From positions 33,731 to 97,730 of the forward strand of contig JAJFJJ010000049.1 of the NCBI GenBank assembly GCA_021774195.1: 64,000 nt of DNA, written 5' to 3'. This document shows positions 1 to 64,000 of the stretch, piece by piece. A program made the translations under genes and the position numbers. Numbering within the stretch: the first letter of the stretch is position 1; every line of letters starts with the position of its first letter. Source of the DNA: Nitrosomonas sp. (GTDB taxonomy: Bacteria; Pseudomonadota; Gammaproteobacteria; Burkholderiales; Nitrosomonadaceae). The notes beneath the pieces are model-generated. The model did not search any database. It was not told the DNA's origin and saw only the letters and a list, made by a program, of their open reading frames with translations.

Positions 1-114
1 ACCAGACATGTTGATTGCTGAAAAGTGTGCAAATAAATCTTCGCTACCATCATCAGGAGTAATAAAACCAAAACCTTTAGAATCATTGAACCATTTTACT
101 GTACCTGTTGCCAT
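1..114 (-). CDS. Cold-shock protein, CspA family (N-terminal part; gene runs off the left window edge)
   Basis: The reverse complement of 1-114 starts with ATG at 114-112. It reads [38 protein letters not shown], containing the RNP-1 (KGFGFI) and RNP-2-like (FAHF) cold-shock motifs. Not in the ORF track because it is truncated. Confidence 0.85.
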
Positions 115-366
115 TTCTACTTCCTATATAAAGAAACTGGGCCGGAAACCCTAACACTATTTGAATTTCAAGACCATGAACGGAAAAACTGGTACCGTAG
201 ATTGCTTGAAGCCAAACGCCACGTAATGTTTTACGCAAATCTGGTGTTAAAGTCAAGTGGTTACCTTATATTTGTAAATAAGACCAGATTGAATGTCTCA
301 AGATACTTGAAAATTTTGCAATAATCGTCAACTATATTAGATGAGAGATATTTGTGTTCATTTTAA

Positions 367-636
367 CTAGTACTCCTTCAACATGATATTGACGGATACA
401 GCGATTACAAGATGTTTCGTCGCAAAGACGCAGCACGCAGATAATGGCTATTCCCTTTTCAAGTGCTGCAACGCAGTGACGAGACATTTTGTGATCGCCC
501 TGCGGGTTAGCTTTTCAGCGCCACTGGCGGCGTTAGGTCTCTTGACAAGGAAATAACCATTGCCAGCGAAACCTGCCTTGCCAGTAACGCTGAAAAGCTA
601 ACTGTATTCGTCAATATCAAGTTGAAGGAGTACTAG
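367..636. repeat. About 270-bp nested inverted-repeat element (MITE-like or structured RNA) between csp and clpS
   Basis: 28-nt terminal inverted repeats ctagtactccttcaacatgatattgacg (367-394) and cgtcaatatcaagttgaaggagtactag (609-636), with 1 mismatch. Inner inverted repeat gttagcttttcagcg (506-520) and cgctgaaaagctaac (588-602), extendable to about 23 nt. Only one copy in this window. Confidence 0.6.
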
Positions 637-661
637 CCATAAATTGGTAGGAGAAAAAGTG

Positions 662-970
662 ATGACGGAAAGTAACAACGAAGCCGTTATACTTACGCAG
701 GGGAAAAACAAACTAAAACCTCCTCCGATGTATAAGATATTATTATTAAATGATGATTTTACTCCTATGGAGTTTGTAATTGATGTATTAAAAATTTATT
801 TTGCTATGGACCAAGAGCAGGCAACCCGAATTATGTTAAAAATCCATACAGAAGGTGTTGGTTTATGTGGTATTTATCCAAGCGACATTGCAAACACCAA
901 AGTTAACCAAGTAATTGAGTTTTCAAGAAAGAATCAACATCCACTGCAATGTGTGATGGAGGAGAACTAA
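662..970 (+). CDS. clpS: ATP-dependent Clp protease adaptor ClpS
   Basis: [25 protein letters not shown] core typical of ClpS, directly upstream of clpA. The ATG at 662 follows a GGAGA Shine-Dalgarno; the ORF track starts at an upstream TTG at 644. Confidence 0.93.
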
Positions 971-971
971 G

Positions 972-3230
972 ATGATTGCCCCAGATTTAGAAGTCAGCTT
1001 ACATATGGCGTTTGTAGAATCAAAACAAAAACGTCATGAATTCATAACTGTAGAACACCTTCTATTGGCTATGCTCGACAATGCAAGTGCCGTAGAAGTA
1101 TTGCACGCCTGCTTAATAAATATTGAAGATTTACGTACCACATTATTAGATCATGTTTCACGTCATACACCGATCATCAATGGCGATAGTGAAGTTGACA
1201 CCCAACCTACACTAGGTTTTCAGCGTGTCGTACAGCGTGCAATTCTGCATGTCCAATCATCAGGCAAAAAAGAGGTTAATGGCGCCAATGTACTGGTGGC
1301 AATTTTTGGAGAAAAAGATTCACATGCGGTATATTACTTGCAACAAAAAGGGGTAACACGGCTGGATGTTGTCAATTACATATCTCACAATATCAGAAAA
1401 ACGCCACTTGAAAAACAATCCAAACCAGCTAATGAAAATGAAACCGAACAAGAACAAACTTCCTCAGGCAGCTCGCTTGAAAATTACACCGTAAATCTTA
1501 ATGTTCTTGCATTAACTAATAAAATTGACCCTTTAGTTGGACGTAACAACGAAATAGAACGAGTGATACAAACATTATGTCGACGCCGTAAAAACAACCC
1601 ATTGTTAGTCGGCGAAGCTGGTGTTGGAAAAACAGCAATCGCTGAAGGCCTGGCAAAACAAATTGTTGAAGAAAATGTCCCTGAATTATTACTCAACCAT
1701 CAAGTCTATGCGCTAGATATGGGCGCATTACTCGCAGGAACAAAATATCGGGGTGATTTTGAACAGCGCTTAAAATCAGTTCTAAAACAACTGATAGAAA
1801 ATCAAGAATCTATCCTTTTTATTGACGAGATCCATACTTTAATTGGCGCCGGTGCGGCGTCAGGCGGTGTTTTAGATGCCTCTAACCTGTTAAAACCCGT
1901 GCTAAGTTCTGGACAGCTTCGATGTATTGGTGCAACAACCTACAACGAATACCGCGGTATTTTTGAAAAAGATCATGCTCTTTCAAGACGCTTCCAAAAA
2001 ATTGATGTCCATGAACCAAGTATTAGTGAAACAGTTGCTATTTTACGCGGCTTGAAATCTCGCTATGAATCTCATCATAGAATTAAATACACCATGGGTG
2101 CATTAACCTCTGCTGCGGAATTATCTGATCGATATATCAATGACCGGCATCTACCCGATAAAGCCATCGACGTCATTGATGAGGCAGGCGCTTTACAACG
2201 TATTTTACCTAAATCGAAAAAGCGTAAAGTGATTGGTAAAAATGAAATTGAAAATATTGTCGCCAAAATCGCACGCATCCCACCACAAAATATTTCATCT
2301 AATGACCGTAACAAACTAAAAACGCTGGATCGAGATATGAAAGCGGTCGTATTTGGACAAGATAAAGCCATAAATTCACTGGCATCTGCAATAAAGATGT
2401 CTAGGAGTGGGCTAGGTAATCCACAAAAACCGGTTGGCTCTTTTCTTTTCTCTGGGCCAACGGGCGTAGGGAAAACAGAAGTTGCACGGCAATTGGCTTA
2501 TGCGCTGGGTATTCACCTGCATCGTTTTGATATGTCTGAATACTTAGAACGCCACGCAGTATCAAGATTAATTGGTGCACCACCAGGATATGTCGGTTTC
2601 GATCAGGGTGGCCTATTAACAGAAACAATCATTAAACACCCTTATTCAGTTTTACTGCTAGATGAAATTGAAAAAGCACACGCCGATATTTTTAATATTC
2701 TATTGCAAGTCATGGATTACGGCACCTTAACAGACAACAATGGCCGTAAAGCAGATTTTCGTAATGTCATAATTATCATGACAACTAATGCGGGTGCTGA
2801 AGCGCTAAGTAAATCATCAATTGGATTTACCCAATCGAAGCAAATTGGTGATGAAATAGCTGATATAAAAAAACTATTTACCCCCGAATTTCGTAATCGT
2901 CTGGATGCAATTATTTCATTCGCACCACTTGACTCAGAAATAATTTTACGTGTCACTGATAAATTCCTCATGCAACTCGAGTCACAACTCCATGAAAAGA
3001 AAGTGGACGCAACATTTAGCAATCATTTACGCCAATATCTTGCTAAAAATGGCTTTGATCCACTGATGGGGGCAAGACCTATGGAACGCCTCATTCAAGA
3101 TACTATTCGTAGTGCACTAGCCGATGAATTACTGTTTGGACGTCTTGTGAATGGCGGAAAAGTAACGATAGATATCGATGCGAATGAAAAAGTAGTCTTG
3201 TTATTCGAAGAAGAAAATGCAGTAATTTAG
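972..3230 (+). CDS. clpA: ATP-dependent Clp protease ATP-binding subunit ClpA
   Basis: 752 aa with two AAA+ modules ([15 protein letters not shown] and [15 protein letters not shown] Walker A motifs), a Clp N-domain, and clpS-clpA synteny. Confidence 0.96.
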
Positions 3231-3261
3231 TTACACAATTATTAAATATTTATACTCTTTT

Positions 3262-4350
3262 ATGGTAGCGCTTAACCTTTTTATTAGAAGATGGGCGCAC
3301 TTGCCATCGCCTGCTGCTATTTTCTCAGCCCTAATATTAATTTCTATCACGCAAACTGCAGCTGCGCAAACGTATCAATGGCGCCTAGCCATGTCCTGGC
3401 CGGAAGGCACACCAATGTTGCACAATGCGGCTGCACGATTTGCCAGTAACGTAGAAAAAATGTCTGCTGGACGTATGCAAATTATTGTTGATGCGCCTGG
3501 AAGACATAAAGCACCCTTAGGGGTTTTTGATATGGTTCGTTCAGGCGCTTATGAAATGGGTCATACCACATCTTATTACTATAAAGGAAAAGACCCTGCA
3601 ACCACCTTCTTTACCACCACGCCTTTTGGCATGAACCCAACCGAGATGAATGCCTGGTACTACTACGGTGGTGGCTTAGAATTGTTAAACAAAGTCTATT
3701 CACGGCATAATATTGTTGCCTTTCCAGCAGGGAATACTCATATACAAATGGGTGGATGGTTTCGTAAAGAAATTAGATCGCTTCAGGATTTGAAAGGGTT
3801 GAAAATGCGTATACCCGGTCATGCCGGTGAAGTGGTCGGTAGAGCAGGTATGAAACCCGTTAGTATCCCACCAGGAGAGTTATATACTGCACTTGAACGT
3901 GGCACAATTGATGCCGTAGAATGGGTCGGACCCGCGAATGATGAAAAAATGGGTTTCCAGAAAATAGCGCCCTTTTATTACACTGGTTGGCATGAGCCAG
4001 GTGCAGAATTACATGTATTTATCAATAAAGACAAATTTGAAGCCCTACCAGAAGATTTAAAAGCAATGATTCAAATTGCCGCCAAAGAAGCTTCATTCGA
4101 CATGTTGTCCGAATCTTTTTATCGTAATGTAATGGCTTGGGAAGAAATGCGGGAAAAAGGCGACATCCAGATCCGTTCATTTCCTAAAGATGTACTCGAT
4201 GCTTTTCGTAAAGCCAATGATGAATTACTAATCCAAGCGACTGAAGAATCTCCGTTAGTCAAAGAAGTTATTGAAAGTCAACAGACCTTTCTTAATAAAG
4301 CAAAACATTGGTCTAAAATTACTGATGCAGATTATTTACAATTACGATAA
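3262..4350 (+). CDS. TRAP-type transporter periplasmic solute-binding protein (DctP/COG4663-like), with no adjacent permease genes
   Basis: N-terminal signal peptide (ALILISITQTAAAQ). The size and overall sequence resemble TRAP substrate-binding proteins. No DctQ/DctM genes are nearby. Confidence 0.7.
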   Translation: MVALNLFIRRWAHLPSPAAIFSALILISITQTAAAQTYQWRLAMSWPEGTPMLHNAAARFASNVEKMSAGRMQIIVDAPGRHKAPLGVFDMVRSGAYEMGHTTSYYYKGKDPATTFFTTTPFGMNPTEMNAWYYYGGGLELLNKVYSRHNIVAFPAGNTHIQMGGWFRKEIRSLQDLKGLKMRIPGHAGEVVGRAGMKPVSIPPGELYTALERGTIDAVEWVGPANDEKMGFQKIAPFYYTGWHEPGAELHVFINKDKFEALPEDLKAMIQIAAKEASFDMLSESFYRNVMAWEEMREKGDIQIRSFPKDVLDAFRKANDELLIQATEESPLVKEVIESQQTFLNKAKHWSKITDADYLQLR

Positions 4351-4483
4351 TCTATCCAACTGAATATTTAAGATTTATTATTTTTCATATACTGTATCAG
4401 GATCAATTGTCTTTGTTTCTGCTGGTTAATGGTAAGATACGGATTTTCTCAGTGACCAAAAAATTTCAAAGGGCTGATTTAAC

Positions 4484-5731
4484 ATGTTTTCGCAGAAACA
4501 AACTATAGAACAAGTTGACCCAGATATCTGGGGCGCAATGAAAGGCGAGATACAACGCCAAGAAGAATATATCGAATTAATCGCTTCAGAAAATTATGCA
4601 AGCCCAGCAGTTATGCAGGCACAAGGTTCTGTCCTAACAAATAAATATGCTGAAGGCTATCCACGCAAGCGCTATTATGGCGGCTGTATGCATGTCGATA
4701 CCATTGAGCAACTTGCTATTGATCGGTTAAAAGCGCTATACAAAGCTGAATACGTCAACGTCCAACCACATTCTGGTTCACAAGCCAATGCAGCCGTATA
4801 TCATTCCGCATTAAAGCCAGGAGATACCTTGTTAGGCATGTCATTAGCGCATGGCGGTCATTTAACTCATGGCTCATCAGTCAATCTCAGCGGTAAAATT
4901 TTTAATTCCGTCTCCTACGGCTTGCATCCCGATACAGAACAGCTTGACTATGATGAAGTTGAGCGTCTGGCCCATGAACACAAACCCAAAATGATTGTTG
5001 CCGGTGCATCTTCCTACGCGCGAGTGATTGATTGGATGCGTTTCCGCAAAATTGCAGATGCCGTCGGTGCCTATCTATTTGTCGATATGGCACACTATGC
5101 TGGATTAATTGCAGCTGGATTTTATCCTAACCCGGTTGGTATTGCAGATTTTGTAACCAGCACCACACATAAAACATTGCGCGGTCCACGTGGTGGCATC
5201 ATCATAGCAAAACCGGAACACGAAAAAGCTCTAAATTCGGCGATCTTCCCTCAAACACAAGGCGGCCCACTCATGCATGTGATTGCAGCAAAAGCGGTTG
5301 CATTCAAGGAAGCGGCCAGCAAAGAATTTGTCAATTATCAAGAACAGGTAATAGAAAATGCACGCGTGATGGCCAAAGTGCTAACTAATAGAGGGTTGCG
5401 GATTGTTTCTGGTCAAACCGATTGCCATATGTTCTTAGTGGATTTACAAGCGATGAATCTAACCGGCAAGAAAGCTGAAGCGGTTCTTGAAGAAGCACAT
5501 ATAACGGTTAATAAAAACGCCATCCCTAACGACCCACAGAAACCATTCGTCACCAGCGGAATCCGAATTGGATCGCCTGCCATGACAACTCGTGGTTTTA
5601 AAGAAATCGAAGCCGAACAATTGGCTAATATGATTGCTGATGTATTAGCGGACCATGAAGATCCATCGGTAATATCACGTGTTGCAAATGATGCAAAACA
5701 ACTCTGTGCTAAATTTCCGGTTTATGGATGA
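4484..5731 (+). CDS. glyA: Serine hydroxymethyltransferase
   Basis: 415 aa with the PLP-lysine motif [12 protein letters not shown] and SHMT-like sequence along its full length. Confidence 0.97.
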
Positions 5732-5760
5732 TTTTTAAATAGCCTGATTATAAATTCAGT

Positions 5761-6243
5761 ATGAAATGCCCTTTTTGTAATGCTGACGACACGAATGTAT
5801 TAGATTCACGTGTTAGTGAAGATGGCAGTAAAATTCGCCGTCGTCGGCGTTGCCAGGCTTGTGATAAGCGTTTTACAACTTATGAGACAGTCGAATTACG
5901 CTTGCCGCAAGTGGTTAAACATGATGGCAATCGATCTGAATTTGACCGTAATAAATTGCTCACAGGTTTCAAGCGTGCATTACACAAACGTCCGGTACCA
6001 GCAGACGATGTTGAAGCCGCAATAGATCGTATTATTCAAAAATTTCTGGGTCTGGGAGAACGCGAGGTTTCATCCCGTAGTATCGGCGAATGCGTGATGG
6101 ACGAATTATACAAAATGGATAAGGTGGCTTATATTCGTTTTGCATCAGTATATAAAAGTTTTCAAGATGTCGATGATTTCCGAGATATGATTAAAGAAGT
6201 ACAAAAGCCACTAAAAAAACAAAACACTAAAAAAACCGAATAA
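5761..6243 (+). CDS. nrdR: Transcriptional repressor NrdR
   Basis: [17 protein letters not shown] zinc ribbon followed by an ATP-cone. The glyA-nrdR-ribD order is classic. Confidence 0.96.
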
Positions 6244-6254
6244 ACTACGCCTCG

Positions 6255-6476
6255 TTTATCCTAAAATCCTCAGTTGGATGGTGTTTAGAGTGCGATATTG
6301 TTTCTTTTCGGCAAGGCGCAACGAGAAGTGAACGAGTTATTGCAACGAATTGCGACACAGCAAAAATGAAAGAATAGCGAGGTATACCTAAAAGGTGTGT
6401 TTCATATTAAGAATATTATTCGTAATTTCATGAGGTTGATTTTTTTGTAGCGAACAACTGAGGAATTTAGGTTTAT
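6255..6476 (+). mobile_element. MITE-like repeat family A, copy 1 (222 bp)
   Basis: 17-nt terminal inverted repeats cctaaaatcctcagttg and caactgaggaatttagg, each flanked by TTTAT. Near-identical copies lie at 58043-58286 and, inverted, at 63526-63767. This copy lacks about 22 nt that are present in the other two. Confidence 0.85.
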
Positions 6477-6480
6477 TGAA

Positions 6481-7575
6481 ATGTTTACCCCAGCTGACTA
6501 CACCTTTATGGCTCAAGCGTTACAACTGGCAGCAAGGGGACGCTATAGCACATCCCCTAACCCACGTGTCGGTTGCATAATCACTAAAAATAATCAGGTT
6601 ATCGCCCAGGGCTGGCATGAAAAAGCGGGACAACCGCACGCGGAAATTAATGCACTGCGTTCAACTACAGAAGACGTTCACGGTGCCACCGCTTACATTA
6701 CTCTAGAACCATGCAACCATCATGGACGCACGCCGCCTTGCGCCGAAGCATTAGTTCATGCAGGTGTTAGGAAAGTAATCATTGCTATGCAAGACCCTAA
6801 CCCCCTGGTATCCGGCAGTGGTTGCACATTACTACAACAAGCAGGGATTATCGTAGAAACCGGTCTGTTACAAGACCAAGCCCATCAGCTCAACCTTGGT
6901 TTTATCCATCGAATGAAGGAAAACAAACCATGGGTTAGATTAAAAATAGCGGCCAGTTTGGATGGTAAAACCGCACTAAATAATGGCGCCAGTCAATGGA
7001 TAACCGGTGAAGCAGCACGCCGTGATGGTCATCGATGGCGAGCGCGCTCATGTGCAATCCTAACCGGTTCCGGCACATTAAGACACGATGATCCACAGCT
7101 TACTGTTCGGCATATCGAAACATCAAGACAACCAAAGAAAGTAGTGGTTGATAAAAAGCTAGCCATCCCCTTGGGAGCGAAACTACTGCAAGGCGAAAAT
7201 GTGATTATTTTCACAGCATGTGCAGAGAATAATCAAAAAATTACTGCATTAAAAGAATTGGGCGTACTTGTCATTGTTCTACCGGATACAGGCGGCAAAG
7301 TAAATCTCGTTGACATGATGCATCAACTCGCCAATCTGGAAATTAATGAATTGTTAGTGGAAGCAGGTAGTGGTTTAAATGGTGCCTTAATTCATGCCGG
7401 TCTAGTTGACGAATTGATTATTTATTTAGCGCCCCATTTATTAGGCCATGTGGCACAAGGCATGGTAAATCTGCCAGAATTGAACAGCCTTACAAATAAA
7501 CATTCGCTGGATATCCAGGATGTTCGTATGATTGGGCAAGATATTCGTATTACTGCCAAGTTACATCACCACTAA
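6481..7575 (+). CDS. ribD: Bifunctional riboflavin biosynthesis protein RibD (deaminase/reductase)
   Basis: HAEINAL and TLEPCNHHGRTPPC zinc-deaminase motifs plus a C-terminal reductase domain. Confidence 0.95.
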   Translation: MFTPADYTFMAQALQLAARGRYSTSPNPRVGCIITKNNQVIAQGWHEKAGQPHAEINALRSTTEDVHGATAYITLEPCNHHGRTPPCAEALVHAGVRKVIIAMQDPNPLVSGSGCTLLQQAGIIVETGLLQDQAHQLNLGFIHRMKENKPWVRLKIAASLDGKTALNNGASQWITGEAARRDGHRWRARSCAILTGSGTLRHDDPQLTVRHIETSRQPKKVVVDKKLAIPLGAKLLQGENVIIFTACAENNQKITALKELGVLVIVLPDTGGKVNLVDMMHQLANLEINELLVEAGSGLNGALIHAGLVDELIIYLAPHLLGHVAQGMVNLPELNSLTNKHSLDIQDVRMIGQDIRITAKLHHH

Positions 7576-7576
7576 A

Positions 7577-8140
7577 TTACTCCCTATGTGGTTTTTTTGC
7601 CAGCTTTCGCTGTAGTGTACGGCGATGCATATTCAAGATTCTTGCTGTAACAGATATATTGTTATCATTTTCTGCCAAGATGCGATGAATATATTCCCAT
7701 TCAAGACGACCAACCGATAATGGATTAGCACTAATCGGTGTATCACTATCACCAGAAATGCGTTCAAATGCAGTCATGATCTCATCAGCATCCACTGGCT
7801 TTGCAAGATAATGCGTAGCACCGAGCTTAATCGCCTCAACTGCCGTGGCAATACTCGCATAACCAGTTAGCATGACAATGCGTGTACCTGGATCCAAAGC
7901 TTTTAATTTTTCAACCAATACCAACCCAGATTCACTAGATAATTTAAGATCAATAATGGCATATTCCGGAGTAGAGGCTTCAGTTAACGCCAATGCCTGA
8001 TCAATCGTATGCGCACAGTTGACATCGAACCCACGTTTAATCATCGCCGTTGCCAACACATCACAAAACATCTTGTCATCATCAACAATTAGTAAGTTTG
8101 GAAGTTCATCTGTTTCTATTGAGGATTGTTCATTTGTCAT
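7577..8140 (-). CDS. Response regulator, RegA/PrrA/ActR/RoxR family (REC plus Fis-type HTH)
   Basis: REC domain (LLIVDDD ... IIDLKL) and a C-terminal HTH (NISVTARILNMHRRTLQRKL). The likely ATG at 8140 overlaps the kinase stop codon as ATGA; the ORF track starts at 8179. Confidence 0.88.
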   Translation of the reverse strand: MTNEQSSIETDELPNLLIVDDDKMFCDVLATAMIKRGFDVNCAHTIDQALALTEASTPEYAIIDLKLSSESGLVLVEKLKALDPGTRIVMLTGYASIATAVEAIKLGATHYLAKPVDADEIMTAFERISGDSDTPISANPLSVGRLEWEYIHRILAENDNNISVTARILNMHRRTLQRKLAKKPHRE

Positions 8141-9405
8141 GATGTTTCCCTTATTAGTGGCAAGGTAATCTGCGTACAAGCACCACCATCCTCAAGGTTA
8201 AATAATTGAACACTACCACCAAATCGTTCTATATTTGCATTGGCAAGAAACAAGCCAATACCAAAGCCCTGACCGGGCGCTTTACTACTAAAAAAAGCTT
8301 CACCCGCACGTTGCATTGCTTCGGCTGATAACCCTTCTCCGTCATCTATAATCTCCAAATACAATATGCCCTCATCCCAATGACTTTTAATATCCACACA
8401 ATTGGAAGAAGCATCCGCTGCATTATTTAATAAATTTAATAATGATTGACTTAATAGCTGATTATCCATAATCATTGGTACAGGTTGAGATCCATTGCAT
8501 TGATATGAAAATTTAGCGGTTGGTCGAATCAATTCCCACCGATCTAAAACCTGGCGTAAAAATTCGTCAACCGGTTGCTCACTTCCCTCTTCCGCTCTAT
8601 CTTGTCCAGCTTTGGCTAATAGTTTCGTTAATGTTTGCTTGCAATGCGTAATTTGATCTCGCAGGATATGGATATTTTTTTGGAATACCTTATCATCTGG
8701 ATAGTCTTTTTGTAATTCACCAGAAACGACCGCCATGGTTGAAAGCGGCGTACCCAACTCATGAGCTGCACCGGCTGCCAATGCACCTAACGCAATAATT
8801 TGTTCGTTATGTAATGCTTGTTCACGAGCTTCGGCCAAATCTTTGTCTCGTTCTCGTATAGAAGTACTCATTTTAACCACAAACCACGCAATAATTACGG
8901 TACTTAACACAAATGCCAGCCACATACCTGAAACATGTAAATTAAACTCGATCAGATGTTTGCTATGATCATGAGGCAACGGAATATATTTAAATAATAA
9001 TACGGTATAACAACCAATTGTAATTATTGCCATGACCCAGGTATAACGCCATGGTAATGTTGCCGCAGCAATCGTTAATGGTAATAGGTACAGAGAAATA
9101 AACGGATTGGTTGACCCACCACTAAAATACAATAAGGCACTTAGTACAAAAACATCAACCAGTAATTGAGAAAAAAATTCAAGATTAGATACCGGCCATT
9201 TTTTGTACAAACGTAAACAAGTCAACACATTAATTGTGGCAAGAAAAATAACAACACCGATCATCTCGGTCCAGGGTAAAACAATATCAATCATCCAATA
9301 AACCAAAGAGATTGTTAGACATTGGGCAAAGATGGATATGTTTCTGAGTAAAAAAAGACGTTGTAGATTTTTACTTAATGGAGATTGGCTGAGGTCACTA
9401 AACAT
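8137..9405 (-). CDS. Sensor histidine kinase, RegB/PrrB/ActS/RoxS family
   Basis: Multi-pass membrane N-terminus containing GGSTNPF, which matches the RegB quinone-site heptapeptide GGXXNPF. H-box AAHELGTPLS, a conserved Cys in ITHCKQTL, and a C-terminal HATPase domain. Confidence 0.88.
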   Translation of the reverse strand: MFSDLSQSPLSKNLQRLFLLRNISIFAQCLTISLVYWMIDIVLPWTEMIGVVIFLATINVLTCLRLYKKWPVSNLEFFSQLLVDVFVLSALLYFSGGSTNPFISLYLLPLTIAAATLPWRYTWVMAIITIGCYTVLLFKYIPLPHDHSKHLIEFNLHVSGMWLAFVLSTVIIAWFVVKMSTSIRERDKDLAEAREQALHNEQIIALGALAAGAAHELGTPLSTMAVVSGELQKDYPDDKVFQKNIHILRDQITHCKQTLTKLLAKAGQDRAEEGSEQPVDEFLRQVLDRWELIRPTAKFSYQCNGSQPVPMIMDNQLLSQSLLNLLNNAADASSNCVDIKSHWDEGILYLEIIDDGEGLSAEAMQRAGEAFFSSKAPGQGFGIGLFLANANIERFGGSVQLFNLEDGGACTQITLPLIRETS

Positions 9406-9528
9406 ATTAACAATATTGGTTCATACTTTACTTTTACAACTGGAACATTAGCTTAATTTTTCATATCTGACCATGTGACAATTTGTCACAGGACGATATC
9501 AGAACGGCACATTATAAAAAACTTTCGT

Positions 9529-11274
9529 ATGCAATTAGACCAATCTACCACAAAGAGTGGGTTACATACCTGGCTGGATACCTTATCTTTGGCATTTTAT
9601 GCAATGATAATCGGTATCATCGTCGGTTATGCATCGCTAGGATTTTTAGGAGCAATTCACTGGCTTCATGGGCTCCTGCTGGGCGCCAACAGTACAAATC
9701 TTTACTTACAACTAGAGCAAACTTCTCGAATATACCTGTTTTGTCTGCCGGTAATTGGTGCCGTAATTGTCAGCCTTATCATCAAATACTACATGCCCGA
9801 ACAACGCAATCAAGGACCGGCTGATGTGATACAAGCGACTCGATTGGGTCATGGTGACTTGTCTATTCGTGCCGGTCTGGTTAGTGCTTCCGCAAGTATC
9901 ATTTCTATCGGCAGCGGTGCTTCTGTCGGACGCTACGGTCCTATTGTACATCTTGGTGCAACATTAGGAGCCTGGTTAGCGCAATTATTAAAACTAACGC
10001 AACATAGAAAAAAAACATTATTGGCTTGCGGTGTAGCTGGAGCAATTTCTGCTTCATTTTCCGCCCCCTTGGCTGGCGTTTTATTTGCCCATGAAGTCGT
10101 ACTTGGCCGTTTTGGTAGCAAATCGATTATGCCGATTGTTATTACATCGGTTGTTGCGACAACCGTGGCTGAACTACACACAAGCCATGGCACACTTTTT
10201 ATGTTACCGGATTTACATGTTACCCACACTTGGGAATATTTCTTGTTTGCGTTAGTCGGTGCAATCGGTGGAGGGTTAGCTGTCATGTTTATGTCCATCA
10301 TGTATCGGACCAACCAACTAGCACTACGATTACCAGTTTCAACCGTAACACGTGCATTACTTGGTGGTCTAATACTCGGCACAATCATTGTTATTTTTCC
10401 ACAAACTTTTGGTTTGGGAGAGCAAATCATTCGCGATGCATTAATGCTGGAATTAGCTGCTGGAACCATGTTGCTACTGATCATAGCAAAATTACTGGCA
10501 ACCTCTGTTAGCTTTGCTGCCGGTTTTTCTGGAGGCATATTTGGACCCGCACTTTTCCTTGGCACAATGTTGGGAACTGTTATCGGCTTAGGAGTACATG
10601 AATTTTCAGCGACAGCCTCATCACCAGCAGTCTATGGTGTTGCCGGTATGGGTGCGGTCATTAGTCGCGTCATTGGTGCACCGATTGCTACCATTCTGAT
10701 TATTTTTGAGCTAACCGGGAGTTATTCATTGACGACCGCAGTCATGGTATCTGTGGTGGTCGGTGGCACCGTAACCAAAGATTTTTTTAATCAATCCTAT
10801 TTTTTTCATCAATTGCGTAGCCGGGGCTTTGAGCCAGAAGAATCTAACACGAATCAAATCCTAAGAAAAACACCAATCAGTACATTAATGGATAAACCAA
10901 CCATATTATTTACTGTAGACACGACCGTATTAAATGCGCGTAACGCGCTAATTGAACATACCGTAGACGTGGTTTTTGTAGTTGATGATAAAAATCAATT
11001 ATTAGGCCAAATTAACACATTGAAATTACTTGAAATTAACGACCCTAAATCATTAAATCAATCAATAGCTCATTTCTTATCCGAACCATCCATAATTTTG
11101 GTATCAAGCATGAATATGATTGATACACTACCAAGATTAAAAGATTTTATTGGCACAAATATCCCTGTTATTACTGACCATACTTCACGACAATTTGCTG
11201 GAATTATTAATATAAGTAAGCTGACAGACGCTTATTTACAATCTTTAGAACAAACTCATCTGAACAAGCATTAG
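9529..11274 (+). CDS. ClC-family chloride channel/transporter with C-terminal CBS pair
   Basis: GSGASVGRYGP and GGIFGPALFLG ClC signature segments, many TM helices and a C-terminal CBS-like region. The ATG at 9529 (MQLDQ...) is preferred; the ORF is open from 9475. Confidence 0.88.
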   Translation: MQLDQSTTKSGLHTWLDTLSLAFYAMIIGIIVGYASLGFLGAIHWLHGLLLGANSTNLYLQLEQTSRIYLFCLPVIGAVIVSLIIKYYMPEQRNQGPADVIQATRLGHGDLSIRAGLVSASASIISIGSGASVGRYGPIVHLGATLGAWLAQLLKLTQHRKKTLLACGVAGAISASFSAPLAGVLFAHEVVLGRFGSKSIMPIVITSVVATTVAELHTSHGTLFMLPDLHVTHTWEYFLFALVGAIGGGLAVMFMSIMYRTNQLALRLPVSTVTRALLGGLILGTIIVIFPQTFGLGEQIIRDALMLELAAGTMLLLIIAKLLATSVSFAAGFSGGIFGPALFLGTMLGTVIGLGVHEFSATASSPAVYGVAGMGAVISRVIGAPIATILIIFELTGSYSLTTAVMVSVVVGGTVTKDFFNQSYFFHQLRSRGFEPEESNTNQILRKTPISTLMDKPTILFTVDTTVLNARNALIEHTVDVVFVVDDKNQLLGQINTLKLLEINDPKSLNQSIAHFLSEPSIILVSSMNMIDTLPRLKDFIGTNIPVITDHTSRQFAGIINISKLTDAYLQSLEQTHLNKH

Positions 11275-11438
11275 TTTAGTTGGTAGTAACTAACCGTTTT
11301 TTCGGTTAAAATCATCGGTTAAAATCGTGACCCATTTACTTTGGAAGTTGCTGAATAATTCAGATTAATTTTAATCATGGGCTAATCAATGACTTTGTAG
11401 TACCGAAACCATCTGCACAAACTTTTTAATAAAAATTT

Positions 11439-12557
11439 ATGATTCTTGTACTTATTCCAGATACCCGGCTAGATAGCCCGGAATATAAACAATTGTTGGC
11501 ACATCTGGCCAATTTACCAGGTATTACCACAAGGGTACATACTGAAGTTGGTACCGAACAAACGCTGACAGAGTTATACCTGATAGGTAATACAAAGGCG
11601 TTATCTATTGATGATATCCGTAATTTTCCTTGTGTTGATCGTGTTGTCCGGATTTCTGAAGAATACCGTGTTTTAGGCCGACATAAAAATGATGACCGAT
11701 CAACTTATTTTGACTATAACGGCGTTCGTTTTGGACAGGATACGCTTAATGTCTTTGCGGGATTATGCGCGGTTGATAATGTCGAACATGTCGAAATGAT
11801 GATGAAAGTATTACGTGATCACGGTCAAGTTTGCACGCGTATGGGTGCTTACAAACCACGTACTAGTCCGTATTCATTTCAAGGCCACGGCAAAAGTTGT
11901 CTGCCATTCGTCTTTGACATGGCTGGAAAATATGGCATCAAAGTCATCGCTATGGAGATCACCCACGAATCTCACCTGGAAGAAATCAACCAGGCACTGC
12001 ACCAAACGGGGAATGCAACCGGTGTGATGTTGCAAATTGGAACACGTAACACACAAAATTTTGAATTACTTAAAATTGTCGGTCGCCAAAAGAAACATCC
12101 TGTCCTCATTAAACGTGGATTTGGTATTACTCTGGATGAATCCCTAAATGCCGCAGAATATTTAGCATCAGAAGGAAACCGCAAAGTAATTTTTGGGCTG
12201 CGTGGAATGAAAACAAATATGGGTGATCCGCATCGTAATTTTGTGGATTTTGCACATGTACCGGTTGTCAAACGACTGACCCGCATGCCGGTTTGTATTG
12301 ATCCATCACATTCAGTAGGAACACGTGCCGCGTCACCAGATGGCATCCTAGATGTTATGCATGTGACTGCTCAAGGAATTATTGCAGGAGCCAATATGGT
12401 TTTAGTAGATTTTCATCCTGTACCATGCAAAGCACTAGTCGACGGACCACAAGCCTTATTAATGAAAGAATTGCCACAATTTCTTGAAGATATCCAAATT
12501 GCACGTGAAGCCTATGAAAAACGTGTCGCATTAGTACAGCGCTATCAAGAAGAATAG
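11439..12557 (+). CDS. 3-deoxy-7-phosphoheptulonate (DAHP) synthase, class I-beta with N-terminal ferredoxin-like regulatory domain
   Basis: KPRTSPYSFQG and CIDPSHS motifs of the I-beta DAHPS/KDO8PS fold, with an N-terminal extension of about 80 aa. Confidence 0.88.
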   Translation: MILVLIPDTRLDSPEYKQLLAHLANLPGITTRVHTEVGTEQTLTELYLIGNTKALSIDDIRNFPCVDRVVRISEEYRVLGRHKNDDRSTYFDYNGVRFGQDTLNVFAGLCAVDNVEHVEMMMKVLRDHGQVCTRMGAYKPRTSPYSFQGHGKSCLPFVFDMAGKYGIKVIAMEITHESHLEEINQALHQTGNATGVMLQIGTRNTQNFELLKIVGRQKKHPVLIKRGFGITLDESLNAAEYLASEGNRKVIFGLRGMKTNMGDPHRNFVDFAHVPVVKRLTRMPVCIDPSHSVGTRAASPDGILDVMHVTAQGIIAGANMVLVDFHPVPCKALVDGPQALLMKELPQFLEDIQIAREAYEKRVALVQRYQEE

Positions 12558-12587
12558 ATAAGCGTTGAGTTTCGGGAGAACAATGAA

Positions 12588-13532
12588 ATGATCAAAGTAT
12601 TATTATCAAACCCCAGAGGTTTCTGTGCCGGCGTTGATCGAGCTATTGAAATCGTTGAACGCGCACTGACCATGCATGGCGCACCGATTTACGTACGCCA
12701 TGAAGTGGTACACAATCGTTTTGTCGTTGAAGACTTAGAAAATAAAGGCGCCGTTTTTGTCGAAAACCTAGACGAAGTGCCTCAAGGAAGCATTCTGATT
12801 TTCAGCGCACATGGCGTTTCTCATGCTGTTCGACGTGATGCGGCAGAAAGACAACTGCAAATTTTTGACGCCACTTGTCCACTAGTCACTAAGGTACATG
12901 TTGAAGTTGCAAAAATGCGCAGAGAAGGCAAAGAAATTGTCATGATTGGCCACCAAGGTCACCCAGAGGTTGAAGGCACCATGGGGCAAATCGAGGGCAA
13001 AGATAGGGGAATGTATTTAGTTGAAACGGAAGCCGATGCCGAAACGTTACAGGTTAAAGATGCTAGTAACCTTGCGTATGTCACACAAACGACATTATCC
13101 GTAGATGATGCAGCACGTATTGTCGATGCCTTGAAAAAACGTTTTCCATTAATTAAAGGCCCTAAAAAAGACGATATTTGTTATGCCACACAGAACCGTC
13201 AAGATGCGGTTAAACAAATGGTTGATAAATGTGATTTAGTGATTGTTGTCGGTTCACCCAATAGTTCAAATTCAAATCGCTTATGTGAAGTAGCACGCAA
13301 TGCAAATGTTGAAGCCTACATGGTTGATCATGAAGAACAATTACAAGAAGAATGGTTTGTTGGTAAAAATCAGATCGGTATAACAGCTGGTGCTTCTGCG
13401 CCGGAAATTTTAGTTCAACAAGTTATCTCTAGACTCAAACAAATCGGCTCACAGCAAACTGGTGAAGAAGTCGCAATAGAAGAATTAAGCGGGGTCATTG
13501 AAACGGTGGTGTTTCCATTACCTAAAGCATAA
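12588..13532 (+). CDS. ispH: 4-hydroxy-3-methylbut-2-enyl diphosphate reductase
   Basis: [18 protein letters not shown]-terminus and IspH-like sequence along its full length (314 aa). Confidence 0.96.
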
Positions 13533-13586
13533 TGATATTTAGGTTTTATTTTATATGTAATTAATAATAAAGTTTAAAATTGTTCC

Positions 13587-14363
13587 ATGGTTCGATTTGC
13601 ACGCAGAAACTCTAATGGCGAAATTGATGTTGCTGTAAGTGAACAAGAAGGCATTCGTTCGCTACATTTAGGCGGAAATATGATTCAAAGTGCCATGAGA
13701 ATCTCTGCCCCAAATGATTTAGAGTTGATTTACTCGCAATGCATGATGGGTTTTTTATTATTTAACGCTTCACCAAAAAACACGTTAATGATCGGTTTAG
13801 GTGGTGGTTCGCTAGCAAAGTTTATCTATCATCGACTACCACAAACACAAATAACCGCAGTTGAAATTAATCCGCAGATTATAAAAACCGCACGTAACTT
13901 CTTCTATTTACCTGAAGATAATGAACGACTTGAGGTAATCCTTGCCGATGGTGGAAAGTACGTCAATGAACACTCCGGTCATGTTGATGTTGTTATGATT
14001 GATGGCTTTGATGATGATTGTCAGGTGCCATCACTTTGTAGCCAAGAGTTTTACAATCAAGTCTACCAAACGCTAAGTAAAGAGGGTATCTTGGTTGTTA
14101 ATTTACTCAGTCGTGACAAGCAGCTCAACAAATTCTTACGCCGTATTGAAACCAGTTTTAACGGCCATGTCACCGCAATGTTATCGGAAATACGGGGCAA
14201 CTTAATAGTCTTTGCTTTTAAGCATAGTCCGGGGAAAATTGCCTGGAAAACACTTAAAAATCATGCCCGATCATTAGAAAAAGAATATCTCCTTCCTTTT
14301 CCTGATTTTGTCTCCAAAATAAAAAAATATCATTCTGGAAACGGCAATTTCTTAATTATTTAA
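13587..14363 (+). CDS. Spermidine-synthase-like SAM-dependent methyltransferase-fold protein
   Basis: LMIGLGGGSLAKF (glycine-rich motif I) and VVMIDGFDD, typical of the spermidine synthase-like family. Confidence 0.75.
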   Translation: MVRFARRNSNGEIDVAVSEQEGIRSLHLGGNMIQSAMRISAPNDLELIYSQCMMGFLLFNASPKNTLMIGLGGGSLAKFIYHRLPQTQITAVEINPQIIKTARNFFYLPEDNERLEVILADGGKYVNEHSGHVDVVMIDGFDDDCQVPSLCSQEFYNQVYQTLSKEGILVVNLLSRDKQLNKFLRRIETSFNGHVTAMLSEIRGNLIVFAFKHSPGKIAWKTLKNHARSLEKEYLLPFPDFVSKIKKYHSGNGNFLII

Positions 14364-14441
14364 GCTGTTTTTTATCTTAATACTGTATAGGTCTAAACGA
14401 CTATGATAAAGTACTCATTTTAAGCATTAATAGTTGAAATT

Positions 14442-14630
14442 ATGGATTATAGTTACGAATCGGATCACACAAAGTTTATGCGCGATTTCATTGAGAAAAA
14501 TCCACAAATGCAAGAAAAGCGCTTGGCTGCAAGAAGTATTTGGTGGGATAAAAAACTGAATAAAGAAGAACAAAAACAATTTAAAGAATCTAAAGTACCA
14601 ATGAAACCTTATGTCTACTTCGGTGGGTAA
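14442..14630 (+). CDS. Small conserved hypothetical protein (possibly DUF3460-like)
   Basis: 62-aa ORF with good coding appearance, followed by a hairpin plus T-run. The family assignment is from memory only. Confidence 0.55.
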   Translation: MDYSYESDHTKFMRDFIEKNPQMQEKRLAARSIWWDKKLNKEEQKQFKESKVPMKPYVYFGG

Positions 14631-14648
14631 TTAAATTATAAAAAATAG

Positions 14649-14691
14649 CCAGTCTATTTTCAACATTGTTGCAAAGTAGGCTGGTTTTTTT
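14649..14691 (+). terminator. Putative intrinsic terminator
   Basis: ccagtcta (14649-14656) pairs with taggctgg (14677-14684) including one G:U pair, followed by ttttttt (14685-14691). The loop is rather long, about 20 nt. Confidence 0.5.
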
Positions 14692-14734
14692 ATGCAGCAA
14701 AATATCGCAGGATTAAATTTTGTTGGATTTAAAA

Positions 14735-15214
14735 ATGATTAAATTAATTATCATCTTCGCGCTATTGTTATCAGCATGTACAAATCTTAGTGGAAATAAA
14801 GAAAAACCATTACTGTATGAAGCAAAAATTAATGGTGACTACGCGTCCATAGCACAATGTGTAACCAATAAACTCCATACTGATACCAGATGGTTTATGC
14901 GACTCCTTCAATATCAATTTAGGCTCTATCCTGAAATTGAAACCGCAGAAATTTATGCTTATGACACTCGGTTTATACCGGGCATCTACGCTAGTAACTC
15001 ACCCACAAACCCAGATGCCGTGCTGGATTATGTTAATCCTAATCCGACAATTCTTTCAGATTCTCCCAAACCAGTTTATCCAGAATTAACATACAATTTT
15101 GTTCTTAACATAAAAAAAATCCGTGATTTAGAAGTTTATGCAACACTTCATGGCAATAAATATGTTGGCACAATAACATGGAAATATTTACAAACATGCA
15201 AAACCTTTGAATAG
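14735..15214 (+). CDS. Hypothetical lipoprotein
   Basis: MIKLIIIFALLLSAC has a signal peptide with a lipobox cysteine. No recognisable domain. Confidence 0.65.
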   Translation: MIKLIIIFALLLSACTNLSGNKEKPLLYEAKINGDYASIAQCVTNKLHTDTRWFMRLLQYQFRLYPEIETAEIYAYDTRFIPGIYASNSPTNPDAVLDYVNPNPTILSDSPKPVYPELTYNFVLNIKKIRDLEVYATLHGNKYVGTITWKYLQTCKTFE

Positions 15215-15273
15215 CGCCAAAAACACACCTTTTTATCTAAATTCGATTCTTCGTGATCAACCGCCTCCAGGTG

Positions 15274-15279
15274 TATAAT
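15274..15279 (+). promoter_or_regulatory. Perfect TATAAT -10 hexamer placed 7 nt upstream of a long hairpin
   Basis: tataat at 15274-15279; the hairpin 5' arm begins at 15286. The -35 region is weak. Confidence 0.4.
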
Positions 15280-15285
15280 CGCAAA

Positions 15286-15444
15286 GAGTCTGTCGGATTT
15301 AAGTCATCTAAACAAGAAAGTGGGAACGAGTACTCAGGCTGGTTCGATTTTAAAGGGTATAGTCATCTATGTGACGATAAATCGAGACAATATGAGCCTA
15401 TTGTCCCATTTTCGTTGTAGATTAACCTTAAATCCAACAAACTC
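15286..15444 (+). ncRNA. Candidate about 160-nt structured RNA or palindromic element upstream of pcnB
   Basis: The 18-nt arms gagtctgtcggatttaag (15286-15303) and ccttaaatccaacaaactc (15426-15444) pair. Further inner pairings are atcta/tagat, gaaaRtggga/tcccattttc, aggct/agcct and tcgattt/aaatcga. No coding potential. Confidence 0.35.
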
Positions 15445-15467
15445 CTAAAATATACAATTTAACTCTC

Positions 15468-16853
15468 GTGATGATCCGCAAACTTTTCAAAAAAGTATTT
15501 TCCCGTAAAACACCTGTGCCCGACTCTGTCGCTCAGCTTCGCGTCATTCCATTTAAAAAACACGGAGTTCGTCGCGATCAGATCGATAAATGTGCACTAA
15601 AAATCACCTCTACATTACATCAAGCTGGATATACCGCATATGTTGTCGGCGGTGCATCACGAGATTTGTTACTTGGCCTAAACCCAAAAGATTATGATGT
15701 TGCTACCAATGCGACACCAGAACAAATTCGCGCTTTGTTTCGTCGATCACGTATTATTGGAAGACGTTTTCGTTTAGTTCATGTGATGTGTGGTGCTGCG
15801 GTAATTGAAGTTTCGACATTTCGTGGGCCATCGACAACACAAGAAGAAGAAAAACGATCCAGTAAATTTATAGACCAACATGGCAGACTATTACGCGATA
15901 ATGTTTTTGGTAATGAAGAAGATGATGCCTTACGACGTGATTTCACCATCAACGCGCTTTTCTATGATCCCGCTAGTGAAGAAATTAAAGACTATTTAAA
16001 CGGCTACGATGATATAAAAGAAAAACGTTTGCGTATTATTGGCGATCCTAATTTACGTTATCGAGAAGACCCTGTTCGTATGCTTCGAGCAGTCCGTCTC
16101 GCCGCCAAACTTGAACTACAAATTGATCCTGAAACAGCAAAGCCAATTGGGGATTTAGCACCATTATTACAAAATGTTCCATCATCTCGTCTATTTGACG
16201 AAATGCTCAAATTATTACTTTCCGGTCATGCATTATCCTGTGTTATTGATTTACGTGCGAGGGGTCTGCATCATGGTCTACTACCCATGTTGGATATTAT
16301 TTTGGAGCAACCCTTAGGTGAACGTTTCATTACATTAGCATTAAAAAGTACTGATCAAAGAATACGACATAACAAACCGGTCTCTCCCGGTTTTTTGTTT
16401 GCTGCATTATTGTGGCATGAAGTGTTATCTGCCTGGAAAACACATCAAACAAAAGGAGAAAAACCATTACCCGCACTATATCAAGCAATCGATGAAACCT
16501 TATCCATACAGCACAAACAACTTGCAATACCCCGTCGTTTCGATGCTGTTATACAAGAAATTTGGGCCATGCAGCCCCGTTTTGAAGCACGTGTTGGACG
16601 CAAGCCCTTTCGTTTACTTTCTCACCCTCGTTTCCGTGCTGCTTATGATTTTATGCTCTTACGATGTGAAAGTGGTGAACTTGACATGGAGTTAGCACAA
16701 TGGTGGAAAAAATTTCAAGATGCAGATCATAATCACCGAGAAAAAATGTTGGTTAACCCAAACACGTCCAAGAAACGCCGAAGAAGTCGGAAGCGCCAAA
16801 CAACAAATGAAACATCTGTCTTATCTAAGAATACAACACAAGAAAGTCATTAG
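15468..16853 (+). CDS. pcnB: Poly(A) polymerase I
   Basis: GGASRDLLLGLNPKDYDVATNATPEQI nucleotidyltransferase motif, a basic C-terminal tail, and pcnB-folK synteny. Start is GTG 15468 or ATG 15471. Confidence 0.94.
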   Translation: MMIRKLFKKVFSRKTPVPDSVAQLRVIPFKKHGVRRDQIDKCALKITSTLHQAGYTAYVVGGASRDLLLGLNPKDYDVATNATPEQIRALFRRSRIIGRRFRLVHVMCGAAVIEVSTFRGPSTTQEEEKRSSKFIDQHGRLLRDNVFGNEEDDALRRDFTINALFYDPASEEIKDYLNGYDDIKEKRLRIIGDPNLRYREDPVRMLRAVRLAAKLELQIDPETAKPIGDLAPLLQNVPSSRLFDEMLKLLLSGHALSCVIDLRARGLHHGLLPMLDIILEQPLGERFITLALKSTDQRIRHNKPVSPGFLFAALLWHEVLSAWKTHQTKGEKPLPALYQAIDETLSIQHKQLAIPRRFDAVIQEIWAMQPRFEARVGRKPFRLLSHPRFRAAYDFMLLRCESGELDMELAQWWKKFQDADHNHREKMLVNPNTSKKRRRSRKRQTTNETSVLSKNTTQESH

Positions 16854-16864
16854 TATCGTTCGAT

Positions 16865-17371
16865 ATGGAAAATTACAACCAAGTTTTTATTGCATTAGGA
16901 AGTAATCTAAAACAACCCTGTACGCAAATTCAATCAGCATTTCATGCATTATCTTGCCTACCAAACACGCATTTTCTTAAACGTTCTTCACTTTACAAAA
17001 GCGCGCCAGTTGGTAAACTTGACCAACCTGATTTTATCAATGCGGTTGCTTTAATTAAAACAAAACTTAAACCGCATGATTTGATGATCGCTTTACTTAA
17101 AATAGAAAACAATCACGGGAGAAAAAGATCAGTTTTAAATGCACCTAGAACACTTGATCTCGATATTTTATTATATGAAAACATTCAGCTCAACGAAACG
17201 GGTTTAACAATACCACACCCTCGTATGACTGAACGTGCATTTGTTTTATACCCGCTTTTAGAAATCTCGCCTGATTGCTATATACCCGGTTACACAAGTA
17301 TTAACAAACTGGTTAAAAACCTATCCGGACAAAAACCAGAAAAATTTGTGAATAAAACTTTTTCTCTATGA
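16865..17371 (+). CDS. folK: 2-amino-4-hydroxy-6-hydroxymethyldihydropteridine pyrophosphokinase
   Basis: HPRMTERAFVLYPL motif, 168 aa, downstream of pcnB. Confidence 0.93.
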   Translation: MENYNQVFIALGSNLKQPCTQIQSAFHALSCLPNTHFLKRSSLYKSAPVGKLDQPDFINAVALIKTKLKPHDLMIALLKIENNHGRKRSVLNAPRTLDLDILLYENIQLNETGLTIPHPRMTERAFVLYPLLEISPDCYIPGYTSINKLVKNLSGQKPEKFVNKTFSL

Positions 17372-18159
17372 AAATCACGCTAAGTACATTACAAAAGCAA
17401 CATGAGAGCAATGAGAAAATTGTTGCTCTAACTTGTTATGACGCAATTTTTGCTTCGCTATTAGAAAATTCTGGAATTGATGTGCTATTAGTTGGTGATT
17501 CAATGGGAAATGTTTTACATGGTAAAAATACCACATTGTCTGTAACACTAAACAACATGATTTATCATACACATTGTGTCTCAAACGGATCGAGTAAAGC
17601 ACTCATTATGGCCGACATGCCGTTTGGCACTGCTCAAATTTCTCCTGAACAAACATTTAAAAATGCTGCAAAATTGATCGCAGCTGGCGCTCATATGGTC
17701 AAAATTGAAGGTGGTCATATTATGGCAGAAACCATTTCATTTTTAACACAGCGCGGTATTCCGGTTTGTTCTCATATTGGTTTTACCCCACAATCCATAT
17801 ATCAATTGGGCGGTTATAAGGTACAAGGAACTGATGAAACAAAAGCTGAACAGATACGACAAGATGCAAAAATTTTAGAAAATGCAGGCGCGAGTATTCT
17901 GCTTATGGAGATGGTTCCAGCAGCGATTGCAAGGACAATTACACAATCTATTCATATTCCTACTATTGGAATAGGCGCAGGTATTGATTGTTCAGGCCAA
18001 GTATTAGTTCTTCATGACATACTGGGAATTTACCAAGGTAAAAAAAACAAATTTGTCAAAAATTTTATGATAGAAGCAACCAGTATTCAAGATGCCATAA
18101 ATAATTATGTATCTGCTGTTAAAAACAAACAATTCCCTGCAAAAGAACACGAATTTTAA
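17368..18159 (+). CDS. panB: 3-methyl-2-oxobutanoate hydroxymethyltransferase
   Basis: LTCYDA ... VGDSMGNVLHG motifs. Overlaps the folK stop by 4 nt. Confidence 0.95.
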   Translation: MKITLSTLQKQHESNEKIVALTCYDAIFASLLENSGIDVLLVGDSMGNVLHGKNTTLSVTLNNMIYHTHCVSNGSSKALIMADMPFGTAQISPEQTFKNAAKLIAAGAHMVKIEGGHIMAETISFLTQRGIPVCSHIGFTPQSIYQLGGYKVQGTDETKAEQIRQDAKILENAGASILLMEMVPAAIARTITQSIHIPTIGIGAGIDCSGQVLVLHDILGIYQGKKNKFVKNFMIEATSIQDAINNYVSAVKNKQFPAKEHEF

Positions 18160-18173
18160 TTATTAAATAATAT

Positions 18174-18998
18174 TTGAAAACTTTTAAAGACATTCATTCA
18201 TTACGTAAGGAACTCAATAACAAAAAAAATATTGCTTTTGTTCCGACTATGGGTAACTTACACGACGGGCATCTTGCATTGATTAAACATGCCCAGAAAA
18301 TAGCGGATCATGTTATTGTTAGTATTTTTGTTAACCAACTTCAATTTCTACCAAATGAAGATTTTAACCGCTACCCACGTACGCTTACTGAAGACTGTGA
18401 AAAATTAAATGCACTCGGTGTTAATTTTCTTTTTACACCAAGTAATGAAATTCTTTATCCTAACAAACAAGATTTCTTGTTAATATTACCGCCTGTTGCA
18501 AATATACTAGAAGGGCAATTCAGGCCTGGATTTTTTGTTGGTGTTACCACTGTTGTTTTAAAATTATTTAATATTATTCAACCACATATTTCATTATTTG
18601 GGAAAAAAGATTTCCAACAACTTTTCCTCATCAATGAAATGGTGCTTCAACTGAATCTACCAATAAAAATTGAACCTTACGATATTATACGAACACCAGA
18701 TGGATTAGCATTAAGCTCTCGTAATCGCTATTTAACAAAAACGCAAAGAACTGAAGCAAACAACCTTTTTTTAACACTAAAACAAATAAAAAACAAAGTA
18801 CACAACGGATGCTCAGACTTTAAAACCTTACAAAAAGATGCTATAGAAAACCTACATCAACGTGGCTGGAAAGTTGATTATCTGACTATTCAAAATAGCG
18901 AAACATTATCTCCAGCCAAAATTAACGATAATAACCTGATCGTTTTATGTGCTGCATGGTTAGGAAAAACAAGATTGATTGATAATATAGAAATATAA
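18174..18998 (+). CDS. panC: Pantoate--beta-alanine ligase
   Basis: VPTMGNLHDGHLALI HIGH-like motif. A TTG start at 18174 is needed to keep this motif in the protein. Confidence 0.93.
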   Translation: MKTFKDIHSLRKELNNKKNIAFVPTMGNLHDGHLALIKHAQKIADHVIVSIFVNQLQFLPNEDFNRYPRTLTEDCEKLNALGVNFLFTPSNEILYPNKQDFLLILPPVANILEGQFRPGFFVGVTTVVLKLFNIIQPHISLFGKKDFQQLFLINEMVLQLNLPIKIEPYDIIRTPDGLALSSRNRYLTKTQRTEANNLFLTLKQIKNKVHNGCSDFKTLQKDAIENLHQRGWKVDYLTIQNSETLSPAKINDNNLIVLCAAWLGKTRLIDNIEI

Positions 18999-19045
18999 CT
19001 TTATTTTAATTCGCCTCTTTTAATCTACTCGATAATAATAAAATT

Positions 19046-20425
19046 ATGCAGGCATTAAATACTTTCTGGCTCTCTTGTCTAGAACATTTCAAAAAAGAAT
19101 TAAATGCCCAACAATTCAATACCTGGATCAAACCACTAAGGTTAAACCCATCCTTAAAAAATGATTCCGAAATAATATTGATAGCACCAAATCGCTTTGT
19201 TTTACAATGGGTGCAAGATAATTTTATTTCTCGTATAGAATTAATGTCTCAAGAATATTTTTCTAAAAAAATTATTTTTCATTTAATACTTGCCGATGAA
19301 AAAAAGCTTATTAGTGCTTCTCAAAATAAAGAAATAAAAATAGAAAAGCCTTTAAATACTGAGAATCCTTCAAATGGAATTAATTGCAGAAAAAAACAAA
19401 AGAACCCTAGTCAATTAAATCCTAATTTCACTTTTGACAATTTTGTTACTGGTAAGGCTAATCAACTTGCTCGTGCTGGTGCTATTCAAGTAGCCGAATC
19501 TCCTGGTAGTGCATATAATCCACTTTTTATCTATGGTGGCGTAGGTTTAGGGAAAACACATCTGATACAATCTATAGGAAATTATATACAAGAAAATGAC
19601 AATAAAGCCAAAATACGATATGTCCATGCGGAAAAATATGTTTCCGATGTTGTCAGTGCATATCAACATAAAGCTTTTGATAAATTTAAACTTTACTACC
19701 ATTCTCTAGACCTCTTGCTCGTTGATGATGTACAGTTTTTTGGTGGAAAGAATCGCACACAAGAAGAATTTTTCTATGCATTCAATGCACTAATTGAAAC
19801 ACACAAACAGGTTATTATAACGTGTGACTCTTACCCTAAAGAAATATCCGGTTTAGAGGAAAGACTTGTCTCTCGTTTTGGCTGGGGATTAACTGTTGCT
19901 GTTGAACCGCCAGAGTTAGAAATGCGTGTCGCAATATTATTAAAAAAAGCAGAACAAGATAAAATAATTCTTGATGAAAATGTCGCTTTTTTTGTTGCCA
20001 AACATATAAGATCAAATGTAAGGGAATTAGAAGGCGCATTAAAGAGAATTCTTGCGTTCTCTCGCTTTATGAATCAAGATATTACACTTGATTTAACTAA
20101 AGAAGCCTTAAAAGACTTATTAGCTGTTCAAAATAGGCAAATATCGATTGAGAATATTCAGAAAACCGTTGCAGATTACTATAAAATAAAAGTTTCTGAT
20201 ATGCACTCAAAAAAAAGAACTCGTATCATTGCACGTCCCAGACAAGTTGCAATGGCTATAGCCAAAGAATTAACACCATTAAGTCTACCGGATATCGGAG
20301 AGGCTTTTGGTGGAAGAGACCACACAACCGTATTACATGGTTATAGAAAAGTAAAAGAACTACGTATTTCTGACCCAACTGTTAATCGTGACTATAATGC
20401 ACTAATACATATTTTACGTGGTTAG
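19046..20425 (+). CDS. dnaA: Chromosomal replication initiator protein DnaA
   Basis: GGVGLGKTHL Walker A, LLLVDDVQFF Walker B, and C-terminal DNA-binding GGRDHTTVLH. Confidence 0.97.
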   Translation: MQALNTFWLSCLEHFKKELNAQQFNTWIKPLRLNPSLKNDSEIILIAPNRFVLQWVQDNFISRIELMSQEYFSKKIIFHLILADEKKLISASQNKEIKIEKPLNTENPSNGINCRKKQKNPSQLNPNFTFDNFVTGKANQLARAGAIQVAESPGSAYNPLFIYGGVGLGKTHLIQSIGNYIQENDNKAKIRYVHAEKYVSDVVSAYQHKAFDKFKLYYHSLDLLLVDDVQFFGGKNRTQEEFFYAFNALIETHKQVIITCDSYPKEISGLEERLVSRFGWGLTVAVEPPELEMRVAILLKKAEQDKIILDENVAFFVAKHIRSNVRELEGALKRILAFSRFMNQDITLDLTKEALKDLLAVQNRQISIENIQKTVADYYKIKVSDMHSKKRTRIIARPRQVAMAIAKELTPLSLPDIGEAFGGRDHTTVLHGYRKVKELRISDPTVNRDYNALIHILRG

Positions 20426-20476
20426 TAATTATTGAATAAGATGGGGAAAACCCTTTAATTCAATAAAACTAAATTT

Positions 20477-20485
20477 TTATCCACA
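20477..20485 (+). promoter_or_regulatory. Consensus DnaA box (TTATCCACA) in the A+T-rich dnaA-dnaN spacer
   Basis: Exact ttatccaca at 20477-20485. Confidence 0.7.
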
Positions 20486-20612
20486 ATTTACTCAGTTTTA
20501 ATACAATGATCTTACAAGCTCAATTTAAACTATAACGCATTAATATTTAAATCGTTTTAAACTTTATACATGATTTTCCAATTCATTATTAGTATTACTA
20601 GTTTTTTAATAA

Positions 20613-21728
20613 ATGATTTTAATTAAAACAAATAAAGAAAAATTATTAAAACCTTTACAGACAGTTACTGGTATCGTAGAAAAACGTCAAACACAACCAA
20701 TACTTTCTAATGTTTTAATTACTTGTACAAATGGTGAAATAAATTTTCAAACGACTGATCTTGAAATACAAATTAAGACCTTTTCAAAAGAAGAAATTTT
20801 TGCAGAAGAGTCTTTTTCTCTAACTGTTCCAGCAAAGAAACTTCAAGATATCTTACGTTCTTTGCCGTCAGATACCGAAATAATAATCAGTAAAAAAGAC
20901 GAATACCTATCTATAAAATCAGGAAAGAGTAAATTTAATTTGCAAATCCTTCCTGCTGAAGATTTTCCAAAAATAACAATAGAAAATAATTTGATTGCCA
21001 GTATTAATTTACAACAAATTAAATTAAAAGAACTTTTCCAAAAAGTTCAATTTTCGATTGCACAACAGGATATTCGTTATTATCTCAATGGTCTTTTATT
21101 GCAAGTAGAAGATCATTCATTAAGAGGCGTCGCAACAGATGGTCATCGTTTAGCTTACTCGTCTATTGATATAGAGAAAAAATTTGAAAAACAAGAAATT
21201 ATATTACCAAGAAAAACGGTATTTGAATTGACAAAGCTTTTAGATGAAGTAGATGATGAAGTGACTATTGAAATTTTTCAAAAGAAAGTTCGTTTTTGTT
21301 TTTCAAATATTGTTTTAGTCTCAAAGGTCATCGAAGGAAAATATCCAGATTACAATCGTGTTATCCCTCAGAATAATAATGAAAAATTTATTTTAAATCA
21401 CGCTAATTTTTTTAATGCACTACAGCGTGTTGCAATTCTTTCTAATCAAACGGATCAATTAAAAGGGGTTCGTTTAGTAATTAGTAATAATAATCTCAGT
21501 ATTTATTGTAAAAACTCGGAACAAGAAGAAGCAACAGAAAGCTTAGAAATACAATATGCACAAGAGAATATTGATATTAGTCTAAACATTACCTATTTAT
21601 TAGATCTCTTAAACAATGTTCCAAGTGATACGATCCAATGCGCATTAGAAAATGCGAATAGTGGTGTTTTAATCACGATACCAGAAGACAAGAATTATAA
21701 ATATATTGTTATGCCAATGAGAATCTAG
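20613..21728 (+). CDS. dnaN: DNA polymerase III beta sliding clamp
   Basis: 371 aa with a three-domain clamp-like sequence, a C-terminal VMPMRI, and dnaA-dnaN-gyrB order. Confidence 0.96.
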   Translation: MILIKTNKEKLLKPLQTVTGIVEKRQTQPILSNVLITCTNGEINFQTTDLEIQIKTFSKEEIFAEESFSLTVPAKKLQDILRSLPSDTEIIISKKDEYLSIKSGKSKFNLQILPAEDFPKITIENNLIASINLQQIKLKELFQKVQFSIAQQDIRYYLNGLLLQVEDHSLRGVATDGHRLAYSSIDIEKKFEKQEIILPRKTVFELTKLLDEVDDEVTIEIFQKKVRFCFSNIVLVSKVIEGKYPDYNRVIPQNNNEKFILNHANFFNALQRVAILSNQTDQLKGVRLVISNNNLSIYCKNSEQEEATESLEIQYAQENIDISLNITYLLDLLNNVPSDTIQCALENANSGVLITIPEDKNYKYIVMPMRI

Positions 21729-21787
21729 CTTTATAATGCATAAAGTTAATAATTTTATATTAATAATCATCAGTTTATAAATCATAA

Positions 21788-24226
<2,439 letters not shown>

Positions 24227-24243
24227 TCTTTATCAGTGTAATT

Positions 24244-24276
24244 CCCCCGTCTATGTGGACGGAGGGGCTTATTTGT
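24244..24276. terminator. Putative bidirectional terminator hairpin between convergent gyrB and typA
   Basis: cccccgtc (24244-24251) pairs with gacggagggg (24258-24267) with one bulged A, followed by cttatttg. Confidence 0.45.
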
Positions 24277-24333
24277 AGTGAGACAACGTTACAAGACGAG
24301 CAATTTTTACATCAATCATCCTTTATTATAAGC

Positions 24334-26148
24334 TCAAGCTGCAACTCGAGAAGCACGTTTACGTTCATGCTCTAATAGTAAACGTTTACGAATACGAATG
24401 TTTTGAGGTGTGATTTCGACCAATTCATCATCAGTAATAAATTCAATCGCTGATTCCAATGTGAGTTGGATTGGTGGTGTTAGTGTTACAGCTTCATCGG
24501 TCCCTGATGCGCGAATATTGGTTAACTGTTTACCCTTAATCGGGTTAACAACAAGATCGTTATCACGACTGTGAATACCTATCACCATACCTTCATATAA
24601 ACGATCACCCGGGCTAACAAACATACGGCCACGTTCTTGTAATTTCCACAAGGCATAGGCAACTGCTTCACCCTTCTCAGCAGAGATTAAAACACCGTTT
24701 CTACGTGGCGGAATTTCTGCCCGCATTGGTGCAAATTCATCAAATACATGGCTCATTAATCCTGTTCCTCGTGTCATGGTCATAAATTCAGATTGGAAAC
24801 CAATCAAACCACGGGCAGGGATACGATAGTCTAATCTAGTTCGACCTTTAGAATCGGAAACCATATCTTGTAAATCACCACGGCGTGACCCTAAAGCTTC
24901 CATCACAGCGCCTTGATTTGCTTCTTCCACATCAACAGTGAGCATTTCAAATGGTTCACATTTCTCACCGTCTATTTCGCGGATTACGACATGTGGTCGA
25001 GATACGGCTAGTTCATAACCTTCACGACGCATATTTTCCAACAAAATAGTCAGATGTAACTCGCCACGTCCAGAAACTAAAAAAGAATCTGTATCCTTGG
25101 TGTCTTCCAAGCGCATGGCAACGTTAGTCAGTAGTTCTTTTTCCAAACGTTCGCGCAACTGTCGACTCGTAATGAATTTGCCTTCTTGTCCGGCAAAAGG
25201 CGAAGTATTGACCTGAAAAGTCATGGTTAGTGTTGGTTCATCAACCGCTTGAATGGGTAATGCTTCAGGTTCATTGATATCAGCAATGGTTGTACCAATG
25301 CTGAGTTCTTCAATACCATTAATGAGCACAATGTCGCCTGCTAAGGCTTCCTTCATCTGAACACGTTCCAGACCGTTAAATCCAAGTACTTGATTAACTC
25401 TAGCTTTTTTGGGTGTTTTATCCCCAGTTAAGACCATCACATCTTGAGCCGGTTTTAAACGTCCACGACGGACTCGGCCAACGCCGATACGACCGACGAA
25501 ACTAGAATAATCTAATGCACTGATTTGTAATTGTAATGGTTCGTCAGGATCGCCTTCAGGCGATTGTACATGTTTAATGATGGTATCAAACAAAGGACGC
25601 ATATCTTCACTGGGTTTTTCTTGATCCAGCATGGCAAAACCATTGAGTGCCGAAGCATAAACCACTGGAAAGTCGAGTTGGTCGTCATTTGCACCTAACT
25701 TATCGAATAAATCAAAAGTTTGGTCTACCACCCAATCAGGACGTGCGCCGGGTCGGTCTATCTTATTAATTACGACAATCGGACGTAAACCTAATGCCAA
25801 TGCCTTCTTAGTTACAAAACGGGTTTGTGGCATTGGACCTTCTACCGCATCAACTAATAGCAATACGCCATCAACCATCGATAAAACGCGTTCTACTTCA
25901 CCACCGAAATCTGCATGACCAGGCGTATCGACAATATTAATGTGAATATCTTCGTAATCTATGGCACAATTTTTAGATAGAATTGTAATGCCGCGTTCCC
26001 GTTCAATATCATTAGAGTCCATTACGCGATCAGAAATTTGCTGGTGTGCGGCAAAAGTACCAGCCTGATGTAATAGTTTATCCACCAGCGTTGTTTTGCC
26101 GTGGTCAACGTGAGCAATAATAGCGATATTGCGAATAGGGCGAGACAT
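24334..26148 (-). CDS. typA: Translational GTPase TypA/BipA
   Basis: [20 protein letters not shown]1 motif, DTPGHADF, 604 aa. Confidence 0.97.
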
Positions 26149-26288
26149 AAATAATTCCTCAAAAATAAGCTGTTAGTTGATGCAATGGGGGGCGACATTA
26201 TAGCAGTCGATTGATAATATAGCTAACTAATAGTCTGATTGAATTTCTTTTAAACTAAAAAGTAGATTATATCCATGTTGATGATGAA

Positions 26289-27257
26289 ATGAATGTTCAA
26301 ATACCTGCACATATTTGTTATTTATCTGAATCCATATTAGATAGCTTGCAATTGACAAGTCAAGACGTGGTTAAAAGTATAGAGCACCTGATTTACGGTC
26401 GTAGTCAATCGCAAGTATGGAATGCACCAAAAGCTGTCATAACGCCGCCTGATGGACGATACATGATGGCCACATTGGCTGCAGCGAATGATCCACCATT
26501 TCTTGCAGTCAAATCACTGCTACTCAATCCAGAAAACCCAAAGCGTGGACTTAAAAGTATTAATTCATTAGTGACCTTGATGGATAGTGATACCGGGTTA
26601 CCATTGGCTATTCTGGATGGGAACTGGATCACAGCAATTCGCACAGCAGGATTAAGTGCTGTGGCAGCAAAACGGCTTGCCAGAACGGATTCTTCTGTCG
26701 CAGCGTTTATCGGTTGTGGCGTACAGGCACATAGTCATTTAAAAATTTTCTCTGAATTATTTCCATTAAAAGAAATTAGAGTATTTGGCCGGGGTGTTCT
26801 TAATCAAGATAAACTTTGTCAAAGTGCAATAGATATTGGTTTATCTGCTGTTGCCAGCAAAACCGCACAAGATGCTGTACACAATGCTGATCTAATCATC
26901 ACTTCGGTAACCCTATCACCACAACTTCAACCTTTTTTGGATGCACGTTGGCTAAAGCCGGGTGTTTTTGTCACCATGACGGACTTGGCGCTACCTTGGT
27001 TTACTGAAAGTATGTCAGTATTTGATCGAATTGTTGTTGATGATCTAGAGCAGGAATCTAGCATGACAAAACCATTGGTGGACCCAGCACTGGTTTCTGG
27101 AGATCTTACTGGTTTGGTCAATGGCGATATTGCAGGTCGTTGTAATGAAAATGAACGATCTGCCTTTATTTTTCGTGGTCTTGCTTTAGGGGATCTTGCT
27201 GTTGCTGGGTTAGCTTATCAGAAAGCTATTGAATGTCATAAAAGTATGTTGTTTTAA
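26289..27257 (+). CDS. Ornithine cyclodeaminase/mu-crystallin family protein
   Basis: About 320 aa with a Rossmann segment AAFIGCGVQAHSHL and overall OCD-family appearance. Substrate unknown. Confidence 0.75.
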   Translation: MNVQIPAHICYLSESILDSLQLTSQDVVKSIEHLIYGRSQSQVWNAPKAVITPPDGRYMMATLAAANDPPFLAVKSLLLNPENPKRGLKSINSLVTLMDSDTGLPLAILDGNWITAIRTAGLSAVAAKRLARTDSSVAAFIGCGVQAHSHLKIFSELFPLKEIRVFGRGVLNQDKLCQSAIDIGLSAVASKTAQDAVHNADLIITSVTLSPQLQPFLDARWLKPGVFVTMTDLALPWFTESMSVFDRIVVDDLEQESSMTKPLVDPALVSGDLTGLVNGDIAGRCNENERSAFIFRGLALGDLAVAGLAYQKAIECHKSMLF

Positions 27258-28084
27258 ATCATCATTTCTTTTTCTTTACATAATATTTTTTCAAATAGGG
27301 TGATGATTTCTTGTTCACCATAAGATTGTATGTAATGGTCATACTTTGGACCAGAGTTCATTTCTAATAACCGGTATTTATCGTGCCAGTCTTTAATGAT
27401 GTCAAAACCCACATAATTTAAACCCGGTAATTCTAGAGCGGGCTGTACAAACTGTGTTAAGGCCGACAATTCTTTCAGGTCATTGATGTGAAGCGCATGC
27501 CCTTTATTAGTATCCCAGTATCGTAAACCGAATTCTTTGTTTTCAGAGATACGTTGGTAGCATAGTAGTAGTTCATTACGAAAAAAAACAGCACGGAATT
27601 CTTGTTGAGGTCGGATGTATTCTTGGGCTAAAGCAATATAATCATAATTGTAACTATTTTGATTGAATATTTTATTGAGAGCAATCTTTATCTGTTTTTT
27701 ATTTTGACATAAAAAAACATTAGACCCTAATGAGCCACTGTTTTTTTTGATGACGACTGGATAATTAAATTCTTGTTCAATTTTATGGATAATCGATTCA
27801 AGTGAAGCATAATTGACATATTTTTTATAATTATCGTGAGTATTAAAATCAAGAAATCCGAATGTTTTTGGCATTGCTATCAGATTGCTAAGTAGATGAT
27901 AAGCGTGCTCCTTATCCTTGCAGATAGAAGCCATTACTTCAGAATTAAATGGTGTGCGGTTATTTTGGAATAATAAGCCCCCAGCTAATGCGACACTGAT
28001 AAAGTTTTGTTCAATATCGATACTTTTATACTTGATATTTTGGTTGATACAGGCCTGTATTAAACATTTAATATGGATTTCCAT
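27254..28084 (-). CDS. ATP-grasp family ligase (RimK/GshB-like), A+T-rich
   Basis: VVIKKNSGSLGSNVFLC, AQEYI and LLEMNSGP segments resemble ATP-grasp nucleotide-binding elements. Lies 57 bp downstream of cheB on the same strand. Confidence 0.65.
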   Translation of the reverse strand: MEIHIKCLIQACINQNIKYKSIDIEQNFISVALAGGLLFQNNRTPFNSEVMASICKDKEHAYHLLSNLIAMPKTFGFLDFNTHDNYKKYVNYASLESIIHKIEQEFNYPVVIKKNSGSLGSNVFLCQNKKQIKIALNKIFNQNSYNYDYIALAQEYIRPQQEFRAVFFRNELLLCYQRISENKEFGLRYWDTNKGHALHINDLKELSALTQFVQPALELPGLNYVGFDIIKDWHDKYRLLEMNSGPKYDHYIQSYGEQEIITLFEKILCKEKEMMI

Positions 28085-28141
28085 ACGCTAAAGTTTTTGA
28101 GTTTATCCTGACATAAGCTTCAACTTCTAGATAGTTAACGC

Positions 28142-29194
28142 CTATTTTCTAACTAGGCCTAATAAATAGGAAGACATTTGTTCCAGTTTAACCACTTGGT
28201 CAACTGCATTTAGAGCTATTGCGCTACCAGGCATACCATAAACAATAGCACTGTCTTCATCTTGAACTATAGTGTGTGAACCGGCATTATGCATTGCTAA
28301 TAATCCTTCAGCACCATCTGAACCCATACCAGTTAATAAAATACCAATTCCACCGTCCCTACAAGTTTCTGCAACAGATTTTAACAATTGTGTTGCAGAT
28401 GGTCGAAAACCATCAACTTCAGCATCAGTAGTCAATTTTGTGACTAAACCATTATGATTTCGTCCAACTTTCAGGTGTGCATTATCAGGCGCAAAATAAA
28501 TGGTACTTGGTATTAATGATTGATTATCTTCAGCCACAACAACCGCTAGTAAGGTGTTTCCTTTTAACCACGTAGCTAAACCACCAATAAACCCTTTGCT
28601 CATGTGTTGGGTAATCACTATGGGTATGGGAAAATCTAATGGTAGCTTTGACAATAATGTTAGTAAGGCTTGTGGGCCACCAGTTGAACAACCTATCGCA
28701 ATAATTTCATGCGCATGAGTTTTAGTTGGTTGTTGAATCACTGGTTCGAAAATATTCGATTCGTCTTTACAAATATGTCGAATACGTCTAACTACTTTAA
28801 CTTCTGCCATTGAACGTATGGTGTCAATGAGTTCTCTACGCATAGCGTCAAAATCAGGGTGATTAAATCCTTGTGGTTTTTCTACTACCGCTAAAGCACC
28901 TTCTTCAATGGCCCGAAAAGTAATTTTTAATTCTTCATCATTGACACTTGAGCTAATGACAACAATCGGCACTGCATTGGTAGACATAATTATACGTGTT
29001 GCTTCAAAGCCATCCATCACGGGCATACGAATATCCATGGTGACTAAGTCGGGCTTTAGTTCCTGTGTCAGTTGAACGGCTTCACGACCATCCTTAGCTT
29101 GCCCGATGACATGCATATCCGGCTCATTCTCAAAAATTGTTTTGAGTAATAAAGTAACGACACTTGAATCTTCTACAATTAAAATCCGTATCAT
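28142..29194 (-). CDS. cheB: Chemotaxis response regulator protein-glutamate methylesterase CheB
   Basis: N-terminal REC (ILIVEDS ... TMDIRMP) plus an esterase domain with STGGPQAL and GMGSDG. Confidence 0.94.
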   Translation of the reverse strand: MIRILIVEDSSVVTLLLKTIFENEPDMHVIGQAKDGREAVQLTQELKPDLVTMDIRMPVMDGFEATRIIMSTNAVPIVVISSSVNDEELKITFRAIEEGALAVVEKPQGFNHPDFDAMRRELIDTIRSMAEVKVVRRIRHICKDESNIFEPVIQQPTKTHAHEIIAIGCSTGGPQALLTLLSKLPLDFPIPIVITQHMSKGFIGGLATWLKGNTLLAVVVAEDNQSLIPSTIYFAPDNAHLKVGRNHNGLVTKLTTDAEVDGFRPSATQLLKSVAETCRDGGIGILLTGMGSDGAEGLLAMHNAGSHTIVQDEDSAIVYGMPGSAIALNAVDQVVKLEQMSSYLLGLVRK

Positions 29195-29217
29195 CTGTTT
29201 CCTTTTGATTATGCTTG

Positions 29218-31497
29218 TTATATCAACTGATTGATTACATCAAGTAAAACTTTAGATTCAAATTGACTTTTGACAATATAAGCATCAGCACCGACTTCTA
29301 TTCCTCGACGTTGTTCCGCTTCGCTATTTAAGGAGGTTACAATGATAATTGGGATATGTTTAAACTTATCCGTCTTTTTAATTCGTTCTGTTAATTCAAA
29401 ACCATTCATAAATGGCATTTCTACATCGGTAACGATTAAGTTAAAATCGTGTTTTTGGATCATATCCCAGGCATTTTGCCCATCAACAGCAACATGAACT
29501 TGATAGCCACAAGCCTCTAATGTAGTTTTCTGAAAAGTTCGGATTGTAATTGAATCATCAACGATTAAAATGTGACAGGGTTTAGTTTCTGTAGATTCAT
29601 CATTGACTTGCACCGGCGTTATATTTCCTAAGCGCAGTGCAGAGATCACTAAATCATTTGTGTTGAGCACAATAATAACTTCATCACTACCAACAAAAGC
29701 AGCACCCATAACATTACGGATTGATTTTAAAGGTTGTTTTAAGCGTTTAATAACAAGTTCTTGTTCACCAATAATTTCATTAACCAGTAATGCAACACGT
29801 TGTTGACCTTTAGAGATAACGACTACAAATAAATAATCTAAAGACTTAAACTCATGTTTTTTTAATTCTAGGACAGTTGCCAAGTTACGCAATGGTATGG
29901 CTTCGTTGTTTAACAAAATCGCTTGACTTCCACCAATATTAATAATTTCGTCGCGCTTAATTTCAGTGACATGTTCAACTGAAGAAATTGGGATCGCAAA
30001 GTTGTCATCTCCAATGCGTATCATTAGACCATGATCAGTTGATAAGGTTAAAGGCAAATTAATGATGAAATGCGTGCCTTTTCCTTGTTGTGTCTCAATT
30101 TTGACGGTGCCTTTTAAATTACGCACATTGGATAAAACAACATCAAGCCCTACGCCACGACCGGAGATATCGGTAATAATTTCTTTACTTGAAAAACCCG
30201 GGCGAAAAATAAGATCAAGAATTTCAGTTTCACTTAGTGCGGCAATTTCATGTTGAGGCAATAAGTTTTTTTTGATGGCTTGATCTGCAATGGTATTAAC
30301 GTTTATTCCACGACCATCATCGCTGACGGTGATAAGAATACGATCATTGGCTTTAACAACTTCTATAGTTAGTTGAGCTATTTCAGGTTTATCAGAAATA
30401 ATGCGTTCTTGCGGCGTTTCAATACCATGGTCAATCGCATTACGTAGCAGATGAATTAATGGTGCTTTTATTCCTTCCAGAATAGGTCGATCAAGTTCAA
30501 TTTCGCCACCAATTATTTTAAAATCAATTTGTTTACCAAGTTCTTGTGCAATATCTCTTACGTTTCTACCCAAGGGTTGTAATTGTGTCGTTGCAGGAAC
30601 TAAGTGCATGCTACGCATTTGATCTTGCAGCTGCATAAATAATAAACTGAAACGATTAGTACTTTCACGCATTTGTTTATAAAGTTTTTGTGTACTAATT
30701 CGGAATCGATTTATAGCAGAAGTTGTTGCCGTTAACGGGCTACTCTCTTGTTGAGCCAGTATAGAAGTATCTTCGGCTTGTTTTAAAGCGGTGAGACTTT
30801 GGACCCATTCACGAGAAAATGATTGAGAATCTTCATATAACTGTTTAATCTCATTGAGATGTTGCATCATTTCCATTTTGGAAATAGTTAGATCTTCAGT
30901 GATTGCAGAAATTTGATCTAGTTTCTGTAGCGATATTCGTACTATTCCATCTTCTTCCGTTATTGGAGCAATTATGGCTGGCGCTTCTTCTTGTGTTTCA
31001 TCAGGAAGTTGTTCGTGTGTGACAGGTTGTTCATTTGGAAGATTTACTTTTTCATTAATCGTAGTGTCAGTACGATCTGTTTTGTCTTCTTCGTGCGACC
31101 AATTATCTAATTGTTCAGTAAGTTCTTGAAGGTCAAAATCTAATGGCACTTTCTTTTCAAAGGAAACCATTGCAGACTGCATTTTATCAAGGCTCAGTAA
31201 ACAAAGATTAATTAGCGAAGCGTTAACGACAAATTTTTCGTCCCTAAATTTACTAAATAAAGTTTCCAAACTATGTGCAATATTTCCAATGTCCTTAATA
31301 TCTATACCGCGTGCCGCACCTTTTATGTTATGTGCTGAGCGAAAAATATTGTCAATACAATCTTCTCGTTGTTTATCTTTAATTCCTTTTTCTAGTAAAA
31401 GCAAGCCTTCAGTAATCACTTGTATTTGTTCGTCTAGTTCGGATTTGAACATAAGCAACAATTGATGCAATATTTCAGGATCGAGTTTAATTGCCAC
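29218..31497 (-). CDS. cheA: Hybrid chemotaxis histidine kinase CheA with C-terminal receiver (WspE-like architecture)
   Basis: Hpt (SAHNIKGAARG), HATPase (HLLRNAIDHGIE, DDGRGIN, GRGVGLDVV), a CheW-like domain, and a C-terminal REC (ILIVDDS ... TDVEMP). Confidence 0.93.
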   Translation of the reverse strand: MAIKLDPEILHQLLLMFKSELDEQIQVITEGLLLLEKGIKDKQREDCIDNIFRSAHNIKGAARGIDIKDIGNIAHSLETLFSKFRDEKFVVNASLINLCLLSLDKMQSAMVSFEKKVPLDFDLQELTEQLDNWSHEEDKTDRTDTTINEKVNLPNEQPVTHEQLPDETQEEAPAIIAPITEEDGIVRISLQKLDQISAITEDLTISKMEMMQHLNEIKQLYEDSQSFSREWVQSLTALKQAEDTSILAQQESSPLTATTSAINRFRISTQKLYKQMRESTNRFSLLFMQLQDQMRSMHLVPATTQLQPLGRNVRDIAQELGKQIDFKIIGGEIELDRPILEGIKAPLIHLLRNAIDHGIETPQERIISDKPEIAQLTIEVVKANDRILITVSDDGRGINVNTIADQAIKKNLLPQHEIAALSETEILDLIFRPGFSSKEIITDISGRGVGLDVVLSNVRNLKGTVKIETQQGKGTHFIINLPLTLSTDHGLMIRIGDDNFAIPISSVEHVTEIKRDEIINIGGSQAILLNNEAIPLRNLATVLELKKHEFKSLDYLFVVVISKGQQRVALLVNEIIGEQELVIKRLKQPLKSIRNVMGAAFVGSDEVIIVLNTNDLVISALRLGNITPVQVNDESTETKPCHILIVDDSITIRTFQKTTLEACGYQVHVAVDGQNAWDMIQKHDFNLIVTDVEMPFMNGFELTERIKKTDKFKHIPIIIVTSLNSEAEQRRGIEVGADAYIVKSQFESKVLLDVINQLI

Positions 31498-31568
31498 TAT
31501 TGATCTCCGGACTCAGAATAGGTAGTATAAAATTTAAAGGCTAAGAAATGACTGAATTTTCATGTGTA

Positions 31569-33713
31569 TTAAGTCTTATAAATACTGACACTTTCTTTTA
31601 ATTGCTCTGCTACTTTACCCATGTTTGTCGCTGCTTCTTTAGTTTCTTGTGTATTATTAACAAATTGTGAGGTGACTTTATTGATTTCACTCATGGAAAT
31701 AGCGACTTGATCTATACCAACAACTTCCTGTTGCACGGCGGCTACAATTTGCTTACTAGCATGTACCGTCTCATTGATTACCTCACTGAGTTGGGTCATC
31801 ATTTCACCACTTTTTTCTACCAATGAAACACCATCATCAACTCTTTTGTTACCTTCCTCCGTTGCCATCACAGCACAATCTGCCGCTCGCTGAACATCCT
31901 GAAGAATTTTCTGAACTTGTACTGTTGATTGTTGAGACTGTATTGCTAATTCCTTAACTTCTGCTGCGACGACAGCAAACCCCTTGCCAGCCTCTCCAGC
32001 CTTAGCAGCTTCTATCGAAGCATTAAGTGCCAACATCTTGGATTGCTGTGCAATACTTGACACGACCTCCGTAATTTCTCTAATCTGTTGAGTTTGCTCG
32101 GATAACGCTAAAATAGTCTGTGCAATATTCTCAACTTGTCCACGAATTACCTCCATGCTGGAAATTGTTTGCGAAAGAACTTTCTGTCCATGATCACCCT
32201 CAAACCGAGCTTTCTCCGCGACCTTACCTAACTGCTTGGCCTTATCTAAATTTTGTGCCGAAGTTGCTCGTACTTCTTCTAATGTTGACGTAATTTCACT
32301 TACAGCAGCAGCTTGTTGAGAGGCAGCTGATGCTTGTGTATTTACTGCGGCGTGTATTTGACTAAATGTTCCTAGCAGGGTACTACTCGCTTCATCAATT
32401 TGATTGGTGATTCCTGTTAAACCCTCAACCATGGTATTTAAGTTATTTCCGATTAGGCTTAATTCGTCGTTATTATTAGTATCAACACGCTGACGTAAAT
32501 CACCATTTGCCACATCGCTAATAAATTTACTGTAACCTTTAACATAATTCTGATAATCAATATTTTTTAGCGTTTGTGCAGTAATATCAGTTGCGATTTT
32601 TACTATTTTAGTTACTTGCCCCATTTCATCCAGAACAGGAGTATAGACCCCATGAATCCAAATTTCCCCTCCAGATTTAGTCACTCTCTTAAAAGTATCA
32701 TTCTTATTCTTGCCCATATTCAAATCTTTCCAAAACTGAGCATAGTCTTGAGAATTAGTAGTTTCTGGCTCAACAAATATACGATGGTGTTTGCCAACAA
32801 TTTCTTCAGCTTGATAGCCAAGTAATTGTAAGAAATTTTTATTTGCCATCAAAACATTTCCATTGGTATCGAACTCAATATAGGCATTGGAAGCATCAAT
32901 AGCAGCCAGAATACCTCTTATATTCTGACGCTCTATTTCAAGTTCAGTAATCTCATAACGTACACCAATATACTTTTTAGGTTTACCCTTATTGCCCATA
33001 ATCGGCGCAATTACTGCATCGACATAATAGGGTTCACCATCTTTACTTCTATTCTTAATAACGCCACGAAAAATTTTCCCATGACCAATGGTGTTCCATA
33101 CTTGCTTAAAAAGTGCCTTTGGCATATCTGGGTGGCGCGTAATACTATGTGGACTGCCAATAAGTTCTTCTCTGCTGTACTGAGATACTTCTATATATTT
33201 CTCATTGATTTCAGTTATTCTTCCGGTGAGGTCTGAATGAGAAATAATAGAGGTCATGTTTAACATATCTATTAGTACTTTATGTTCAGCAACTTCGGCT
33301 AATTGATTCGTCTTAATTTCAGTTATATTCTTGGATAGTGCTAAGATTCTTACTGAATTACCCTCTTCATCCTCAATGAGGCTGTAAAAAATCTGCAGCC
33401 ATATTTCGTTACCTTTCTTGTCTAATTGCTTGCATTCATCAGCATTGAGTTCACCCTGACTTATTTTTTTCCATAACTGTTGATATTCAGTGCTACTTGC
33501 AAAACTAGACTCAAAAAAAATACCGTGATGCTTGCCACAGACTTCTTTCAGGGTATATCCCATGAGCGACAGGAAATTTGCGTTTGCATCAATAATCGTA
33601 CCGTCAAGTTCAAATTCAATGACACAATGTGATTTACTCAACGCATCAGCTTGACTTTGATAATCAGATATCAATTTATTATCTTTCGCTTTCGTATCCG
33701 TTTTTTTCTTCAT
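31569..33713 (-). CDS. Soluble methyl-accepting chemotaxis protein with three PAS domains
   Basis: Three PAS-like repeats (each with ...DAN/MANxNFLxLxGY...), no obvious TM helices, and a C-terminal MA signalling domain (SIAQQSKMLALNASIEAAKAGEAGKGFAVVAAEVKELA). Confidence 0.9.
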   Translation of the reverse strand: MKKKTDTKAKDNKLISDYQSQADALSKSHCVIEFELDGTIIDANANFLSLMGYTLKEVCGKHHGIFFESSFASSTEYQQLWKKISQGELNADECKQLDKKGNEIWLQIFYSLIEDEEGNSVRILALSKNITEIKTNQLAEVAEHKVLIDMLNMTSIISHSDLTGRITEINEKYIEVSQYSREELIGSPHSITRHPDMPKALFKQVWNTIGHGKIFRGVIKNRSKDGEPYYVDAVIAPIMGNKGKPKKYIGVRYEITELEIERQNIRGILAAIDASNAYIEFDTNGNVLMANKNFLQLLGYQAEEIVGKHHRIFVEPETTNSQDYAQFWKDLNMGKNKNDTFKRVTKSGGEIWIHGVYTPVLDEMGQVTKIVKIATDITAQTLKNIDYQNYVKGYSKFISDVANGDLRQRVDTNNNDELSLIGNNLNTMVEGLTGITNQIDEASSTLLGTFSQIHAAVNTQASAASQQAAAVSEITSTLEEVRATSAQNLDKAKQLGKVAEKARFEGDHGQKVLSQTISSMEVIRGQVENIAQTILALSEQTQQIREITEVVSSIAQQSKMLALNASIEAAKAGEAGKGFAVVAAEVKELAIQSQQSTVQVQKILQDVQRAADCAVMATEEGNKRVDDGVSLVEKSGEMMTQLSEVINETVHASKQIVAAVQQEVVGIDQVAISMSEINKVTSQFVNNTQETKEAATNMGKVAEQLKESVSIYKT

Positions 33714-33800
33714 GCTTGATAACCCCTAAAATGTATCTCAATAAAGTATCTTAAAAAGTAAAGTCTGCTCTAGAATGTTTTTATTTTTTGGATATCCTGA

Positions 33801-34535
33801 TTAGTTAACTGATTCATCTATTTGCAAAGATGAATCGGTCAGTATTGAACCAATATTTAATATAACCACCTTTCCAGCATGGACGCCCTGTATGTATCCA
33901 TTATTTCCTAAAGGTGATGTTAATTTTGCTGGCACAAATTCGTCATTATCTTCAATTTCGTCAATGATTAAACCAGCTTTCGCTGTGCCAGCTTTAACAA
34001 TAATTATCCATGACTCATTCAGGTTGTCATCTTGTTTTGCGCCGAAAATTTGTTTTAAGTCAAGAACGGTTAATAACTCACCTCGATAATTAACTATACC
34101 GGCAATAATGGGAGGCGTACAAGGCACTTGGGTAACTTTTGCAGCGGGTAGGATTTTTTCTGCATATTGGTAGGGAATACCATATAGCTCTGTTAAACCA
34201 AGTTTAAAACGAATATATTGTTCATAGATTTCTTCATCTTGGTCTGTATCTTTTTGTGCAATAAGTTTTGCTCGTTGCCGGAGTATTGCTTGTTCTTTGC
34301 TACTGTTTGGTATTAATGACTGGGCATAAATAGTTTGTGGTTTGCTGTGAGCTCCCAGGTGCTTATTTATTTTTTCTTGTTTTGTATTGGTTGTTGACTG
34401 TGACGTCAAAGACTCATTTCTTTGTGCAAATTCCAATGCCTGGTCCAATTTTTTGGAAGTGGATAAGCTCGGTTTGCGTATACTGGCTGAAATCTTTTGT
34501 GTTGAATCTTGTTTTCCTTTTTTGGGTTTAGTCAT
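33801..34535 (-). CDS. CheW-domain protein with an N-terminal basic, Ser/Thr-rich extension of about 95 aa (ParP-like)
   Basis: C-terminal CheW-like domain (IAGIVNYRGELLTVLDLKQIFG) and a low-complexity N-terminus. Its start overlaps the stop of the upstream ParA-like gene as ATGA. Confidence 0.8.
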   Translation of the reverse strand: MTKPKKGKQDSTQKISASIRKPSLSTSKKLDQALEFAQRNESLTSQSTTNTKQEKINKHLGAHSKPQTIYAQSLIPNSSKEQAILRQRAKLIAQKDTDQDEEIYEQYIRFKLGLTELYGIPYQYAEKILPAAKVTQVPCTPPIIAGIVNYRGELLTVLDLKQIFGAKQDDNLNESWIIIVKAGTAKAGLIIDEIEDNDEFVPAKLTSPLGNNGYIQGVHAGKVVILNIGSILTDSSLQIDESVN

Positions 34536-35230
34536 GATTCTGTCACCATATTTATTCCTAGAACTGTTAATAATTCAGTCACTAGTGCATTAATTTCTTT
34601 TTTGGCGATGGGGTCGTGCCATTCACCAACCCATAAGCCTCTGGCGAGTACATCACTGTACGCAACACGGAAACCTAAATAAGATTGTAGTTGTGGTAAA
34701 TCAAGTTCATCATGCACCGCATCAATCATTTCTCTAGCCGAGCGTGTTTGTTTGCGATATCTATTCCAAATAACGCGTGCATCAATATGAATATTTTTTT
34801 GCTTTGCTTCTGTAATCGTTGCAAACAGGTCTGATAACGCCCAGACTTCAGCAGCGCTTGTGCCTAAAGGTAACAAACATAAATTGCTCATAACAAGGAT
34901 AGCCCGGGTCATTTCAGCAATTCTAGGTGGGCCATCAATGATTATAAAATCATGTGTGCGACTCAGTGCTTGCACTTTTTTTATTAATGCTTGATGATCA
35001 AGCGCAGTTGTAACTGATAAGTTACCTAAGTGATTGTTTTCATCTCTTAGTATGCCCCATGAAGCACTGGTGCCTTGTGGTAGGTCACAATCAATTAGGG
35101 CAACGGTTGCCCGTTGTGATAATGCTGCGGATAGGTTGGTGGCAATGGTGGAACGTCCGGCACCACCTTTTAGTTGAATGATGCCAATAATTTTTGCTTC
35201 ATTTTCTGAATTTGTGGTGCTAGTGGGCAT
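34532..35230 (-). CDS. ParA/MinD-family ATPase (ParC-like) embedded in the chemosensory cluster
   Basis: Deviant Walker A KGGAGRST and IIIDGPP Walker B-like segment; 232 aa. Confidence 0.85.
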   Translation of the reverse strand: MPTSTTNSENEAKIIGIIQLKGGAGRSTIATNLSAALSQRATVALIDCDLPQGTSASWGILRDENNHLGNLSVTTALDHQALIKKVQALSRTHDFIIIDGPPRIAEMTRAILVMSNLCLLPLGTSAAEVWALSDLFATITEAKQKNIHIDARVIWNRYRKQTRSAREMIDAVHDELDLPQLQSYLGFRVAYSDVLARGLWVGEWHDPIAKKEINALVTELLTVLGINMVTES

Positions 35231-35260
35231 TTATCGTTTTCCTAGATTGATCAAATCAAC

Positions 35261-36793
35261 TTAATGGTTTTTAACTCCTTTTACTTGCATATCAGTATAA
35301 ATTTTTATCTCATTATTTATAATTTCAATAAAACGAGCATAATTCATTCCTGGTGTATTGTGTACTTTATGTAGTGGACTTTGGTTTTTTGCATGAGTTA
35401 AAGCATGTTTTAAACTTTTTAGGCCTTTTGTGTAATCACTTTTATGAATTTGTAATAAACCGAGTTGGTAGTGTGCTTCTGGAAATGCGTAATCAAGAAA
35501 AATTGCTTTTTTGAAAGCGACTTCAGCTTCTATTGGTTTGGCGTGCTCGATAAAAATAGTTCCCTGAAGCAAATAGGTGTGTTTATCGGTTGGGTTAAGT
35601 TTGAGACATTGTTGGCAGGCTTGTAAGGCTTCATCCAAATGACCCAGATTAGCGAGTGCACTAGTTTTAATATATTCTAACTCAGCGGTATCACCCTGAG
35701 TTTTAATTTGTTTGTCAACCAACAATAGAGCATCCTGCCAGCACTCAGAACGTAAAGTATTTTTTAAATCACTGTTGTAATCATTAGATTCTGTTGTATA
35801 GACAGAAGTTGGGGGAGTTTTTTTATCCTCCTCAGGTTGTTGCTCCTTAGTTTTAATAAAAGGATTTTCAGTGACTTGTTGCTTATTATCTTCTACGAAT
35901 ATTGGTTGTTGTATCGTTTTGCGCTTGAAATAGAATGATTTGTCATTTTGTATAAATTCAAATGTTTTTGTATCCCAGGTGACAAAGTCTGAGGGGCCAA
36001 GAAATAACAATCCATCAGGGACTAGGCACATGGCAAATTGTTTCATAATTTGCTGTGTCACAGTAGATTTTAAGTAAATAAAGACATTACGGCATAAAAT
36101 AATATCCATGGCATGAATACCGGAATGCAAAGTGGGGTAGATATCCTCAGATAAATTAAGATATGAAAACTTTACAAGCTGACAAAGATCTAGCCTTAAT
36201 TGATATTGCTCATCATCGCAGGAGAAATATTTTTCGATAATAGCCTGAGGTGTTTCACGCATTGACCAGACTCGGTATTTTCCGCTGACAGCATTAGCTA
36301 AAACATCGACATTAATATCGGTTGCTAGAAAATGTAATGTCCATTGACTAATATCTGGAAGTAACTCGTGCAGTAATATGACGATACTATAGATTTCTTG
36401 TCCATTTGAACAACCGGCACTCCATATCCGTAATGAATAGTCGTTATTGATTCGTTTCTGTGCGATTAGATCTGGGAGCAGTTTTTCTCGTAATAAGGTT
36501 ATTTGTGCTGTGTCACGAAAGAAATAACTTTCACCGACGGTGATGCCTGCTAGGAGAAATTCGAATTCTGGTGTATTTTTTGTCGATTGTTCTAGTATGA
36601 GCTGTAATTCATTAGCACTTTTGTAACCAAATTGTTTGCATGCATTGTTAACGGTTTGTTGTAAGGTGGATAGTTGGTGATCTTGCAACACAATACCAGT
36701 AAGTGTTGTTATGAGTTGTTTAAACCCTTCTTCTTCTTCTGGGGTAAGCACAATCGGGAGGGGATTAAAGTCCTTTTTGATTTGTGGAGACAT
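35261..36793 (-). CDS. cheR: Chemotaxis methyltransferase CheR with C-terminal TPR domain (WspC/FrzF-like)
   Basis: CheR SAM-binding core (IWSAGCSNGQEIYS, ILCRNVFIYL) followed by TPR-like repeats of about 150 aa. Confidence 0.92.
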   Translation of the reverse strand: MSPQIKKDFNPLPIVLTPEEEEGFKQLITTLTGIVLQDHQLSTLQQTVNNACKQFGYKSANELQLILEQSTKNTPEFEFLLAGITVGESYFFRDTAQITLLREKLLPDLIAQKRINNDYSLRIWSAGCSNGQEIYSIVILLHELLPDISQWTLHFLATDINVDVLANAVSGKYRVWSMRETPQAIIEKYFSCDDEQYQLRLDLCQLVKFSYLNLSEDIYPTLHSGIHAMDIILCRNVFIYLKSTVTQQIMKQFAMCLVPDGLLFLGPSDFVTWDTKTFEFIQNDKSFYFKRKTIQQPIFVEDNKQQVTENPFIKTKEQQPEEDKKTPPTSVYTTESNDYNSDLKNTLRSECWQDALLLVDKQIKTQGDTAELEYIKTSALANLGHLDEALQACQQCLKLNPTDKHTYLLQGTIFIEHAKPIEAEVAFKKAIFLDYAFPEAHYQLGLLQIHKSDYTKGLKSLKHALTHAKNQSPLHKVHNTPGMNYARFIEIINNEIKIYTDMQVKGVKNH

Positions 36794-36823
36794 TTTTCTG
36801 TGATTATTGTCAGCAGATTTAAA

Positions 36824-37303
36824 TTATTGACTTTGTGATGTTTCCGTAATAAAAGCGTTTGTAGCGTTGAAATTGAAGCCTAAAATTTGTTCGATATCCA
36901 ATATCAACATCATACCGGAGCTAGAGTTTAGAGAGGCTTTGAAAGGTGAGTGACTGTCTTCAAATGAATCTTGCATATGAATGGTACCAGGTTTCACCAT
37001 TTCGACTTGCATGACCTCATCAACAATGAACGCTATTTGAGCTTGACCATAGTTGCAGACAATTATCGGGGTATCCAGATGGTAATTTTCTGCTGTATTA
37101 GACCCTAGCCATAATCCTAAGTCGATCACCGCGATGCTTTTGCCGTGATAATCCATTAACCCGACCAAAAAAGGTGCTCCGCCGGGAATATATTGTAATT
37201 CCATTAAAGGTAGAACACAGGTAACATAATTGAGATCGATCGCATAAAATTTATCTTGTGTACGTACTTTTAGTACTTGCTGTACAGACATTGATGTATC
37301 CAA
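36824..37303 (-). CDS. cheW: Chemotaxis coupling protein CheW
   Basis: 159-aa single CheW domain; first gene of the cluster. Confidence 0.9.
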   Translation of the reverse strand: MDTSMSVQQVLKVRTQDKFYAIDLNYVTCVLPLMELQYIPGGAPFLVGLMDYHGKSIAVIDLGLWLGSNTAENYHLDTPIIVCNYGQAQIAFIVDEVMQVEMVKPGTIHMQDSFEDSHSPFKASLNSSSGMMLILDIEQILGFNFNATNAFITETSQSQ

Positions 37304-37424
37304 TCGCTGTTTTTGTTGAATAATAATACCCCACCTAAATTATGAATTATTTACATACCTTTCTAGTTATATTTAACACCAAAAATTCTAATTTCATTAC
37401 TTAGAATATAATGACTATATCGTG

Positions 37425-40400
37425 TTATTTAATGGTATCTAAGCAACGACTAATCCATTTGCTGGTCAATTTTTCTTGTACGCTATTTTGCTGTAGACGG
37501 GTTGCAAGGCCAGAGAAATCAACCATATCAAGGGGTTGATCCTGATTGAAGCAGGAAAACACATAAGATATTTCACCGGTTTCTGGGTCTTTATGCGGCT
37601 GCAAGCATTGCGCACAAATCTCTTTCATCATGCATTGCATGGGTGAATTAATAGAGCCAATGGCAAAGTGATTCGCTTTTAAATAGGGTTTTAATTCGTT
37701 ATGGCGTGCGACACCGACTGCTGCCATCATGCGGTCAGAGCCGATAGCAATAATGCGATCAGCATCGGCAAGCGAAACGGATTGTTCACCCAACTCACCA
37801 CGACCATAGGCAATCATCGCTTGTACTATATTTCCAACAAAATCCTTGTCACCGGATCTATTTGCGGTAAAACCGGGAGATTCATCACAACACCAGACAA
37901 CCGTATCTGCAGCCGCTTCAATCTCTGCTACTTTATAACGGTCGACCAGCTTTTTGTAGCCTGCAAAGTATAATACTTTTGAGCCAGCAGCACGTGCTGC
38001 TGCACCGATAGAAAATAATACCGCATTACCTAAACCACCGCCGACCAATACCACGGTTTCATTCGGTTCAATCTCGGTTGGGGTACCGGTTGGCCCCATC
38101 AGTATAACTGGTTCACCAGGTTTCAGCATAGCGCACAAGTCAGCCGACCCACCCATTTCTAATGCGATCAGAGACACTAAACCACGTGAGATATCGACTG
38201 ATGCGCCGGTTAGTGCGATACCTTCCATTGCTAATTGAGTATCATTTGTAATTGTTGAAAGTGAGGCATAATTTTGGAAACGGTAAAATTGTCCAGGGCG
38301 AAAACGTTCAGCAGCCATAGGCGCATGCACCACCACTTCAATGATATTAGGTGTCAATCTTTCTACTTTATGAACGGTTGCTCTTAATTGGCTATTTAAC
38401 TGTTCAAAGAACTGCCAAGTAGATTGATCAGAAGACGGCTTGATTTTTTGCAATACTCGATTGACGACTGGATAACCTTGTTTGGCACTTGACATAGCCT
38501 TCACGACATTTCCTGAGAAAGAAGGGTGTAAATCGCCAAAGAAGCTTATAAATCGACCATCGTGATCGTTATTGTAACGACTTAATAAGACATATGGGGT
38601 ATCAGGTTTAGGATTGGCATAGGCTGGTTCAACTAGTTTGCCTTCTTCATCGCAAGCGGTGAAATAGCGACCGTTCAATTTATAGGTCTTTTCATCTTCG
38701 CGAGCAAGCACGGTGTTTGGTTGTGTCCCGGCGGCAATTAAAAATGCGCGTGCGGGTAGAGTTACCTCACCAGTTTTTTGCCATTGTCCTTCTTCATCAT
38801 GTTTCTGCACGGAAAATTGAACAGATTCGATATGCTCCCATTGATCGATGTTGACTTGAACAGGCGTTAAACCTTCTGCAAACCAAATGCCTTCTTCTAG
38901 CGCTTTTTCAACTTCTTCATGATTTAATGTATAAGAAGGGCTATCAACCAAGCGTTTGCGATAAGCCATCGTAGCACCGCCCCAAGATTGCAATAATGCC
39001 AACACATGTGCTTCACGTCCTTCTCTTTTTGCCGTTTCATGTTCAGCGCGGATCGCGCGTGCATGAGTAATAAATTCATCAGCAATGACTTGTTCTTCTG
39101 CGCTCCATACTTCACGGATGGTCGCCTCACCTTGCACTGCAGACAAAATCTCATAGCGTTGTAAAAATTTCTCGACTTGAACCGGATAGTAGGCTAATGC
39201 TTCTGTCGCGGTATCAATCGCTGTTAAGCCGCCGCCAATCACTACGACGGGCAAACGCAATTGCATATTTGCAATTGAATCACTTTGTCCGGCTCCAGTC
39301 AGTTGTAACGCCATTAGGAAATCTGATGCAGCTCGGACACCACGTGCCAACCCATTAGGTAAATTAAGAATAGTTGGTTTACCTGCACCTGCTGCCAGGG
39401 CAACATGGTCAAAACCCATGGCAAATGCATCGTCGGTAGTTAAGGTGCCACCAAAACGGACACCACCAAATAAAGCGAATTCCTCACGGCGTTCAAGTAA
39501 TAAACGTATTAATTTAAGAAAATTTTTGTTCCAACGTACAGTAATACCATATTCTGCTACACCACCAAACCCAGCCGGTGTGCGTTCATTTAAATCTTCT
39601 TCTAATTCACAGGCATGTTGAATGGGGTTGAATGCTTCCCGTTCACCTTTTTGATTTACGCCAGAAATTTCTGCAGCTAGTGGTTCTATTTTCAGGCCGT
39701 CAATACCAACGACTGTATGCCCTTCATTCATGAGGTGATGGGCTAAGGTATATCCTGCTGGACCCATACCAACAACAAGAACTTTCTTTCCAGAAGGTTC
39801 TTTAGGGACAGGCCTGCTTAGATTTAAAGGGTTCCAACGTGTTAATAGACTGTATATTTCATATCCCCAAGGTAATTCCAATACGTCTTTTAGCGTTCTA
39901 GTTTCTGCTTGTGGAATATCAACGGGTTCTTGTTTTTGATAAATACAGGATTTCATACAGTCGTTACAAATACGGTGACCTGTACCTGCGCACATGGGGT
40001 TGTCCAGCACAATCATGGCTAAGCTGCCAACAGCAACGCCTTGTGTTTTAAGTTTATGAAACTCGGAAATACGTTCTTCCAATGGGCAACCGGCCAGTAA
40101 TGCGCCTAATTCACTTTGTTTAAATGCAGGTGGTTCTTCCGGTGATTTAGATTTCTGTATTAAGCCTTTCGAGCACGAGTCTTTACCTTGTTCATGGCAC
40201 CAAATACAGTAATTTGCTTCATCTAATGCACCCATCAAGTCAGTACCTTGATCGGTCAAAGCGAAACCGTTACGTTCTCGTAGATGATCTAATTTATGCA
40301 CCGGGAAACCGGCTGATTCGTCAGTGTTGAGTGTTAGTAAATTTTGAAAATTTAATTTAGCAGGGGATTTGAATAGAATACCTTGTTGTGTGTGTTGTTG

Positions 40401-40979
40401 CCCGGCAGGTGTTCTCAAAGCCCAGGCAGCATAGTGGAGCGCCATTTTAAGGCGATCTTCATGTCCCGCTTCATTGTCCATCCATTGTGCGACTTTGGTA
40501 GCAAAGACCAGCTCGGTAAAAGGTTCTCCAAACTCGTCTGTTAATTTTTGTTCCAAGTCCAAACCATTAATTTCTTCCAGCTCGGCGGCGCTAACTTTTC
40601 CTTTGGCACGGCGTTGTACAAACTGCCGTTTGCAGAAATAAAGCGGTGCCAGTTTATGATGCTGTTCTGCTAGTGCTTTTACTTCATTCTCAATACCAAA
40701 CAAATCCGCTAGAAAATCTTCTAACCATGGCGCAATTTCTATTAATAATGCAGATTCATCTTTAGGGGCTAATGTATCTGGATGAATTCGTGCATTAATT
40801 AATTTGTGGTGTAATGCATGGTCACCTTGATTTAGAAAAGCAAGAAACTCATGGTCAAGTTTGAGTAAACCATCCCGGCAATATAGATCTGCAATAGTGA
40901 GTTGGTATTTTAAATTGAGTGTTGCTTGTGTGGGTTTTTGTTGCATGTGATGCGTTGCTTCCAATTTTGTCATGGCCAA
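37425..40979 (-). CDS. Large multidomain oxidoreductase: unknown N-terminal domain, GltD/NfnB-like Fe-S/FAD/NAD(P)H module, and PyrK/NfnA-like FAD/[2Fe-2S] module
   Basis: Cys clusters CIWCHEQGKDSC and CAGTGHRICNDCMKSC. Dinucleotide folds VLVVGMGPAGYT and VVVIGGGLTAIDTA. C-terminal RFRPGQFYRF, VLVGGGLGNAV and CMMKEICAQC...C, as in the dihydroorotate dehydrogenase electron-transfer subunit. Confidence 0.8.
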   Translation of the reverse strand: MAMTKLEATHHMQQKPTQATLNLKYQLTIADLYCRDGLLKLDHEFLAFLNQGDHALHHKLINARIHPDTLAPKDESALLIEIAPWLEDFLADLFGIENEVKALAEQHHKLAPLYFCKRQFVQRRAKGKVSAAELEEINGLDLEQKLTDEFGEPFTELVFATKVAQWMDNEAGHEDRLKMALHYAAWALRTPAGQQHTQQGILFKSPAKLNFQNLLTLNTDESAGFPVHKLDHLRERNGFALTDQGTDLMGALDEANYCIWCHEQGKDSCSKGLIQKSKSPEEPPAFKQSELGALLAGCPLEERISEFHKLKTQGVAVGSLAMIVLDNPMCAGTGHRICNDCMKSCIYQKQEPVDIPQAETRTLKDVLELPWGYEIYSLLTRWNPLNLSRPVPKEPSGKKVLVVGMGPAGYTLAHHLMNEGHTVVGIDGLKIEPLAAEISGVNQKGEREAFNPIQHACELEEDLNERTPAGFGGVAEYGITVRWNKNFLKLIRLLLERREEFALFGGVRFGGTLTTDDAFAMGFDHVALAAGAGKPTILNLPNGLARGVRAASDFLMALQLTGAGQSDSIANMQLRLPVVVIGGGLTAIDTATEALAYYPVQVEKFLQRYEILSAVQGEATIREVWSAEEQVIADEFITHARAIRAEHETAKREGREAHVLALLQSWGGATMAYRKRLVDSPSYTLNHEEVEKALEEGIWFAEGLTPVQVNIDQWEHIESVQFSVQKHDEEGQWQKTGEVTLPARAFLIAAGTQPNTVLAREDEKTYKLNGRYFTACDEEGKLVEPAYANPKPDTPYVLLSRYNNDHDGRFISFFGDLHPSFSGNVVKAMSSAKQGYPVVNRVLQKIKPSSDQSTWQFFEQLNSQLRATVHKVERLTPNIIEVVVHAPMAAERFRPGQFYRFQNYASLSTITNDTQLAMEGIALTGASVDISRGLVSLIALEMGGSADLCAMLKPGEPVILMGPTGTPTEIEPNETVVLVGGGLGNAVLFSIGAAARAAGSKVLYFAGYKKLVDRYKVAEIEAAADTVVWCCDESPGFTANRSGDKDFVGNIVQAMIAYGRGELGEQSVSLADADRIIAIGSDRMMAAVGVARHNELKPYLKANHFAIGSINSPMQCMMKEICAQCLQPHKDPETGEISYVFSCFNQDQPLDMVDFSGLATRLQQNSVQEKLTSKWISRCLDTIK

Positions 40980-41283
40980 TTAATATATTTTAATTATCTA
41001 TAATACGGTCGTCTGTTAACCAGATGATTTTTCTCTATTGATGAGTCTTGTTATATTGCTTTAACCAATTGATAAACGCATCATTTGGCTGGGTTTTCGG
41101 TTTTTGAGATATAAAAGTCCTGTGTTTCTTCAAGCTTAAAAAAATCAAAGGTCATTAAAACAACTTGGGTTGACGAGAGAAATGACAATTGATATTTTCA
41201 AATTAAGTTTAGCCGTCGTTATACAGCTAAATATTGAGCAGTATTTTGTAAATGTAGCGTTAAAATTTATTGATTAAACTTGG

Positions 41284-41292
41284 TTATCCAAC
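41284..41292 (+). promoter_or_regulatory. DnaA-box-like 9-mer TTATCCAAC (1 mismatch to TTATCCACA)
   Basis: Read directly at 41284-41292 in a 700-bp non-coding region. Confidence 0.35.
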
Positions 41293-41324
41293 TACTTAAA
41301 TTATTATATATTACGGTTTTAAGT

Positions 41325-41333
41325 TGTGGATAA
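41325..41333 (-). promoter_or_regulatory. Consensus DnaA box (TGTGGATAA is the reverse complement of TTATCCACA)
   Basis: Exact tgtggataa at 41325-41333, 32 bp from the box-like 9-mer at 41284. Confidence 0.45.
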
Positions 41334-41681
41334 ATTTAACGTGCTAGAATTCAAAACCTGTAACAGGTTATTTGAGAGCGAAGTTTGTTTGTAAACATTG
41401 ATCCAAAATGCCTGTTCATTTCAATTGGCCTAATACATTCCTATAAGGCTGAGGCTATGAGACAAGCGTGTTAAAACTAACTAAAACACTGTACGGATTT
41501 AAAATTACAAAACATCAAAACTACGTTATTTAGCCTTAGCTTTGCCGCTCTTATCTATCATCAAGTATAAATATACGTAATTTTTTTGTACTGTGCCCGT
41601 AACTAACTTATCTCATTAATAAAGATCATGATTCCTATTAGGATCCTACATCGAATCAAATAAGTAATGTTACTTATTACC

Positions 41682-42965
41682 TTATTTATTTGGTGAATCA
41701 ATCATTCCAGCTGCAACCGTATTATTAGTGCTTTCATCGATTAGGATAAAGCACCCTGTTGCTCTATTACGAGAGTAATCATCACAGACTAACGGTTTCT
41801 GTACTTTGATTGAGACATGCGCAATATCATTCATATTAAGTGTACTCGTTGCTTCATGTTGCATGGTGTTTACATCAACACGATAGTCAATTTGACCAAC
41901 GACAGCTTTAACCATTCGAGCGGTATGTTTAATTAGATACTTACGATTAGGATCAAGAGGTTGTTCTGATAACCAGCACAACATGGCATTAAATGCTTGG
42001 GTTACTTGGGGCGTATCACCTGTTTTTACAAAAACATCACCGCGTGAAATATCCAAATGATCTTCAATTGTAAGTGTCACTGATTGTGGTGCATAGGCTT
42101 CTTTAACTGTTCCTTCATACATGACGATTTCTTTAATGCGCGATTTTAGCCCGGAAGGTAATAGTGTGATATCGTCACCAACTTGAATTGAGCCGGATTC
42201 AATACGACCCATATATCCACGGAAATCATGTAAGTCCTGGGTTTGTGGGCGACATACCCATTGAATCGGATAACGAAAATCATCAAGGTTTACGTCATGT
42301 TCAATAGAAACGCTTTCTAATAAATCAATTAAGGTGGTACCTTGATACCAATTCAATTGGTCACCGCGTTCGACCACCATATCACCACGTAAAGCAGACA
42401 TAGGAATATACACAATATTTTTAAGATTTAAATCTTCTGCAAAGGCTGCAAAATCTTTACATATATCCTCAAAAACTGATTGTGAATAATCGACCAGATC
42501 CATTTTATTAATGGCGACTACAATATGCGGTATTCCAACTAAGCTGGCCAAAAAAGAGTGACGTTTAGATTGTGTTAGTACACCGTTACGCGCATCGACC
42601 AAAATAATTGCCAGATTAGCGGTAGAAGCACCTGTTACCATATTACGCGTATATTGTTCATGCCCCGGTGTGTCTGCAATAATGAATTTGCGTTTTGGCG
42701 TCGCAAAATAGCGGTATGCAACGTCAATAGTAATACCTTGCTCACGTTCTGCTTGTAATCCATCAGTTAATAAGGATAAGTCGACACCTTCCATACCGCG
42801 TTTACGGGTGGTATTGGTGATGGAGCTTAATTGATCCTCAAAAATTGATTTAGAATCATGTAGTAAACGTCCGATTAACGTGCTCTTGCCATCATCAACG
42901 CTACCGGCAGTAATAAAACGTAATAGTTCTGTTTGATCAAGCGAAATTTTTTCAATTGCCGACAT
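41682..42965 (-). CDS. cysN: Sulfate adenylyltransferase subunit 1 (GTPase), without a fused APS kinase domain
   Basis: GSVDDGKSTLIGRLL G1 motif and DTPGHEQY; 427 aa. Confidence 0.94.
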   Translation of the reverse strand: MSAIEKISLDQTELLRFITAGSVDDGKSTLIGRLLHDSKSIFEDQLSSITNTTRKRGMEGVDLSLLTDGLQAEREQGITIDVAYRYFATPKRKFIIADTPGHEQYTRNMVTGASTANLAIILVDARNGVLTQSKRHSFLASLVGIPHIVVAINKMDLVDYSQSVFEDICKDFAAFAEDLNLKNIVYIPMSALRGDMVVERGDQLNWYQGTTLIDLLESVSIEHDVNLDDFRYPIQWVCRPQTQDLHDFRGYMGRIESGSIQVGDDITLLPSGLKSRIKEIVMYEGTVKEAYAPQSVTLTIEDHLDISRGDVFVKTGDTPQVTQAFNAMLCWLSEQPLDPNRKYLIKHTARMVKAVVGQIDYRVDVNTMQHEATSTLNMNDIAHVSIKVQKPLVCDDYSRNRATGCFILIDESTNNTVAAGMIDSPNK

Positions 42966-43082
42966 ATGGAAACCTTTTGAAAATTCATATCACCGCAAAA
43001 ATGTAAATAACTCAGTATTAATAGATTTTATAAACTGTCTGAGTGCGGTGTTTTGTCAGACAGTTGAATCTGGGCAACTAAT

Positions 43083-44000
43083 TTAAAAATAGCCCTCTTT
43101 CTTGCGCAGCTCCATGGAAGCATCGGAAGTTTGATCATCCATACGTGTTGCGCCCCGCTCTGTAATTCGAGTCATCGCTGTTTCTGTAATAATATCGATA
43201 ATATTGGCAGCGTCAGATTCTACTGGGCAAGTGCAGCTCATATCACCAACCGTTCTGAACCTTACAACGATATTTTCGACTTGCTCGTTATCTTGTGGTT
43301 GCACTAAATGAGATACTGGCAATAGCCCCGAATCTCGCCGTATTACTTCACGAGTATGCGCAAAATAAATATTTGGAACCTCTAGATTTTCACGTGCGAT
43401 ATATTCCCATACATCCAATTCAGTCCAGTTACTGATCGGGAACACACGGATATTTTCTCCTGGATGAGTACGTGTATTGTAAATATCCCATAGTTCAGGA
43501 CGCTGATTTTTTGGATCCCATTGTCCAAATTCATCACGGAAAGAAAAAATGCGCTCTTTAGCACGTGCTTTCTCTTCGTCTCGACGCGCGCCACCAATAC
43601 AGGCATCAAATTCAAATTCGGCAATTGCATCCAACAATGTGACCGATTGGAATGGATTGCGGCTTTGATCTTCGGAGCGAAGTACAACTCGGCCTTTTTT
43701 TATGGAGTCTTCCATGCTACGTACAATTAGCCGTTCTCCTAATTCTTTTGCCCGACGATCACGAAACTCAATAACTTCAGGGAAATTATGTTCAGTATCA
43801 ATATGCATTAATGGGAAGGGGAAACGTCCTGGACGAAATGCTTTTTCAGCCAGGCGCAGCATGACAATTGAATCCTTGCCCCCAGAAAATAATAATACCG
43901 GATTGGCGCATTCAGCTGCAACTTCGCGCATTATATGTACGGCTTCACTTTCCAATGCATCTAGATGGGTAAAAGTATGACTGCTCATTTTTTCTCTCAA
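43083..44000 (-). CDS. cysD: Sulfate adenylyltransferase subunit 2
   Basis: PP-loop SGGKDS and a C-terminal ELRKKEGYF. An alternative start is the ATG at 43988. Confidence 0.95.
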   Translation of the reverse strand: MREKMSSHTFTHLDALESEAVHIMREVAAECANPVLLFSGGKDSIVMLRLAEKAFRPGRFPFPLMHIDTEHNFPEVIEFRDRRAKELGERLIVRSMEDSIKKGRVVLRSEDQSRNPFQSVTLLDAIAEFEFDACIGGARRDEEKARAKERIFSFRDEFGQWDPKNQRPELWDIYNTRTHPGENIRVFPISNWTELDVWEYIARENLEVPNIYFAHTREVIRRDSGLLPVSHLVQPQDNEQVENIVVRFRTVGDMSCTCPVESDAANIIDIITETAMTRITERGATRMDDQTSDASMELRKKEGYF

Positions 44001-44045
44001 CTCACAAAAATATTAGAAAACTCTATTCGAGTACTCGCAATAATA

Positions 44046-44744
44046 TCATTTTAAAGGAATTACATTGCCTGTATGTAAACCGCATTCTTTTGTTTCTGGT
44101 TTTTCCCACCACCAACGCCCGGATCGAATATCTTCACCTGGTGTAACCGAACGAGTACACGGCACGCAGCCAATACTGGGGTAAAAACGATCATGCAGTT
44201 TATTATAGGGTACATCATATTGCTTAATATACTCCCAAACTTCTTTATTTGACCATTCAAGTAAAGGGTTAATCTTTTGCATACGGTTACTTATATCATA
44301 AGCTGATACTTTTAAGCTAATTCGTGTGGATGCTTGTTCATGTCTGATACCGGTTACCCAGGCACGTTTGCCAAATAATGCGCGGCGTAAAGGTTCCACC
44401 TTACGAATATGACAACACTTTTTACGTAATTCAACGCTGTCATAGAAACCATTTACGCCATTTTCCGAAATGAATTCTTCTATTTGTTTGACATTAGGAA
44501 AATAAATACGCAAAGGTTGACTAAAATGGTTACGTACGGTCTGCATTAAATCATAGGTTTCTTGTGGTAACCGCCCAGTATCTAAACTAAACATATCAAT
44601 ATCAAGTTTATATCGATTAATCAAGTCTGTCAGTACCATGTCTTCCGCACCCAAACTATTGGCAAAAGTGACAGGTGCAAAATCATGGATCGTTTCTGTA
44701 AGAACACTAATAACTTGCTCAATTTTTTGTTGCAATTCACTCAT
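44046..44744 (-). CDS. cysH: Phosphoadenosine/adenosine phosphosulfate reductase, Fe-S (APS reductase) type
   Basis: The CC pair (KKCCHIRK) and CVPC give the four-Cys pattern of [4Fe-4S] APS reductases. Catalytic ECGLH is near the C-terminus. Confidence 0.9.
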   Translation of the reverse strand: MSELQQKIEQVISVLTETIHDFAPVTFANSLGAEDMVLTDLINRYKLDIDMFSLDTGRLPQETYDLMQTVRNHFSQPLRIYFPNVKQIEEFISENGVNGFYDSVELRKKCCHIRKVEPLRRALFGKRAWVTGIRHEQASTRISLKVSAYDISNRMQKINPLLEWSNKEVWEYIKQYDVPYNKLHDRFYPSIGCVPCTRSVTPGEDIRSGRWWWEKPETKECGLHTGNVIPLK

Positions 44745-45273
44745 TGATTAAACCTACGGCAGAATTCCCCTTACGCTTTACTCGATTAAATAATGGTGTT
44801 GGTTGATCAAAAGAGGTCTGATAGACTTCTGAGAAATCGGAGAACCCTTTTAAAGCGTCTTCAATATTACGATCAGGGCGTGGTGAAAAGGCATCAAAAC
44901 CAACGCGATACATATAAAATAATTGATCACGTAAAACGTCACCGATTGCTCTTAGCTCACCGGTGTAACCCAAGCGGGAACGTAAGTTATACGCGATTGA
45001 ATAGCCTCGGCCATCTGCAAATTTTGGAAAATCAATAGCGATTACGGCAAATTTTTGCAAATCATCTTTTAGCGCTTCAGGGCGTTCATCACTGGCAAGC
45101 CATACACCGATATTCTCACGTTGTTGCAAGGTGTCTCTTTGTGTCTGCCAAACTTCAAGTGGAACAATTATCTTACCTGCTGCTACCGTAACATTGTCTG
45201 TTGTTTCTTGATTGTCCAGGCGTAGGACCTGCCAATCATCTTCAATTATAGTTTTATTCTTGATTATTTTCAT
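44737..45273 (-). CDS. DUF934-family protein associated with sulfite reductase
   Basis: 178 aa, immediately downstream of cysI and overlapping cysH. The IAIDFPKFADGRGYS segment is typical of DUF934. Confidence 0.8.
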   Translation of the reverse strand: MKIIKNKTIIEDDWQVLRLDNQETTDNVTVAAGKIIVPLEVWQTQRDTLQQRENIGVWLASDERPEALKDDLQKFAVIAIDFPKFADGRGYSIAYNLRSRLGYTGELRAIGDVLRDQLFYMYRVGFDAFSPRPDRNIEDALKGFSDFSEVYQTSFDQPTPLFNRVKRKGNSAVGLINE

Positions 45274-45275
45274 GA

Positions 45276-47018
45276 TTAGAATCTCGGCGAATAAAAAGGT
45301 ATTGTATATTGCGCAGGAGCCACTTCTTTTTTGCTCAAGGTCTCTTCTGGTTCTACCTCAAAATCTGTGGCGTAAACATGTTCCTTGAACGGCTTAAGGC
45401 CAATTCGTCTTACAGTATCAATAAACCGTTCTGCTTCGATCCGTTCACGCAGATAAACTTGCAACAATCGGTCAATGGCTTCCGGTACTTGATGAAATTT
45501 GAATGAAGGCCCGATGATTTTACCGATTGAGCTGTCATTTCCCTCAGATCCGCCGATTGAAACTTGATACCACTCGTCGTGGTTCTTTTTCTCCACGCCT
45601 GTTATACCAATATTACCAATATGATTTTGTCCACAGGCATTCATGCAACCGGAAATATTCAGCGCGATCTCGCCGATATCATGTTGAAAATCTAGGTTGT
45701 CAAAGCGCTCTGAAATCAATTGCGCCAGTGGAATGGAACGTGCATTTGCTAACGTACAGAATTCTGCACCTGGGCAACTGATCATATCCGTTAATAAACC
45801 AATATTAGGTGTTGCTAAATCATAAGTATTAGCTTCCTGCCATAAACTGATTAAATCCGACTGTTTAACATCAGCTAAAACTAAATTTTGTTTGTGCGTG
45901 ATCCGGCATTCTCCAAAGCTATAACGGTCTGCCAAATCTGCAACTTTATCCATTTGTTCAGCTGTCGCATCTCCTGGTGCAACATCTTGTTTCTTTAATG
46001 ACAAGACAACAATAGCATATCCAGGTACACGATGCGGTTTTACATTACGCTGCATCCAATTAGAGAAAGATCTGTTATCAGCTTTGAATTCGTTTAAGGT
46101 TGAATTCGTGTCTGGTAGTGATTCGTAGTTGGGGTCCGTAAAGAAGCTGGCAACCCGATCGAGTTCTTCCTGCGTTAAAGTCGCCGGACCATCTTTTGAT
46201 GCTGCCCAATCTTCTTCAACCTGACGACGGAATTCATCAATTCCTAAAGCTTTCACTAAAATTTTGATACGTGCTTTGTATTTATTGTCACGGCGTCCAT
46301 ATTGATTGTAGATGCGTAGAATAGACTCTACATAAGTTAGTGCATGTTGCCAGGGCACAAATTCGCAGATCTCATTGCCAATAATGGGCGTTCGTCCTAA
46401 ACCACCGCCGACAAAAACCCGAAAGCCGATTTCACCTTGTGCGTTTTTAATGACGGATAATCCAATGTCATGTGCCAGAATTGCAGCACGATCTTCCCTG
46501 CCACCACTAATGGCAATCTTAAATTTACGGGGTAAAAACGCAAATTCTGGATGGAAGGTACTCCATTGACGCAAAATCTCGGCATAAGGTCTTGGATCGA
46601 CAACTTCATCTTGTGCCACCCCGGCGTATTCATCTGATGTGATATTACGAATACAATTGCCTGAGGTTTGAATTGCGTGCATTTCCACGGAGGCCAGATC
46701 TGCTAAGATGTCTGGCGTGTCTTCTAGCTTCAACCAATTAAATTGGATATTTTGGCGTGTTGTGAGATGGCCATAACCGCGATCATATTTGCGTGCGATA
46801 TGCGAGAATATACGCATTTGTTTAGATGAAACTAGGCCATACGGTACGGCGATTCGTAACATATACGCATGTACCTGCATGTATAATCCATTTTGCAGAC
46901 GCAGCGGAAGAAACTCATTTTCAGTTAATTCATTGGCCAAACGCCGCCGTACTTGGTCACGGTATTGTTTGACACGTTCATCAACAATTTGTTGATCATA
47001 TTCATCGTAACGATACAT
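45276..47018 (-). CDS. cysI: Sulfite reductase hemoprotein (nitrite/sulfite reductase family, sirohaem/[4Fe-4S])
   Basis: CPGAEFCTLA and SGCMNACGQNHIG cluster motifs; 580 aa; lies in the cys cluster. Confidence 0.92.
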   Translation of the reverse strand: MYRYDEYDQQIVDERVKQYRDQVRRRLANELTENEFLPLRLQNGLYMQVHAYMLRIAVPYGLVSSKQMRIFSHIARKYDRGYGHLTTRQNIQFNWLKLEDTPDILADLASVEMHAIQTSGNCIRNITSDEYAGVAQDEVVDPRPYAEILRQWSTFHPEFAFLPRKFKIAISGGREDRAAILAHDIGLSVIKNAQGEIGFRVFVGGGLGRTPIIGNEICEFVPWQHALTYVESILRIYNQYGRRDNKYKARIKILVKALGIDEFRRQVEEDWAASKDGPATLTQEELDRVASFFTDPNYESLPDTNSTLNEFKADNRSFSNWMQRNVKPHRVPGYAIVVLSLKKQDVAPGDATAEQMDKVADLADRYSFGECRITHKQNLVLADVKQSDLISLWQEANTYDLATPNIGLLTDMISCPGAEFCTLANARSIPLAQLISERFDNLDFQHDIGEIALNISGCMNACGQNHIGNIGITGVEKKNHDEWYQVSIGGSEGNDSSIGKIIGPSFKFHQVPEAIDRLLQVYLRERIEAERFIDTVRRIGLKPFKEHVYATDFEVEPEETLSKKEVAPAQYTIPFYSPRF

Positions 47019-47057
47019 ATAAATTCCTGTTAACTCGTGGCCTTATTTATTTAAGGT

Positions 47058-47282
47058 TTAGTCTTGATATTTTTTGGAGACGGGTAATAATAATGCTGCA
47101 TCCAGAGGAAATTTAGCACCGAATTTCATGATGTGATCTACATCATCATCTTCATCATGCCGTATTGCCATGCCGATATAGGCATAGTCACCTTTTTCAC
47201 CGACTACAATACCAATACGGCCACCACATCCATTAAACCATGTGACTTGTTTTGGTTTATTTTCTATATTTGTACTCATCAA
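47058..47282 (-). CDS. Small hypothetical protein (74 aa) between cysI and tauE
   Basis: ORF only. Same strand as its neighbours, no recognisable motif, weak Shine-Dalgarno. Confidence 0.4.
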   Translation of the reverse strand: MMSTNIENKPKQVTWFNGCGGRIGIVVGEKGDYAYIGMAIRHDEDDDVDHIMKFGAKFPLDAALLLPVSKKYQD

Positions 47283-47353
47283 TCAGTTCCATATTTCATT
47301 AGTGGAAAATTACCCAGTAAATTTTCCTTTTTAATTTTCTCTATTTTAACTGG

Positions 47354-48133
47354 CTATAACATTAATTTAAAACCAATCACTATAAGAATGGTTGCTAAAA
47401 TAGGTCGTAATATTCGGTCTGGAATATGTCCGCCGACATGACTACCTAAATAGATGCCTGGCAAGGAGCCTAGCAATAAACTGCCAAGTAGTACATAATC
47501 GACCGTGCCCATATAAGCATGGCCGAGACCAGCTATTAAAGTCAGCGGTACAGCATGGGCTATATCACTGCCCACCAGTGTAACTGCGGGGAGGCGGGGA
47601 TAAAGCATGAATAGAACCACCATTCCCAAAGCACCTGCACCGACAGAGGTAATTGTTACCAATGTTCCTAAAATTGCGCCAGTTATTATCGTTGCCGACA
47701 AAATATGACGATCCCGCCATTCTACCAAAAACCCAAAATGTGACCGACCCATTCGTGTTAATTGTTGGCGAAATAATAGCGCCATAGCAGTCAACATTAA
47801 GGCGATGCCAAGGGTAGTGGTAATTATCCCTGAAAATAGTTCATTATCAACACCCAATGTATTTAGTACCAGAATGGTGATTAATGCCGCTGGTACACTA
47901 CCCATTGCTAGGTGTCCGACTAGTTGCCAATGGACGGTGCCTCGGCGGCCATGAACCCATGCGCCACCTGCTTTTGTTATTGCCGCATAGAGCAGATCCG
48001 TTCCGACGGCTGTTGCTGGCGGTATATTAAAAAACATAATTAACAATGGTGTCATCAGTGAACCACCGCCAACGCCGGTGACGCCAACGATAAATCCGAT
48101 CACCAAACCAGATAGGGTATATCCCCATTCCAT
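47354..48133 (-). CDS. Sulfite exporter TauE/SafE-family membrane protein
   Basis: 259 aa with multiple glycine-rich TM helices in two internally repeated halves. Confidence 0.85.
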   Translation of the reverse strand: MEWGYTLSGLVIGFIVGVTGVGGGSLMTPLLIMFFNIPPATAVGTDLLYAAITKAGGAWVHGRRGTVHWQLVGHLAMGSVPAALITILVLNTLGVDNELFSGIITTTLGIALMLTAMALLFRQQLTRMGRSHFGFLVEWRDRHILSATIITGAILGTLVTITSVGAGALGMVVLFMLYPRLPAVTLVGSDIAHAVPLTLIAGLGHAYMGTVDYVLLGSLLLGSLPGIYLGSHVGGHIPDRILRPILATILIVIGFKLML

Positions 48134-48248
48134 TAGTTTTCCTATTTCACCTTATTTTCTGAAGGCCGCATGATACCAATACATTCATATAATCCAAAAT
48201 AATATTGTGTTAGATTTATATAACTAAATATTATTAGAGGGTGAGGTT

Positions 48249-49178
48249 ATGAAATTACAACAACTTCGTTACTTATGTGAAACAGATGCACAAAATTTAA
48301 ATTTATCTAAAGCCGCAAAGAATTTGCATACCTCACAGCCAGCTATCAGCAAACAAATTCAATTGCTTGAAGAGGAGTTGGGGGTAGATATTTTGGTAAG
48401 AAATGGCAAACGAATTGTCCAGGTAACGCCTCCCGGAAAGATGATTATTAAAATTGCCAACAGAATGTTACGTGATGCAGAAAATTTGACAAAAATTGCA
48501 CAGGAGTTCACGAACGAGGCCAGCGGGACATTGATCATTGCGACGACACATACCCAAGCAAGATATGTGTTACCACCGGTTATTAAACAATTCACATTAC
48601 GTTATCCAAAAGTTAAGCTCATTTTACGTCAAGGTAGCCCAACCCAAATTTCCACGTTGGTGACATCAGGTGAAGCTGATATCGCGATTGCCACGGAGGC
48701 GATTGAACAATTTCATGAATTGGTGATGCTACCTTGTTATCAATGGAATCGATGTGTGGTTGTTCCGCCCAAACATCCCCTGCTCAAATTAGAAAAACTC
48801 ACACTTGAAGCTATCAGTCGTTACCCAATTATTACTTATGATTTTGCTTTTACTGGCCGATCAAAAATAAATCAAGCATTTGAAAAAATAGGATTAACCC
48901 CTAATGTGGTATTAACAGCAATTGATTCTGATGTCATTAAAACTTATGTGGAACTTGAATTAGGTATTGGCATATTGGCAAAAATGGCTTTTGATGCCAA
49001 ACGTGACAAACACCTCAAATCTATTGATGCGAGTCATTTGTTTGAACCCAGTACAACACGCATAGGGATTAGCAGGAACAGTTTTTTGAGGGAATATGTT
49101 TTTGATTTTATAACGATGTTTGCACCACACCTTAATCACTCAAGCATTAAAGAAACGCTCGAGAAGAATCAGGAATAA
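48249..49178 (+). CDS. cysB: LysR-family regulator of sulfur assimilation, CysB/Cbl-like
   Basis: MKLQQLRYL..., TSQPAISKQIQLLEEELG and IATTHTQARYVLPPVIK closely follow E. coli CysB. Divergent from the cys cluster. Confidence 0.9.
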   Translation: MKLQQLRYLCETDAQNLNLSKAAKNLHTSQPAISKQIQLLEEELGVDILVRNGKRIVQVTPPGKMIIKIANRMLRDAENLTKIAQEFTNEASGTLIIATTHTQARYVLPPVIKQFTLRYPKVKLILRQGSPTQISTLVTSGEADIAIATEAIEQFHELVMLPCYQWNRCVVVPPKHPLLKLEKLTLEAISRYPIITYDFAFTGRSKINQAFEKIGLTPNVVLTAIDSDVIKTYVELELGIGILAKMAFDAKRDKHLKSIDASHLFEPSTTRIGISRNSFLREYVFDFITMFAPHLNHSSIKETLEKNQE

Positions 49179-49283
49179 TCTATCGCAACATCCCATAATC
49201 AAATTCCCCCAAATTTGAAAGAAGTGGCGGTATGATATGTGAATAGCAAATAGTTATGTCATCAGACTGATGGAAAACAGAAA

Positions 49284-49859
49284 ATGAAAATCAAAATCCT
49301 CTTTAGTTTATTTTTGTCTATTCTCGTATTGGGTATGATTGCGATCAGTGCCGGTGCTTATAATATGGCGGCTACGGAAAAGCACTGGGTGATTACTGAA
49401 AAAGTTATTGAGTGGGTTCGTGTTAGTTCAATTGCAGCACGTGCAGGTGATCTCGAAGTGCCAGCACTGGATGATCCAAGTGTCCTTATAATAGGCGCTG
49501 AACATTATGATGCAATGTGCACGGATTGCCACTTGTCCCCTGATCAGCAACCAACCGAATTAGCCTTGGGCCTTTACCCACAAGCCCCTGTATTTCATCA
49601 ACGTGATCTATTGGTTGGTGAGGATAAAAAAAATGAACAGTTAAAAGAATATTTTTGGGTAATAAAAAATGGTTTGAAGATGACAGCTATGCCGGCTTGG
49701 GGATTGACTCATGATGATGATACGGTTTGGGCGATGGCGGTCTTTGTTCAGAAACTTAGCGGTATGACAGAAGAGCAGTACATAGCATTGACAAGGATAG
49801 ATACTAATAATGGTCATCATCATGATCATGGCCATAATCAAGGGCACGGGCATGATTAG
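49284..49859 (+). CDS. Membrane-anchored mono-haem c-type cytochrome with His-rich C-terminal tail
   Basis: N-terminal TM/signal segment, a single CTDCH haem motif, a distal MPAW, and the tail GHHHDHGHNQGHGHD. Confidence 0.8.
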   Translation: MKIKILFSLFLSILVLGMIAISAGAYNMAATEKHWVITEKVIEWVRVSSIAARAGDLEVPALDDPSVLIIGAEHYDAMCTDCHLSPDQQPTELALGLYPQAPVFHQRDLLVGEDKKNEQLKEYFWVIKNGLKMTAMPAWGLTHDDDTVWAMAVFVQKLSGMTEEQYIALTRIDTNNGHHHDHGHNQGHGHD

Positions 49860-49921
49860 ATCGTTTAATACTTTTGTTTTAAGAAACCGGGAAATCAATT
49901 TAAATCATTGCGGCGTTAAAT

Positions 49922-50350
49922 TTGAAATACTCGAATATTTCATCTGACCTTATTGCAAATTATCTCGCTACCAATTATCAAGTCGGTACCGGTGCAGAAA
50001 TGTTTATCTTGCATATCAATCAATATTCTGTCGCTTTATCACGATTATTATCTGCATATCAAAAAAACTGTGCAGCCATCATTACCGCATACAATCCGCT
50101 AAGTAAACCACAAAGCAATGAAAAAAATCAGATTGATCATGCAAAGCTTGGGCAAGTATTAGAACACTACTCATGCCCAGTGATTGAAAGCTTAAATAAA
50201 GACCCATCAGATATTTGGCCAATAGAGAAAAGTTTTTGTGTACTGGGGCTAAATTTGCAAGTTTCAAAATCTCTCGGTCAGAAATTTAACCAGAATGCTA
50301 TAGTATGGGCCGATAGCAGCGCGGTACTTCGATTAATCTTATTGCGCTAG
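49922..50350 (+). CDS. Conserved hypothetical protein (possibly DUF3293-like)
   Basis: 142-aa ORF with a TTG start. The family assignment is from memory only. Confidence 0.5.
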   Translation: MKYSNISSDLIANYLATNYQVGTGAEMFILHINQYSVALSRLLSAYQKNCAAIITAYNPLSKPQSNEKNQIDHAKLGQVLEHYSCPVIESLNKDPSDIWPIEKSFCVLGLNLQVSKSLGQKFNQNAIVWADSSAVLRLILLR

Positions 50351-50405
50351 ATCATAGCCAATCAATTTTGGCATTTTATACTGACCAGTATTAATCAGCA
50401 ACGCT

Positions 50406-51155
50406 TTGCATTTCAATATGAAATCTCTTTCTCTACTTGATAATGTGTCTATTATCCTGAGTCATACCAGTCACCCTGGTAATATCGGGGCGACTGCCCG
50501 GGCAATGAAAACGATGGGGTTGATGTCTTTGCACTTGGTCAATCCGAAATCATTCCCAGATAAAGCCGCCGATATTCGCGCGGTTGGAGCACGAGATATT
50601 TTGAATCAAGTTCAGGTGCACGCTAATATTGACGATGCGCTGGATGGCACCATCATGGCTGCGGCGGTTACTGCACGGTCTCGTGGGCTTGCGCATGAGG
50701 TTTATGATGCACGTCGAGGCGCACAAGAATTGCTGCGCTATGCACAACAGAGTCCGGTTGCATTGGTTTTTGGCGCGGAAACTTCCGGGTTGACTACGGC
50801 TGAAGTGAGTAAATGTCAGATGACCATTAATATTCCAACAAACCCAGATTACTCCTCATTAAATTTAGCCAGTGCGGTACAAGTAATGGCTTATGAGTTG
50901 CGCATGGCAGTGCCGGACATAACACAGCAAGAGCAACAATTTCGAACACCTGCAGAATTTAAAGATATTGAACTTTTTTACGAGCACTTGGAGCGGGTCA
51001 TGGTCGGTAGTGAGTTTCTAAATCCCGCAGAACCAAAGCGACTCATGCAACGAATGCGGCGATTATTTTCTCGCTCCCGTTTGGAAAGAGAAGAGGTTAA
51101 TATTTTACGTGGCATTTTAGCTGCCGTTGAAAAGCGTTGGCAAACAAAACAGTAA
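50406..51155 (+). CDS. trmJ: tRNA (cytidine/uridine-2'-O)-methyltransferase TrmJ (SpoU family)
   Basis: The N-terminus, FGAETSGL and LNLASAVQV are SPOUT motifs, and there is a C-terminal extension. The likely start is the ATG at 50418. Confidence 0.88.
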   Translation: MHFNMKSLSLLDNVSIILSHTSHPGNIGATARAMKTMGLMSLHLVNPKSFPDKAADIRAVGARDILNQVQVHANIDDALDGTIMAAAVTARSRGLAHEVYDARRGAQELLRYAQQSPVALVFGAETSGLTTAEVSKCQMTINIPTNPDYSSLNLASAVQVMAYELRMAVPDITQQEQQFRTPAEFKDIELFYEHLERVMVGSEFLNPAEPKRLMQRMRRLFSRSRLEREEVNILRGILAAVEKRWQTKQ

Positions 51156-51169
51156 TAGTAATGACTATT

Positions 51170-51560
51170 GTAATTATTCAGTACACTGTGGTAACTGTTC
51201 AGATTGCCTCTAGAATTCATCAGTTCAACCTAGAAGAATCAGTTGAACACAGAATTTGTATTGAATCTAAGGTCACAAGACAAGGCGCCGTTCGCAGCCA
51301 ATGGCCGTAGTCCTTGGCAAGAGCGGCAACACAGTATAGTGGCCTTAGATTCAATGCAAAACTGTGTAGCGTTATTACAATCACCTTTATGGTGTGCAAA
51401 ACGCTTAGTTTTCATATTTGTAATTCAGTTACTTATATGCGGTTTTAGCGGTCAACTGATTTTTCTAGGTTCAAGGCACAAATGTGAGTTTACACGTGTA
51501 AATGATCATTTTGTAACGCAGAAATGGTGAATTCTAGGGGTGAACTGAATAGTTACTGAC
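51170..51560 (+). mobile_element. MITE-like repeat family B, full-length copy (about 390 bp)
   Basis: Termini gtaattattcagt... and ...ctgaatagttac are inverted, with a conserved ctagaattc/gaattctag inboard. An internal 29-nt-arm hairpin spans 51247-51276 and 51339-51367. Related copies lie at 59544-59685 and 57934-57971. Confidence 0.75.
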
Positions 51561-51568
51561 TTTTTTAT

Positions 51569-51958
51569 TTAAGAAGATGCAACCGTCTGCTGATGTTCAT
51601 CCGGTTTACATACGGCAATATGACGGATCAGCCCATCGGAAGAAAAATAGATGCGTTCCAAGCCATGTCTTTCGACCTGTTCACCCGATGCCGCATCTGT
51701 GCCGGTCATAATGAACTCAAACTCTACCCCATTGTTTTCAATAACCCGATATTCAGGGACCTTCCAGTGGACATCAGGGAAGCGGGAGAAAAAACTGACC
51801 ATCATTTCATGAATAGCGATACGGCCTTTATATTCGCCAAAAAAAGACGAGTGATAGGTGGCTTCACACATAAACAGGCATTCAATTGATTTAAGTTGGT
51901 GCTGGTTAGACAAATCAACATAGTTTTTTGCCAGATCAATCACATGCTTTGTATTCAT
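51569..51958 (-). CDS. SnoaL/NTF2-like fold protein
   Basis: 129 aa with the general pattern of NTF2-like small proteins. Overlaps the yaaA stop by 4 nt. Confidence 0.6.
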
Positions 51959-52743
51959 TTGATATTACCCTTGAATTCATCACGTAAAAAAATCCATTCG
52001 CGATCATCACTGCTATTGGCATCAAAACGATAACCAGCAAAATTAAACCCTTTGATGTCTTCCGGGTTTGTCAATTTATTCTGGATGATATAACGACTCA
52101 TGAGGCCGCGAGCTTTCTTAGCAAAAAAACTGATAATTTTATAAACCCCATTCTTTTGGTCTTTGAAGACGGGTGTAATAATATCCGCGTTTAATTTACT
52201 TGGCCGGACCGATTTGAAATATTCATTAGAAGCCAAGTTAATTAGAATGTTGGACTTTTGTTTTTTTAAATCCCGGTTGATTGCTTCGGTGATTTTATTG
52301 CCCCAGAATTCATACAAATTTTTGCCGCCATGATTTTGAAACTGGGTACCCATTTCCAGCCGATAGGCCTGCATCAAGTCCAAAGGACGTAGAACACCAT
52401 ATAAACCGGAAAGAATGCGCAAATGATCTTGGGCAAAAGTAAGTTCGGAAGCATTGAGTGATTCGGCCTCCAATCCGGTATACACATCGCCTTTAAATGC
52501 GAGTACTGTTTGTTTGGCATTTTCGGGTGTGAATGGACGGTGCCAATCGTAATATCGGTTGGAATTCAAAGTCGCTAGCTTCGGGCTGATGGACATCAGT
52601 TTGCCGATTTGGTCTGGCGCTAATGTACGCAACTGATCAATTAACGCGGCAGAATCGTCAAGAAATTCCGGTAGCGTGAATTGATCAGTGGTTGGTGGTG
52701 TTTCAAAATCCAGTGTTTTAGCTGGTGAAATAACAATAATCAT
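51955..52743 (-). CDS. yaaA: Peroxide stress protein YaaA (UPF0246/DUF328)
   Basis: [18 protein letters not shown]-terminus is diagnostic; 262 aa. Confidence 0.92.
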
Positions 52744-52788
52744 GTGTTATTTTCTTGCAGGTAGGTTAAAGCGCTGGTTCGGCAACAA

Positions 52789-53232
52789 TCAGTCTTTACC
52801 TTCAAAATTATTGAACCAAACATTATAGACTTCATCCGGCCATAATGATTTGATCCATACAATCGTATCATCGACCTGTTGCTCGGTGAGTTTTCCTTCC
52901 CAGGCTGGCATGGAGCCAAATTCCGGCGGCCCACCTTTCAGAATTGTCTTTTTCAGCACGGCGGTTGAATGATGCCAGGTGTGGGCCGTGCCGTTCAGCG
53001 GTGGTGGGGGATATTTCCCATCCGGCCCGGTTTTGCGCCAGTCAGGGGTACCCACGCCATCGACACCATGACAAGGCACACAATTGGCATCATAAACGGC
53101 CTTGCCTCGTTTGATCTGGTTTAGATCAAAATTTCTAACCACAAAGCCCGTTTCAGGATCAATTTGATGCTGATCAGCACAACCGACAATCAGTGCGGTG
53201 ATGCTGATCAGCAATAAAGTACGAATAGTCAT
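52789..53232 (-). CDS. Lipoprotein c-type cytochrome
   Basis: Lipobox IVGCAD, haem motif CVPCHG, and a distal Met in GSMPAW. Confidence 0.82.
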   Translation of the reverse strand: MTIRTLLLISITALIVGCADQHQIDPETGFVVRNFDLNQIKRGKAVYDANCVPCHGVDGVGTPDWRKTGPDGKYPPPPLNGTAHTWHHSTAVLKKTILKGGPPEFGSMPAWEGKLTEQQVDDTIVWIKSLWPDEVYNVWFNNFEGKD

Positions 53233-53247
53233 TGATCGAACGGCCTG

Positions 53248-53784
53248 TTATTTCAAACGCATCACGGAAGCATTTTCGGCCGGGGCTGCAGGTGCCGGTA
53301 CTGGTGTTGCCGCTTTTTTAGCATACGGATCGTAACGATTATAAATAACGGTGTCTCTGCGCGTATCGTTGGGTTCTTTAACCAATAACACGTTGTATGG
53401 GTCAACACGTGAACCTTCCATACCTGGCGAACCGTGTGGCATGTCTGGAACGGCTAAACCCAGTGCATTAGGTCTTTCTCTGAGGAAACGAATAATGTCC
53501 GGCGCGGGAATATGCCCTTCCATCACATAACCATTGACCACTGCGGTATGGCAGGAGCCCAGGCTATTGGACATGCCCATTTTTTTTCTGATATCTTTAT
53601 TGCCGACATCGTGCGTTTTGACCGTAAAACCGTGGTCGCGCATGTGATCAACCCACTTGGAACAGCAGCCGCAAGTGGGGCTTTTATAGACATCAACAGT
53701 GGTTGTTGCAACCGCATTGGAAGTCATGCTCAATAAGCTTGCAGCAAAGATTGTTCCGGCTAAAAAGGTAACTCGTATTTTCAT
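53248..53784 (-). CDS. DUF411 (CopG-like) periplasmic metal-binding protein
   Basis: Signal peptide and the CGCCSKWVDHM motif. The ATG at 53784 follows GGAGGAAAAA and overlaps the upstream stop as ATGA; the ORF track starts at 53841. Confidence 0.85.
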   Translation of the reverse strand: MKIRVTFLAGTIFAASLLSMTSNAVATTTVDVYKSPTCGCCSKWVDHMRDHGFTVKTHDVGNKDIRKKMGMSNSLGSCHTAVVNGYVMEGHIPAPDIIRFLRERPNALGLAVPDMPHGSPGMEGSRVDPYNVLLVKEPNDTRRDTVIYNRYDPYAKKAATPVPAPAAPAENASVMRLK

Positions 53785-54248
53785 TTTTCCTCCACAAATA
53801 TTTTTCCACGCATTATCTTGAAATGACCCGGTAATGGGCAAGCAAAATCTATCGTTCCTGCGCTAATAAACTTCCAGATTAGTTCCTTTTTTTCACCCGG
53901 CTCAAATTGTATTAAACCGGCTTCTGAAAGATCTTTTTCAGGGAACATGCGCCTAATTTTGGCATATTTCTTTAAGTCTGCCATAGAACCAATTAACATT
54001 TCATGTTTTTTGTTACCGCCATTTTTGATAACAAACTTAATCGTTTCACCTTCCAACACGGTAATCTCGGCGGGTAAAAACATATTATCCACCAGTGTCA
54101 GCTTGATGATACGAGTAACTTCACTCGGGTCTGTTATTTTGCTGATAACAATGTTTGATTCTAGTTTGGAACGATTGGTGCTTGAATAAAGATTGCTTGA
54201 AAACAAGATCAAGGCCACAAATGCTATAATTAATGCGAACCTGTTCAT
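53781..54248 (-). CDS. Cupredoxin (plastocyanin/azurin-like type-1 copper protein)
   Basis: Signal peptide. HEMLIG plus CPLPGHFKIM supply the His/Cys/His/Met ligand pattern. Confidence 0.82.
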   Translation of the reverse strand: MNRFALIIAFVALILFSSNLYSSTNRSKLESNIVISKITDPSEVTRIIKLTLVDNMFLPAEITVLEGETIKFVIKNGGNKKHEMLIGSMADLKKYAKIRRMFPEKDLSEAGLIQFEPGEKKELIWKFISAGTIDFACPLPGHFKIMRGKIFVEEK

Positions 54249-54378
54249 AGGATTCTCCTAAATAATTATTTTAGAACCCAGCTATTCGTCCATCATTAGA
54301 ATGTAGCAATGCTAAATCGTTCCTTCACTTTTGTCCATCCTTCACCCATTACTTGTCGGCCCATTATAAAGCATTAAA

Positions 54379-55263
54379 ATGACACACAAAAAAGAGCGCT
54401 ATAATTCAAACAAATTACATAAACGCCTACGGCGTCAGGTTGGAACGGCGATTGCGGACTTCAACATGATTGAAGCTGGTGACCGGGTGATGGTTTGTCT
54501 GTCTGGTGGCAAGGATAGCTACGCGCTACTGGATATTTTGACCAACTTGCAAGCCCATGCGCCATTGGAATTTGAACTGATCGCTGTCAATTTGGACCAA
54601 AAACAACCCGGCTTCCCAGAGCAAGTTTTGCCCGAATACCTGACTAAGATTGGTATGCCCTTCCATATTGTTGAGCAAGATACCTATAGCGTGGTTAAAC
54701 GGGTGATTGCCGAAGGAAAAACCACTTGCAGCCTTTGTTCACGTTTACGTCGTGGAGTGCTGTATCGTGTCGCCAGCGAACTGGGTGCGACTAAAATTGC
54801 TTTAGGCCATCACCGTGATGATATTTTGGAAACGCTTTTCCTCAACATGTTTTATGGCGGCAAGCTCAAAGCCATGCCGCCCAAACTGGTTAGTGACAAC
54901 GGCCAGCACATTGTGATTCGCCCCTTGGCATATTGCAAAGAAAAGGACTTGGCCGCGTATGCGGCGATTACTGATTTTCCCATTATTCCGTGCAATTTAT
55001 GCGGCACGCAGCCAAACATGCAACGCCAAGTCATCAAGGAGATGATGCAGCAATGGGACAAGCAGTTTCCCGGTAGGTTAGAGACGATGTTTAGAGCGAT
55101 TCAAAATGTTCAGTTATCACATTTGGCAGATACCGGTCGCTATGACTTTTGTCATTTAAAAACGCAAGACAGTCCTGTTGTAGATGGTGATATTGCATTT
55201 GATGAGGAAATATTTGAACCCACTATCGAAGAATTGACGGTATCGGTTTCGGAATCTTCTTAG
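54379..55263 (+). CDS. ttcA: tRNA 2-thiocytidine(32) biosynthesis protein TtcA
   Basis: PP-loop SGGKDS with CSLC and CNLC cysteine pairs. Confidence 0.94.
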
Positions 55264-55375
55264 ACACTACTTAACGAGCGGTTCAATTGTCACATCGTTT
55301 GTAACGGTAGTTTTGCTGTGAACACATTGTGTTAAGCTAGAATTACGCTGATGATGAAAAAACTCGGGGTGGATT

Positions 55376-57751
55376 ATGAGTGCTAACCAAAACAAAACGG
55401 AAAGTAAAATACCCAATCGTGGGGAATTACAACAACGGTTGCAAGTATTGGTCGAACGCGACCGTGAGGCTCTGGCAGTATTTGCTGCACGATGCGCGTT
55501 GCGGGTACTGCCTTTAACTGCCGTCAAAGGTGCTTTTAACTATTGGCCTAGCGAGAAACAGCAAGCGTATGCACACAGTGTTTTTGCCGCTAGTGTGATG
55601 GGACTGGCGTATAAAGAGACGGCTCATTTTGTTGCTATCGCCACCGCTGCTTCTGCTGCTGCGACCGATGCCTCAGTTTCCTCTTCTCCCACTTACGACG
55701 ACGTTGCCGCCGCCTCAGCCGCCTATGCCACTACCGCTGCCTATGCTGCCGCTACAACCTACGCCTCTGCTGCTACTGCCGCCTATAATGACGCCACTGC
55801 TGCCGCTGCCGCCACCTACGCCGCCGCTTCCTCCGCTTCCTCTGATTTGGTTTTGTTGGAGCAAGGTGAGGTGTTGTCAGTTAAACAAAGTGCGTTGTGG
55901 CTGGGTCAGCGTCCTTCTAGAAGCGCGGAACAAGTTGATGCCTGGTCAGAGGCCATGAGGGCTTTGAAACTGAGTGAGTTGGCGCAATTTTATGGCGATT
56001 TGTTGCGAGGTGAGCGGTATTCTAGTGACAGATTACTTGGATTGATTCATGATTGGTATGAGCAATATGGTTATCAATATACTAAGAAAATAGAAGTCAA
56101 AATTAAAAAACCTAAAGCCAAAACCAAAGACCAAAGTCGAGCTAAGGCAAAAATCCAGGTTGAATCAGATTTGTTGCCGAAAGAAACTGCTTCGTTGCCA
56201 AAAGAAACTGTTAGATATGAACAAACTCATGCCAATATATATGATGGGTTGGCCGAGAGAGATGCTTTGGGACGCCAACAACTGGCTGAAGCGATGGTTG
56301 CTATTTTGTCGGCTAAAGAAAACCATCAACATCAAACCATTGGTTTACTTGGCGATTGGGGAGCGGGCAAGAGTACGTTCGTTAATTTGCTCAAGCAATC
56401 CATACAGGAAAAATCAAAGATTCCCTTTTTATTCGCCGAATTTAACGCCTGGGAATATGTGCATACCGGTAACATACAAGCCGGTATGACCCGTGAGGCG
56501 TTGAAAGGTCTTGTTAGTGATTTAGGTTGGTGGCAAAAGCTTGATTTAGCTTGGAAATTTACTTGGCAAGAAAAACCTTGGTATGTGTATCGCCTATTGC
56601 TGGCAACGGCCGGGTTGATTATAGGGACTATAGTTGGTTCACTTCAGTTTGATGGTTGGGAGCAATTTTTCGCATGGATCGGATTGGGTAGTGTGAGTGC
56701 TTTGATCATCTGGAAATTTATTTGTTCATTACAAGCACTATTCAATAGCCCCTTGGTGAAAGAATGGAAAAGTGTATTAAACCAAGCGGATCACGATCAT
56801 TATCTAGGCACGATTCCGGTGATGAAGCAGCAGATTCGCAAGTTATGTAAATTAAGGTTGGGTTTAGGCAAAGATAAACCAGCTGCTGCACAAAAACGTT
56901 TGTTATTTGTGGTGGATGATTTGGACCGTTGTAATCATATTGACGTGGTCAAAATCTTGGAAGCTGTGCGTCTGATTATGGGAGTACCGCAGGTGACGGT
57001 AATTATTGCGATTGATCAACGCATTGCATTAGCCTCGTTAGCATTGCATTACAAAGACTTGGAAGAATCTCATGTGGGACGAGATCCGGGTACGATTGCG
57101 CGGGATTATCTGGGTAAGGTGATTCAAATGCCGGTTCAGCTACATGCTGCGGATGGAAATACAGTGACCTCATTTATCAATCAAGTGTTGTTGAATGATG
57201 CGGAGAAACCCATACTAAAAAAAACTTCGGGAGTTCCAAATCGTCCAAATAAAAATGAACACTCAACACCATCTAATCCGCTTGATATGGAACTGCTTGG
57301 ATCAGGGCCAGATTCACTTTACCCTTTAGGCAAAGGCGTATCAGAGAAGCCATCATTCAAAGTGCCTGTCATAGGAAAAATTGAATATCAATTAAGTCCA
57401 AAGGAAAAACAAGTATTCAAAGATCGTGTCAAGCAGTTTGGGTTCCATAACCCTCGCCAGATTAAGCGTTTGTATAACAGCTTTAATTTATTGCGTCATC
57501 TGAATGGTAGTGATCAAGCTGATGACCATATGTTGGTACTATTTTGGTTGGAGTATTTGAATAGCTCATCAGAAAATGAAGCTGGCTCTGGCAAGAACAA
57601 GGATTTAATGACATTAAATACTGAACGTTATCAGGTCATTGAAAAACAAGTGAAACCGTTTGTGCTGCCAGCGTTGGATAAGTCTTTGAGTGAAAATGTG
57701 AGTAGCCCTAGTACTAGACCAATGGATACTGGATTCACTGATGAAATTTAA
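55376..57751 (+). CDS. KAP-family P-loop NTPase with TM helices inserted in the NTPase domain and an Ala/Thr/Tyr-rich N-terminal module
   Basis: Walker A GDWGAGKST (about 56351-56377) and Walker B LLFVVDDLDRC (about 56901-56933), separated by two hydrophobic helices (VYRLLLATAGLIIGTIVGSL and FFAWIGLGSVSALIIWKFICSL). C-terminal NPRQIKRLYN motif. Confidence 0.88.
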   Translation: MSANQNKTESKIPNRGELQQRLQVLVERDREALAVFAARCALRVLPLTAVKGAFNYWPSEKQQAYAHSVFAASVMGLAYKETAHFVAIATAASAAATDASVSSSPTYDDVAAASAAYATTAAYAAATTYASAATAAYNDATAAAAATYAAASSASSDLVLLEQGEVLSVKQSALWLGQRPSRSAEQVDAWSEAMRALKLSELAQFYGDLLRGERYSSDRLLGLIHDWYEQYGYQYTKKIEVKIKKPKAKTKDQSRAKAKIQVESDLLPKETASLPKETVRYEQTHANIYDGLAERDALGRQQLAEAMVAILSAKENHQHQTIGLLGDWGAGKSTFVNLLKQSIQEKSKIPFLFAEFNAWEYVHTGNIQAGMTREALKGLVSDLGWWQKLDLAWKFTWQEKPWYVYRLLLATAGLIIGTIVGSLQFDGWEQFFAWIGLGSVSALIIWKFICSLQALFNSPLVKEWKSVLNQADHDHYLGTIPVMKQQIRKLCKLRLGLGKDKPAAAQKRLLFVVDDLDRCNHIDVVKILEAVRLIMGVPQVTVIIAIDQRIALASLALHYKDLEESHVGRDPGTIARDYLGKVIQMPVQLHAADGNTVTSFINQVLLNDAEKPILKKTSGVPNRPNKNEHSTPSNPLDMELLGSGPDSLYPLGKGVSEKPSFKVPVIGKIEYQLSPKEKQVFKDRVKQFGFHNPRQIKRLYNSFNLLRHLNGSDQADDHMLVLFWLEYLNSSSENEAGSGKNKDLMTLNTERYQVIEKQVKPFVLPALDKSLSENVSSPSTRPMDTGFTDEI

Positions 57752-57933
57752 AATTGTGAACGGTCTGAATGGATCGTGCTAGCACAGCACAATCGCCAAG
57801 ACACTTTCGAAATTCACCAAAATAACTGTGATCTGATGCCTTTTCTTCAAGACTCAGATCACAGAATCATTTGCCAGAAGAATCTCCTGTAAAGCGCCAT
57901 TTGTAAAAATCTAGATTTCATCCCAACAGAGGA

Positions 57934-57971
57934 TTTAGGGCCAATCAGAACAGTTACCACAATACACTGAA
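57934..57971 (-). repeat. Solo terminal fragment of repeat family B
   Basis: tttagggccaatcagaacagttaccacaatacactgaat matches the end of the B copies (compare 59645-59681). Confidence 0.65.
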
Positions 57972-58042
57972 TCGTTCTGCTTGGCATTTCGGTGGATTTC
58001 AAGACATAATGATCGCTAACTAAAATTATCTATTTTGGGTTC

Positions 58043-58286
58043 TTTATCCTAAAATCCTTAGTTGGATGGTGTTTAGAGTGCGCTATTGTTTCTTTTTGGC
58101 AAGGCGCAATGAGGAGTAATAACGAGTTATTGCAACGAATTGCAACACGGCTAAAATGAAAGAATAGCGTGCTATAAACATCATAGCGGGGTTCACCAAA
58201 AAGGTATGTATTATATTAAAAATATTATTTGTAATTTCATGAGGTTGGTTGTTTTTGTAGCGATCAACTGAGGAATTTGGGTTTAT
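58043..58286 (+). mobile_element. MITE-like repeat family A, copy 2 (244 bp)
   Basis: Same inverted termini and TTTAT flanks as copy 1. Its last bases (gtttAT) run into the ATG at 58285. Confidence 0.85.
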
Positions 58287-59547
58287 GAGTGATGCAGCGA
58301 CAATAAACGATTATCTTGTCCAACAGAAGGAATCCCAAGTAATCGAAAATAAACAGGAATCAGGCCATTGCTTTGTGCCACCAGAGGAAGATGGATTGCC
58401 GCCTGAATGGCTCTATCTTAGTAATCATTTGCATGACCGGCTTGAGGCCGTTCGTGCAGATAAGAAAAGCAAATCCACCATCCTATGTGTTCCAATTCCG
58501 GATAATGGTTCCATCCCAAGAATGCTTAATCGAGTCTTCAATATTGACGCGGTTAATCAAATGGTTGGCAAGGCCCTTGGCACCGGCGAACAACCGACAC
58601 CCGATGTGGATGTTAATATCGATGATGACCATGCCTTCTTTGAAGCAGAAATTGAGGAGGAGGATGAGATTGATCAAGATAACCGGCAAGAGATCCGCGC
58701 CACTGGCGTATTAAAATTTTTTGATCTGGTTCCAGACTGGTTGTCCAGTAAACTGGATGCATCAATTGTCCCGTTTGAAGACAGATGGCTCGCTACATTG
58801 GACATCAATATCAAAAGCACCGGGCACATCATGGTCAGCCCAATCCCGCTTGGTATGCCATTGGATTCCACCAATAAAAGAATTATCGTCACCTCTTTTA
58901 TGAAAGGCACGGTCAACTCCAATCAAGATGTACCCTATCCGATGGATGTCGAATTTGATTATGACCCAATGCTAGGCTTTCTCGACGATGATATTGATAT
59001 TCCAGGTGAAGGGGTAAAAACGATCATGACGATTAATGAAATTTATGATTCTGGCGCGACAGTCGACCAACAAATTAAAACGCTCAACAAAGCTGGCGCC
59101 GAACAAGAAAACTTCGTAAATAGCGTCGTGGCCGAGGTCATACCTGACAAGCAAGATGATGATCAAGAATTCGAAGCCGTGGAAGATGATGAATTATTAG
59201 AAGTGGAATTAACATTAACTGGTCATCGCAAAGAAGAGATTGAGCTAATACTAGAGCAGCAGGTCGTATTGTATGTGCATCCAGACCAAGTTGAATATGC
59301 AAAAGCGCAATTGGCTGAAAGTCTGATTTTTTTTACTGCCGATATGTCACTTTCGGTCGGCTTGTATAATCCCGGTGCGCCGCCGAATGGCCTTGAGAAT
59401 GTCGAGGAAAATGATTTCCTGCAGTTCTACCTAAATATTAAAGAAGGCAATGGTGGTAAGCTGGAAGACGCGATCATTTTACATGGCGGACCGTTACTGG
59501 CACTTGCTAAAATAAAGTTGCCCAATCTAAATATAAAAGAAAAGTAA
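58285..59547 (+). CDS. Very acidic hypothetical protein (420 aa), no recognisable domain
   Basis: Long ORF with Asp/Glu-rich runs (IDDDHAFFEAEIEEEDEIDQD, DKQDDDQEFEAVEDDELLE). A GAGGA Shine-Dalgarno-like sequence lies 10 nt upstream, inside the MITE. Confidence 0.65.
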   Translation: MSDAATINDYLVQQKESQVIENKQESGHCFVPPEEDGLPPEWLYLSNHLHDRLEAVRADKKSKSTILCVPIPDNGSIPRMLNRVFNIDAVNQMVGKALGTGEQPTPDVDVNIDDDHAFFEAEIEEEDEIDQDNRQEIRATGVLKFFDLVPDWLSSKLDASIVPFEDRWLATLDINIKSTGHIMVSPIPLGMPLDSTNKRIIVTSFMKGTVNSNQDVPYPMDVEFDYDPMLGFLDDDIDIPGEGVKTIMTINEIYDSGATVDQQIKTLNKAGAEQENFVNSVVAEVIPDKQDDDQEFEAVEDDELLEVELTLTGHRKEEIELILEQQVVLYVHPDQVEYAKAQLAESLIFFTADMSLSVGLYNPGAPPNGLENVEENDFLQFYLNIKEGNGGKLEDAIILHGGPLLALAKIKLPNLNIKEK

Positions 59548-59685
59548 CTATTCAGCATACATTAAGAATCCATCATTTCTGTGTTACAAAATGATCATTT
59601 ACACGTGTAAACTCACATTTTTCGCCTTGAACTGATGAATTCTAGGGGCAATCAGAACAGTTACCGAAATATACTGAATAATTAC
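59544..59685 (-). mobile_element. MITE-like repeat family B, internally deleted copy (about 140 bp)
   Basis: Joins the reverse complement of B1's right part (about 51480-51560) to the reverse complement of B1's left end (51170-51230). The terminus gTAActattcag contains the stop codon of the acidic ORF. Confidence 0.75.
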
Positions 59686-59874
59686 CCATAAGTTTTATCT
59701 TATAGGTAATAATCCAGAAGAAACAGTAGGTTATTCTGCGCGTGTATAATTCCCCTGAAATTAATCGATATGTAATTGTAAAAATGTATCAAACATATCC
59801 ATTTCCTGCAGGAAGTATGAGAACATTATTTGAATAGAAGGTAACTGTACGCAATAGGATATGAAGAACTAAAC

Positions 59875-60330
59875 ATGAAAGAAGAAAAACAAAAAAGTCA
59901 TCGAAGACTAGCACGTGAATTGGTTGTGCAAGGTGTCTATCAATGGCGCACTGCCGGAGGAACGACAAGCAGTATTGGAGAACAGTTATCTGATTCTGAG
60001 AATTATGTGCTTTCAGACCGGAAATATTTAACCCAACTGTTTCAAGGTATTTTAGACAGTTCGGTAGATTTAGAGACTCAAATCCAACCTTGCCTTGATC
60101 GCCCACTTAAAGAGTTAAGCCCGGTCGAATACTCAATTTTGTTATTGAGTACCTATGAGTTAAAGAATCATTTGGATATTCCCTATAATGTGATTATTAA
60201 TGAAGCGATTGAGCTGGCCAAAACTTTTGGTGGAATGGGCGGCCACAAATATATCAATGGGGTGTTAGATAAGGTGGCTGCTACGCTTCGGGATAAAGAA
60301 TTTGCATTAAAGAATAAGATTAAGCATTAG
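59875..60330 (+). CDS. nusB: Transcription antitermination factor NusB
   Basis: RRLARELVVQGVYQW N-terminus and nusB-thiL-pgpA synteny. Confidence 0.93.
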   Translation: MKEEKQKSHRRLARELVVQGVYQWRTAGGTTSSIGEQLSDSENYVLSDRKYLTQLFQGILDSSVDLETQIQPCLDRPLKELSPVEYSILLLSTYELKNHLDIPYNVIINEAIELAKTFGGMGGHKYINGVLDKVAATLRDKEFALKNKIKH

Positions 60331-60345
60331 TGTGAGATAAAACCG

Positions 60346-61317
60346 GTGAACTCTGAATTCGATATTATTCGCCGCTATTTTAATAAACCGGTCTCGAACA
60401 CAATACTGGGAATCGGTGATGATGCGGCACTGATTGGATCAAGCAGGAAAACAGTATTGGCTATTTCTGCCGACACCTTGGTGGTCGATAAACATTTTTC
60501 TCCTGATGTGGACCCCTATAATCTCGGTTATAAATCTTTAGCAGTGAGTCTGTCCGATATGGCTGCAATGGGCGCAAAGCCTCGTTGGGTAATGCTTTCA
60601 TTAACCTTGCCAATTTCATTAGTGAAAGATGGTGAGCGTTGGTTAAGTGGTTTTAGCAAAGGATTTTTCGAGCTCGCAGAAAAATATCAGGTTGAGTTAA
60701 TTGGTGGTGATACGACGTCCGGTCCGCTTAATATTGGCGTGCAGATTATTGGTGAAGTAGTTGAGGGTCAAGCATTGCGACGGGATGGTGCGATGCTAAA
60801 TGATGAGATTTGGGTTTCCGGCCGGTTAGGAGATGCGGCTTTAGCGCTTTGTCATTTGAAAGAACAAATTTGTCTTCTGCCAGATGAAGTCGATCAATGC
60901 TTAGCCGCTTTAAATCAACCAATCGCTCGAGTTGAATTGGGTCAGCGGTTAATTGACTTGGCACATAGTACCATTGACATCTCTGATGGATTAATGGCTG
61001 ATTTAGGGCATATTTTGTCTGCATCAAATAAATCAGCAAAAATTTATTTAGCAGATGTACCTTGTTCTGAGCCGGTAAGTACACGCTTAGATCAAACACT
61101 CGCAGTGAGCTGCCTATTAGCAGGTGGGGATGATTATGAGCTTTGCTTCACCGCACCTTGTGCAAAACATCAAGAGATTGAGAATCTGTCAAATGAATTA
61201 TCATTACCTTTAAACTGCATCGGCAAAATTACAGATGGTAATGGCCTTATTGTGTATGATCGTGCGGGTAAAGAAATAACGTTGGAGAAAAAAGGGTATG
61301 ACCACTTCGGTTCCTGA
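60346..61317 (+). CDS. thiL: Thiamine-monophosphate kinase
   Basis: GTG start. EFDIIRRYF and GIGDDAALI motifs, and the GGDDYEL motif. Confidence 0.94.
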   Translation: MNSEFDIIRRYFNKPVSNTILGIGDDAALIGSSRKTVLAISADTLVVDKHFSPDVDPYNLGYKSLAVSLSDMAAMGAKPRWVMLSLTLPISLVKDGERWLSGFSKGFFELAEKYQVELIGGDTTSGPLNIGVQIIGEVVEGQALRRDGAMLNDEIWVSGRLGDAALALCHLKEQICLLPDEVDQCLAALNQPIARVELGQRLIDLAHSTIDISDGLMADLGHILSASNKSAKIYLADVPCSEPVSTRLDQTLAVSCLLAGGDDYELCFTAPCAKHQEIENLSNELSLPLNCIGKITDGNGLIVYDRAGKEITLEKKGYDHFGS

Positions 61318-61846
61318 TACTCAGGATACATCAGACACCAAATCAATTAAGCGTCAACCAGATAAAGCTTTTGTTTATAGCCACCCGGCTCACTTTATCG
61401 CGTTTTCTGGCGGAACCGGATTAAGTCCATTCGCGCCGGGCACAGTGGGAACATTAATTGCTTTCCCATTATATTGGGTATTGGATTACTATCTGGAACC
61501 CATACATTTGCTATTGCTGATTGACATCATGTTTATTGTCGGCATTTGGGCGTGTAGTGTTACTGGAAAGGCTTTGGGTGTGCCGGATCATGGCGGGATG
61601 GTGTGGGATGAAACAGTTGCCTTTTTATTGGTGCTGTTTTTTACGCCAGCTGGTTGGATGTGGCAAGTTGCGGCGTTTGCACTGTTTCGTTTTTTTGATA
61701 TTTTAAAACCACAACCGATTCGTTATTACGATAAAAACTTGCATGGTGGTTTTGGTGTCATGTTTGACGATATGTTGGCAGCGTTTTATACCTTGCTTTG
61801 TTTAGCGGGATGGAAAGCATTGGTTTTATTCGAAGGCTATTTTTAA
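61298..61846 (+). CDS. pgpA: Phosphatidylglycerophosphatase A
   Basis: GTVGTL ... FRFFDILKPQPI ... GFGVMFDD motifs. Overlaps the thiL 3' end. Confidence 0.92.
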   Translation: MTTSVPDTQDTSDTKSIKRQPDKAFVYSHPAHFIAFSGGTGLSPFAPGTVGTLIAFPLYWVLDYYLEPIHLLLLIDIMFIVGIWACSVTGKALGVPDHGGMVWDETVAFLLVLFFTPAGWMWQVAAFALFRFFDILKPQPIRYYDKNLHGGFGVMFDDMLAAFYTLLCLAGWKALVLFEGYF

Positions 61847-62379
61847 GGGCGATTAAAATTACTACTGTAGATCAGTCATTATTGAATTTAGCGAAACGCG
61901 TTGGGGAGTGTTTTAAACAGCGTGGTTTTATATTGGCAACTGCTGAGTCTTGTACTGGTGGTTGGTTAGCTCAAGAAATTACCGCAATTGCAGGAAGCTC
62001 TGAATGGTTTGAATGTGGTTTTGTGACGTACAGTAATCGTTCTAAATGTGAACTGCTTGGTGTTAATCCTGCGGTCTTGGAAGAAGATGGTGCCGTCTCA
62101 GAAAAAACGGCGCGTGAAATGGCCGCTGGGGCGCTTAAATTGAGTCAAGCATGGGTCAGTGTATCCATAACCGGCATTGCGGGCCCTAATGGCGGTTCTG
62201 AGGCTAAACCGGTGGGTACGGTATGTTTTGCGTGGGCATTAAAGGATGGCACATTAAAGTCTCAGACCTGTCATTTTAATGGCGATCGACGTGCGGTTCG
62301 GTGTCAATCGGTTCAAGTAGCGCTTCAGGGCCTGCTGAATTTTCTGGATGAGCAATCGAGTATAGTTTCTAATGGGTAA
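61798..62379 (+). CDS. pncC: CinA C-terminal domain protein / nicotinamide-nucleotide amidase PncC
   Basis: ILATAESCTGGWLAQEITAIAGSS motif. The true start is uncertain: it may be the TTG at 61882, because the 61798 ATG overlaps pgpA by 49 nt. Confidence 0.85.
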   Translation: MFSGMESIGFIRRLFLRAIKITTVDQSLLNLAKRVGECFKQRGFILATAESCTGGWLAQEITAIAGSSEWFECGFVTYSNRSKCELLGVNPAVLEEDGAVSEKTAREMAAGALKLSQAWVSVSITGIAGPNGGSEAKPVGTVCFAWALKDGTLKSQTCHFNGDRRAVRCQSVQVALQGLLNFLDEQSSIVSNG

Positions 62380-63529
62380 TATAAAATGGCTCGAGCAAGA
62401 CGAGCCGAGATCTGCTGTTTGGCGTTCGGAAAAAGGATTGCCGCCTCCAAAGCAAGTGTTGATAGCAGATGATAAGATGTCTGCTGATATTGCTTATCGT
62501 GCGGCTTGTGAAGGTAAGGCCTTGTTATGGCGTGGAGATTTTCAAAATGCTCGTCAATTACTGCAGGCAATAGCGCGACGAATCGATAAAAAACCGCGTA
62601 AACGTAAAGTTAAAAAAGAAGCTTGCACACCTGCTGAATCCTTTCATTTGTATCGACAGACCCAATCTCAACATGCGCGAATTTTGGGTATGCTGTTGAT
62701 AGCGGTCGAGTCAGATCATCATATTCCTTTAAGGCGTGCACCAGATGTGCGCCAAGCCTGCTCAGATGTTTTTGGGCCTGGAACCGAACCGTATGTTATT
62801 TCGCTACGCGAGTTGCAGGGGCTGATCGGTGCCTATGAATGGCGCAAGAATGGGGTTGAAGTGCCGGTGTTGGGTGCACGTATTTACCCGCATTACGGTG
62901 TATTTGCACCAATCCGCAGCGAATATGTCGGCTTGGTGGCACGGGCAAATTTGCCTCAGCAAGTTATGAAAGGTTCCGTGGTATTTGATATTGGAACAGG
63001 AACTGGTGTGTTGGCAGCCGTTTTAGCGAGTCGTGGTATTCAGCATGTGATTGCAACTGATCAGGATGAACGGGCATTAAACTGTGCCCGCGAGAATTTG
63101 ATGCGGTTGGGTTTTGCGGAACAGGTTAATGTGGTACAGGCGGACTTGTTTCCGTCAGGCCGGGCTGGTTTGATTGTTTGTAATCCGCCTTGGCTACCTG
63201 CTCGACCGAGTGCGCCAATTGAACGCGCCGTATTTGATCCGGATAATCAAATGTTATTTGGTTTTTTGAGGGGGTTAAAAGAACATTTGCTGCCTGATGG
63301 TGAAGGGTGGCTAATTTTGTCCGATTTGGCCGAACATTTAGGCTTGCGTACACGTGATGAATTGCTCGAGGTCATCAATGATGCAGGTTTGACGGTATTG
63401 GGAAAGTCTGATGTAAAACCGCATCATCCTCGTGTGTCCGATAGCGATGACTCCCTTCATGCCGCTCGCGCAGCGGAATTAACGTCACTATGGCGATTAG
63501 CTACGAAGCCGGTAAAGGCAGTGCCATAA
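62372..63529 (+). CDS. Class I SAM-dependent methyltransferase with NPPW motif and an N-terminal domain of unknown function
   Basis: Motif I VFDIGTGTGVLAAVLA and motif IV LIVCNPPWLP (the N6-adenine/N5-glutamine/m2G type). The stop codon lies in the terminus of MITE A copy 3. Confidence 0.8.
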   Translation: MGNIKWLEQDEPRSAVWRSEKGLPPPKQVLIADDKMSADIAYRAACEGKALLWRGDFQNARQLLQAIARRIDKKPRKRKVKKEACTPAESFHLYRQTQSQHARILGMLLIAVESDHHIPLRRAPDVRQACSDVFGPGTEPYVISLRELQGLIGAYEWRKNGVEVPVLGARIYPHYGVFAPIRSEYVGLVARANLPQQVMKGSVVFDIGTGTGVLAAVLASRGIQHVIATDQDERALNCARENLMRLGFAEQVNVVQADLFPSGRAGLIVCNPPWLPARPSAPIERAVFDPDNQMLFGFLRGLKEHLLPDGEGWLILSDLAEHLGLRTRDELLEVINDAGLTVLGKSDVKPHHPRVSDSDDSLHAARAAELTSLWRLATKPVKAVP

Positions 63530-63767
63530 ACCTAAATTCCTCAGTTGATCGCTACAAAAACAATCAACCTGATGAAATTGCGAATAATATTTTTAATATG
63601 ATAGACACCATTTTGGTGAGCCTCGCTATGATGTTTATAGCACGCTATTGTTTCATTTTTGCTGTGTTGCAATTCGTTGTGAACTCGTTATTACTCTTCA
63701 TTGCGCCTTGCCAAAAAGAAACAATATCGCACTCTAAACACCATCCAACTGAGGATTTTAGGATAAA
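63526..63767 (-). mobile_element. MITE-like repeat family A, copy 3 (242 bp, inverted)
   Basis: Reverse complement of copy 2 over its whole length, with ATAAA flanks on both sides. Fills the gap between two convergent genes. Confidence 0.85.
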
Positions 63768-63778
63768 AGACATGCAAA

Positions 63779-64000
63779 TTATAACTCGGTATATTTTTTC
63801 GCGATTCCCTTCGATTTCTCAATCGGGTATTTTTGTGCGTTCTTTTCGAGTTTATCAAATACAATTTGTTTGACATCTAAATCGTATTTCTCTGCCAATA
63901 GAATAGCGAACGTGAATACATCAGCAAGTTCTTCTTTCACTTGATTGATATTGGCATTTTCTGGAGACTTCCATAGGAAAACTTCGAGCAACTCTGCGGC
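63779..64000 (-). CDS. MazG-like nucleotide pyrophosphohydrolase (C-terminal part; gene runs off the right window edge)
   Basis: The EELADVFTFAILLAEKYDLD helix pair is typical of MazG-type all-alpha NTP pyrophosphatases. The frame is open to the window edge. Confidence 0.7.
   Translation of the reverse strand, partial: AAELLEVFLWKSPENANINQVKEELADVFTFAILLAEKYDLDVKQIVFDKLEKNAQKYPIEKSKGIAKKYTEL

Follow-up and report, generated by a model that had tools for sequence, protein, structure and literature searches.

Two genes that stand side by side between ttcA and nusB in a 64,000-nucleotide stretch of DNA from a marine/estuarine Nitrosomonas (the window) are probably unrelated in function and joined by rearrangement at a MITE-rich breakpoint, the first of them encoding a probable single-gene conflict NTPase of the KAP family. 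In the best reading, the role of the second gene product, an acidic protein, is independent of the KAP gene and their adjacency is accidental. The original prediction, which saw a two-gene module here, is supported in part: the KAP gene is plausible as a conflict gene, and the pairing with the acidic gene does not hold.

Organization of the locus

As had been claimed, both ORFs lie on the same strand between ttcA and the nusB-thiL-pgpA block (ORF list, Pfam; Table 1). They are neighbours, and the 533-bp gap between them holds an entire MITE A besides a hairpin and a piece of MITE B. The gene ttcA is the last of a block (cytochrome c, DUF411, cupredoxin, ttcA) that is kept in relatives. The same-strand layout of the KAP and acidic genes may be compatible with read-through transcription. 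Promoter-like and terminator-like sites are no more frequent in the region than in shuffled sequence, and Rfam gave no family match there. The sequence features described at first reading were all confirmed, including those of the spacer and 3' flank (the B solo end, A copy 2, the deleted B copy and the perfect 11-bp hairpin).

Table 1. Positions of the genes, protein regions and repeats in the window.
Feature	Position	Strand	Basis and remarks
MITE A copy 1	6255..6476	+	between nrdR and ribD; end 4 nt before ribD start codon
MITE B full-length	51170..51556	-	387 bp; terminal inverted repeats ~36-57 bp
ttcA	54379..55263	+	Pfam ATP_bind_3 9.5e-16; PP-loop tRNA 2-thiocytidine synthase; left housekeeping flank
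KAP-family P-loop NTPase gene	55376..57751	+	ORF, 791 aa; Pfam KAP_NTPase
N-terminal all-alpha domain	55418..56092	+	residues 15-239; AF2 model, 132 homologous sequences
Hypervariable Ala/Ser/Thr-rich centre of N-terminal domain	55616..55855	+	residues ~81-160; pairwise identity
Lys-rich disordered linker	56093..56245	+	residues 240-290; pLDDT <50; pI 9.7
Walker A GDWGAGKST	56351..56377	+	residues 326-334
Two-helix membrane hairpin in P-loop domain	56582..56731	+	residues ~403-452; Kyte-Doolittle
Walker B VVDDLDRC	56909..56932	+	residues 512-519
C-terminal KAP motif NPRQIKRLYN	57449..57478	+	residues 692-701
Perfect 11-bp inverted repeat CTGTGATCTGA / TCAGATCACAG	57826..57864		arms 57826-57836 / 57854-57864
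MITE B terminal-repeat fragment (solo end)	57936..57972	+	37 bp
MITE A copy 2	58043..58286	+	repeat families and five-way alignment
Acidic protein gene	58285..59547	+	ORF, 420 aa; homologue family
MITE B internally deleted	59544..59685	+	142 bp, mainly its two terminal repeats
nusB	59875..60330	+	Pfam NusB 2.6e-29; right housekeeping flank, then thiL, pgpA
MITE A copy 3	63526..63770	-	repeat search, alignment

Repeats and the ttcA-nusB breakpoint

MITE A (~245 bp, imperfect terminal inverted repeats of ~20 bp) was recognized from the repeat families D1-D3 and I1-I2, and its five-way alignment took in copies of other Nitrosomonas genomes (L019, L012). Its second copy terminates within the ATG of the acidic ORF, covering the first two bases, and contributes a GAGGAA located 9 nt upstream of this ATG. 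At the other end of the gene, the deleted MITE B copy supplies the TAA stop and removes the variable C-terminal tail that is present in the homologues; save for this truncation, the protein of the window is intact. The full-length MITE B is inverted relative to this copy at 59544. The 37-bp MITE B fragment is 89% identical to 59643-59679 and 84% identical to 51176-51212. The hairpin, with a 17-nt loop and no T-run, is found 75 nt past the KAP stop codon and was not called by terminator prediction. Short-read assemblies are interrupted at both MITE A and MITE B, and Logan assemblies end inside MITE A copy 2 (L007, L115).

The upstream block as far as ttcA is kept in four relatives (L031, L032, L034 and L035), and the downstream side differs. 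The genes that come after ttcA in relatives are DUF2784, BON, AhpC, dsbD, cutA, OCD and bipA, and the relatives that keep the block go on to dsbD, cutA, OCD and bipA; the window's own OCD and bipA are located at 24.3-27.3 kb. In none of the relatives does nusB lie within 10 kb of ttcA. Because other genes follow ttcA in relatives, the site is a MITE-rich synteny breakpoint and not a conserved junction carrying an insert. The accessory islet originally proposed to be inserted at ttcA-nusB is therefore not borne out, as the junction itself is absent in relatives. The positions of the repeats suggest that the acidic gene could have been relocated via recombination among MITE copies, and in its new place it would be expressed from signals inside the MITE.

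The acidic protein

The acidic protein has a pI of 4.24 and a net charge of -49. It had been described as lacking a recognizable motif, in agreement with the absence of any match in four family libraries (Pfam, NCBIfam, PADLOC and PHROGs); a fold search also returned no match. Its AF2 model is beta-rich (pLDDT 68, pTM 0.70). Neither a signal peptide nor a hydrophobic segment is present, and the protein is presumably cytoplasmic.

It is not the orphan that it was first taken for. About 50 homologues with 52-70% identity and more than 100 invariant residues were found, distributed across 21 Nitrosomonas species. The gene occurs in all 21 detected marine/estuarine species (species-level genomes of the N. 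marina / N. aestuarii lineage), with a protein identity of 61-70%, close to that of the adjoining mltA. No homologues were found on plasmids or phages. The gene thus looks like a core gene restricted to its lineage, judging from this distribution.

In at least 15 of the 21 species, the gene is convergent with mltA-NIF3-degP, in L006 and L029 it is convergent with an SLT-domain gene, and in L002 and L030 it lies immediately 3' of motAB. These neighbours would fit an action of the protein in cell-envelope or motility biology, the gene being merely displaced in the window. We consider this doubtful: genes that converge do not form an operon, the context departs from the usual one in at least five species, and the protein has neither an export or membrane signature nor a fold or family match that would point to such a role.

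Are the two genes a pair?

The original prediction proposed that the KAP and acidic proteins form a sensor/effector or defence module acquired jointly as an accessory islet. The two genes are adjacent on one strand only 533 bp apart, neither has an assigned function, and both lie between repeats. In profile HMM scans, however, all 26 other acidic loci lack a KAP gene within 8-10 kb, none of the other KAP homologue loci fetched has an acidic gene, and only in the window are the two found together. Co-occurrence elsewhere, the lack of which the prediction itself had counted against a module, was not seen. Both genomes that have the two genes carry them unlinked, ~41 kb apart in MAG HK-STAS-PROT-97 and on separate contigs in Co_bin.240. 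Moreover, the acidic gene is present throughout the lineage whereas KAP is sporadic, and the two are separated by the hairpin, the solo end of MITE B and the complete MITE A copy 2. A joint module is, in our view, very improbable, and two independent genes at a breakpoint remain the preferred reading.

The KAP NTPase domain

Every KAP hallmark that had been claimed was located: Walker A, two TM helices before Walker B, the Walker B VVDDLDRC and NPRQIKRLYN; both Walker motifs are intact. The Pfam KAP_NTPase model matches residues 301-709 (1.3e-34; 120 bits, cut-off 20). In an alignment of 17 homologues, the Walker A residues G326, W328, G329, G331 and K332 are invariant; DDLDRC of Walker B is kept in at least 90% of the homologues, and NPRQIKRLYN is close to invariant. 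The hydrophobic helices, at residues ~403-423 and 431-452, have Walker A and Walker B on either side (Kyte-Doolittle 19-residue windows >1.6 at residues 402-407 and 431-437).

The N-terminal domain

The NTPase is preceded by a domain of ~240 residues, tied to it via a disordered Lys-rich linker whose length varies in the homologue alignment. The AF2 model of this domain contains 11 helices (pLDDT 75.6, pTM 0.71). The N-terminal ~300 aa had been noted as not assignable to any family, and residues 1-300 indeed gave no match in Pfam, NCBIfam, PADLOC or PHROGs; the Pfam EAD models did not match the domain either. Because comparison with PDB folds revealed nothing significant, an effector or sensor role would be deduced from the domain partners only.

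The search with the domain yielded 132 matches in 1.8 billion representatives. A census of 95 matches counted 27 with KAP, 20 with Roc/COR, two with TIR and two with EAD11; further partners are NACHT/nSTAND, TRADD-N and a metallophosphatase, and homologues occur also as short proteins. In KAP homologues as close as those retaining the N-terminal domain, a TIR domain takes its place. Two such TIR-KAP proteins (P0067, P0074) show 56% identity to the window protein, with the best local alignments within the KAP part. The N-terminal domain thus behaves as an interchangeable module.

At its centre the domain is hypervariable: pairwise identity among nine close homologues is 14-36% there, against 70-96% in the KAP core. 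Between L111 and L113, the variable centre has a dN of 0.5-0.75 and a dN/dS of 0.24-0.62 (elsewhere 0.2 or less), a ratio that is raised yet below 1, with a saturated and mosaic dS. For these reasons, the variability of the centre might also reflect a loosening of constraint in a low-complexity, Ala-rich stretch.

Distribution and role of the KAP gene

About 20 KAP homologues were found at 44-56% identity, mainly on Nitrosomonas-like contigs; none is named for a cultured N. marina, N. aestuarii or Nm51 strain. The gene is patchy among relatives and occupies at least four distinct loci: it follows ttcA in one and an aminotransferase gene in another, and elsewhere it overlaps a deaminase gene or comes behind a YafQ-like toxin-antitoxin pair. 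A single homologous copy is interrupted by an IS, indicating that the gene is dispensable. These observations mark KAP as an accessory gene and, together with the TIR replacement and the fusions of N-terminal domain homologues to Roc-COR, NACHT, EAD11 and TRADD-N proteins, make the proposed conflict role in a MITE-rich variable spot plausible.

A membrane-associated housekeeping or signalling NTPase, with the Ala-rich N-terminal domain as a poorly constrained structural region, would agree with the housekeeping neighbours of the gene (there is no defence island), with a G+C equal to that of the genome except in the Ala-rich stretch, with the dN/dS below 1 and with the lack of a full-length match to any PADLOC or NCBIfam system model. 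The patchy distribution, variable locus and IS-disrupted copy speak against this, as do the exchange for TIR in close homologues, the fusions of N-terminal domain homologues to Roc-COR, NACHT, EAD11 and TRADD-N, and the fact that QatA and PifA are the nearest named relatives. Such a non-conflict function is improbable.

It is also unlikely that the KAP protein has a partner other than the acidic protein, encoded elsewhere in the genome, either a deaminase or an effector with the same N-terminal domain (following the EAD-type logic). The KAP homologue of L111-L113 does overlap, via ATGA, the gene of a 191-aa dCMP_cyt_deam_1 deaminase (not TadA), and some homologues of the N-terminal domain are short proteins or fused to EAD11/TRADD-N or a metallophosphatase. 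In EAD systems the NTPase bears one copy of the domain and effectors bear further ones (PMC8195603), and the source genome was examined over 64 kb only. Against this, neither the window nor the remaining KAP loci contain the deaminase, no candidate partner was seen in the L009 and L114 contexts, and the only second N-terminal-domain copy in the 64-kb window or the 8-kb flanks of L008/L009 is an IS-split fragment.

We infer instead that the KAP protein is probably a single-gene conflict (anti-invader) device. The membrane-anchored NTPase would constitute a nucleotide-driven switch, and the N-terminal module would be the output or invader-contacting part, released or oligomerised once the switch fires.

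Comparison with known systems

QatA is the best named match of the KAP protein (PADLOC 7.7e-27, NCBIfam 3.4e-29), and plasmid matches in tblastn that are annotated qatA share 23-27% identity over the KAP domain and lack the N-terminal domain. The score of 102 bits is below the equivalog cut-off, which is 600; none of QatB, QatC (QueC-like) and QatD (TatD) adjoins the gene. PifA, involved in F-plasmid exclusion of phage T7, also has a KAP P-loop domain (PADLOC PifA model, 1.6e-12), although the best-matched stretch is the Walker A region only (residues 294-359) and the two are thus not full-length relatives.

A survey of NTPase conflict systems (Kaur, Burroughs, Iyer and Aravind; eLife 2021, PMC8195603) describes a central STAND, KAP or Ras-like AP-GTPase with swappable N-terminal domains, including TIR; the three kinds of NTPase replace one another behind N-terminal adaptor/effector domains (section 7). 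The N-terminal domain of the window shows exactly this set of partners. In contrast to those systems, the window KAP has no Pfam EAD match, lacks a C-terminal sensor of the FGS, NPCBM or repeat kind and has no second N-terminal-domain copy in its neighbourhood, and its host is not a multicellular bacterium.

By analogy, the KAP protein would resemble Tmn and the EF_KAP-type proteins, in which KAP is fused to an antiphage module. Tmn, a single-gene anti-phage system, is a P-loop NTPase of the KAP family that has two unusual transmembrane helices (PMC11846954). The window KAP is likewise a single gene with these elements, but carries the additional 240-residue all-alpha N-terminal domain, with homologues fused to Roc-COR and NACHT; no PADLOC model named Tmn is among its matches at E up to 1. 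Defence by EF_KAP and other KAP-fused modules likewise takes a single KAP gene (PLoS Biol 2026, PMC13552941) and depends on Walker B as well as on the fused region. Compared by the KAP domain only, the region without known function is C-terminal in those proteins, whereas the variable module of the window KAP is N-terminal. Those proteins and the window KAP all combine a KAP NTPase bearing an intradomain membrane helix with a fused region of unknown function, and the logic of an NTPase regulating its fused module is proposed likewise for the window KAP.

Organization of the ttcA-nusB region

Between ttcA and the nusB-thiL-pgpA block, two genes are present on the same strand, as originally predicted: a KAP NTPase gene and an ORF for a strongly acidic protein. 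According to the ORF calls, supported by Pfam, all genes from ttcA through pgpA in this 54.4-60.3-kb region lie on the forward strand. The repeat or mobile-element copies and the perfect hairpin noticed around the pair are real as well, and were mapped as two small repeat elements, MITE A and MITE B, and one hairpin. Both elements have the MITE traits that were tested: they are small, carry terminal inverted repeats (TIRs), occur in multiple copies and have no coding capacity. MITE A is present in three copies in the window and in more copies in other Nitrosomonas contigs (L012, L019); no target-site duplication is obviously common to the flanks of the three copies. A spurious ORF at 63490-63873 (+) lies inside copy 3, and a 70-aa ORF at the window edge (63779-63991, -), adjoining the same copy, matches a MazG-like family (2.7e-15). 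Promoter and terminator scans gave nothing above shuffled expectation, and the Rfam scan returned no match.

Genes, spacers and repeat elements, with positions on the window
Feature	Size	Position	Strand	Basis or remark
ttcA		54379-55263	+	ORF, Pfam
KAP gene	791 aa	55376-57751	+	ORF
Spacer, KAP gene to acidic ORF	533 bp
Perfect hairpin	11 bp	57826-57864
MITE B, fragment	37 bp	57936-57972
Acidic ORF	420 aa	58285-59547	+	ORF
Spacer, acidic ORF to nusB	327 bp
nusB-thiL-pgpA		right of the 327-bp spacer	+	ORFs; Pfam for nusB
MITE A, copy 1	~245 bp	6255-6476	+	TIRs match at 18/22 positions
MITE A, copy 2	~245 bp	58043-58286	+	as copy 1
MITE A, copy 3	~245 bp	63526-63770	-	as copy 1
MITE B, full copy	387 bp	51170-51556	-	TIRs 36-57 bp
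MITE B, internally deleted copy	142 bp	59544-59685	+

A rearrangement breakpoint marked by MITEs

The pair had been regarded as an accessory islet inserted into the ttcA-nusB junction. This reading does not survive comparison with the close relatives that a metagenome scan with ttcA returned (82-88% identity). These relatives retain the genes that lead up to ttcA (cytochrome c, DUF411 and cupredoxin) together with ttcA itself. Downstream, their ttcA continues to DUF2784, BON, AhpC/TSA, dsbD, cutA, ornithine cyclodeaminase (OCD) and bipA, and neither nusB, the KAP gene nor the acidic gene is found within 10 kb. The ttcA-nusB boundary is therefore a breakpoint, not a junction carrying an insert. 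OCD and bipA, located 4.5-7 kb downstream of ttcA in the relatives, are found in the window at 24334-27257; they lie ~27 kb to the upstream side of ttcA, and their relative orientation is reversed. This inversion and displacement points to rearrangement on a large scale in this genome. One inversion with the two oppositely oriented MITE B copies (51170, 59544) as its ends would fit the OCD/bipA side, but no synteny is seen on its other side, so that the history is more complex than a single inversion. Short-read assemblies of the same organism in Logan break exactly at MITEs A and B; one contig ends inside MITE A and another, of 1,346 bp, carries the acidic ORF alone.

The two elements also delimit the acidic ORF. 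The end of MITE A copy 2 provides the first two bases of its ATG, and its TAA stop comes from the deleted MITE B copy, which has removed the variable, basic C-terminal tail of the homologues. For both ribD and the acidic ORF, the start codon directly adjoins the end of MITE A (...CTGAGGAATTTRGGTTTAT; window 6255-6483, 58043-58287), whose Shine-Dalgarno-like GAGGAA is thereby placed ~9-15 nt upstream of these starts (9 nt for the acidic ORF). Genes downstream of MITE A may receive translation or transcription signals from it, and the acidic gene is probably expressed from signals within the element. Since copy 1 is located between nrdR and ribD, such elements occur at other operon boundaries too. 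The acidic gene was probably displaced to its present spot by a MITE-associated rearrangement. Shuffling mediated by MITEs can produce pseudo-operons that resemble accessory modules.

The acidic protein is a conserved lineage-restricted family

The acidic protein has a pI of 4.24 and a net charge of -49, and it matches no family in Pfam, PADLOC, NCBIfam or PHROGs, in line with the strongly acidic, motif-free protein first described. It is not an orphan. A search of 5.8 billion proteins revealed ~50 homologues at 52-70% identity, and the named ones are all Nitrosomonas (N. marina, Nm51) or MAGs of the same lineage. More than 100 residues are invariant in the family alignment, and all are kept in the window copy. 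A profile search with a 28-sequence alignment returned only the same 51 proteins, and thus no remote homologues.

When one genome per GTDB species was scanned, the gene turned up in 21 species. It is convergent with mltA, which is followed by NIF3 and degP, in at least 15 of these. In two genomes (L002:6184-9380, L030:8008-11233) it is not opposite mltA but comes directly after motA-motB, where a flagellar cluster ends, and a few further contexts differ from both arrangements. The identity of the acidic protein (61-70%) is near that of the neighbouring mltA (69-80% in most comparisons), as expected under vertical inheritance. The gene is a conserved hypothetical restricted to the marine/estuarine Nitrosomonas lineage.

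Neither a signal peptide nor a hydrophobic segment is present. The AlphaFold2 (AF2) model is rich in beta structure with long strands. Foldseek gave nothing significant for it against PDB (best E 0.12, TM <=0.1) or BFVD; the sequence profile found no match in PDB, and tblastn none in plasmids and phages. A well-conserved family without detectable fold relatives, encoded in all 21 detected marine/estuarine species, may be of interest to ammonia-oxidiser researchers.

The two genes do not form a module

A KAP NTPase acting with an acidic partner would have made a novel defence system of two genes. Co-occurrence was assessed with profile HMMs for both proteins over the six-frame ORFs of every fetched locus. 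At the 26 other acidic loci, no KAP gene lies within 8-10 kb, and no acidic gene was found at the other fetched KAP loci. Two genomes carry both genes, ~41 kb apart in one and on different contigs in the other. The lack of recurrent co-occurrence is the outcome that the original prediction had itself named as refuting the pair. The features it described in the DNA are confirmed, and the two-gene module is rejected, as the genes are unlinked in other genomes.

The KAP protein is intact and its gene dispensable

The 791-aa protein belongs to the KAP family of P-loop NTPases, with every defining feature tested being found. Residues 301-709 match Pfam PF07693 over profile positions 2-292 of 293 (120.2 bits for a cut-off of 20, E 1.3e-34). 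The hallmarks read from the sequence are all present: Walker A (GDWGAGKST, from residue 326) and Walker B (VVDDLDRC, from residue 512) are intact and kept in the homologues, NPRQIKRLYN is found at residue 692, and two hydrophobic, predicted transmembrane helices (~403-423 and ~431-452) lie between the Walker motifs. The NTPase is intact and membrane-anchored, the helices being predicted by hydropathy.

The KAP gene is patchily distributed, variable in locus and dispensable. Its close homologues are few (44-56% identity) and mostly metagenomic, and none is named as a cultured N. marina, N. aestuarii or Nm51 strain. Four neighbourhoods were distinguished, with no partner gene shared across them: downstream of ttcA in the window, downstream of an aminotransferase in L008 and L009, in overlap with a deaminase in L111-L113, and as a TIR-KAP fusion in L114. 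In L008 (MAG HK-STAS-PROT-97, 6383-10010), a DDE_Tnp_1 insertion sequence splits the KAP homologue inside its N-terminal domain, indicating that the gene is dispensable there. In the sub-clade P0056/P0057 (L111:6001-8858, L112:3012-5869, L113:63-2881), the KAP stop overlaps by ATGA with the start of a deaminase gene (dCMP_cyt_deam_1, 191 aa). This deaminase is not TadA (28 bits for a cut-off of 150) and is absent from the window; it may form a genuine pair with KAP in that sub-clade. The TIR-KAP fusion (L114:4556-7399) directly follows a toxin-antitoxin pair, made of a small ORF and a YafQ-like toxin, and precedes rpe. Its best local alignment with the window protein, in the KAP part, reaches 56% identity.

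A modular N-terminal domain with a variable centre

The region of roughly 300 aa preceding the NTPase had been considered unassignable, and residues 1-300 indeed match no family in Pfam, NCBIfam, PADLOC or PHROGs. In the AF2 model, residues 15-239 form an all-alpha bundle of 11 helices (pLDDT 75.6, pTM 0.71), directly followed by a disordered Lys-rich linker. In a Foldseek search of PDB this domain had no significant match; DUF416 and membrane helical bundles ranked highest (probability <=0.25). Residues 1-240 matched no Pfam model at E up to 5, hence none of the described EAD, Death-like or TRADD-N models.

Searched exhaustively with phmmer against 1.8 billion representatives, the domain gave 132 matches. 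Among the 95 scanned against Pfam, KAP (27), Roc/COR (20), TIR (2) and EAD11 (2) were found, together with NACHT/nSTAND, TRADD-N and calcineurin-like phosphoesterase. Two homologues, P0067 and P0074, carry TIR in place of the domain, and they are as close to the window protein as the homologues that keep it (56% identity in the best local alignment, KAP part). The domain is thus common to different NTPase classes, where it interchanges with effectors such as TIR. It is modular, and its partner spectrum is typical of conflict systems. An HMM of the domain, run over the 64-kb window, matched nothing except the KAP gene, with no further copy on effector genes at the locus.

The centre of the domain (residues ~81-160; window 55616-55855) is only 14-36% identical among close homologues, compared with 70-96% in the KAP core. 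A spurious ORF (55629-55958, +) is an alternative frame of this Ala-rich part of the gene. For two close homologues, dN at the centre reaches 0.5-0.75 with dN/dS of 0.24-0.62 (elsewhere <=0.2), dS being saturated and mosaic, so that positive selection on the variable centre is not demonstrated. The mosaic dS along the gene, from 0.15 to ~2, suggests recombination. The window holds no repeat resembling a template for the variable region, as in DGR-type diversification.

What this KAP clade contributes is one more module for conflict-type NTPases, an N-terminal domain that is uncurated. Homologues of the domain are fused to Roc-COR and NACHT NTPases, and TIR replaces it in close KAP proteins. 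It can therefore help to locate related systems and to test the way in which KAP couples a membrane-anchored switch to an output domain. It is conceivable, though rather unlikely, that the domain, which combines a conserved frame with a hypervariable, Ala-rich centre, is an undescribed sensor or effector module interchangeable among KAP, Roc-COR and NACHT/STAND proteins; the KAP gene would then represent a new class of single-gene, membrane-anchored immune sensors in ammonia oxidisers. Just as tentative, and separate from this, is the idea that the acidic protein represents a lineage-restricted family with a novel fold.

Comparison with known systems

Behind an N-terminal adaptor or effector domain, one NTPase of the KAP, AP-GTPase or STAND kind can stand in for another (PMC8195603, section 7), and defence by single KAP proteins requires both an intact Walker B and an intact fused unknown region (PMC13552941). 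Following this interchange logic and these single-KAP results, the protein would act alone, with the NTPase as a nucleotide-dependent switch and the N-terminal module as either the output or the surface contacting the invader.

An identity with QatA was rejected. The KAP protein scores 102 bits against the NCBIfam equivalog, for a cut-off of 600, and QatB, QatC (QueC-family) and QatD (TatD nuclease) are not adjacent to its gene, the neighbours being ttcA and the acidic ORF. The latter has no PADLOC or Pfam match.

Tmn, a single-gene KAP defence system with two transmembrane helices (PMC11846954), offers a further comparison: the window KAP stands alone, has two predicted transmembrane helices and keeps no partner across the four neighbourhoods. 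No model of that name was among the PADLOC matches up to E 1, the Tmn content of the library being unconfirmed. The arrangement of an N-terminal module and an NTPase also resembles the EAD-coupled NTPase systems (Kaur et al. 2021), although the window KAP has no second domain copy in the 64 kb, no C-terminal sensor and no match to a named EAD. The gene belongs to a known kind, the KAP NTPase fused to a variable module, and its N-terminal domain is an uncurated one.
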